IMG/VR virus record: IMGVR_UViG_3300020227_000052 | Location: 1-11,338 of that record | Reading direction: 5' to 3' (one strand) | Origin: a virus | DNA: 11,338 nucleotides | Shown here: one piece after another, positions 1 to 11,338 of the stretch | How positions within the stretch are numbered: position 1 is the stretch's first letter | Layout: every line of letters starts with the position of its first letter | Position numbers and translations under genes: made by a program | The notes under the pieces: model-generated | Databases searched by the model: none | What the model was told of the DNA's origin: nothing | What the model saw: the letters and a program-made list of their open reading frames with translations, nothing else

Positions 1-390
1 ACACACTAGAAAATAAATTACCCAGTTCCCCAATAATATAAATATAAAATTAAATAAAATAATAATAAAAGTTGTGGAAAATATAAAATAGAATGAAAAT
101 AATATAGAAAGAAAATATATAATAAAATTAATTAAAATAAATAAATGTAATATGAAAATGGAAATGTAAAATGAAAAGTAATTGGCAGATAAAATAGAAA
201 ATGAGAATAGTTATAAAAATATAAACAATAAACTGCCCTACACTAACTATACAATAAAATTAATAAAATGTAAATAAATATGCAGTAATTGTAGTGGAAT
301 TTATAGAGTAATTAGAGTGTTGACAATTGGAAAATTAAAGTGGAATGAAATTGGAATGAATGTAGGTAAAATCTTTTTTTAAGGGGTATA
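1..390. repeat. Left inverted terminal repeat (ITR-L), 390 bp, non-coding; presumed protein-primed replication origin
   Basis: 1-390 equals the reverse complement of 10949-11338 with no mismatch found in a block-by-block comparison. Identity stops after AAGGGGTATA (381-390): left continues ACTACATT, right-arm complement continues GAGAAGCA. No ORF longer than a few codons. Very AT-rich with internal short repeats. Confidence 0.97.
341..360. repeat. Tandem direct repeat TGGAATGAA-AT-TGGAATGAA inside the ITR (mirrored at 10979-10998)
   Basis: TGGAATGAA occurs at 341-349 and 352-360, an 11-bp period. Related NTGGAA cores occur at 74-79, 158-163, 294-299 and 327-332. Most of the few G residues in the ITR lie in these motifs. 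Confidence 0.6.
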
Positions 391-403
391 ACTACATTAT
401 ATT

Positions 404-431
404 TTGTGAATGAAAGAAAGTATGTTATAAT
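404..431 (+). promoter_or_regulatory. Early sigma-A-type promoter (TTGTGA - 16 nt - TGtTATAAT)
   Basis: -35 TTGTGA at 404-409, 16-nt spacer containing an extended -10 TG at 423-424, and a consensus -10 TATAAT at 426-431. It lies 14 bp inside the unique sequence after ITR-L and upstream of the first gene. Confidence 0.6.
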
Positions 432-472
432 GACATTACATAGAAATAGTTTATGTAACTAAAATGCAGTAA

Positions 473-481
473 TGCTATATT
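473..481 (+). promoter_or_regulatory. Second extended -10 element (TGcTATATT) immediately upstream of gene 1
   Basis: TGCTATATTA at 473-482 is identical to the core of the 3581 and 6956 promoters. There is no clear -35. The predicted transcription start (~488) falls at the SD of gene 1, so it may act as an operator rather than a promoter. Confidence 0.35.
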
Positions 482-501
482 AATTATGAGGAGTGAATAA
501 C

Positions 502-759
502 ATGTTAGAAACAATGAAGAAACCAGATAATGAAGTGATTAAGGGTATAGGTAAATTCTGTAAGAAATTTAGAGTGGACTATATGAACATGAGTATGACT
601 GAATTTGCAAGAGAACGAGAACTTAAAATGAGTAATGTAAATGCTTTTGAGCGTGGTCATGCAAACAGTATTATATATTTGCTACATTATTATGATGAGG
701 CAGATGATAGCTTGAAACAGTTTTTCATTAACAACGTATTTGAATTATATAAACAATAG
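502..759 (+). CDS. XRE/Cro-CI-type helix-turn-helix transcriptional regulator (85 aa)
   Basis: SD GAGGAG at 488-493 lies 8 nt before ATG 502. The ORF-track start at 493 is a GTG inside that SD, so 502 is preferred. The segment IGKFCKKFRVDYMNMSMTEFARERELKMSNVNAFERGHANS fits the XRE HTH pattern (helix, turn, helix, then E-x-G). It is the first gene of the early operon. TAG stop. Confidence 0.7.
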   Translation: MLETMKKPDNEVIKGIGKFCKKFRVDYMNMSMTEFARERELKMSNVNAFERGHANSIIYLLHYYDEADDSLKQFFINNVFELYKQ

Positions 760-769
760 GAGTGATTGA

Positions 770-1408
770 ATGGCAGGAAAGATAAAAGCAGTTGAGAAGG
801 GGATAAAGAAGGCAGCAGGAAAAGGGGAATTCTTAGCTGAACCCGAATTCAAGGTATTAAAGCAACAGCTTAGAAAAGAAGCAAGGAACGCAAACAAGAA
901 ACTAAAGGCAATGGAACGCAACGGACTGGAAGGAATGCCTGCATATCAAGAAATGAGTGACCTAAACAACAATGGACGAAAAAGGTACTCAACAGCAGGG
1001 GGAAACACCAAAAAGGACGTACAGGCTATGCGTAAGGAATTAGCCAAGATACAACGATTTAACAATGCTGAAACTGGAGGAGTTAAGAAGTCGAGAAACT
1101 ACCTAAAGAAAACAGCTGCAGCCTTTGGAATCAAATATAAGAACACTAAAGAACTAATAGCCAACTCACGTGTTTTCTGGCAGATAGTAAGCAAATTACA
1201 ACAGAAATACGATAATATGAAGGTCGAAGATTCTGAAGAAGTTGTTGAAAAGGTTAAAGAATATTTAGAGAACAACCCTGATGCTATTGATTCAGAAGAC
1301 CCTGAAGCCATAATGGATAACATAATGAAAAATGATACAAACTTAGATTCTAAAAACATTTCAAATGTAAGAGGTACTTTTTCACGTGGGGGAGAGCCGA
1401 GAAGATAA
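770..1408 (+). CDS. Putative terminal (priming) protein, 212 aa; the CDS is solid but the function is assigned mainly by position
   Basis: SD AGGAGTG at 758-764, ATG at 770, TAA stop. It sits directly upstream of the protein-primed polymerase, as the terminal-protein gene does in phi29-type phages. The N-terminal two-thirds is very basic (many K/R) and the C-terminal part is acidic (EDSEEVVEKVKEYLENNPDAIDSEDPEAIMD), like the DNA-binding plus priming-domain layout of known terminal proteins. I recognise no diagnostic motif. Confidence 0.5.
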   Translation: MAGKIKAVEKGIKKAAGKGEFLAEPEFKVLKQQLRKEARNANKKLKAMERNGLEGMPAYQEMSDLNNNGRKRYSTAGGNTKKDVQAMRKELAKIQRFNNAETGGVKKSRNYLKKTAAAFGIKYKNTKELIANSRVFWQIVSKLQQKYDNMKVEDSEEVVEKVKEYLENNPDAIDSEDPEAIMDNIMKNDTNLDSKNISNVRGTFSRGGEPRR

Positions 1409-1434
1409 AAATATGTAACAAAGGAGTGGAATAA

Positions 1435-3564
1435 ATGACTTATGACCTAACATCATTGAAAAGACAAAAAGCCTACAAAAAAGACGGTATAGAATACATT
1501 AATATTGAATGTGCTTTTGATATAGAAACAACAAACACCAAGACAGATACACAAGAGCCGATAGCTTTCATGTACGCTTGGTGTCTAGGATTGAGAAATG
1601 AAAATTTCATGTATTACGGTAGAACGTGGGAAGAATTTTTAGAACTTTGCCGAGACCTAAAAGAACACTTCCAACTAAACGAAGAAAGACGTTTAGTCTG
1701 TTACGTTCATAACCTAGCTTTCGAATTTCAGTTTATGCGTAAATATTTTAATTGGACACACATATTTGCACCTGAAAAACGACAGCCATTAGTAGCACTT
1801 AATGACTTCGGTATAGAGTTTAGGGACTCTTACCGATTATCAGGCAGTGATTTAAACACTGTAGCCAATAACTTAGCCTTTCATGATATTGAGAAGTTAA
1901 AAGGGGACTTGGATTATACCCTTACAAGACATCACAACACAGAACTAACAGCTAAAGAATGGGGCTACATTAAACATGATGTTTTAATATTGTTGTATTA
2001 CATTAATGAGCAATTTGCATACTACAATTATAACATAACTAGGGTACCTTTTACTAATACTGGACGTGTAAGAAAATACGTTAGGGATATGTGTTACAAG
2101 GTACAACCTGATGACTTAAATATATTCGGTAAACCTATTAGAAGCTATAACAAATACAACAGCTATAAACGAATTATGAACGTATTACAATTAACAGCTG
2201 AATCATATCAACAATGCAGAAATGCTTTCATGGGCGGATATGTACATGCTAGTGCTAGAAAGCTAGGGCAGACATTAGAGAATGTAACCTCAATTGATAT
2301 TACCTCTTCATATCCTGCCGTAATGGTTAGTGAAAAATTCCCTATGAGTAAACCGTTTAAAGTTGATGTGTCCGACCCTGATTTTAATTTTAGGGATTAC
2401 TTTAACAATACTAACTTAAATCTAGTATTTACAATCAAACTAATAAACCCAATGAACAAATTAGAATACGATTATGAAAGCTATATTTCAGAAAGCAACT
2501 GTGAATATATCTCTAATCCGATAACACACAATGGACGTGTATTCAGTGCTGATGAATTGATTCTAACTATCACTGATGTTGATTTTGATGTAATAGAAAA
2601 AACTTACGAATGGGACGAAATACAGTTTGCTAACATGTATTACTTTTACAATGACTACCTACCTAAACCAATCATAAAATCAATTATGAAGCTATATGAA
2701 GACAAAACACAGCTAAAAGGTATAAAAGGTAAGGAATTAGAATATTATCTAAATAAGAGCATGCTAAACGCAGTGTATGGCATGACAGTCACTGACATAG
2801 TAAAAGATGATGTAGTTTATGATGAAAACTTAGACGATTGGGAACTAGAAGAAGCTAACATAAATGAAAAAATAAACAGATATAATCACGATAAGAACCG
2901 ATTTCTATACTATCCATGGGGGCTTTTTGTATCGGCATACGCAAGAAGGAACCTATGGGACGGAATCGTGAACATTGGAAATGATTATGTTTATTCTGAT
3001 ACTGATTCTATTAAGTTAGAGAATATAGAAAATCATTATGACTTTATCTATTACTACAATAATATGATAACTGAAAAAGTTCAGGCTATGTGTGAACACT
3101 ATAACTTAGACTATCAAAGACTAGCACCCGAAAATATCAATGGGGAAATTAAACCTATAGGCATTTGGGAAGTTGACGGAACTTATTCTAAATTTAAAAC
3201 ACTAGGGGCTAAACGTTATCTAGTAGAACATAAAGACAGTAAAGAATTAGAAATAACACTTTCAGGTTTAAACAAAAAAGACGGTGTGAAATATCTAAAA
3301 CAAGAGTTTGGAACTAACGAAAATGTATTTGAGAACTTTGATAATTATTTATATGTTCCTGATGAGTATTCAGGTAAGCTAGTTCATTACTATATCGAAA
3401 AAGAACAGTTAGCTAACATTACAGATTATCAAGGCAACACAGTAGCAGTAAAAGCACCCTCAGGGCTTCATTTAGAGCCTACACATTTTACTTTAAGTTT
3501 GCCATTAATAGCTAAAGAAATAATAGATAATGCAGAAAAAGGCTATATTATAACGTCATTATAA
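1435..3564 (+). CDS. Protein-primed family-B DNA polymerase (709 aa)
   Basis: SD AAGGAGTGG, ATG at 1435, TAA stop. All motifs are visible: Exo I FDIETT (D29, E31); Exo II HNLAFEF (N93, F96, E97); Exo III YIKHD (Y178, D182); motif A DITSSYP (D288); motif B KSMLNAVYG (K441); motif C YSDTDS (aa 520-525, nt 2992-3009); KxY LGAKRY (K593, Y595). The long A-to-B and B-to-C spacers match the TPR1/TPR2 insertions of protein-primed enzymes. Confidence 0.97.
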   Translation: MTYDLTSLKRQKAYKKDGIEYINIECAFDIETTNTKTDTQEPIAFMYAWCLGLRNENFMYYGRTWEEFLELCRDLKEHFQLNEERRLVCYVHNLAFEFQFMRKYFNWTHIFAPEKRQPLVALNDFGIEFRDSYRLSGSDLNTVANNLAFHDIEKLKGDLDYTLTRHHNTELTAKEWGYIKHDVLILLYYINEQFAYYNYNITRVPFTNTGRVRKYVRDMCYKVQPDDLNIFGKPIRSYNKYNSYKRIMNVLQLTAESYQQCRNAFMGGYVHASARKLGQTLENVTSIDITSSYPAVMVSEKFPMSKPFKVDVSDPDFNFRDYFNNTNLNLVFTIKLINPMNKLEYDYESYISESNCEYISNPITHNGRVFSADELILTITDVDFDVIEKTYEWDEIQFANMYYFYNDYLPKPIIKSIMKLYEDKTQLKGIKGKELEYYLNKSMLNAVYGMTVTDIVKDDVVYDENLDDWELEEANINEKINRYNHDKNRFLYYPWGLFVSAYARRNLWDGIVNIGNDYVYSDTDSIKLENIENHYDFIYYYNNMITEKVQAMCEHYNLDYQRLAPENINGEIKPIGIWEVDGTYSKFKTLGAKRYLVEHKDSKELEITLSGLNKKDGVKYLKQEFGTNENVFENFDNYLYVPDEYSGKLVHYYIEKEQLANITDYQGNTVAVKAPSGLHLEPTHFTLSLPLIAKEIIDNAEKGYIITSL

Positions 3565-3576
3565 AGCCACTGATTT

Positions 3577-3594
3577 GTTTTGCTATATTATATA
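3577..3594 (+). promoter_or_regulatory. Extended -10 promoter of the packaging/portal module (GTTTTGCTATATTATATA)
   Basis: TG at 3581-3582 and -10 TATATT at 3584-3589, with no recognisable -35. The 18-mer is identical to 6952-6969. It lies in the 58-bp gap between the polymerase stop and the ATPase start. Confidence 0.55.
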
Positions 3595-3622
3595 GTGAAG
3601 AAAAATAAAGGTGGTACGAATC

Positions 3623-4717
3623 ATGGCAAAGAATCAAAGATATTATAGCTTAGATAATATTCTATCTGTTAAAGCCCAGTACAATATGGTTATAGGGGAA
3701 CGTTCCAATGGTAAAACGTACGGTACTTTAAAACATGCTATAAATGAGTATTTCAACGGTAACGGTGGACAACTTGCGATAGTTAGACGTTGGCAAGAAG
3801 ATATAAGAGGTAAACGTGCTAGTGATATGTTTTCATCACTTAATCAAGATAACGTTATCTATGAACTATCAAATGGGGCATATGAAGGTATTAAATACTA
3901 TGCAGGTAAATTTTATTTCTGTAACTATGATGAAGACGGAAAGGCTTTATATAATGAATCCGACATATTTGCCCATGCTTTTGCTTTATCAGATACAGAA
4001 CATAATAAATCAATTTCATTCCCTAATATTAAAACGATTCTATTTGATGAGTTTATGACTAGGGGAAGTTATTTACAAGATGAATTTATTCTATTTATGA
4101 ATACAGTATCGACAATCGTTAGACAAAGAAAAGACGTAACTATATTTATGTTAGGTAACACAGTAAACAAATATAGCCCTTACTTTAAAGAAATGGGGCT
4201 TTCACGTGTTCAAGATATGAAACAAGGAACAATTGAAGTTTACACGTACGGTAATAGTGATTTGAAGGTTGCAGTTGAATATACAGCACCTACAAAGAGT
4301 AAGAAGGATAGTAACGTGTACTTTGCTTTTGATAACCCTAAATTGAATATGATTACGAGTGGTAGTTGGGAGTTAGATTTATACCCTCATTTACCAGTTA
4401 AATATAACTACTCAAACATTGAATTTATTTATTTCATTAAGTTTGACGATAATATTTATCAAGCAGAAATTATTCATAAAGACGGGGAAATGTTTACGTT
4501 CATACACGATAAAACAACACCGATTAAGAATGAAGATGATTTAGTTTATTCGTTGGAATACAGTCACAAAATGACACACCAACGAAACATATTAAGACCA
4601 AAAAACAAACTAGAGAGTAATATAAAATACTTCTTTGATATAGACAAGGTATTTTATCAAGATAATTCCGTAGGGGATAGCATAAACAACTACTTAAAAG
4701 TATGTAGTGGAATGTAA
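3623..4717 (+). CDS. DNA encapsidation (packaging) ATPase, phi29 gp16-like (364 aa)
   Basis: SD AAGGTGG at 3608-3614 lies 8 nt before ATG 3623. The ORF-track GTG at 3611 lies inside the SD. Walker A is VIGERSNGKTY and Walker B is KTILFDEFM. The flanking LAIVRRW and LGNTVNKYSPYF match, as I recall them, the gp16 layout (VIGARGIGKS, IYVRRY, IVFDEF, LSNAVSVVNPYF). TAA stop. Confidence 0.92.
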   Translation: MAKNQRYYSLDNILSVKAQYNMVIGERSNGKTYGTLKHAINEYFNGNGGQLAIVRRWQEDIRGKRASDMFSSLNQDNVIYELSNGAYEGIKYYAGKFYFCNYDEDGKALYNESDIFAHAFALSDTEHNKSISFPNIKTILFDEFMTRGSYLQDEFILFMNTVSTIVRQRKDVTIFMLGNTVNKYSPYFKEMGLSRVQDMKQGTIEVYTYGNSDLKVAVEYTAPTKSKKDSNVYFAFDNPKLNMITSGSWELDLYPHLPVKYNYSNIEFIYFIKFDDNIYQAEIIHKDGEMFTFIHDKTTPIKNEDDLVYSLEYSHKMTHQRNILRPKNKLESNIKYFFDIDKVFYQDNSVGDSINNYLKVCSGM

Positions 4718-4734
4718 AGGGGAGTAACAACAGA

Positions 4735-5925
4735 ATGACAAACCAATACGATTGGGGAATTTATAACGGTATTCATGGCATACCTTTCGACAGAACAGAA
4801 AAAGACCGAAACACACGTAACCAAGTCATGTATATGTTAGACCGTAGCTTATTGATGTTTAAATATCATAATCTACCCGAGACACTACCACCAATTGAAC
4901 TTGAAAGACTATTACAAACAAATGGTTTTGCAGGTGTAACCGAAGTGAATGGGGAACTTTACGCTTTCTATGGTGGACTAGGTGGAGAACAGGACGTTTA
5001 CGGAAGACCAACAACAATGGTTATTTCTAATCCAGCTTTAAACTATAACGAAACACTAACAATTGATAGAGACGTAGTTTTAATGCGTAACGATAGTATG
5101 ATGTTAGGTTTAATACCTACATTTGCTAAATACAGTTCAATCATGAATGAGAATGAATTGTCTATGACTTTAGCAAGCATTTCACAACGTGTGAATAATT
5201 TAATTAGTGTTGCTGATGACAACACAGCAGATTCTGCTAAAAAGTATTTGAAACAATTAGAAGAAGGTAAACTAGGTTACATTTTTGAATCTAAGTTATT
5301 TGATTCACTACAAACTAATCCTATGAACAGTTCAGGAGGTTCTAGCATTACTGAACTGATTGAGTTACAGCAATATCTAAAAGCTAGTATGTACAATGAG
5401 ATAGGTTTAAATGCTAACTACAACATGAAACGTGAAAGACTTAACTCTGCTGAAGTCGAAATGAATTCAGACAACCTATATCCGTTAGTAGATAACATGC
5501 TAGAACATAGAAGAATGGCATTAGAACAGATTAATGAAAAATATGGAACTGATATATCTGTAGAGTTTAACTCTAGTTGGGACTATAGAATTAATCAAGG
5601 GGAAAGCATAGACAGTGAGTATTTGGAACAAGCAGATGAACAGAGCCAAGAAGACTTGGGATTCTCTGAACTGGAAGCTAATTCAGATACATTTGAAGAT
5701 GATGAATCAATCGGACAGGAAGAAGAAGCAGAACCAACTGAAACAGTTGAAGAAGCAAGTCAAGAAACTCAAACAGAGCCATTAGATGAACCATTGATAG
5801 AACATAAAGAAGAGTTAGTAGAAGATACTGAACAAAGTGATGAAGAGTTACATTCTAGTTTAGACTTTGAAGAAATTATAGAAGGCTTAGCAAATTTAAA
5901 TAAAGAAAAAGTAAAGGAGCAATAA
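4735..5925 (+). CDS. Portal / upper collar connector, phi29 gp10-like, with an acidic C-terminal extension of about 110 aa (396 aa)
   Basis: SD AAGGGGAG, ATG at 4735, TAA stop. The segments FKYHNLPETLPPIELERLLQTNGFAGV, GGEQDVYGRPT, NEIGLNANYNMKRERLNSAEVEMNSD and EQINEKYGTDISVEF parallel conserved blocks of the phi29 connector as I recall it (WENLPPTINPSFLEK, GQRDVY, LGIKNANLEKKERMVTDEV, KINELYGLNVKVKF). From about aa 288 the sequence is acidic low complexity. Confidence 0.88.
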   Translation: MTNQYDWGIYNGIHGIPFDRTEKDRNTRNQVMYMLDRSLLMFKYHNLPETLPPIELERLLQTNGFAGVTEVNGELYAFYGGLGGEQDVYGRPTTMVISNPALNYNETLTIDRDVVLMRNDSMMLGLIPTFAKYSSIMNENELSMTLASISQRVNNLISVADDNTADSAKKYLKQLEEGKLGYIFESKLFDSLQTNPMNSSGGSSITELIELQQYLKASMYNEIGLNANYNMKRERLNSAEVEMNSDNLYPLVDNMLEHRRMALEQINEKYGTDISVEFNSSWDYRINQGESIDSEYLEQADEQSQEDLGFSELEANSDTFEDDESIGQEEEAEPTETVEEASQETQTEPLDEPLIEHKEELVEDTEQSDEELHSSLDFEEIIEGLANLNKEKVKEQ

Positions 5926-5926
5926 C

Positions 5927-6268
5927 ATGAATATCAGAGATTTATCAGAACAAGATTTAGAAGGTAAAGAAATGTTGAAGTTTGCAAACCAACAAGGTTT
6001 ATTTACTTTGAAACAAATTGAAGATGGTGTAGTAGATACACAAATCGAAGAGCAAGAAGTAGAGGTATCACCAGCAGAGGCAGAGCCTACAGCAGAACCA
6101 GTATCAGAAACACCACAAGAAGATGAACACACTGTAGACCAAACAGCTGAAGAAACTTCACAAGATAATGCTGAAGTACAAGAGGCTGAAACTGAAGACG
6201 GAGAATCAGCAGACACACAAGACAACTATAATGAAACACCTTTAGAAGAAGACGAATTAGACATTTAA
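5927..6268 (+). CDS. Small highly acidic protein (113 aa); putative scaffolding protein
   Basis: SD AAAGGAG lies inside the end of the portal gene, and ATG 5927 is 1 nt after the portal stop, which suggests coupling. 32 of 83 residues in aa 31-113 are D/E, with no K/R. Its size, charge and position in the head module resemble phi29 gp7-type scaffolds. The function is inferred only. Confidence 0.45.
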   Translation: MNIRDLSEQDLEGKEMLKFANQQGLFTLKQIEDGVVDTQIEEQEVEVSPAEAEPTAEPVSETPQEDEHTVDQTAEETSQDNAEVQEAETEDGESADTQDNYNETPLEEDELDI

Positions 6269-6289
6269 TAGTATAGGGGGATTAAATTT

Positions 6290-6922
6290 ATGATACACAA
6301 TCATAAGCAATTAAAAGTATTCGACTTATACAAAAAAGGTAAGGGATTATTTGAGTATATGAACGATATTCAAGCTTTACCTTTTGAAGAGGTATTGGAT
6401 ATTAAAACTATTGATTTATCCTTCATTACCTTTTACGGTAATAGGGATATTTCTTCCCCTATTGAACACATAGTAGGTGAGGAAGTTACAGATGAAAATA
6501 TGAAACAAATAGCCTCTATGCTATACGGATTGTACTATCAGAAATGGACTAATTTGTATGAGATATATAAAGAAGAGGTAGACCTTGATAGTTATGTTTT
6601 AATCACTGATGAAAATATTCAAGATGATGGAACAGAAGAATCTACAGTTACTTCAAGTAATGATGATACATCTACACACAGTGTTACAGGTTACAATTCT
6701 GATGAGTTTGTAGATTCTGAACAAGACACTAATAAAGGTACAGGCAACACACAGAATGAAGGTAAAAATAACAACCTTAGAGATAGACACCAAGAACAAA
6801 GGGGTAACTTAGGCAACAGACTAGATGACAGACAAAAAGCAATTGACGGATTAAACCAAGACGTTATTCAAGAGGTTGTTTTTAAAGATACTGTACAGCT
6901 AGTAGGTAGCTTAATGTTCTAA
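6290..6922 (+). CDS. Hypothetical protein in the structural module (210 aa); possibly a lower-collar/head-tail adaptor or head decoration protein
   Basis: SD AGGGGGA at 6275-6281 lies 8 nt before ATG 6290. TAA stop. The N-terminal ~100 aa looks globular and the C-terminal half is polar low complexity (S/T/D/N/Q-rich) ending in RGNLGNRLDDRQKAIDGLNQ. I cannot assign a family. Its place between the portal/scaffold and capsid genes is the only functional hint. Confidence 0.55.
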   Translation: MIHNHKQLKVFDLYKKGKGLFEYMNDIQALPFEEVLDIKTIDLSFITFYGNRDISSPIEHIVGEEVTDENMKQIASMLYGLYYQKWTNLYEIYKEEVDLDSYVLITDENIQDDGTEESTVTSSNDDTSTHSVTGYNSDEFVDSEQDTNKGTGNTQNEGKNNNLRDRHQEQRGNLGNRLDDRQKAIDGLNQDVIQEVVFKDTVQLVGSLMF

Positions 6923-6951
6923 ATATAATAACAATATAAAATTATTAAAAA

Positions 6952-6969
6952 GTTTTGCTATATTATATA
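6952..6969 (+). promoter_or_regulatory. Extended -10 promoter of the capsid gene (GTTTTGCTATATTATATA)
   Basis: TG at 6956-6957 and -10 TATATT at 6959-6964, with an A/T-rich upstream region and no -35. The 18-mer is identical to 3577-3594. It lies in the 87-bp gap before the capsid gene. Confidence 0.6.
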
Positions 6970-7009
6970 TGATTAGAAAATAAATTAAAAAATCGGGAGT
7001 GCTAAAAAA

Positions 7010-8209
7010 ATGAGAGTACAACAAATATATGAACTGATGAATAAATCAGTAGGGGAAGTATTAGGTCGAGAAGACGTTTTTAAAGAAGATTTATCAAACG
7101 TAGTAGACGTTGGTAAAGAGATTGTAGACACAGACAACGTAGATAATTACGTAAAGAAATTAGTAAACCACATTGGTAAGGTTATTTTTAACGACCGAGT
7201 TTATAAAGGTAATATTCCAAGCGTAGTTATGGACTCATGGGAATTCGGTTCTATCTTAGAAAAAATTAGTGCAGATATTCCTGAAGCATATGAAAACGAA
7301 TCTTGGCAGTTAGAAGACGGTAAACAATACAAACAAGATATTTTCTATCAACCGAAAGTATCAGCTAAATTCTTCAACAGTAAGGTAACTTTTGAAATTC
7401 CTATTTCATTTACTGAATTACAAGTTAAAGAATCATTCTCTAACCGTGAACAGTTAAACGGATTCTTATCTATGCTATTTAACCAAGTTGAAAATGCTAT
7501 GACTATTAAATTAGATAACCTAGTTATGAAAACTATCAACACTATGACAGCTGACACGTTAGCTGATGAATTAGGAAATGATTTATCTAAATCAGGTGTA
7601 CGTGCTATTAACCTATTAGCTTTATACAATGAGCAAAAAGGAACTAGCCTAACAGCTAAAGAGTCTTATAAAGACCCAGACTTTATTCGATTTGCTTCAT
7701 ACATGATTAGCTTACAAAAAGACCGTATGACTAAGATTTCAACACTATTCAACGGTGGTGGCAAAGAACGATTCACACCAAGTGAAAACTTATCAATCGT
7801 ATTGCTATCAGATTTTGCTAGTTCATCAAATGTATACCTAAATTCAGACGTATTCCATAATGAACTAACTTCATTACCAAACCATGAAACAGTTCCTTAT
7901 TGGCAAGGTTCAGGCAAAAATTATGATTTCGAAGACGTTTCAAAAATTAGTGTTAAAACAGCAAACAACGAAAACGTTACTACATCAGGTATCTTAGGTG
8001 TAATGTTCGACACTCAAGCAGTGGGCGTGGCAAACCTAGATAAACGTGTAACAACTAACTATAACGCAGCTGCTGAATTCTATACAAACTACTACAAAGC
8101 AGATGTAGGCTATTTCGTAGATAATAACGAAAACTATGTTGTTTTCTTTGTAGCAGACGGACAAGAACAAACAGAAACTCAAGCTAAAACTAAAACAGCT
8201 TCTAAATAG
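7010..8209 (+). CDS. Major capsid protein, phi29 gp8-like HK97-fold (399 aa)
   Basis: SD GGGAGTG at 6995-7001 lies 8 nt before ATG 7010. TAG stop. It has its own promoter and a strong terminator, as expected for the most abundant virion protein. The N-terminal VGKEIVDTDNVDNYVKKLVNHIGKVIFNDRVY and C-terminal AAEFYTNYYKADVGYF blocks resemble the gp8 pattern as I recall it. There is no Ig-like C-terminal domain. Confidence 0.85.
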   Translation: MRVQQIYELMNKSVGEVLGREDVFKEDLSNVVDVGKEIVDTDNVDNYVKKLVNHIGKVIFNDRVYKGNIPSVVMDSWEFGSILEKISADIPEAYENESWQLEDGKQYKQDIFYQPKVSAKFFNSKVTFEIPISFTELQVKESFSNREQLNGFLSMLFNQVENAMTIKLDNLVMKTINTMTADTLADELGNDLSKSGVRAINLLALYNEQKGTSLTAKESYKDPDFIRFASYMISLQKDRMTKISTLFNGGGKERFTPSENLSIVLLSDFASSSNVYLNSDVFHNELTSLPNHETVPYWQGSGKNYDFEDVSKISVKTANNENVTTSGILGVMFDTQAVGVANLDKRVTTNYNAAAEFYTNYYKADVGYFVDNNENYVVFFVADGQEQTETQAKTKTASK

Positions 8210-8218
8210 ATAAAGCCG

Positions 8219-8254
8219 AAAGGGTAGGGGACTTAAAGCCCTTACCCTTTTTTT
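8219..8254 (+). terminator. Rho-independent terminator after the capsid gene
   Basis: The stem AAAGGGTA-GGG (8219-8229) pairs with CCC-T-TACCCTTT (8239-8250), giving 12 bp with one bulged T and a 9-nt loop. It is followed by a T-run through 8254 (7 consecutive T from 8248). Confidence 0.85.
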
Positions 8255-8255
8255 A

Positions 8256-8705
8256 ATGCAAGGGGGAACACCATTGGAAATAAGATTATATTATACAAGA
8301 AATGCAAATAACACAATTAACAAAGTATTAGAAAATGAAAGGGTATTTCAAATCAATTTTAAAGATATTGCAGATGAAATAAACCCAACCGTTAAAATCA
8401 AACACAATGAGAAACTAAAAGTAAATTATGCTTATATACCAGACTTTGAAAGATATTATTTTATAACTGATATTGAAGTATATCCAACAGCTATCAATAC
8501 ATTAAGTTTAGAAGTAGACGTATTAGAATCATTCAAAGAAGATATTTTAGAATCTAATGCTACCGTTTCACGTTCTAAATATTCAAATGAATATTTTGAT
8601 GGTGGAGATTACAGAGCTGAAGAACGTAAAGAGCATATCATTTATGAGAGTGATACAGAGGTAGAGTTTGAAAATAACACAATATTGGTAACGATAGGAG
8701 GATAA
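8256..8705 (+). CDS. Tail knob protein, N-terminal-domain fragment (phi29 gp9 N-terminus-like), 149 aa
   Basis: KVNYAYIPDFERYYFITDIEVYPTAINTLSLEVDVLESF parallels the gp9 N-terminal block as I recall it (SYIMFQN..NKWFYAFVTELEF...HFEIDVLQTW). ATG 8256 abuts the terminator T-run and has no SD. The in-frame TTG at 8274 has SD AGGGGGA (8261-8267) 6 nt upstream and may be the real start. TAA stop at 8703-8705. Confidence 0.65.
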   Translation: MQGGTPLEIRLYYTRNANNTINKVLENERVFQINFKDIADEINPTVKIKHNEKLKVNYAYIPDFERYYFITDIEVYPTAINTLSLEVDVLESFKEDILESNATVSRSKYSNEYFDGGDYRAEERKEHIIYESDTEVEFENNTILVTIGG

Positions 8706-8708
8706 CAG

Positions 8709-10703
8709 ATGGGAATATATTGGGCTTTAAAGTTTATTAACGAAGATGACACAGCTACCTTTACGAAAACGACCCATTATATAGAAGAAGGAACAATAGT
8801 TACCGTAACTGCTAATGATGGTTATGTGTTAGATACAATTAAATTAGAAACACCATTCTATACAGAAACAGTACCAAGTTCAGTTGTACAAGGTAAGCAA
8901 GAAGTTGAATTCAATCCAAGAAAATATATCAGAGATACAGCTACAACTAAAAACCTCACAATGACCGTGACTACTTCAGAAGTAGAAGTAGGGCAAGTAG
9001 TAACCTATACGTATGATTTAGATGATGGATTATATTCAAAATTTGATAAAGATGTAGTAGAGAAAACAGATGTTATTGAAATAGGTGCTAAGGATTATTA
9101 CAGGTTTAAAGGTAATATAGAGGTTACATTGAACGATAAAACAAGTAACTACAACCTTGAAGATAACGAACTGTATTTTAGAGATGAAGGTAAAACCTTT
9201 GCTTTACGAATGGAAACTAAGTGGCGTGATGACCTAGAAAGTGTTCATATTAAAGCACGTTCAGAATCATTCGTAGAATATGCTATTCAGTTATCTAATG
9301 CAGTAACTAATTATTATCTGCCAGAGGTACAAGGTAATGAAGAGATTATAGTATCTGCAAAAGAGAACTATGATTTCAGAAATGGTGTGACAGTTGTTTA
9401 TACACGTAACGGTATTAACGAACGAATCAATTACACACCTAAAAACAACCCCGAATATTTCAGTGAAGACAGCATAGACTTTTATTTAAATATAGCTGAT
9501 GTATGGACTGATGACCTACAAAAAATTGAGGTTATAGCTAATGCTGAAGAGATACCACCACCAAAAGAAGCCTCTATAAGACTTGGACTAGAAAATGCTA
9601 CATCTAACATCACAGGTAAGCATATTAAAGAGAATGAAGATTTAGTGCTTACAGCTGATGAAGGCTTTGAGTTTGGTGATTTAATCAAGATAACCATAAC
9701 AAGACAATTAAACGTAGGTACGACACAAACATATCTCCCTAACTCTGCCAGTGATTCCAAGTATTTCAATGATGATAATACAGTATTCACGCTGAATATG
9801 AGTGAGATTTGGGATTATGATACGTATATCATTTTAGTTGAGGCAAGTGCCAAAGAATCATACAAAGGTGATGACGATGAAGACATCACAGACAGTTCTA
9901 CGGACTTTGCTAACATCTATTACGCTGATAGTGGTATCTTATCAAATATAGCCTCTGAACGTTTCTCTAAGGCACAGACAGATGGTTTAGAAGGACAGGG
10001 AGATTTACCGATAGATATGGGAAGTTATATATATCAAGTCTATAAATTCCCTCTGAAGTTCACAGATGATTTAATCAGTGAATCAGAAAGTAAAATAAGA
10101 ATGGGATTCTATCCATTAGAGAGTACAAGTCGTTACATGTTGAGAAGTCGAGTTAAATTCGATTTAGGTACGATTACAGTACCCGAAACATACCACAACA
10201 TTTACGACTATAGAGACACACAGTGCCTATTGCATGTACCGTATGCAGAGCCTATAGAGATTGAACCAACGTACGTTATAGGGCAAATGATAGACCTAGC
10301 CTATTTCTTAGACCTTTACAACGGTAAAGTAACGTTAGAAGTGTATTCCGATAAAATAGAAGGTGGATTAGTTCAACGTGAAGAAGTACCCGTTGTATTC
10401 GATATACCGTTCATGCAACCAGAGTACAATAGCGTAGTGAATAAGGTCGGGGGCTATATCAATAACAAGGTTAAAACACCTTACATTGAAGTAGTTAGAA
10501 ACATTCCATATGACCCTAGCACTATATTTGGTAAAGAAGGCAAAGAGTATGACAAGCTAAAAGAGTTTGAAGGTTATGTAGAAGTAGCAGACCTAGACTT
10601 ATCTACCAATGCAAAACGTGAAGAACAAGAACAAATAGAATCATTATTAAGTCAAGGCGTAATCATTAATAAACCACAAGAAAAAACTATAATTACTGAA
10701 TAA
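8709..10703 (+). CDS. Tail knob / receptor-binding tail protein: four tandem ~95-aa repeat domains plus a gp9-like C-terminal region (664 aa)
   Basis: SD AGGAGGA at 8696-8702 lies 6 nt before ATG 8709. TAA stop. It is in the same frame as 8256-8705, separated only by TAA-CAG. Residues ~5-383 form four repeats. The C-terminal end EGYVEVADLDLSTNAKREEQEQIESLLSQGVII resembles the gp9 C-terminal pattern as I recall it ([33 protein letters not shown]). Confidence 0.65.
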   Translation: MGIYWALKFINEDDTATFTKTTHYIEEGTIVTVTANDGYVLDTIKLETPFYTETVPSSVVQGKQEVEFNPRKYIRDTATTKNLTMTVTTSEVEVGQVVTYTYDLDDGLYSKFDKDVVEKTDVIEIGAKDYYRFKGNIEVTLNDKTSNYNLEDNELYFRDEGKTFALRMETKWRDDLESVHIKARSESFVEYAIQLSNAVTNYYLPEVQGNEEIIVSAKENYDFRNGVTVVYTRNGINERINYTPKNNPEYFSEDSIDFYLNIADVWTDDLQKIEVIANAEEIPPPKEASIRLGLENATSNITGKHIKENEDLVLTADEGFEFGDLIKITITRQLNVGTTQTYLPNSASDSKYFNDDNTVFTLNMSEIWDYDTYIILVEASAKESYKGDDDEDITDSSTDFANIYYADSGILSNIASERFSKAQTDGLEGQGDLPIDMGSYIYQVYKFPLKFTDDLISESESKIRMGFYPLESTSRYMLRSRVKFDLGTITVPETYHNIYDYRDTQCLLHVPYAEPIEIEPTYVIGQMIDLAYFLDLYNGKVTLEVYSDKIEGGLVQREEVPVVFDIPFMQPEYNSVVNKVGGYINNKVKTPYIEVVRNIPYDPSTIFGKEGKEYDKLKEFEGYVEVADLDLSTNAKREEQEQIESLLSQGVIINKPQEKTIITE

Positions 10704-10715
10704 CTTAATTTGATT

Positions 10716-10743
10716 TTGTAAAACTGTATAAATATGTTATATT
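10716..10743 (+). promoter_or_regulatory. Orphan sigma-A-type promoter downstream of the last gene (TTGTAA - 16 nt - TGtTATATT)
   Basis: -35 TTGTAA at 10716-10721, a 16-nt spacer with TG at 10735-10736, and -10 TATATT at 10738-10743. It shares TATATTATATA with the 3584 and 6959 promoters. No ORF follows. Confidence 0.55.
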
Positions 10744-10749
10744 ATATAT

Positions 10750-10835
10750 AGGTCAAGAAGTTATTCACTTCTTTTATGTTTTAAAATTTTATTTTTCATT
10801 TCCTAAGACTAGGTACCGCCACCTAGTCTTTTTTT
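10750..10835 (+). ncRNA. Candidate small non-coding RNA of about 85 nt (promoter-to-terminator unit without an ORF)
   Basis: The predicted start is near 10750. Hairpin 1 is AAGAAGT/ACTTCTT (10755-10761 pairs with 10767-10773, 5-nt loop). A U/A-rich linker contains the self-complementary TTTTAAAATTTT (10779-10790). Hairpin 2 is the terminator at 10805-10835. The longest ORF inside is 2 codons. Confidence 0.35.
10805..10835 (+). terminator. Rho-independent terminator at the end of the late region
   Basis: A perfect 10-bp stem AAGACTAGGT (10805-10814) pairs with ACCTAGTCTT (10821-10830) around the 6-nt loop ACCGCC. The T-run at 10829-10835 has 7 T. Confidence 0.88.
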
Positions 10836-10948
10836 ATATCTTCCATCACAACCCCACTCATCCTTTTAATATAAGCAAAGAAAAGAATTTAGGTATTAAC
10901 TATCCTATTTACTATTTAATCCTACAGAATAACTCACAGTTGCTTCTC

Positions 10949-11338
10949 TATACCCCTTAAAAAAAGATTTTACCTACATTCATTCCAATTTCATTCCACT
11001 TTAATTTTCCAATTGTCAACACTCTAATTACTCTATAAATTCCACTACAATTACTGCATATTTATTTACATTTTATTAATTTTATTGTATAGTTAGTGTA
11101 GGGCAGTTTATTGTTTATATTTTTATAACTATTCTCATTTTCTATTTTATCTGCCAATTACTTTTCATTTTACATTTCCATTTTCATATTACATTTATTT
11201 ATTTTAATTAATTTTATTATATATTTTCTTTCTATATTATTTTCATTCTATTTTATATTTTCCACAACTTTTATTATTATTTTATTTAATTTTATATTTA
11301 TATTATTGGGGAACTGGGTAATTTATTTTCTAGTGTGT
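10949..11338. repeat. Right inverted terminal repeat (ITR-R), 390 bp
   Basis: Exact reverse complement of 1-390, ending ...CTAGTGTGT-3'. Confidence 0.97.

Follow-up and report, generated by a model that had tools for sequence, protein, structure and literature searches.

A compact phi29-like podophage genome from the clade containing Astrithrvirus, very probably complete and without recognisable lysis genes

Phages with genomes of about 11 kb have been discussed as the smallest tailed phages (PMC11476376; bioRxiv 10.1101/2025.06.18.659913). Isolates of this Astrithrvirus-like group include Salmonella phage astrithr/Astrid, DU_PP_III of Pectobacterium, Phanie of Acinetobacter, and phages of Shigella and Vibrio, with genomes of 10.4 to 11.9 kb. 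Their annotated records follow one gene order, encoding an HTH-like protein, a terminal-protein candidate, the polymerase, the packaging ATPase, the connector, a short lower collar, the capsid protein, and the N and C parts of a tail knob, the latter with Ig-like domains. Phage phi29 (Salasmaviridae) has a 19.3-kb genome with 27 genes, 6-bp inverted terminal repeats (ITRs) and divergent early and late strands, and it has the SSB p5, p6, the appendages p12, the tail lysin p13, the holin p14, the endolysin p15 and a 174-nt pRNA (PMC11476376). Mycoplasma phage P1 (Delislevirus P1) has a genome of 11.66 kb (11,660 bp) that ends in 350-bp ITRs and encodes a family B polymerase, and none of its genes is annotated as a lysin; its record shows genes on both strands, and it uses genetic code 4.

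The window, the whole stretch of 11,338 nucleotides analysed here, is very probably, judged from its sequence, the complete or essentially complete linear double-stranded DNA genome of an uncultivated phi29-like podophage in the clade that contains the genus Astrithrvirus, and it carries no recognisable lysis genes. The earlier note had described a whole linear protein-primed podophage genome whose genes for replication, packaging, head and tail all lie on one strand, and the analysis supports this description. The ten same-strand genes reported there are present, their plus-strand open reading frames (ORFs) making up 87.6% of the window, together with one additional non-coding transcription unit. 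The coordinates given for the polymerase, ATPase, connector and capsid genes (1435-3564, 3623-4717, 4735-5925 and 7010-8209) are correct, with phi29-type families above the Pfam cut-offs, and the perfect 390-bp ITRs placed at the window ends were borne out. The ends and genes are as follows.

1..390, no strand: left ITR; about 20% GC (0.204), many short A/T-rich repeats, starting 5'-ACACAC
502..759, plus strand: gene 1, small XRE-like HTH regulator candidate, 85 aa; homologous to gp01 of astrithr, Phanie and Shigella phages
770..1408, plus strand: gene 2, terminal (priming) protein candidate, 212 aa; basic (pI 9.7) and all-helical by prediction; the polymerase gene follows directly
1435..3564, plus strand: gene 3, protein-primed family B DNA polymerase, 709 aa; PF03175 DNA_pol_B_2 1.4e-12, PHROG 1907 1.6e-75
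3623..4717, plus strand: gene 4, phi29 gp16-type DNA packaging ATPase, 364 aa; PF05894 Podovirus_Gp16 4.9e-19, PHROG 2150 2.9e-29
4735..5925, plus strand: gene 5, head-tail connector (phi29 gp10 type), 396 aa; PF05352 Phage_connector 7.8e-18, PHROG 2038 5.8e-38
5927..6268, plus strand: gene 6, acidic protein, 113 aa; pI 4.05, 37 D/E
6290..6922, plus strand: gene 7, lower collar or tail tube candidate, 210 aa; by position and weak homology to a gene of about 185 aa in DU_PP_III and a Shigella phage
7010..8209, plus strand: gene 8, phi29-type (HK97-fold) major capsid protein, 399 aa; PF25622 Phi29_MCP 1.4e-52
8274..8705, plus strand: gene 9, N-terminal part of a split phi29 gp9-type tail knob, 143 aa; by profile matches
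8709..10703, plus strand: gene 10, distal tail knob protein, 664 aa; four tandem Ig-like beta-sandwich domains (aa 1-385), then a C-terminal knob part
10949..11338, no strand: right ITR, mate of the left arm

The two arms of the inverted repeat (1-390 and 10949-11338) are 100% complementary over 390 nt and flush with the window ends. The full ITR of this lineage is carried by this one assembly only; other contigs of the lineage, from other samples, break off no more than about 30 nt from the inner boundary of the ITR, which is the behaviour of short-read assemblers at a true repeat. The inner boundary sequence of the window's right ITR is also reached by the right end of contig L010, from another sample, the left end of L008, also from another sample, is 77% homologous to about 300 nt of the left ITR, and in contigs of the L008 lineage from two samples the inner edge of the repeat appears at opposite ends. 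Tryptophan is encoded by TGG 22 times in the window with no in-frame TGA, and TGA serves as a stop in the sister genome L063; this standard genetic code excludes Mycoplasma- and Spiroplasma-type hosts.

The earlier note had called gene 1 an HTH regulator, and the label stands as a candidate: the alignment with its homologues keeps C20, R24, F49-E50-x-G52 and Y63, and the profile matches to ClgR, SinR and DdrOC are all sub-threshold. A GAGGAG ribosome-binding site lies ahead of its ATG at 502. The polymerase encoded by gene 3 has the phi29 polymerase as its sole PDB match and contains the motifs FDIET, YIKHDV, DITSSYP, YSDTDS and KRY. The terminal protein assigned to gene 2 is favoured by position, size, basic pI, helices and homology to astrithr gp02, with 29 to 33% identity to the same-position gene of astrithr, DU_PP_III, Phanie and K58; in relatives, the gene at this position has been called the p3 counterpart (PMC11476376). 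Comparison with the solved phi29 terminal protein and the PDB gave no profile, sequence or fold match (the query model was poor, pLDDT 56), and gene 2 stays a candidate. Its 212-aa product would prime DNA synthesis at both ends, where the terminal reiteration 5'-ACACAC may let the primer-nucleotide complex slide or jump back. In phi29, PRD1 and adenovirus, sliding or jumping back uses the reiterations AAA, CCCC or GTAGTA. Origin and polymerase vary together across lineages. Three independent assemblies of a sister lineage all start with AAAGTACCC, the AAAGTA terminus of phi29, and lineages that match the window at 35% in the terminal protein and 55% in the polymerase, yet at 86% in the ATPase and 81% in the capsid protein, have a different terminal sequence.

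The ATG of the packaging ATPase gene at 3623 follows a AAAGGTGG ribosome-binding site, the connector ends in a hyper-acidic C-terminal tail of 111 aa (41 D/E versus 4 K/R), and the capsid protein has at least 8000 metagenomic homologues. Gene 6, which had no family match in Pfam, PHROGs or NCBIfam and no PDB match, is kept in sister lineages at 63 to 88% identity and is missing from L014 and from the isolates; it is possibly a scaffold or DNA mimic. Gene 7 likewise had no PDB sequence match, and the gene of about 185 aa at this position has been assigned as a shortened lower collar (PMC11476376). The gene 9 profile, built from 10 homologues, matches the phage C1 knob (4eo2, 4.6e-4), phi29 gp9 (5fb4, 0.005) and the Andhra tail protein (8egs, 0.018), in each case in the N-terminal region of those proteins; the start of gene 9 is most likely the conserved TTG at 8274 (143 aa, like all relatives) rather than the ATG at 8256 (149 aa). 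The AlphaFold model of gene 10 has pLDDT values mostly of about 80 to 94 over aa 100-380, lower in the first 100 residues and poor beyond 385. Foldseek searches of the PDB returned multi-Ig/FN3/sushi proteins only, and the tail protein of Salmonella phage Astrid was the second-best viral match in the structure search. The C-terminal 250 aa are 27 to 33% identical to gp10 of astrithr, Shigella phage, DU_PP_III and Phanie, and no enzymatic domain was found in gene 10. This split knob agrees with the published description of the group (PMC11476376), and the distal knob protein would mediate attachment through its Ig-like domains.

Transcription in the window appears to be organised by four conserved promoters, a hairpin and a small RNA unit.

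404..431, plus strand: early promoter candidate; TTGTGA, 16-nt spacer, TATAAT, TG extension; top-scoring site
3581..3596, plus strand: middle/late promoter motif TGCTATATTATATA upstream of the ATPase gene; direct copy repeated at 6956
6956..6971, plus strand: late promoter motif TGCTATATTATATA upstream of the capsid gene
8218..8256, plus strand: terminator/attenuator, a conserved G+C-rich hairpin then a U-run, just 3' of the capsid gene
10735..10838, plus strand: promoter and non-coding RNA unit of about 85 nt; promoter TGTTATATTATATATA at 10735-10750, RNA at 10751-10838, intrinsic terminator at 10805-10838

The early promoter block is conserved in four lineages while the surrounding ITR diverges, and this promoter, just inside the left ITR, would start transcription of genes 1 to 3. 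The three TGyTATATTATAwATA promoters, the one at 10735-10750 being an exact match to the motif, are predicted to drive the ATPase-collar block, the capsid-tail block and the small RNA. The hairpin at 8218-8256 (fold -20.5 kcal/mol, z -3.5), with stem bases invariant in five lineages, may keep capsid mRNA in excess over tail mRNA. At the right end, the unit of promoter, 85 to 105 nt and terminator is an arrangement common to four lineages, although the terminator stems differ; the RNA unit (fold z -4.5) contains no ORF and matches no Rfam family. No Rfam match to a pRNA family was found in the window, although phi29 packaging needs pRNA. Strong Shine-Dalgarno sites precede 9 of the 10 genes, and together with the TG-extended -10 promoters they fit Bacillota-type signals and argue against Bacteroidota.

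Polymerase and capsid placement by tblastn against 50,697 phage records ranked the Astrithrvirus-like isolates first (43 to 49% identity at 95% coverage or more for the polymerase, 53 to 60% for the capsid protein). The ATPase is 54 to 58% and the connector 36 to 45% identical to those of the isolates, and all core genes match. The size, which the earlier note had placed well below that of phi29, Cp-1 and P68-type phages, has precedents: syntenic isolates of 10.4 to 11.9 kb are already in GenBank. The "distinct minimal lineage" proposed there holds at about genus or subfamily level, with core proteins about 36 to 60% identical and no nucleotide-level megablast match to described phages, but the kind of phage was known.

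The polymerase and capsid phylogeny that the note had suggested, computed here as a capsid-plus-polymerase NJ tree without support values, groups the window with metagenomic lineages that also lack a lysin, and these cluster together. Contigs L012 and L015 belong to the window's own species-level lineage (93 to 94% nucleotide identity), and L008-L010, L063-L070 and L079 are sister lineages; the lysin-less layout is found in all of these and in L014, as independent gut or faecal metagenome contigs. These contigs were mis-binned in MAGs (GTDB representatives) or came from Logan/ENA assemblies, all gut, rumen or faecal, and none is a described or named phage. Bin labels of relatives scatter across many phyla and are unreliable as a host link. 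The L063-type genomes have an eleventh gene (DUF7335), a swapped terminal-protein/polymerase module and a terminus unlike the window's, and L014 has nine genes, one of which encodes a tail protein of 1059 aa that contains a G5 domain. Outside the cluster, relatives have lysins of the types GH25+CW_7, Amidase_3, M15, ELLD+CW_7 or CHAP; in L025, the lysin-bearing relative that joins next to the cluster, the lysin is GH25+CW_7, of Gram-positive type.

Within its group the window appears unusual mainly through the absence of a host-lysis gene. That the window has no SSB (p5), p6-like, appendage or lysis genes was confirmed as far as sequence methods reach, with no match in Pfam, PHROGs or NCBIfam. 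None of the accessory proteins of the isolates was found in the window by tblastn, though they are conserved among isolates. None of the ten proteins has a membrane-like segment, neither non-coding end contains an ORF longer than 31 aa, and the one plus-strand hydrophobic overlapping ORF that was tested is interrupted by stops in the L063, L066 and L079 lineages. With the endolysin and membrane protein lost, there is no recognisable gene able to lyse a walled cell. One of genes 1, 6 or 7 could encode a novel small lysis protein that has no membrane segment, for instance an inhibitor of peptidoglycan synthesis. Most likely, release and perhaps entry too would rely on something external, either a helper phage or a wall-less host, an interpretation much less certain than the identity of the genome.

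A tentative refinement of the main reading is that this is a satellite-type podophage, which would need a co-infecting helper phage to lyse the host and possibly to provide a functional tail. Helper dependence has been reported for Acinetobacter phage Aci01-2-Phanie (Pourcel et al. 2024), and its relatives may do likewise (PMC11476376); Phanie virions are reported to bind the contractile tail of myophage Aci01-1. The window has a tail knob split as in Phanie, with Ig-like domains placed laterally, and fewer autonomous functions than Phanie, being without a lysin, membrane protein or SSB-like gene, and the smallest HK97-fold genomes commonly belong to elements with a satellite lifestyle (bioRxiv 10.1101/2025.06.18.659913). 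However, Salmonella phage Astrid of the same group is described as non-satellite (bioRxiv 10.1101/2025.06.18.659913), so architecture alone does not imply dependence; the window still encodes replication, packaging, head and tail functions itself, and Phanie retains its own lysin, which places lysin loss outside the known satellite syndrome. An equally tentative alternative is that the phage is autonomous and infects a low-GC host with the standard code and little or no cell wall, such as gut Acholeplasma-, Anaeroplasma- or RF39-like Bacilli. An endolysin and holin would be dispensable there, as in Mycoplasma phage P1, an analogue (11.7 kb, 350-bp ITR) with no annotated lysin. The fact that lysin and membrane protein are gone from an entire cluster of lineages, the GC content of 32%, the strong Shine-Dalgarno sites and TG-extended promoters, the Gram-positive type of the L025 lysin, and the origin of all relatives from gut, rumen or faecal assemblies, a habitat of such bacteria, all point this way. 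The scattered, unreliable bin labels, the standard code that excludes Mycoplasma- and Spiroplasma-type hosts, and the G5 domain in the related L014 tail protein weigh against it. G5 domains are typical of surface proteins of walled Gram-positive bacteria.

It is very unlikely that the window is instead a defective or mis-assembled derivative of a larger Astrithrvirus-like genome whose right arm was lost by repeat collapse or population deletion. ITRs do confuse assemblers, most related contigs end at the ITR, and 10704-10948 is non-coding where relatives have genes. However, the ten-gene order and the non-coding right end with its promoter, small RNA and terminator recur in contigs of many samples, including lineages only 75 to 85% identical at the nucleotide level, and the membrane-protein gene is also gone (a 17-nt gap separates ATPase and connector genes), a loss that end collapse cannot explain. 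Kinship with Mycoplasma phage P1, named in the earlier note as the closest architecture, is extremely improbable. Despite the similar size, 350-bp ITRs and protein-primed-type polymerase, code-4 tblastn matched P1 only in two short patches at polymerase motifs (E 0.002 and 0.006). The relationship was rejected at the level of sequence homology because there was no ATPase, connector, capsid or tail match and P1 has genes on both strands; the window also uses TGG for tryptophan with no in-frame TGA.

The main reading, a complete phi29-like genome of the Astrithrvirus-containing clade, can be set against the known systems. The window resembles phi29 in its protein-primed family B polymerase, gp16 ATPase, gp10 connector, phi29-type capsid protein and gp9-type knob, but differs in size, gene number, ITR length and strand arrangement, and no counterparts of p5, p6, p12, p13, p14, p15 or the pRNA are detectable in it. 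It shares the gene order of the isolates, in comparison with every one of which it appears to have lost the endolysin (CHAP in isolates), the membrane protein of 62 to 70 aa whose gene separates those of the ATPase and connector, and a right arm on the reverse strand with its SSB-like and p6-like genes. All isolates keep two reverse-strand genes, one of them SSB-like, and the arm includes a protein of about 100 aa that is 48 to 62% conserved among them. The window has 10 genes versus 13 to 15 in isolates and, unlike them, has the 113-aa acidic protein and the small-RNA unit at the right end. Its 390-bp ITR is the longest of the set: exact ITRs measure 60 to 219 bp in three isolate records and only 18 bp in that of astrithr, and the K58 g2 record shows none; the Shigella isolate terminus, CACACC, is close to the window's ACACAC. 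Its GC content of 32% compares with 36 to 40% in most isolates, K58 g2 also having 32%. The isolates' hosts are Gram-negative Proteobacteria, whereas for the window, expression signals and the closest relative that carries a lysin suggest Bacillota instead. P1, with which the window shares size, long ITRs and polymerase type, appears analogous to it as a minimal protein-primed podophage.

The window is bounded by an inverted repeat whose arms, at 1-390 and 10949-11338, are 390 nt long, 100% complementary in a repeat search, and flush with both ends. The runner-up inverted pairs in the window were at most 52 nt long and about 71% complementary and are background of A/T-rich sequence. The inverted terminal repeats (ITRs) are packed with short A/T-rich repeats and have a GC content of 20%, versus 30 to 37% in the interior. 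The 10 open reading frames, all on the plus strand, account for 87.6% of the window; 9 of them are preceded by an AGGAG-like ribosome-binding site, all 10 end in TAA or TAG, and no tRNA genes were found in the window. The earlier note had described perfect 390-bp ITRs enclosing 10 genes on one strand, which the repeat search and the coding content confirm. Its description of the window as a complete miniature genome of a protein-primed podophage is supported by these ITRs together with the polymerase, ATPase, connector, and capsid genes, four phi29-family genes that score above the Pfam cut-offs and on which PHROGs agrees with Pfam. We infer that the genome is linear. The genes are listed here in order; the isolates mentioned are described Astrithrvirus-like phages, including Salmonella phage astrithr (Astrid), the Pectobacterium phage DU_PP_III, the Acinetobacter phage Aci01-2-Phanie (Phanie), and a Shigella phage.

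502-759, plus strand: gene 1, HTH candidate; its alignment to gp01 from astrithr, Phanie, and the Shigella phage shows the conserved pattern C...R...FExG...Y
770-1408, plus strand: gene 2, terminal-protein candidate; pI 9.7, predicted all-helical, 29 to 33% identical to the same-position gene in four isolates
Plus strand: gene 3, polymerase; DNA_pol_B_2 (PF03175), 1.4e-12, score 47.8 against a cut-off of 25.8 bits; PHROG 1907, 1.6e-75
Plus strand: gene 4, gp16-type packaging ATPase; Podovirus_Gp16 (PF05894), 4.9e-19, above the curated cut-off
Plus strand: gene 5, gp10-type connector; Phage_connector (PF05352), 7.8e-18, above the curated cut-off
5927-6268, plus strand: gene 6, acidic protein; 113 aa, pI 4.05, 37 acidic and 4 basic residues
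6290-6922, plus strand: gene 7, candidate for a shortened lower collar; 210 aa, matching the isolates' short lower collar gene in position and by weak homology
Plus strand: gene 8, capsid protein; Phi29_MCP (PF25622), 1.4e-52, above the curated cut-off
Start 8274, plus strand: gene 9, N part of a split tail knob; 143 aa
Plus strand: gene 10, distal knob; 664 aa

When the whole window was compared by megablast with a set of 50,697 phage records, no match was returned. With tblastn, the top matches of both the polymerase and the capsid protein were exclusively Astrithrvirus-like phages, a group that also includes Enterobacter phage Entb_47, Shigella phage vB_SHGBLB0004, and Vibrio phage K58 g2. 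Identity between the window and this group is 43 to 49% for the polymerase and 53 to 60% for the capsid protein, in alignments that cover at least 95% of the length. When all 10 window proteins were used as tblastn queries, 8 showed homology to the isolates. The annotated isolate records have the gene order of the window: a small gene comes first, then one of about 200 aa, the polymerase, ATPase, and connector genes, one of about 185 aa, the capsid gene, one of about 145 aa, and finally a large tail gene. Exact ITRs are also found in isolates (171 bp in Phanie, 219 bp in DU_PP_III, and 60 bp in the Shigella phage). In a neighbor-joining tree of the capsid protein and polymerase, calculated without support values, the lineages lacking a lysin gene cluster together and adjoin the Astrithrvirus isolates.

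These comparisons displace Mycoplasma phage P1 (Delislevirus), which the earlier note had named as the closest architecture. A tblastn search using genetic code 4 matched two patches of polymerase motifs (E values of 0.002 and 0.006) and nothing else, and kinship with P1 was rejected. The P1 record has genes on both strands, whereas those of the window lie on one, and P1 uses code 4, whereas the window encodes tryptophan by TGG throughout and contains no in-frame TGA. In usual ICTV practice, a genus is delimited at about 70% nucleotide similarity over the genome. The window has no nucleotide-level similarity to the genus Astrithrvirus, as seen from the empty megablast search and the 43 to 60% identity of the core proteins, and is therefore not a member. 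By sequence, it falls outside that genus and inside the same wider described clade, cluster 23 of PMC11476376; DU_PP_III and Phanie, with 30 to 40% intergenomic similarity, are already outside the genus (PMC11476376). Cluster 23 consists of phi29-related phages of Gram-negative hosts; their genomes measure 11 to 14 kb, the lower collar is shortened, and two genes share the tail knob, the distal one bearing Ig-like domains (PMC11476376). The split knob is present in the window, and its distal protein has four Ig-like domains. The distinct minimal lineage that had been proposed thus stands with respect to its divergence from described phages but belongs within a clade that has been described. 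The genomes of the Astrithrvirus-like isolates measure 10.4 to 11.9 kb, and Astrid, at 11.6 kb, has been cited as the smallest isolated tailed phage (preprint 10.1101/2025.06.18.659913), so the small size of the window was already known for this group, and a size well below anything known is not supported.

Several of the remaining genes could be assigned only as candidates. The gene 1 profile matched XRE-type regulators below threshold (ClgR, 0.014; SinR, 0.28). Gene 2 is homologous to astrithr gp02, and the isolates' gene at this position is regarded as the terminal-protein counterpart (PMC11476376); a product with this role would imply a covalent linkage at the 5' ends. The gene 2 family profile had no match in the PDB, which includes the solved phi29 terminal protein, and the AlphaFold model was poor (pLDDT of 56) and returned no match in Foldseek. 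Gene 3 contains exonuclease and polymerase motifs, and its sole PDB match is the phi29 polymerase. The profile of gene 9, built from 10 homologs, matched the N-terminal regions of the knob proteins of C1 (4eo2, 4.6e-4), phi29 (5fb4, 0.005), and Andhra (8egs, 0.018), and the conserved TTG at 8274 is most likely its start codon. Profiles of genes 6, 7, and 10 had no matches in the PDB. The AlphaFold model of gene 10 has four beta-sandwich domains in residues 1 to 385, is confident from about residue 100, and is poor in the C-terminal part; its PDB matches in Foldseek were solely multi-Ig, FN3, and sushi proteins, the Astrid tail protein was the second-best viral match, and no enzymatic domain was visible. 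The C-terminal 250 residues are 27 to 33% identical to the isolates' distal knob proteins, including astrithr gp10. The tail protein of L014, a related 30.8-kb JGI contig, has 1059 aa and a G5 domain. For gene 6, the isolates offer no counterpart, and neither a protein family nor a structure was matched. It directly follows the C-terminal tail of the connector (5590-5925), in which 41 of 111 residues are acidic and 4 are basic, and its protein is 63 to 88% identical across the sister lineages, the apparently disordered part included. A function as a scaffold or as a DNA mimic would be a guess.

Within the window's own species-level lineage, the full ITR is carried by the window only. Other assemblies of the lineage break off no more than about 30 nt from the inner boundary of the ITR, as short-read assemblers are expected to do when they meet a true repeat. 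In the sister lineage of contig L008, two contigs from different runs carry the inner boundary sequence, one at its left end and the other, in the opposite orientation, at its right end. Three independent assemblies of a second sister lineage (L063, L064, and L066) share their first base and start AAAGTACCC; their terminus, AAAGTA, is the same as that of Bacillus phage phi29 (PMC11476376). The window starts with ACACAC and the Shigella isolate with CACACC. Terminal reiterations are found as GGG in Phanie and DU_PP_III and as ACAC in the window, and AAA is also seen. Initiation by sliding back or jumping back, a mechanism established for phi29, PRD1, and adenovirus, needs such reiterations, and by analogy the window phage would initiate in one of these ways at its terminal ACAC. 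The lineage of L063 and L079 is 35% identical to the window in the terminal protein and 55% in the polymerase, versus 86% in the ATPase and 81% in the capsid protein. This far greater divergence of the first two proteins, together with the different terminus, suggests that the replication module was swapped together with its origin. The change from ACACAC to AAAGTA, paired with the terminal-protein and polymerase module, serves as a natural experiment on the specificity of origins in protein-primed replication.

The isolates carry four accessory genes that are conserved among themselves. These encode a protein of 62 to 70 aa with one membrane-like segment, located between the ATPase and the connector; a CHAP-type endolysin (Pfam CHAP) located 3' of the tail gene, with 45 to 50% identity among isolates; a reverse-strand protein of about 100 aa, with 48 to 62% identity among isolates, which is probably phi29 p5-like; and a reverse-strand protein of 50 to 76 aa. 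A p5-like SSB has been attributed to the cluster 23 group without the gene being named (PMC11476376). The reverse-strand genes of the clade, p5/p6-like in type, sit at the right-hand end of the genome. In tblastn searches of the window with the accessory proteins of four isolates, nothing scored below an E value of 0.03, the best being 0.04. The gap between the ATPase and connector genes of the window is 17 nt, no open reading frame occupies the 245 nt that separate the tail gene from the right ITR, and there is none longer than 31 aa in the noncoding ends. None of the 10 window proteins contains a membrane-like segment, judged as a 19-residue stretch with a mean hydropathy above 1.2; the isolates' membrane protein reaches 2.1 to 2.3 by the same measure. 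Two overlapping plus-strand reading frames, at 6384-6473 and 6609-6713, include a hydrophobic stretch. The first was rejected as a hidden lysis gene, as it is interrupted by stop codons in the L063, L066, and L079 lineages. Antisense hydrophobic reading frames are a usual by-product of purine-rich coding strands and were dismissed as lysis genes on these general grounds.

The same layout without a lysin gene was found in contigs L012, L015, and L016 (93 to 94% identical to the window), in the sister lineage L008-L010 (about 77 to 85% identical), in L063-L070 and L079, which have an added gene, and in L014, which has nine genes. These contigs derive from many different sequencing runs, so a defect in a single contig does not explain the missing genes. 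In L063-L070 and L079, the added gene is the eleventh and lies at the left end (406-717 in L063); it encodes 103 aa, matches Pfam DUF7335 (1.1e-18), and is lacking in the window. Relatives outside the cluster carry endolysins with GH25 plus CW_7, Amidase_3, Peptidase_M15, ELLD plus CW_7, or CHAP domains. Since the lysin-less lineages cluster and the relatives outside them carry endolysins, loss of the lysis genes would most simply be a derived trait of the cluster. The varied endolysins include those of L025 (10600-11421), L050 (10439-11050), L039 (5288-5848), L022 (10308-10733), and L074 (10967-11389), contigs with capsid proteins 58 to 61% identical and with GH25 plus CW_7, ELLD plus CW_7, Amidase_3, and Peptidase_M15_3 among their endolysin types.

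The following expression signals were recognized.

404-431, plus strand: TG-extended promoter (TTGTGA, 16 nt, TATAAT), just inside the left ITR
3581, 6956, and 10735, plus strand: motif TGyTATATTATAwATA, before the ATPase gene, before the capsid gene, and after the last gene
8218-8256, plus strand: hairpin with a U-run directly 3' of the capsid gene; stem bases invariant in five lineages
10735-10838, plus strand: small-RNA unit, with a promoter at 10735, a noncoding RNA of about 85 nt (10751-10838), and a strong intrinsic terminator (10805-10838)

The promoter at 404-431 is conserved across lineages although the surrounding ITR diverges. The TGyTATATTATAwATA motif occurs in three copies on the plus strand versus about 0.4 expected by chance. 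A scan of metagenome contigs for the promoter motif gave nine matches, including one relative (L079), and a scan of viral contigs gave none. Eight A/T-rich JGI contigs (L075-L078 and L080-L083; 18 to 34 kb, 28 to 33% GC) contain the 21-nt promoter motif once each and encode no relative of the window proteins, and the motif in them is taken as chance or unrelated. The hairpin behind the capsid gene is strong but escaped a simple terminator scan; it probably acts as an attenuator, setting the ratio of capsid to tail expression. In the small-RNA unit, the terminator starts 55 nt downstream of the third promoter copy, and the RNA has a fold z score of -4.5. The arrangement of promoter, 85 to 105 nt, and terminator is found in four lineages, in which the promoter is nearly identical and the stems differ in sequence yet pair; in the isolates, this position is taken instead by a lysin gene and by those on the reverse strand. 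A search of the window against Rfam with E values up to 1 found no family, including pRNA, and left the small RNA unmatched. The best antisense duplex within the genome, at -20.5 kcal/mol, did not differ significantly from the mean for shuffled queries (-18.1 kcal/mol; standard deviation, 1.8).

All of the relatives come from gut, rumen, or fecal assemblies. In a scan of GTDB, they appeared as 10- to 13-kb contigs inside metagenome-assembled genomes labeled as many unrelated phyla, which are read as mis-binned free phage genomes; with such a scatter, the labels are uninformative about the host. Only four relatives were found in IMG/VR, and a plasmid collection contained no match to the window. 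In L014, the phage seems to be embedded beside SufBD, cyclase, and transketolase genes (3360-3380 and 14869-15168). The junction holds N, marking a scaffold gap, and a 78-nt inverted repeat is internal to the longer right end; the embedding is a scaffolding artifact, and chromosomal integration was rejected. The genetic code is the standard one, with TGA serving as a stop codon in L063 and with no in-frame TGA, which excludes Mycoplasma- and Spiroplasma-type hosts. Strong Shine-Dalgarno sites, TG-extended promoters, a GC content of 32%, and the Gram-positive-type lysin of a neighboring relative are weak pointers to a Bacillota-type host of low GC content. CW_7 wall-binding repeats are typical of the lysins of phages of Gram-positive hosts, and with these repeats and varied endolysins in its relatives, the wider clade probably includes phages of Gram-positive as well as Gram-negative hosts. 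The assembly of a bacterial isolate, Herbiconiux daphne CPCC 203386, contains at least six different capsid fragments (L034, L041, L042, L057, L058, and L061), 56 to 66% identical to the window, and that of a second bacterial isolate, Limosilactobacillus portuensis, contains a 445-bp fragment of this phage group (L059) at a coverage of 0.8; these fragments look like assembly contamination and not a host signal.

How a phage without recognizable lysis genes leaves its host may be explained in several ways. Phanie offers a precedent for dependence on a helper phage: according to PMC11476376, it needs myophage Aci01-1 and attaches to the Aci01-1 tail. By analogy, the shared split, Ig-bearing knob and the missing lysis genes would be consistent with helper dependence in the window lineage, an explanation that is possible, if unlikely. 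A host without a peptidoglycan wall is an equally tentative explanation. The remaining probability falls to a lysis protein that has escaped recognition or to the use of host autolysins. It is conceivable, but rather doubtful, that the ten-gene cluster, widespread in the guts of animals, having gained a small RNA and shed all recognizable lysis and SSB genes, consists of obligate hyperparasites of helper phages that have kept replication, packaging, head, and tail genes of their own, and in such phages the RNA of about 85 nt at the right end might stand in, as a minimal analogue, for the packaging RNA of phi29.

Phages of the window type are found where tailed viruses reach their lower limit of size and so define a minimum gene set for a head-tail virion. 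The finding is mostly the correct recognition of a genome type already described, and its interest would grow if helper dependence or a role of the RNA in packaging held. If helper dependence is true, the recently discovered satellite lifestyle of Phanie would extend to an abundant gut-associated group and its rare isolation would be explained; if the host is wall-less, the window would be a second, unrelated case of convergent minimization beside P1; and if the cluster is hyperparasitic, its members would rank with the tailed viruses that are poorest in genes and yet make a full virion. To our knowledge, prohead RNA (pRNA) is limited to the Bacillus relatives of phi29 and is thus not universal. 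The minimal pRNA of phi29 has 120 nt; the RNA of the window is much shorter, too short and simple to be called pRNA, and it may act in regulation or may be a functional analogue, in minimal form, of prohead RNA. The window lineage goes beyond the described isolates of 11 to 12 kb: compared with these relatives, it is poorer in genes, with 10 protein genes, no lysis cassette, and no SSB-like gene; its ITRs are longer, and it has a small RNA that is conserved.

Follow-up and report, generated by a model that had tools for sequence, protein, structure and literature searches.

Complete 11.3-kb genome of a phi29-type podophage without recognisable lysis genes

The window, i.e., the whole stretch of 11,338 bp analysed here, is the complete linear genome of a phi29-type tailed phage, a minimal podophage of the phi29 superfamily within the Astrithrvirus-like group, and holin, endolysin and membrane protein are truly absent from it. 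Given this absence, the phage probably borrows the lysis functions of a helper phage or else employs a mechanism new to tailed phages; of these, we tentatively prefer the former, with the helper acting in trans.

Genome layout and completeness

The genome (G+C content of 32%) is bounded by perfect inverted terminal repeats (ITRs) of 390 bp, and ten open reading frames (ORFs), all on the plus strand, fill positions 493-10703 (Table 1). The original prediction had given 87 bp as the largest coding gap, which is correct between genes (6923-7009), while the ends hold further non-coding sequence, namely 102 bases upstream of gene 1 and 245 bases (10704-10948) downstream of the tail gene.

That lysis genes reside on a second segment or on sequence missing from the assembly is very unlikely. 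Though ITR-bounded genomes assemble poorly, the repeats are present and perfect at both termini, and their boundaries were reproduced independently: Logan contigs of other samples matched positions 358-10981 with 94% identity, three of them, from different samples, stopped at both ends exactly 30 nt (k-1) into the ITR and thus carried 30-nt perfect inverted repeats, and one megahit contig ended 141 nt into the ITR. Proteins of the clade were found on very many contigs, with up to 82 contigs for a single sequence variant, the longest being 11,476 bp, and the size of 11.3 kb is close to the 11.2-12.2 kb of related genomes.

Table 1. Features of the 11,338-bp window
Feature	Position	Strand	Evidence or remarks
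Left ITR	1..390		80% A+T; longest ORF 31 aa, hydrophilic
Early promoter region	404..484	+	TTGTGA-16-TG-TATAAT at 404-431; TGCTATATTAAT motif at 473-484
Gene 1, early protein of 85-88 aa	493..759	+	family cluster of 19 loci
Terminal-protein candidate, 212 aa	770..1408	+	directly ahead of PolB, as in relatives; dN/dS 0.05
Protein-primed family B DNA polymerase (PolB)	1435..3564	+	PF03175 1.4e-12; phrog_1907 1.6e-75
phi29 gp16-type DNA packaging ATPase	3611..4717	+	PF05894 4.9e-19; phrog_2150 2.9e-29
Connector (upper collar)	4735..5925	+	PF05352 7.8e-18; phrog_2038 5.8e-38
113-aa acidic protein	5927..6268	+	dN/dS 0.18-0.26
210-aa family core protein	6290..6922	+	present in 54 family loci
phi29-type major capsid protein (MCP)	7010..8209	+	PF25622 1.4e-52
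149-aa protein, predicted N-terminal part of phi29 gp9-type tail knob	8256..8705	+	family-profile matches
Tail protein, 664 aa	8709..10703	+	AlphaFold2 models, Foldseek against PDB
Short conserved non-coding transcription unit	10716..10838	+	promoter TTGTAA-16-TG-TATATT, AGGTCA start, intrinsic terminator
Right ITR	10949..11338		100% complementary to 1-390

Replication, packaging and virion genes

Searches against Pfam, PHROGs and NCBIfam assigned identities to PolB, the packaging ATPase, the connector and the MCP only. The first gene, whose start was placed at ATG 502 in other assemblies, had no match in Pfam; inspected by eye its product has the look of a helix-turn-helix protein and is thus a possible regulator. 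Its family also occurs in Astrithrvirus isolates, e.g., Salmonella phage astrithr and Acinetobacter phage Phanie. The candidate terminal protein shares 33% identity with astrithr gp02, and a counterpart has been described for the Astrithrvirus-like group (PMC11476376).

Among the virion genes, comparison of C-termini with relatives revealed an acidic extension of about 110 aa in the connector. The adjacent 113-aa acidic protein found no database match (Pfam and PHROGs among those searched), and it may be scaffold-like. The 210-aa protein is probably the small lower collar rather than an enzyme candidate: its family showed a weak co-linear hhalign match to phi29 gp11, and a small lower collar has been assigned to the Astrithrvirus-like group (PMC11476376).

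The models suggest a tail knob split over two genes and decorated with four Ig-like domains. The family profile of the 149-aa protein matched the C1 major tail protein (4EO2, E 0.0012), phi29 gp9 (5FB4, E 0.01) and chain 8EGS_Y ('Major tail protein', E 0.11). In the AlphaFold2 models of the tail protein, four beta-sandwich domains of Ig/FN3-like type follow one another over residues 23-384, and Foldseek against PDB returned nothing but Ig/FN3 strings for this part, whereas residues 385-664, modelled with low confidence in parts, represent the conserved C-terminal part of the knob, with phi29 gp9 as all of the best five PDB matches (E 0.02-0.08). A homologue from Astrid was matched in BFVD (5e-22), and conservation of the tail protein with relatives is confined to residues 400-653.

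Search for lysis genes and membrane proteins

As originally predicted, the ten products contain neither a recognisable lysis protein nor a transmembrane helix: no lysin or holin match was obtained from Pfam, PHROGs or NCBIfam, and the highest Kyte-Doolittle mean over 19 residues was 1.17, whereas transmembrane segments are expected from about 1.6 upwards. In three other lineages, the orthologues also stayed below this value (maximum of at most 1.31). An overprinted lysis factor had been proposed as well, for which we found no conserved membrane-protein candidate: no alternative-frame ORF with a transmembrane segment on the plus strand was conserved across four lineages. The sole conserved hydrophobic antisense ORF, within the MCP gene, lends no support, being just as open in relatives that have a holin and cut short in two members of the clade.

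A further suggestion, that the 210-aa protein or the C-terminal half of the tail protein conceals a lytic activity, found no support either. A hydrolase of the cell wall or a pore-forming function might in principle escape sequence-based detection here, as the 210-aa protein is without a solved homologue, the tail C-domain model is in parts uncertain, and the phi29 gp9 knob has a membrane-active loop. Nevertheless, we regard it as highly improbable: both proteins are core parts of the family and occur in relatives alongside separately encoded lysins, the alignment of 38 members of the 210-aa family contains no invariant residue, and AlphaFold2 with Foldseek found no lysin fold in the tail protein, only the Ig/FN3-like repeats and the gp9-like C-domain, while none of 72 homologues of this C-domain bears a lysin domain.

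Loss of a movable lysis cassette

The same gene set devoid of lysis genes was found in at least four lineages, whose comparison yielded saturated dS values of about 1-2.7 and dN/dS values of 0.05-0.26 for the scorable genes; it has thus been retained for a long time under purifying selection. Such divergence, together with the very many independent contigs of limited length, argues against an assembly artefact.

Close relatives carry lysis genes at varying positions. The closest of these (IMG/VR UViG 3300002898_000123 and 3300027510_000195, here L006 and L007) share 68-72% identity with the window in the MCP, 63-67% in the ATPase and 34% in their 204-aa protein, and harbor between connector and 204-aa protein a phage lysozyme of 169 aa, an LLH-like membrane protein of 85-88 aa and a YvrJ-type membrane protein of 62-65 aa, i.e., exactly where the window has its 113-aa acidic protein. 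In phages astrithr, Phanie and DU_PP_III, a CHAP lysin is located 3' of the tail gene and a YvrJ-like protein 3' of the ATPase, and in another relative (L009) the reverse strand carries a gene for an M15 peptidase. This variable position indicates that the cassette was lost in the clade of the window. Across the family, clusters for CHAP, M15 and lysozyme are missing from 33 of 46 near-complete genomes; three of these belong to the window's clade, and the other 30 revealed only a handful of lysin-type domains (Pfam, 110 non-core cluster representatives).

The three named phages, members of Astrithrvirus, are also linear, 11-12 kb in size and ITR-bounded, and share the gene order with the window: regulator-like gene, terminal-protein candidate, PolB, gp16 ATPase, connector, small collar, MCP and two-gene Ig knob, with identities of 48-49% for PolB (49% for Phanie, i.e., Aci01-2-Phanie), 54-58% for the ATPase and about 57% for the MCP. 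They differ in their Gram-negative hosts, in shorter ITRs (119-219 bp) and in possessing the CHAP-type lysin, the YvrJ-like protein and two to four reverse-strand genes at the right end, none of which the window has.

It is possible, though on balance doubtful, that the phage is autonomous and that its host is lysed by a single soluble product, for which the terminal protein, the 113-aa acidic protein and a virion component in a dual role are candidates and which could block cell-wall synthesis or unleash staphylococcal autolysins. The maturation protein A2 of Q-beta, which blocks MurA, would be a model, and lysis by a single gene is the rule at such genome sizes in Microviridae and ssRNA phages. 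The stability of the gene set, kept by purifying selection across four lineages, the abundance of the clade, which suits a self-sufficient virus, and the position of the acidic protein in the cassette slot speak for such a factor. Against it, none of the products resembles known lysis proteins (Pfam, PHROGs, NCBIfam), and the acidic protein cannot be a universal lysis factor of the clade, since an unrelated basic ORF of 37 aa takes its place in one member (L087). The other nine genes are common to relatives that still need cassettes of their own, and we know of no tailed phage that lyses its host in this way without holin and endolysin.

Host

Most likely, the host is a Staphylococcus, namely a coagulase-negative species of the S. 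xylosus type. A sister genome was detected as an unintegrated contig of 10,740 bp in the assembly of a Staphylococcus xylosus isolate, and a G+C content of 32-35% fits staphylococci. The sister genome, not the window, carries a TreJ/DUF7335 gene, for which 283 of 284 matches in the phage database were Staphylococcus phages and one was a Silviavirus record. The matches listed were to genomes of 139-154 kb, which we take to be Kayvirus-type myophages, several with the gene annotated as TreJ and situated in the long terminal repeat. Sharing of treJ between the sister lineage and large Staphylococcus phages is consistent with co-infection.

A wall-less host (Mollicutes), in which a lysin would be needless, had been put forward as fitting a resemblance to Mycoplasma phage P1 in size and ITR layout, and the low G+C content would fit. 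This is contradicted by codon usage: across 3,308 codons, tryptophan is always specified by TGG (22 codons) and never by TGA, a triplet found 275 times in the other frames, although Acholeplasma and Phytoplasma use the standard genetic code. The S. xylosus isolate and the treJ matches conflict with it too, as does the lysozyme of the nearest cassette-bearing relatives, whose lysozyme and holin-like proteins indicate walled hosts. A wall-less host thus has next to no probability.

Proposed lysis in trans by a helper phage

For the phage of the window, we infer a dependence on a helper, which was not among the three options of the original prediction. After loss of the cassette, it would still replicate and package its own genome by means of the candidate terminal protein, PolB and gp16 ATPase, and would build a full small virion from connector, small lower collar, MCP and the two-gene Ig-decorated knob. 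Lysis would come in trans from a helper phage infecting the same cell or from a resident prophage upon induction, and the helper's holin and endolysin would allow exit from the cell; penetration of the cell wall may also be helper-supplied.

The predicted knob of the window has the architecture of the Ig-decorated split knob of Phanie. According to PMC11476376, Phanie is a satellite of the myophage Aci01-1, on which it relies as helper and to whose tail it attaches, and relatives with the same knob and without fibres may likewise use a helper. Phanie has lateral Ig-like domains on its split knob, lacks fibres and spikes and possesses capsid, replication and packaging genes of its own, as is the case for the window. 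The proven need of Phanie concerns infection via binding to the helper tail (Pourcel et al. 2024, in PMC11476376), and genes for a lysin and a putative holin are still present in its genome. Since Phanie thus retains its CHAP lysin and YvrJ-like protein, this precedent does not cover loss of lysis, to which the dependence of the window phage would extend.

For the window clade, no helper was identified and no co-occurrence with one was seen. That treJ belongs to a sister lineage and is absent from the window weighs against a helper, and so do the full virion and the phage's own replication machinery, in which it differs from classical satellites.

Satellite P4 has no lysis genes and leaves the cell by means of its helper. 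Streptomyces phage Ando is described as a helper-reliant satellite that is also without lysis genes and likewise exits by way of its helper, and it has capsid-related genes of its own, as the window does (PMC13587820). While small genome size and missing lysis genes are common to P4, Ando and the window, P4 and Ando lack tail genes, P4 in addition capsid genes, and both integrate or replicate as plasmids, whereas the window has genes for an entire virion and for protein-primed replication. With phi29 and the staphylococcal picoviruses (Salasmaviridae, Rountreeviridae), the window shares protein-primed PolB, gp16 ATPase, connector, MCP and gp9-type knob, but phi29 has 19 kb and harbors holin gp14, endolysin gp15, tail lysin gp13, appendages, head fibre and SSB/DBP genes, all missing here.

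Instead of helper-supplied lysis, a non-lytic carrier lifestyle might be assumed, in which a linear protein-primed episome persists in growing staphylococci and virions are set free at cell death or autolysis. Tectiviruses include linear protein-primed plasmid prophages, and both the unintegrated state of the sister contig and the regulator-like first gene would suit it. Still, it seems improbable, as Pfam and PHROGs recognised no partition, integration or repressor module, the gene 1 family is also present in astrithr and Phanie, and to our knowledge tailed phages have no non-lytic release. As regards helper dependence, the sister genome in the isolate assembly may just as well stem from an autonomous phage that is merely carried, and for the staphylococcal podovirus phiAGO1.3 such an equilibrium has been described (PMC6346686).

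Promoter motifs and a right-end transcription unit

The region 10704-10948 is free of ORFs and instead contains the conserved promoter and terminator given in Table 1. A match to a phi29-type pRNA was not found in the window, nor did the transcription unit match Rfam; its predicted RNA comprises about 85 nt. The TGYTATATTAWW motif occurs in four copies on the plus strand, compared to 0.15 expected.

Genome organization and relationships

The window represents a linear genome with inverted terminal repeats (ITRs), between which ten ORFs were found, all of them on the plus strand and within positions 493–10703. Four of the ten products could be identified above curated thresholds in Pfam or PHROGs, namely the DNA polymerase (PolB), the packaging ATPase, the connector, and the major capsid protein (MCP), as compiled in the table. 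The nearest named phages form the Astrithrvirus group (Salmonella phages astrithr, Astrid, and assan, DU_PP_III of Pectobacterium, and Phanie of Acinetobacter), whose gene order is identical to that of the window and whose PolB proteins share 48–49% identity with its own over 95–98% of the length. The terminal-protein candidate appears, by position and sequence, to be the homolog of astrithr gp02. For gene 1, mechanical ORF calling set the start at GTG 493, while other assemblies call an 85-aa product; since GAGGAG at 487–492 followed by ATG 502 fits the latter, the gene probably starts at 502. Comparison of gene 1 and the acidic protein with phages via tblastn resulted in no matches, nor did megablast of the whole window against INPHARED or tblastn of its MCP against PLSDB; members of the lysis-less clade described below are absent from both collections. 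Altogether, the window belongs to an Astrithrvirus-like phage of the phi29 superfamily that lacks a lysis module and whose host is most likely Gram-positive. Its length of 11,338 bp lies below the 11.6 kb given elsewhere for the smallest genome of a tailed phage (bioRxiv 10.1101/2025.06.18.659913), so that its nine or ten genes help to define the minimal set for this kind of phage.

Coordinates of genes and other features in the window and in related loci
Feature	Locus	Position	Remark
ITR	window	1–390 / 10949–11338	perfect, 390 nt (119–219 nt in relatives)
Gene 1	window	from 493, probably 502
Terminal-protein candidate	window	from 770
PolB, protein-primed family B DNA polymerase	window	from 1435	PF03175 at 1.4e-12, phrog_1907 at 1.6e-75; above curated thresholds
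Packaging ATPase, phi29 gp16-type	window	from 3611	PF05894, above Pfam cut-off
Connector, phi29 gp10-type	window	from 4735	PF05352, above Pfam cut-off
113-aa acidic protein	window	from 5927
210-aa protein	window	from 6290
MCP, phi29-type	window	from 7010	PF25622 at 1.4e-52, above Pfam cut-off
149-aa protein	window	from 8256
664-aa tail protein	window	8709–10703
Alternative-frame ORFs, plus strand	window	3299–3379, 4377–4541, 6363–6470, 6603–6710	rejected
Antisense ORF in MCP gene	window	7348–7629	93 aa, hydrophobic; rejected
Synonymous-constraint peak	window	7310–7445	within MCP gene
Motif TGYTATATTAWW	window	473–484	upstream of gene 1
Motif TGYTATATTAWW	window	3581–3592	upstream of ATPase gene
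Motif TGYTATATTAWW	window	6956–6967	upstream of MCP gene
Motif TGYTATATTAWW	window	10735–10746	upstream of small RNA unit
Small RNA unit	window	10716–10838	non-coding
Terminator of small RNA unit	window	10805–10830	strong, followed by T-run
Replication module	window	770–3564	swapped relative to L088
Replication module	L088	849–3557	swapped relative to window
DUF7335 gene	L088	271–582	103 aa
DUF7335 gene	L089	130–441	103 aa
37-aa strongly basic ORF (MADNNKQTQELYNAINDLKNKGIKSVSELARDKHKKK)	L087	5690–5803	in place of the 113-aa acidic gene
Cluster 11, ~120-aa protein	L019	376–741	left end
Cluster 11, ~120-aa protein	L025	521–877	left end
Rearranged or chimeric relative	L011	1–5706

Absence of recognizable lysis genes

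A holin–endolysin pair is taken as a requirement for tailed dsDNA phages of walled bacteria. The original prediction that this genome encodes neither a lysis gene nor a membrane protein was confirmed, apart from a small correction of the gap sizes. Searches against Pfam, PHROGs, and NCBIfam resulted in no lysozyme, amidase, CHAP, M15, M23, or holin matches, and the highest 19-residue Kyte–Doolittle mean among the ten products was 1.17 (transmembrane threshold about 1.6). Called proteins of the three other lineages reached at most 1.31, hence they also lack a transmembrane segment. The largest coding gap of 87 bp holds between genes, but 102 non-coding bases precede gene 1 and 245 follow the tail gene.

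The same tools that found no lysin in the window readily detected those of its relatives, which differ in type and location. Phages astrithr, Phanie, and DU_PP_III harbor a CHAP-domain lysin directly after the tail gene, with an additional CW_7 repeat in Phanie, and a protein of 62–70 aa with a single transmembrane segment after the ATPase gene, while the right end of the IMG/VR contig L009 encodes, on its reverse strand, an M15 peptidase. In the IMG/VR contigs L006 and L007, which are the closest relatives bearing a cassette (MCP 68–72% identical to that of the window), genes for a 169-aa phage lysozyme and for LLH-like and YvrJ-type membrane proteins lie between the connector gene and that of the 210-aa homolog, a slot occupied in the window by the 113-aa acidic protein.

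Tail and putative collar proteins

Lytic activity might instead be hidden in the 210-aa protein or in the C-terminal half of the tail protein, as had been proposed originally. Modelling of the 664-aa tail protein with AlphaFold2 (pLDDT 80–93) revealed four tandem beta-sandwich domains at residues 23–384, for which Foldseek against PDB found nothing other than arrays of FN3, Ig, and sushi domains; conservation with relatives is confined to about residues 400–653. The C-terminal domain was modelled from a 72-sequence alignment (pLDDT 76, pTM 0.69). Its best five PDB matches were all to the phi29 tail-knob protein gp9, though weak (E 0.02–0.08), and in BFVD the Astrid homolog (5e-22) was followed by podovirus "major tail proteins". 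None of the 72 homologs has a lysin domain, and Foldseek detected no hydrolase fold in the tail-protein models. The profile of the 149-aa family matched three tail-knob proteins in their N-terminal parts, namely phage C1 4EO2 (E 0.0012), phi29 gp9 5FB4 (E 0.01), and chain 8EGS_Y "Major tail protein" (E 0.11). The tail knob is split over two genes, encoding the 149-aa and 664-aa proteins, the larger of which bears lateral Ig-like domains; this plan is the one reported in PMC11476376 (section 2.6) for phages of the Astrithrvirus group.

The 210-aa protein belongs to a core family with 54 family loci. In an alignment of 38 members, only G50 and W86 reached 90% conservation and no residue was invariant, which is not enzyme-like. 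A weak co-linear hhalign match of the family to the phi29 lower collar gp11 agrees with the small lower collar attributed to Astrithrvirus-like phages (PMC11476376). PDB profile searches with the tail protein, its C-domain family, and the 210-aa family (A2, A5, and A3, respectively) revealed nothing significant, and when the families were compared by hhalign with individual sequences of phi29 gp9, gp11, and gp13, an approach of insufficient sensitivity, the gp11 match alone was obtained. The fold matches of the tail protein and the conservation pattern of the 210-aa family do not support the proposal, and a hidden hydrolase is among the less likely explanations.

Overprinted reading frames

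In single-gene lysis (amurin/Sgl) systems, the lysis protein is small, usually membrane-anchored, and often overprinted on another gene. All six frames were scanned for stretches of 25 or more open codons that include a hydrophobic window, and retention of the window was checked in the other five genomes. No conserved alternative-frame ORF with a transmembrane segment, as would fit the overprinted factor considered originally, was detected on the plus strand. Hydrophobic windows of the four plus-strand candidates were conserved in 0–3 of the 5 genomes; in the best case (4377–4541, kept in 3/5), half of the hydrophobic window precedes the first start codon. The reverse strand showed many hydrophobic stretches, which is what the complement of an A-rich coding strand should contain. 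Among them, the one with the highest conservation, within the MCP gene, was rejected as a hidden holin: it is also open and hydrophobic in the holin-bearing relatives L006 (122 aa) and L003 (174 aa), it is truncated to 57–58 aa in the clade members L010 and L013, and an antisense stop in this frame requires a Tyr, His, or Gln codon in the MCP gene. We regard its openness as a by-product of MCP sequence constraints. ORFs in the ITR were discarded as well, the longest being 31 aa and hydrophilic. A soluble A2-like factor is not recognizable from sequence.

In the MCP gene, we also observed a peak of synonymous-codon identity (0.87 versus a gene baseline of 0.71 in six clade genomes). It misses the hydrophobic segment of the antisense ORF and could reflect an RNA element or a recombination tract.

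Completeness of the genome and host

Two Logan contigs from other runs, L004 and L005, span window positions 358–10981 (94% identity) and 3722–10981 (93% identity), respectively, and both end 33 nt inside the ITR of the window. The perfect terminal inverted repeats of exactly 30 nt in L004, L010, and L087 are the k-1 overlap left by a de Bruijn assembler at an inverted-repeat boundary; in the megahit contig L088, the terminal repeat comprises 141 nt. Exact look-ups located clade proteins on very many contigs, with single sequence variants on up to 82 contigs and a longest contig of 11,476 bp; datasets containing the clade include SRR9276342, SRR35841388, SRR28523168, DRR504442, ERZ27280767, ERZ28600879, and ERZ28571546. 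Since the ITR boundaries are reproduced and none of these many contigs is longer, a missing piece is very unlikely. When IMG/VR and JGI metagenomes, two collections from which the window's own contig is absent, were scanned by pattern for another molecule with this ITR boundary, the matches were due to chance only. A missing segment is one of the less likely readings.

A wall-less (Mollicutes) host, also put forward in the original prediction, would explain the lack of a lysin but is at odds with codon use. Tryptophan is encoded by TGG 22 times, while TGA does not occur in frame in 3,308 codons (275 times out of frame), and all ten genes end with TAA or TAG. In Mollicutes phages resembling Mycoplasma phage P1, the genes would be expected to reflect genetic code 4 of the host (TGA = Trp), which those of the window do not; a wall-less host is contradicted and ranks among the less likely explanations.

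Further hints on the host came from a sister lineage. L089 (JAMWLJ010000015.1) makes up an entire contig of 10,740 bp, without bacterial flanks, in the Staphylococcus xylosus isolate assembly GCA_035794555.1. L088 and L089 carry an extra left-end gene for a DUF7335 protein, a treJ homolog with 38–40% identity to TreJ. Its 284 matches in the phage collection comprised 283 Staphylococcus phages and one Silviavirus record; those listed have genomes of 139–154 kb, several with TreJ annotated in the long terminal repeat, and are presumably Kayvirus-type myophages. The G+C content of the clade (32–35%) is compatible with that of staphylococci. Based on codon use, the S. xylosus contig, treJ, and G+C content, the host is most likely a thick-walled Staphylococcus, for the window's own lineage by kinship only. 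With such a host, the missing lysin is all the more striking.

Loss of lysis genes within the family

The lysis-less layout was found in at least four lineages, represented by the window and L004, by L010, by L087, and by L088 together with L089 and L090. Nucleotide identity to the window was 78% for L010 and 68–77% over alignable segments for L087, L088, and L089. Synonymous sites are saturated between the window and L010 or L088 (dS about 0.6–2.7), and in these comparisons scorable genes revealed dN/dS values of 0.05–0.26, with the exception of the strongly diverged terminal-protein gene of L088 (0.36). Every gene is under purifying selection. The absence of lysis genes in the clade is a loss, and an old one, and the gene set reflects a stable lifestyle rather than a defective deletion mutant.

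L088 differs from the window by a swapped replication module (terminal-protein candidate 30% and PolB 55% identical), while the ATPase, MCP, 210-aa, and 149-aa proteins are 78–86% and the connector is 75% identical. This contrast indicates that clade members have exchanged modules by recombination.

The family is widespread: species-representative genomes, when scanned, yielded 73 further loci (L014–L086), most of them contigs of 10–13.5 kb and many derived from MAGs of gut, rumen, and faecal origin. Of 46 near-complete family genomes, no more than 13 contain the clusters for CHAP, M15, or lysozyme. Among the 33 others, three belong to the clade of the window; a Pfam scan of 110 non-core cluster representatives from the remaining 30 detected no more than two M23 hits and a single hit each to Amidase_3, CW_7, LysM, a holin, and a domain resembling endolysins. 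Recognizable lysins are therefore missing from many family members, some contigs being possibly incomplete. The MAG bins were assigned to very different phyla, even to Methanobrevibacter, which shows that hosts cannot be inferred reliably from such bins. At least five different family contigs occurred in a single isolate assembly, that of Herbiconiux daphne CPCC 203386.

In 13 family genomes, the protein of cluster 11 is encoded at the left end, and in others the right end encodes, on the reverse strand, protein families with a length of about 100 aa; the latter could correspond to the SSB-type early proteins mentioned in a review (PMC11476376). The window possesses neither, thus accessory replication genes of its relatives are also absent. 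In a more distant relative (L011 and L012; tail protein 39% identical), the genes for a regulator, terminal protein, and PolB form a reverse-strand block immediately upstream of the MCP gene, and genes for the ATPase, connector, or 210-aa protein do not intervene. Either the genome is rearranged or the contig is chimeric.

Possible routes of host exit

The clade is abundant and evolutionarily stable and has a full set of virion genes and its own replication genes, yet it lacks lysis genes in what is most likely a Gram-positive host. The reading we favor, tentatively and at somewhat less than an even chance, is that lysis comes in trans from a helper phage or from a resident prophage upon induction, through whose lysis functions the clade phages would exit. 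It is favored by the stable loss of an otherwise mobile cassette, by kinship and a common tail plan with the proven satellite Phanie, by the gene common to the sister lineage and large Staphylococcus phages, and by persistence in an isolate culture. The satellite P4 likewise has no lysis genes and leaves through the lysis system of its helper. The same route is taken by Ando, a Streptomyces satellite without lysis genes (PMC13587820). Phanie, to which the window is linked by kinship and virion plan, is presented as a satellite in the pertinent part of the review (PMC11476376, citing Pourcel et al. 2024), which suggests that relatives with an Ig-decorated knob and no fibers may act likewise. 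Satellites of this type infect productively only together with a specific helper phage, to whose tail they attach physically, whereas the links of the window, lysis-gene loss and treJ in the sister lineage, are circumstantial; Phanie also retains its own lysin, so that the precedent covers dependence but not the loss of lysis. If the clade is helper-dependent, the recently reported "satellite podophage" lifestyle of Phanie extends from Acinetobacter to staphylococci and the dependence from entry to exit, which would suggest that the whole 11–13 kb family of gut, rumen, and food metagenomes may be hitch-hikers.

In the main rival reading, to which we give a somewhat lower chance, the phage is autonomous and lyses its host with a soluble factor of a non-canonical kind. 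Judged by position, the 113-aa acidic protein would be the first choice for this factor, but in lineage L087 it is replaced by an unrelated basic ORF of 37 aa. Such a soluble or moonlighting protein would block wall synthesis or trigger host autolysins. In its strict form, with a tailed dsDNA phage of a thick-walled Gram-positive host accomplishing lysis and entry without holin, endolysin, or virion lysin, autonomy is less likely than not, and there is an equally limited but real chance that something categorically new is hidden in the genome. Should the strict form hold, Caudoviricetes would gain their first lysis strategy based on a single protein, and an autonomous clade would conceal a lysis mechanism that is new and perhaps also a novel antistaphylococcal target. 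A non-lytic carrier state, by which the phage would be maintained without lysing its host, is less likely than these two readings.

Putative promoters and a small RNA unit

The extended -10-like motif TGYTATATTAWW occurs four times in the window, always on the plus strand, at a chance expectation of 0.15; four copies were reached in none of 200 shuffles. This suggests four transcription units. The last one, directly after the tail gene, is a conserved short unit without an ORF, predicted to give an RNA of about 85 nt, and Rfam matched it to no pRNA or other family. It combines a promoter of the form TTGTAA-16-TG-TATATT and a conserved start (AGGTCA) with a small hairpin on the 5' side, a linker rich in A and U, and the terminator. 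The GC-rich terminator hairpin is kept, with differing sequence, in window/L004, L010, and L088 and is not seen in the fold of the L087 copy, while promoter and terminal T-run are kept in all four lineages. The RNA is a candidate that could act as a pRNA analog or as a regulatory RNA.

Follow-up and report, generated by a model that had tools for sequence, protein, structure and literature searches.

The window (the whole stretch of DNA analysed, 11,338 bp) contains, directly downstream of its major capsid gene, two open reading frames (ORFs) that together resemble the single tail knob gene of φ29 and are separated by one stop codon. The question is whether this is an interrupted gene, a gene whose stop is read through, or a pair of genes. 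The two ORFs very probably represent two genuine, separate genes encoding a split φ29-type tail knob, an arrangement that is standard in Astrithrvirus-like phages of ~10-13 kb. The central fact, a knob made from two genes, has been published before (Evseev et al. 2024; Pourcel et al. 2024); what the window contributes is one more complete genome, 11.3 kb long, divergent and low in GC, for the two-chain φ29-knob group.

The window spans an entire φ29-like genome and carries terminal inverted repeats of 390 bp. Its Pfam and PHROG matches are DNA_pol_B_2, Podovirus_Gp16, Phage_connector and Phi29_MCP, and its plan, with a protein-primed polymerase B, a gp16-type ATPase and a connector, fits the Astrithrvirus type (group size ~11-14 kb). 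Its relatives are phages of that type, namely astrithr, Phanie and DU_PP_III. An Rfam search of the whole window gave zero matches, the φ29-type pRNA included, and no lysis gene is recognizable in the genome. The landmarks around the knob locus are as follows.

4735-5925: connector gene.
6290-6922: probably the short lower collar gene, a candidate placed by synteny with published maps.
7010-8209: major capsid gene (Phi29_MCP), directly 5' of the first knob gene.
8218-8255, plus strand: hairpin with a T-run, resembling an intrinsic terminator, separating the major capsid gene from the first knob gene.
10805-10840, plus strand: terminator-like hairpin with a T-run at the end of the late operon, found by pattern scan.

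The hairpin at 8218-8255 (RNA fold -20.5 kcal/mol, z = -3.7) keeps its stem and T-run in all five close relatives compared and may act as a terminator.

The junction between the two ORFs reads ...ACG ATA GGA GGA TAA CAG ATG GGA.... As a preliminary description of this DNA had stated, the ORFs share one frame (8709 minus 8256 is 453) and are parted only by the TAA and one CAG codon, and an AGGAGGA precedes the second ATG; the sequence bears out both points, the motif lying ~7 nt 5' of that ATG. The features of the locus are these.

8259-8267, plus strand: AAGGGGGAA, a Shine-Dalgarno (SD)-like sequence for the short gene.
8274-8705, plus strand: knob N-part gene, starting at TTG 8274 (143 aa), with a tube-fold domain equivalent to φ29 gp9 residues about 1-150.
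8696-8702, plus strand: AGGAGGA, coding for the conserved Gly-Gly with which the N-part ends, and also the likely ribosome-binding site of the long gene.
8703-8705, plus strand: TAA, the genuine stop of the N-part gene.
8709-10703, plus strand: long knob gene, 664 aa, with β-sandwich domains ahead of the conserved knob C-part.

The short ORF had been drawn from an ATG at 8256 (8256-8705, 149 aa). Its stop and frame stand, but its start does not: ATG 8256 has no ribosome-binding site and is absent as a conserved start in the four closest relatives, whereas TTG 8274 is conserved (as ATG in relative L070), follows AAGGGGG or AGGAGG in the relatives, and gives the 143 aa that is the length of nearly all close homologues. 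The short gene is thus most likely 8274-8705. The AAGGGG / AGGAGG motif is kept 5' of this TTG/ATG in the relatives, and the frame relation to the long gene is the same from either start.

The split of the knob into two genes is conserved in the group. Among the 80 loci having both genes, the halves are adjacent in 76, with a gap mostly of -1 to +4 nt; in the remaining four (L050, L053, L081 and L090) they are neighbours in swapped order. Of the 76 adjacent loci, 74 have an SD-like motif 5' of the long-gene start, and in 34 the N-part ends in GG. The N-part gene of every relative whose halves adjoin is closed by a stop (TAA in 51, TGA in 17, TAG in 8), which has no conserved context. Homologues of the short protein (n = 63) are stand-alone in every case, with lengths of 115-170 aa and the same ...TIGG motif at the end. 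The cultured phages astrithr, Phanie and DU_PP_III likewise carry, after the capsid gene, a ~146-aa gene followed at once by a long gene; in astrithr, too, the pair is in frame (TAA ATG).

Assignment of the pair to the knob depends on likeness to φ29 gp9. When searched directly against Pfam, PHROG and PDB sequences, neither protein gave a significant match. For the short product, identified in the preliminary description as a gp9-type knob N-terminal domain, the profile, Foldseek and hhalign comparisons all agree with that identification. The two top PDB sequences for the N-part family profile were the C1 gp12 knob (4eo2, E 0.014) and φ29 gp9 (5fb4, E 0.065), and hhalign against the gp9 family gave E 0.002. 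A Foldseek search of the N-part AF2 model against the PDB matched gp9 (5fb4/5fb5/5fei) at E 5e-3 to 1e-2 with prob 1.0, and 4eo2 and 8egs as well; the best match was the SaPI1 neck protein 9mu3_C, which has a tube fold, and stopper and tail-terminator proteins were also found. Pfam Caud_tail_N is the commonest sub-threshold match in the N-part family (E 0.26 for the window, 0.0041 for the best member). The motif YYFI...LEVDVLESFK of the window N-part corresponds to YAFV...FEIDVLQTW of φ29. Structures of gp9 are PDB 5FB4, 5FB5 and 5FEI, and homologous knobs are those of phages C1 (4EO2) and Andhra (8EGS).

The end of the long product had likewise been compared to the gp9 C-terminus, and a weak sequence likeness is present there. 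Over its last 53-72 aa the C-part can be aligned to residues 506/527-583 of gp9 (hhalign E 1e-4 to 3e-4; reversed control 0.07-0.36), and the C-terminal helix-strand motif ...EEQEQIESLLSQGVII has a φ29 counterpart. Taken over all of these alignments, which span the last 53-72 aa only, E ranges from 1e-4 to 5e-3. The C-part alignment by itself matched the gp9 family over the last 32 aa only (E 0.13), and the likeness rose only after the N- and C-part alignments had been concatenated on a naturally fused protein, described below. In a global hhalign comparison the concatenated family is collinear with that of gp9 (Prob 94, E 1.8e-8; reversed control 0.35). Reversed-sequence controls were run because the best local score is partly that of a low-complexity loop; the strongest local hhalign score leans partly on this loop, found in the fused protein only, and its own reversed control reached 0.03. 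The C-part profile found no match among PDB sequences, PF20934 did not turn up when 62 C-part proteins were scanned with Pfam, and gp9 was absent from the top 50 Foldseek matches of the full 664-aa model against the PDB and BFVD, where matches to tandem Ig-like domains may have hidden it.

The fused protein is that of the metagenomic relative L055 (IMGVR_UViG_3300021387_002333, ORF 3752-5371, 539 aa), in which an N-part module (E 1e-24) and a C-part module of the window family (two collinear matches, i-E about 1e-10) form a single-chain knob. This ORF was scored with HMMER --nobias, since the HMMER bias filter drops it. Unlike the window pair, it has no Ig-like domains, and at the position of the gp9 loop it carries a ~55-aa hydrophobic, Gly/Ala-rich loop (aa 410-465).

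In gp9 (~600 aa) the order of the modules is the same as in the window and the knob gene also adjoins the capsid gene, but in the window the knob comprises two polypeptides parted by a conserved stop, ~385 aa of Ig-like domains occur at the break, and the Pfam models PF16838 Caud_tail_N and PF20934 are not reached at their thresholds. The window C-part also lacks the long hydrophobic membrane-penetrating loop of gp9 (residues 417-491), with only a short polar segment (aa about 570-592) at that position; because of this, the window knob may not work exactly like that of φ29.

The long protein, by its AF2 model (mean pLDDT 88.7), consists of four β-sandwich domains and the C-module, and its close homologues are 664-677 aa long.

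8709-8993, plus strand: domain D1 (aa 1-95), a β-sandwich by AF2 secondary structure.
8994-9860, plus strand: domains D2-D4 (aa 96-384), three tandem β-sandwich (Ig/FN3-like) copies of ~95 aa each.
9906-10700, plus strand: conserved C-terminal module of the knob C-part (aa 400-664, 265 aa).

D1 is probably InlB-B-repeat-like, on the basis of Flg_new_2 / bacterial-repeat matches in members of the long-protein family and in BFVD. D2-D4 are related to one another in pairwise BLASTP (D2/D3 E 1e-8, D3/D4 E 1e-11) and make up a candidate host- or helper-binding module; tandem Ig/FN3/CCP arrays dominate the Foldseek matches of the long model in the PDB. All four β-sandwich domains are probably lateral modules for adhesion or docking. 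The C-module is widespread: its profile finds 1,323 cluster representatives at E<=1e-3, and in the 150 best listed of these it is always C-terminal, in proteins of 202-1,487 aa. The preliminary description would have been wrong about the knob had the short protein proved unrelated to gp9 N-termini or had the long protein held a whole knob; the short protein is related to them, and the N-part profile finds its domain in 0 of 160 C-module proteins, a set that includes the closest homologues of the 664-aa protein.

A split knob had been regarded as unusual for this tail component, whereas it is the rule for the clade, as Evseev et al. 2024 (PMC11476376) already report. That paper, citing Pourcel et al. 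2024, describes the two-gene knob with AlphaFold3 models of 6+6 chains, those of Astrid and DU_PP_III having ipTM 0.51-0.69. Known examples are gp09+gp10 of Salmonella astrithr/Astrid, gp9+gp10 of the Acinetobacter satellite Aci01-2-Phanie, and the Pectobacterium phage DU_PP_III (PMC11476376; Pourcel et al. 2024, J Virol 98:e00667-24). Genome plan, genome size and the site of the knob directly after the Phi29_MCP gene are the same in astrithr, Phanie, DU_PP_III and the window. The window N-part is 29-32% identical to astrithr gp09, Phanie gp9 and the DU_PP_III protein (E 1e-9 to 1e-13), and in tblastn it matches all three over 95-97% of its length at E 1e-12 to 1e-13. The C-module is 27-34% identical to Astrithrvirus-like long proteins, with E down to 1e-28; tblastn matches of the long protein to astrithr gp10, Entb_47 and Phanie gp10 cover the C-terminal 230-350 aa (aa 402-653 among the queries). 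The best BFVD structural matches of the window's long protein include its counterpart in Salmonella phage Astrid. Both the window and the Astrithrvirus-like phages have Ig-like domains ahead of the C-module and a tight, SD-coupled junction. The window differs in that its sequence is just ~30% identical to theirs, its long protein includes a tandem array of three among its four β-sandwich domains, its GC is 32% with strong SD sites and 390-bp ITRs, and no lysin gene follows the knob genes.

Of the readings offered in the preliminary description, a truly split knob with co-assembling halves is the best explanation, given the conserved split and the gp9-like N-part. In such a knob the 143-aa N-part would supply a tube-fold domain homologous to the N-terminal ~150 residues of gp9, and the 664-aa protein would supply the four β-sandwich domains and a 265-aa module homologous to the knob C-terminal part. 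GGA GGA, the last codons of the first gene, would double as ribosome-binding site for the second, whose ATG follows 7 nt later. The long gene may thus be translationally coupled to the short one through AGGAGGA, and such coupling would favour equimolar synthesis of both knob proteins. We infer that six copies of each would co-assemble as the knob at the distal end of the tail, beneath both the connector and the short lower collar. The C-terminal third of the N-part, which is disordered in the monomer model (aa 105-149), could fold against the C-part. The TAA is an ordinary stop, and there is no need for a fusion protein.

It could instead be that the two proteins are independent tail parts, the 143-aa protein being a ring resembling tube, adaptor or stopper proteins and the long one a fibre or receptor-binding protein anchored by its C-terminus, so that the two-gene state is ancestral and gp9 arose by fusion. 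The SaPI1 neck, stopper and tail-terminator matches of the short protein fit this, as do the wide spread of the split form (the 1,323 clusters), the high variability of the N-terminal modules, and two loci (L050 and L057) in which the halves are reordered or joined to other modules. However, gp9 and the fused L055 protein both have the two modules in collinear order, the genes are tightly coupled neighbours in 76 of 80 loci and neighbours in reverse order in the others, and Pfam and PHROG reveal no other distal-tail candidate in these genomes. Published AF3 models (PMC11476376) have β-sheets common to the two chains. Independent parts are therefore improbable. The difference from a split knob is mainly one of evolutionary direction and wording.

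Low-level read-through of the TAA at 8703, the second reading in the preliminary description, would give a minor fusion of ~93 kDa (N-part-Gln-long protein), functional in the virion beside the separate proteins. One stop and one sense codon between in-frame ORFs, in the window and in its relative L069, would allow it, and the natural fusion in L055 suggests that such a chain is structurally tolerable. However, the frame relation in the 76 loci is 0 in 18, +1 in 31 and +2 in 27, so that in-frame pairs are not enriched over the ~25 expected by chance, and just 14 loci combine a common frame with a single stop. Even close relatives have lost the relation: L065 (83% identical) and L068 (76%) have 4-nt spacers, and L070 (86%) has two stops in tandem, TAG TAG. 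The swapped order in four loci, the change among TAA, TGA and TAG, and the mere 3 nt from stop to next start also argue against read-through, and the fused chain, unlike that of L055, would have its halves parted by four Ig-like domains. TAA is moreover the least leaky of the bacterial stop codons. Read-through is thus very unlikely. The idea that one real gene has been broken by a recent nonsense mutation, or by an error of sequencing or assembly, has the in-frame geometry in its favour and nothing else, and its probability is negligible: the junction is identical in L069, a 98% identical relative from an independent sample, the 63 short homologues all stand alone, cultured phages carry the same two genes, and the second gene owns an SD and an ATG. 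Read-through, nonsense mutation and sequencing error are rejected, then, because the split is conserved, the frame is unconstrained, close relatives are frame-shifted or double-stopped, and the order is reversed in four loci. The common frame across the TAA is a coincidence, neither read-through nor error.

For annotation, the two should be called as separate genes, a knob N-part and a knob C-part with Ig-like domains, without merging, a pseudogene flag or a read-through label. In the wider survey the two-chain knob is very common in metagenomes, and its break point tolerates fusion, reordering and module swapping, which is useful background on how minimal podophage tails gain host-binding or helper-binding modules.

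The literature proposes a Gram-negative host as the context of the split knob, and the described members infect Gram-negative bacteria. In the window genome, the GC of 32% and the strong SD sites suggest Bacillota-like translation signals. Its nearest relatives occur in MAG bins from gut or rumen that carry the label Bacilli or Clostridia, and relatives also occur in Bacteroides and other bins, binning of 11-kb phage contigs being unreliable. It is conceivable, though unlikely, that the phage is a helper-dependent satellite like Acinetobacter phage Phanie in a low-GC, possibly Gram-positive gut host, with its four lateral Ig-like domains docking onto the tail of a helper phage instead of the host cell. 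In that case a very large group of gut phages (>1,300 protein clusters) would use the split knob as a general adaptor design, and it would not be an adaptation to Gram-negative hosts.

The window, a complete linear genome, has a φ29 gene set and perfect inverted terminal repeats of 390 bp, which exceed the 219 bp annotated for Pectobacterium phage DU_PP_III. Its ends start with ACACAC; short terminal reiterations of this type serve for sliding-back when replication is protein-primed.

Features of the window
1-390 and 10949-11338, inverted terminal repeats
1435-3564, DNA_pol_B_2 polymerase
3611-4717, gp16-type packaging ATPase
4735-5925, connector
7010-8209, Phi29_MCP capsid protein
8218-8255, hairpin and T-run
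8274-8705, short knob gene (most likely extent)
8709-10703, long knob gene, 664 aa
9906-10700, conserved C-terminal module of the long protein (C-module)

The preliminary description held that a tail-knob gene is split by a single TAA into ORFs 8256-8705 and 8709-10703, and on reading the window sequence its account of the junction is accurate. The ORFs share one frame, only TAA (8703-8705) and one CAG codon lie between them (...ACG ATA GGA GGA TAA CAG ATG GGA...), and AGGAGGA at 8696-8702 is placed about 7 nt 5' of ATG 8709. The frame and stop of the short ORF stand, but its start does not. ATG 8256 lies directly on the T-run of the hairpin and, in an alignment with the four closest relatives, is replaced by ATA or AGA, whereas TTG 8274 is kept (ATG in one relative, L070) with AAGGGGG or AGGAGG upstream. 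Nearly all close homologues of the short protein are 143 aa long, with the N-terminus MEIRLYY, and the short gene is thus most likely 8274-8705. The hairpin between the capsid gene and this first knob gene (-20.5 kcal/mol, z = -3.7) was not picked up by a simple terminator scan; it is kept with its T-run in five of five close relatives, and is probably an attenuating terminator setting the capsid-to-tail expression ratio.

Single-sequence searches with the short protein gave no match. A profile of 46 family members, compared with 177,635 PDB sequences, matched best the phage C1 knob gp12 (4eo2, E 0.014, residues 43-145) and second best the φ29 tail knob protein gp9 (5fb4, E 0.065, residues 91-133), and the family motif NYAYIP.F.RYYFI...LEVDVLESFKEDI resembles SYIMFQN...WFYAFV...FEIDVLQTWMFDI of φ29. 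In an AF2 model, residues 1-104 are confident and 105-149 disordered; Foldseek with this model recovers φ29 gp9 crystal structures (E 5e-3 to 1e-2, probability 1.0, about 115 columns), as well as knobs from C1 and Andhra and neck proteins with a tube fold. Alignment of the short-protein family with the gp9 family by hhalign gives E 0.002, and the Pfam family most often matched among members, below threshold, is Caud_tail_N. The agreement of profile, motif, structure model, hhalign and Pfam establishes the proposed homology of the short product (hereafter the N-part) to the gp9 N-terminal domain.

The long protein is modelled confidently by AF2 (mean pLDDT 88.7) as four β-sandwich domains (aa 1-95, 96-188, 189-284 and 285-384), a linker and then the C-terminal module (aa ~400-664). 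The last three sandwiches are tandem repeats (pairwise E 1e-8 to 1e-11). Foldseek of the model against the PDB returns tandem Ig/FN3/CCP arrays, and among the best BFVD matches are Salmonella phage Astrid's long knob protein and uncharacterised, unnamed podophage proteins. At E<=1e-3, exhaustive HMMER searching with the C-module yielded 1,323 cluster representatives (50% identity), a family size that implies a large, mostly uncultured mini-podophage group in gut and rumen samples. The best 150 of these all carry the module at the C-terminus, their lengths being 202-1,487 aa; it is thus a conserved anchor, and the extension N-terminal to it varies greatly. An N-part domain is absent from all of 160 C-module proteins, even at E<=10; this set includes the closest homologues of the 664-aa protein (P0064-P0074), the 664-aa protein itself not being scored separately. 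On this evidence and that of the AF2 model, the long protein alone does not make up a full knob.

The link of the C-module to gp9 is weaker than that of the N-part. A C-part profile found no match among PDB sequences, Pfam PF20934 does not match the C-part, and gp9 is not listed by Foldseek for the whole long-protein model against PDB or BFVD. The single-chain knob of a related locus, L055 (IMGVR_UViG_3300021387_002333), naturally connects the split family with φ29 gp9. Its ORF 3752-5371 (539 aa) joins an N-part module (residues 1-152, E 1e-24) to a collinear C-module (residues 244-410 and 465-538, i-E ~1e-10), the two C-module matches being separated by 55 aa of Gly/Ala-rich hydrophobic sequence, which coincides in position with the gp9 membrane-active loop. 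A concatenated N-part and C-part family alignment built on this protein was compared with the gp9 family by hhalign, with reversed controls.

Matches of the concatenated knob family to the gp9 family
Whole family, global: 1-539 to gp9 9-583, E 1.8e-8 (Prob 94); reversed 0.35
Best local match: 392-539 to gp9 425-583, E 3e-6; reversed 0.03, the low-complexity loop supplying part of the score
C-terminal tail alone, 53-72 aa: to gp9 506/527-583, E 1e-4 to 3e-4; reversed 0.07-0.36

The tail carries the motif GY.EV..I.L....A...E...I..LL..GV.I, and the middle of the C-module has no detectable sequence similarity to gp9. Taken with the HHpred and AlphaFold evidence on Phanie and Astrid in Evseev et al. 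2024 (PMC11476376), these alignments make the suggested correspondence of the C-part to the C-terminal part of gp9 probable. Unlike φ29 gp9, the window C-part lacks the long hydrophobic loop, so membrane penetration may differ or depend on something else.

When both proteins were compared with 50,697 phage records by tblastn, only ~11-kb phages in or near Astrithrvirus were matched, at about 30% identity (Salmonella astrithr, Astrid and assan, Acinetobacter Phanie, Pectobacterium DU_PP_III, Enterobacter Entb_47 and Shigella vB_SHGBLB0004). In three annotated maps the capsid gene is followed by a gene for ~146 aa and then directly by the long gene.

Knob genes in annotated maps
astrithr: gp09, 7500-7940; gp10, 7941-9647
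Phanie: 7353-7796 ('putative tail knob protein'); 7796-10360
DU_PP_III: 7440-7877, then an ORF without annotation

In the knob sections of Evseev et al. 2024 (PMC11476376), one protein is likened to the N-terminal portion of p9 and its partner to the C-terminal portion, with Ig-like domains inserted in the two-protein knob, which is probably a hexamer of two-protein units. A genuinely split knob is supported by the gp9-like N-part, the probable gp9-like C-part and the conserved two-gene layout. It had been considered unusual, but is instead ordinary for the clade; going by those sections, the window knob is a divergent addition to an arrangement already described.

Two other readings had been offered, namely read-through of the TAA and a recent nonsense mutation or sequencing error.

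Junctions in close relatives (amino-acid identity)
L069, 98%: TAA CAG ATG, in frame, one stop
L070, 86%: TAG TAG CAC ATG, in frame, two stops
L065, 83%: TAA ACGA ATG, +1
L068, 76%: TAG TTGA TTG, +1

Across 76 loci with adjacent genes, drawn from IMG/VR, GTDB genomes, Logan/ENA contigs and cultured phages, the frame relation is 0 in 18, +1 in 31 and +2 in 27, and just 14 combine frame 0 with a single stop, where chance would place one third in frame. Most gaps measure -1 to +4 nt. In 74 of the 76 loci the second gene has an SD-like motif ahead of its start, and in 34 that SD is the GGAGG or GGGGG encoding a Gly-Gly at the C-terminus of the short protein. Tight coupling, as far as these sequences indicate, is conserved and frame is not. 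The order is reversed in four loci (L050, 2439-4453; L090, 2340-4471; L053; L081), the long gene preceding the short one with a 4-nt ATGA overlap. In L057 and L062 the N-part forms the C-terminus of a ~570-580-aa protein, behind an uncharacterised ~410-aa module, and a short C-part protein of ~345-360 aa comes next (2675-4387 and 4391-5425 in L057), so the variable module can be attached to either knob half. Selected read-through is rejected, being left without support by the spread of frames, the varied stops and spacers and the reversed orders. Mutation or error is excluded by this survey, by the identical junction of L069, which comes from an independent sample, and by the lengths of the short protein's database homologues (115-170 aa in 63 of 63).

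For the split knob, the following model may apply. The late operon would cross the conserved hairpin and T-run 3' of the capsid gene, probably lowering tail-gene transcription relative to capsid. Ribosomes ending the N-part gene would sit on the long-gene SD and re-initiate 3 nt downstream, and this coupling would yield near-equimolar N-part and long protein. By analogy with gp9 structures and the AF3 models in the knob sections of PMC11476376, six N-parts would form a proximal tube ring below a short lower collar and six C-parts would make up the rest of the knob, the disordered N-part tail (aa 105-149) would fold against the C-part, and the Ig-like domains would project sideways.

A φ29-type packaging pRNA is not detectable in the window despite the gp16-type ATPase and connector, there being no Rfam match at E<=1 in the whole stretch. 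No endolysin or holin gene is recognisable in the genome, and no ORF of at least 40 aa lies 3' of the long knob gene on either strand (10704-11338); in astrithr, Phanie and DU_PP_III the knob genes are followed by a lysin gene. The L065 and L068 contigs (10.7-11.1 kb) likewise stop just past the long gene. This absence may reflect an unrecognised lysis function, or helper dependence as in Phanie, a satellite needing a helper myophage tail according to a statement in PMC11476376 citing Pourcel et al. 2024.

The survey makes minor additions to the published picture: no constraint on frame, a very large family, and the existence of fused, reordered and differently fused variants. A further one is this low-GC member with strong SD sites, which may have a host other than a Gram-negative bacterium. 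Host clues for its relatives come from MAG bins only. Astrithrvirus-like contigs also occur in two actinobacterial isolate assemblies from one culture collection, Herbiconiux daphne CPCC 203386 (L078, L085 and L087) and Modestobacter versicolor CPCC 205246 (L080); laboratory or sequencing contamination is more likely here than a true host link. At 493-759 of the window, the product of ~85 aa has no significant family match and resembles a small helix-turn-helix regulator; its listed GTG start is probably wrong, and ATG 502, behind GAGGAG (488-493), fits better.

Follow-up and report, generated by a model that had tools for sequence, protein, structure and literature searches.

A candidate small-RNA gene at the right end of a ten-gene phi29-like phage genome, with predicted antisense pairing to the DNA polymerase translation start

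The stretch of DNA analysed here in full (the window; 11,338 nt) is a complete linear phi29-like genome of 11,338 bp with perfect inverted terminal repeats of 390 bp (repeat I1: 390 nt, 100% complementary). It carries ten genes, every one on the + strand, and encodes, besides a protein-primed DNA polymerase, a gp16-type ATPase, a gp10-type portal and a phi29-type capsid protein. Scans with Pfam and PHROG gave no match for six of the ten proteins. The following features of the genome are referred to below; the product of orf2 is assumed to be the terminal protein.

502-759, + strand: gene for a small protein with a helix-turn-helix-like sequence, judged by eye; no Pfam or PHROG match
770-1408, + strand: orf2; no Pfam or PHROG match
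1435-3564, + strand: polB, protein-primed family-B DNA polymerase
stop codon at 10703, + strand: end of the gene for the tail protein (664 aa)
10949-11338, no strand assigned: right inverted terminal repeat, a perfect copy of 1-390

A whole-genome megablast search against INPHARED gave no match, and deposited phages include nothing close to it. Metagenomes from gut, rumen and digesters contain a large family of such phages, whose genomes measure roughly 10-13.5 kb; SRR9276342, SRR28523168 and SRR34340272 are examples of samples in which the present phage occurs. A scan of genome contigs returned distant relatives only, binned in many unrelated taxa, and therefore no host assignment. Through the tail protein and the polymerase we recovered near-complete genomes of four further lineages: L005, L006 and L008 (tail identity 92-93%), L007, L142 and L143 (tail identity 68%), L019 and L103 (tail identity 48%, polymerase identity 55%) and L099 (polymerase identity 70%). 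The window genome has no recognisable endolysin or holin; many relatives have an amidase or lysozyme gene 3' of the tail gene.

Downstream of 10703 the + strand has no ORF of 20 aa or more. The right-end unit found there consists of these elements:

10716-10743, + strand: small-RNA promoter identified by promoter scan; -35 TTGTAA at 10716-10721, TG at 10735-10736, -10 TATATT at 10738-10743
10750-10836, + strand: predicted non-coding RNA of about 86 nt, called from its fold, its lack of an ORF and an architecture kept in relatives
10750-10755, + strand: 5' end AGGUCA, the proposed seed; unpaired in the minimum-free-energy structure and invariant in the RNA alignment A3 (an alignment unreliable through indels and register shifts)
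10755-10761/10767-10773, + strand: 5' hairpin of 7 bp with a 5-nt loop, taken from the minimum-free-energy structure; -5.1 kcal/mol, z -2.2
10779-10790, + strand: AU palindromic stretch UUUUAAAAUUUU
10805-10837, + strand: intrinsic terminator with a 10-bp stem (10805-10830), a 6-nt loop and U7; -13.5 kcal/mol, z -5.6

The start of the RNA (10750 +/-1) was placed by its spacing from the -10 element and the 3' end was placed in the U tract. The original prediction had described a promoter composed of TTGTAA, a 16-nt spacer and TGtTATATT (10735-10743), a 7-bp hairpin at 10755-10773 and the absence of any reading frame, and all of this was recovered: the hairpin is the minimum-free-energy structure, and the unit's single ATG (10777) opens a frame of just one further codon before a stop. 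About 55 nt, free of ORFs, separate promoter and terminator. The predicted RNA (87 nt as folded) has an energy of -18.6 kcal/mol vs -8.2 kcal/mol for shuffled sequences (z -4.55; 0 of 200 shuffles as low), and both the minimum-free-energy and the centroid structure consist of two independent hairpins with an unpaired linker of 31 nt between them. The right-end RNA is the sole U-rich stretch on the transcribed strand. Its terminator also serves the late (tail) mRNA that reads through the unit. Permissive Rfam scans of the window and six relatives returned matches at chance level only and assigned the RNA to no family.

Two further candidates in this region were rejected. The micro-ORF AUG-UUU-UAA that begins at the ATG lacks a Shine-Dalgarno sequence, and L007 does not conserve it; a structure with the end of the tail gene, based on a 10-bp complement (10697-10706/10758-10767, repeat I25), is not conserved in L005. 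A unique pyrimidine-rich segment of 113 nt (10836-10948) separates the terminator from the right terminal repeat and is partly conserved in L005, L008, L007, L142 and L143 (e.g. CTTCCATCACA...CTCAGCCT); the inner edge of the terminal repeat, ACCCCTTAAAAAAAGATTTTCA, is likewise conserved.

The extended -10 element of the small-RNA promoter belongs to a recurrent motif. The exact sequence TGyTATATTATATA (TGNTATATTATATA) occurs three times in the window (at 3581, 6956 and 10735), in all cases on the + strand and between genes, against an expectation of zero from 200 shuffles; a generic sigma-70 scan showed no enrichment in this AT-rich genome (47 sites found vs 58.9 expected). The other promoters concerned are:

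404-431, + strand: early promoter P1 of orf1-orf2-polB, TTGTGA-16-TGTTATAAT; of the same type as the small-RNA promoter and conserved in relatives
3581-3594, + strand: -10 of the promoter before the ATPase operon, TGCTATATTATATA
6956-6969, + strand: -10 of the promoter before the capsid gene, TGCTATATTATATA

The small-RNA promoter and P1 have the pattern TTTTGTRA-N11-TATGTTATAWT in common, and because of this match the small-RNA promoter looks like one that the host polymerase would recognise without help. A 15-bp palindrome, TATAATGACATTATA (with variants), is present at 426-440, 3549-3563 and 6924-6938. It overlaps the -10 of P1 and lies ~20 nt upstream of the -10 in the ATPase-operon and capsid promoters, neither of which has a -35; it is conserved in L007, L142, L143, L019 and L103 and is absent from the small-RNA promoter. 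By analogy with phi29 p4, this arrangement suggests an early-off/late-on switch, perhaps worked by the helix-turn-helix-like protein encoded at 502-759.

The original prediction also held the right-end terminator to be the strongest of the genome. The terminator is present (10805-10835), but that rank goes to a terminator located directly after the capsid gene, inside the late operon (8222-8254; 8222-8247 plus T7, -17.8 kcal/mol). The position of this post-capsid terminator is conserved across much of the family, and it probably acts as an attenuator that fixes how much capsid is expressed relative to tail.

In all four further lineages the tail gene is followed by a promoter with the same -10, and this in turn by a short stretch without ORFs and a terminator; the RNA architecture is the same in L005, L006, L008, L007, L142, L143, L019 and L103. 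The best-conserved segment extends from the -10 to position +6 (ATATGTTATATTATATATAGGTCA): L005 and L007 have it unchanged and L019 differs at one position, in a comparison that includes lineages with tail-protein identities of 48-68%, and the sequences flanking it diverge. The body of the RNA is AU-rich and diverges fast across lineages. Terminator stems of unrelated sequence do the same job in L007, L019 and L103, and conservation of the 5' hairpin in L019 is not convincing. The self-complementary AU stretch, for which a possible role in RNA-RNA pairing had been suggested, does exist, but it is uninformative, since each lineage has an AU palindrome of a different sequence at this place, within an AU-rich spacer.

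A terminator 104-222 nt after the stop codon, with a promoter between the two, is unique to this clade. In ~35 other complete family members terminators are located 2-45 nt after an ORF, and what comes after the tail gene is lysis genes or leftward genes. None of these ~35 complete relatives from outside the subclade, in a wider family that keeps the gp16 ATPase and the gp10 portal, has the unit, and neither do L144 and L145, the complete outgroups nearest to the clade (capsid identity 72-74%; ATPase and portal kept); in L145 the terminal repeat begins at the stop codon of the tail gene. Searching for the -10 pattern plus AGGTCA added no family members, and an exact-pattern scan of IMG/VR with promoter and start site found unrelated contigs only. 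The contigs of the distant tail-protein homologues (P0009-P0011) stop directly after the gene and carry no right-end information.

Taken with the absence of coding potential, the conservation pattern makes it quite likely that the right-end unit is a genuine small-RNA gene. The notion that the short transcript is itself the product is probably correct: promoter and first six transcribed bases are kept while the rest of the RNA diverges.

Two details of the comparison concern individual lineages. The window and L005 are near-identical from the -10 on and wholly different just upstream of it (10704-10734 vs 10342-10383), and L008 agrees with the window in this upstream part (from the tail stop codon to the -35 region); this suggests a recombination breakpoint at the small-RNA promoter. 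In L099 the right-end unit (10476-10675) has a late-type -10 (TGCTATATTATATA) and no -35. Its RNA has a self-paired 5' end (AGGUAAAC...GUUUACCU), and a weak first terminator is followed by a strong one ~200 nt downstream, so that L099 may make either two RNAs or a single long one.

The only invariant part of the RNA, AGGUCA, has a counterpart at the start of polB. The predicted target on the early mRNA comprises:

1373-1448, + strand: 3' end of orf2, intergenic spacer and translation start of polB
1421-1426, + strand: AAGGAG
1435-1437, + strand: AUG of polB
1443-1448, + strand: UGACCU

In every lineage in which the RNA begins with AGGUCA, UGACCU is found within the first 30 nt of polB. The hexamer TGACCT is rare (2-4 copies per genome on the + strand). 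One copy is located at polB +9 in the window, L005, L007, L142 and L143 and at polB +23, in non-homologous codons, in L019 and L103. It is absent from the start of polB in L099, whose RNA begins with AGGUAA, and in 0 of 35 outgroups was it seen at this position. L099 has instead a sequence immediately 5' of its strong terminator, GUUAAGUCAUGAG, which is the complement of positions +5..+17 of its own polB, CUUAUGACUUAAC. Compared with AGGUCA:UGACCU both partners have changed, to AAGUCA with UGACUU: a G to A change in the RNA is paired with a C to U change in the mRNA that is synonymous (CUA to UUA, both Leu). Seed and target thus co-vary across lineages, the number of lineages being four only. 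This match is the strongest evidence for a putative antisense action on polB. The original prediction had named an antisense or regulatory RNA as a fallback; the evidence favours that reading.

When the RNA was screened against the translation start regions of the phage's own genes, polB stood out. The predicted colinear duplex joins nt 1-69 of the RNA with polB -62..+14, AAGGAG and AUG included; in the window it has 54 pairs and an energy of -45.2 kcal/mol, and colinear duplexes over the Shine-Dalgarno sequence and AUG are predicted in the window, L005, L007, L019 and L103 (-41 to -49 kcal/mol). Such extended pairing requires that the 5' hairpin (10755-10773) be opened, and the long duplex depends on G.U pairs and internal loops. 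We also computed a structure-aware ddG in which the terminator hairpin was allowed to persist. By this measure the polB start is the best site of the genome in the window (-23.0; background -7.0, sd 3.4), L019 (-21.1) and L103 (-20.0) and the second best in L007. The score of the polB site was equalled by none of 200 body-shuffled RNAs in the window, L019 and L103, and by 6-10 of 200 in the L007 group; after normalisation for composition the site ranked 1 in the window, 1 in L007 and 2 in L019. Reciprocally, in six of eight genomes (window, L005, L007, L019, L103 and L099; z -3.6 to -5.7) the polB start (-45..+20) has its best + strand partner in the right-end non-coding region; in L142 and L143 the unit comes only about third.

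Several controls temper these figures. In a look-elsewhere control 3 of 40 shuffled RNA bodies did at least as well in ddG at some site of the genome, and the energy statistics alone are for this reason only suggestive. The polB start was the best site for 2 of the 40 shuffles and is thus somewhat sticky for a U-rich RNA; being U-rich, the RNA is prone to pair with any ribosome-binding region rich in purines. When the reverse complement of the RNA was compared with the target, strict Watson-Crick similarity was not significant (9/300, 154/300 and 26/300 shuffles equal). Cross-lineage pairs were often nearly as good as cognate ones, and in the L007 group the cognate pair was no better than the cross-lineage pairs. 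For the first 80 nt of the L099 RNA the structure-aware ddG put polB at rank 29, not as a target. An origin of the RNA gene by inverted duplication of the polB start region was considered and dropped, the DNA-level homology between the two not being significant. A second site, inside polB (1580-1604), is 76% complementary to 10793-10817, i.e. to the 3' linker of the RNA and an arm of its terminator (repeat I22), and was among the top sites in the duplex scans of the window.

We propose, with about even confidence, that the RNA is a trans-acting imperfect antisense RNA against the orf2-polB junction, seeded at its 5' end, that represses translation of the polymerase. An ~86-nt non-coding RNA would start at ~10750 from an early-type extended -10 promoter and end at the terminator it has in common with the late operon. 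Its free 5' AGGUCA would nucleate on UGACCU in polB codons 3-5; pairing would then spread through the 5' hairpin and the U-rich linker, over AUG, AAGGAG and the end of orf2 (1373-1448), and ribosome loading on polB would be blocked. The duplex might also be a target for a double-strand-specific RNase. As the late read-through mRNAs carry the sequence of the RNA in their 3' UTR, late transcription could strengthen the repression. Since orf2 and polB are co-transcribed, the RNA could set the ratio of their products or shut off synthesis of the polymerase. The anatomy of the unit, its conservation, its lack of coding potential and the complementarity with seed co-variation are read directly from the genomes; that the RNA is produced, that it starts where we place it and that it represses rather than activates, we infer.

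The RNA may be real and yet act mainly on something other than polB: on an mRNA of the host, on another mRNA of the phage, or, for instance as a decoy or anti-defence RNA, on a host factor for defence or RNA binding. The polB complementarity would then be a by-product of composition. We regard this as unlikely. In its favour, the unit is conserved and non-coding, the fast evolution of the RNA body is what arms-race or host-specific functions would give, the energy statistics for polB are not decisive after look-elsewhere correction, and there are further predicted sites, such as that at 1580-1604. It leaves unexplained, however, why AGGUCA and UGACCU co-occur at independent positions of the polB start, and why the two partners have changed together in L099.

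It is also unlikely that there is no RNA function at all, the terminator ending the late operon and shielding the terminal repeat and the replication origin, and the promoter being a DNA-level element that binds or titrates RNA polymerase or a regulator, or the remnant of a lost cassette. A late-operon terminator is needed at this place anyway, the RNA body is poorly conserved, and a lost cassette is conceivable since relatives have amidase, lysis, early or leftward genes after the tail gene. A remnant, however, would not keep 24 of 24 promoter positions and bases +1..+6 while the flanks diverge, nor a functional terminator at a distance of 55-70 nt in four lineages, and the clade-unique placement of the terminator, with a promoter before it, also speaks against an arrangement without an RNA product.

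The phi29 pRNA gene is located between the last gene of an operon and the genome end and is transcribed outward from its own sigma-A-type promoter to a terminator. The right-end unit has the same topology (own promoter, position at the genome end at 10716-10835 with the repeat from 10949, outward transcription, terminator), the phage encodes the gp16-type ATPase, gp10-type portal and phi29-type capsid protein of such a motor, and fast divergence of pRNA sequences is known. The original prediction accordingly raised a pRNA-like packaging RNA, i.e. a miniature pRNA at the portal vertex that would bridge the prohead to the ATPase during packaging as the phi29 pRNA does. We consider this very improbable. 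There is no match to RF00044 in the window at E <= 10 or in L005, L007, L019, L004, L030 and L037 at E <= 5. The RNA, of 86 nt vs 120-174 nt for pRNA, is about half the size or less, and it forms two separate hairpins, with neither a helix A joining the 5' and 3' ends nor a three-way junction; the functional features of pRNA are helix A (with its CCA bulge), the three-way junction and the interlocking CE/D loops (PMC5066667), all of which the present RNA lacks. Its loops, UAUUC and ACCGCC, are not mutually complementary and offer no 4-nt complement, and inspection of the L007 and L019 structures showed no complementary loop pair; a UAUU/AAUA match found in L008 only was judged to be chance. 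Nor is the 5' hairpin convincingly conserved in L019, and the N-terminus of the portal has no basic RKR-type patch. The wider family, L144 and L145 included, retains ATPase and portal and does not have the unit, which is limited to a subclade and does not track the motor proteins, contrary to what a packaging role would lead one to expect. In the literature pRNA is treated as a feature of phi29 and related Bacillus phages, with position 147-320 (PMC11476376). That the 86-nt RNA is a drastically reduced, structurally unrelated pRNA analogue serving the packaging motor is equally hard to credit; if true, packaging RNAs would for the first time extend beyond the Bacillus phi29 group. The RNA might conceivably combine two roles, as motor component and as a sensor that shuts down polymerase synthesis.

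The proposed antisense control of polB has parallels among known systems. Phage antisense RNAs that regulate a phage gene by pairing include lambda OOP, P22 sar and P1/P7 c4. Like the present unit, these are promoter-to-terminator units of ~70-80 nt, and c4 likewise works in trans, using short complementary blocks to pair with a ribosome-binding region; OOP and sar differ in being cis-antisense, and c4 in being cut from a longer transcript and in controlling an antirepressor in temperate phages. We know of no phage antisense RNA in phi29-like phages, and of none that targets a polymerase. Type I 3'UTR-derived small RNAs, such as DapZ and MicL, have their own promoter, and small RNAs with a 5'-end seed act in the 'five-codon window'. 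The present unit resembles the former in that its promoter follows the upstream gene closely and its terminator is common with the mRNA of that gene (tail stop codon 10703, promoter 10716-10743, a single terminator 10805-10835), and the latter in that the extreme 5' end is most conserved and is predicted to pair inside target codons 3-5; both kinds, in contrast, are encoded on the chromosome and for the most part depend on Hfq, in Gram-negative bacteria.

Plasmids provide the classic cases of antisense control over replication proteins, an example being pMV158 RNAII, which acts on repB (PMC4485353). With pMV158 RNAII and R1 CopA the phage RNA shares a single-stranded 5' tail or antisense domain, a terminator hairpin and a U tail, and its predicted target is the ribosome-binding region of a replication enzyme; the 5' tail of ~13 nt in L099, which directly abuts the terminator hairpin, is particularly RNAII-like. 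CopA and RNAII are read from the DNA strand opposite to that of their target and hence match it throughout, whereas the phage RNA is encoded 9.3 kb from its predicted target, with both gene (10750-10836) and target (1373-1448) on the + strand, and the pairing would be imperfect and rich in G.U. The replicon here is a linear protein-primed phage, and the target would be the DNA polymerase, not an initiator. Our literature search found no trans-encoded antisense RNA aimed at the polymerase of a protein-primed phi29-like phage.

If the proposed control of polB is correct, a 10-gene phage, with one of the smallest known tailed-phage genomes, would throttle its own DNA polymerase by an RNA to which it devotes ~1% of its unique sequence. 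Plasmid-style antisense control of replication would then operate in a protein-primed linear phage, encoded in trans at the other genome end, and would provide a simple circuit for the ratio of polymerase to terminal protein or for early-gene shut-off. The phi29-like phages, for which pRNA is the only RNA noted in the literature we found, would also gain a regulatory RNA. A tempting false lead, that of a pRNA outside Bacillus phages, is removed.

Some further observations concern the proteins and the family. In the gp10-type portal the match to the Pfam connector domain is confined to residues 20-279, and residues ~290-396 (window 5602-5922) form an extremely Asp- and Glu-rich C-terminal extension of ~100 residues. 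Terminal repeats are much longer in the outgroups L144 and L145 (639 and 576 bp), and in L144 the replication module is on the opposite strand, which indicates that the genome architecture of the family is fluid. A further palindrome, TGTTCCACGTGGAACA / TGTTTCACGTGAAACA, recurs in intergenic regions and terminator-like hairpins of more distant family members (L001, L002, L039, L047, L064, L072 and L088), where it may be a different operator or regulatory site.
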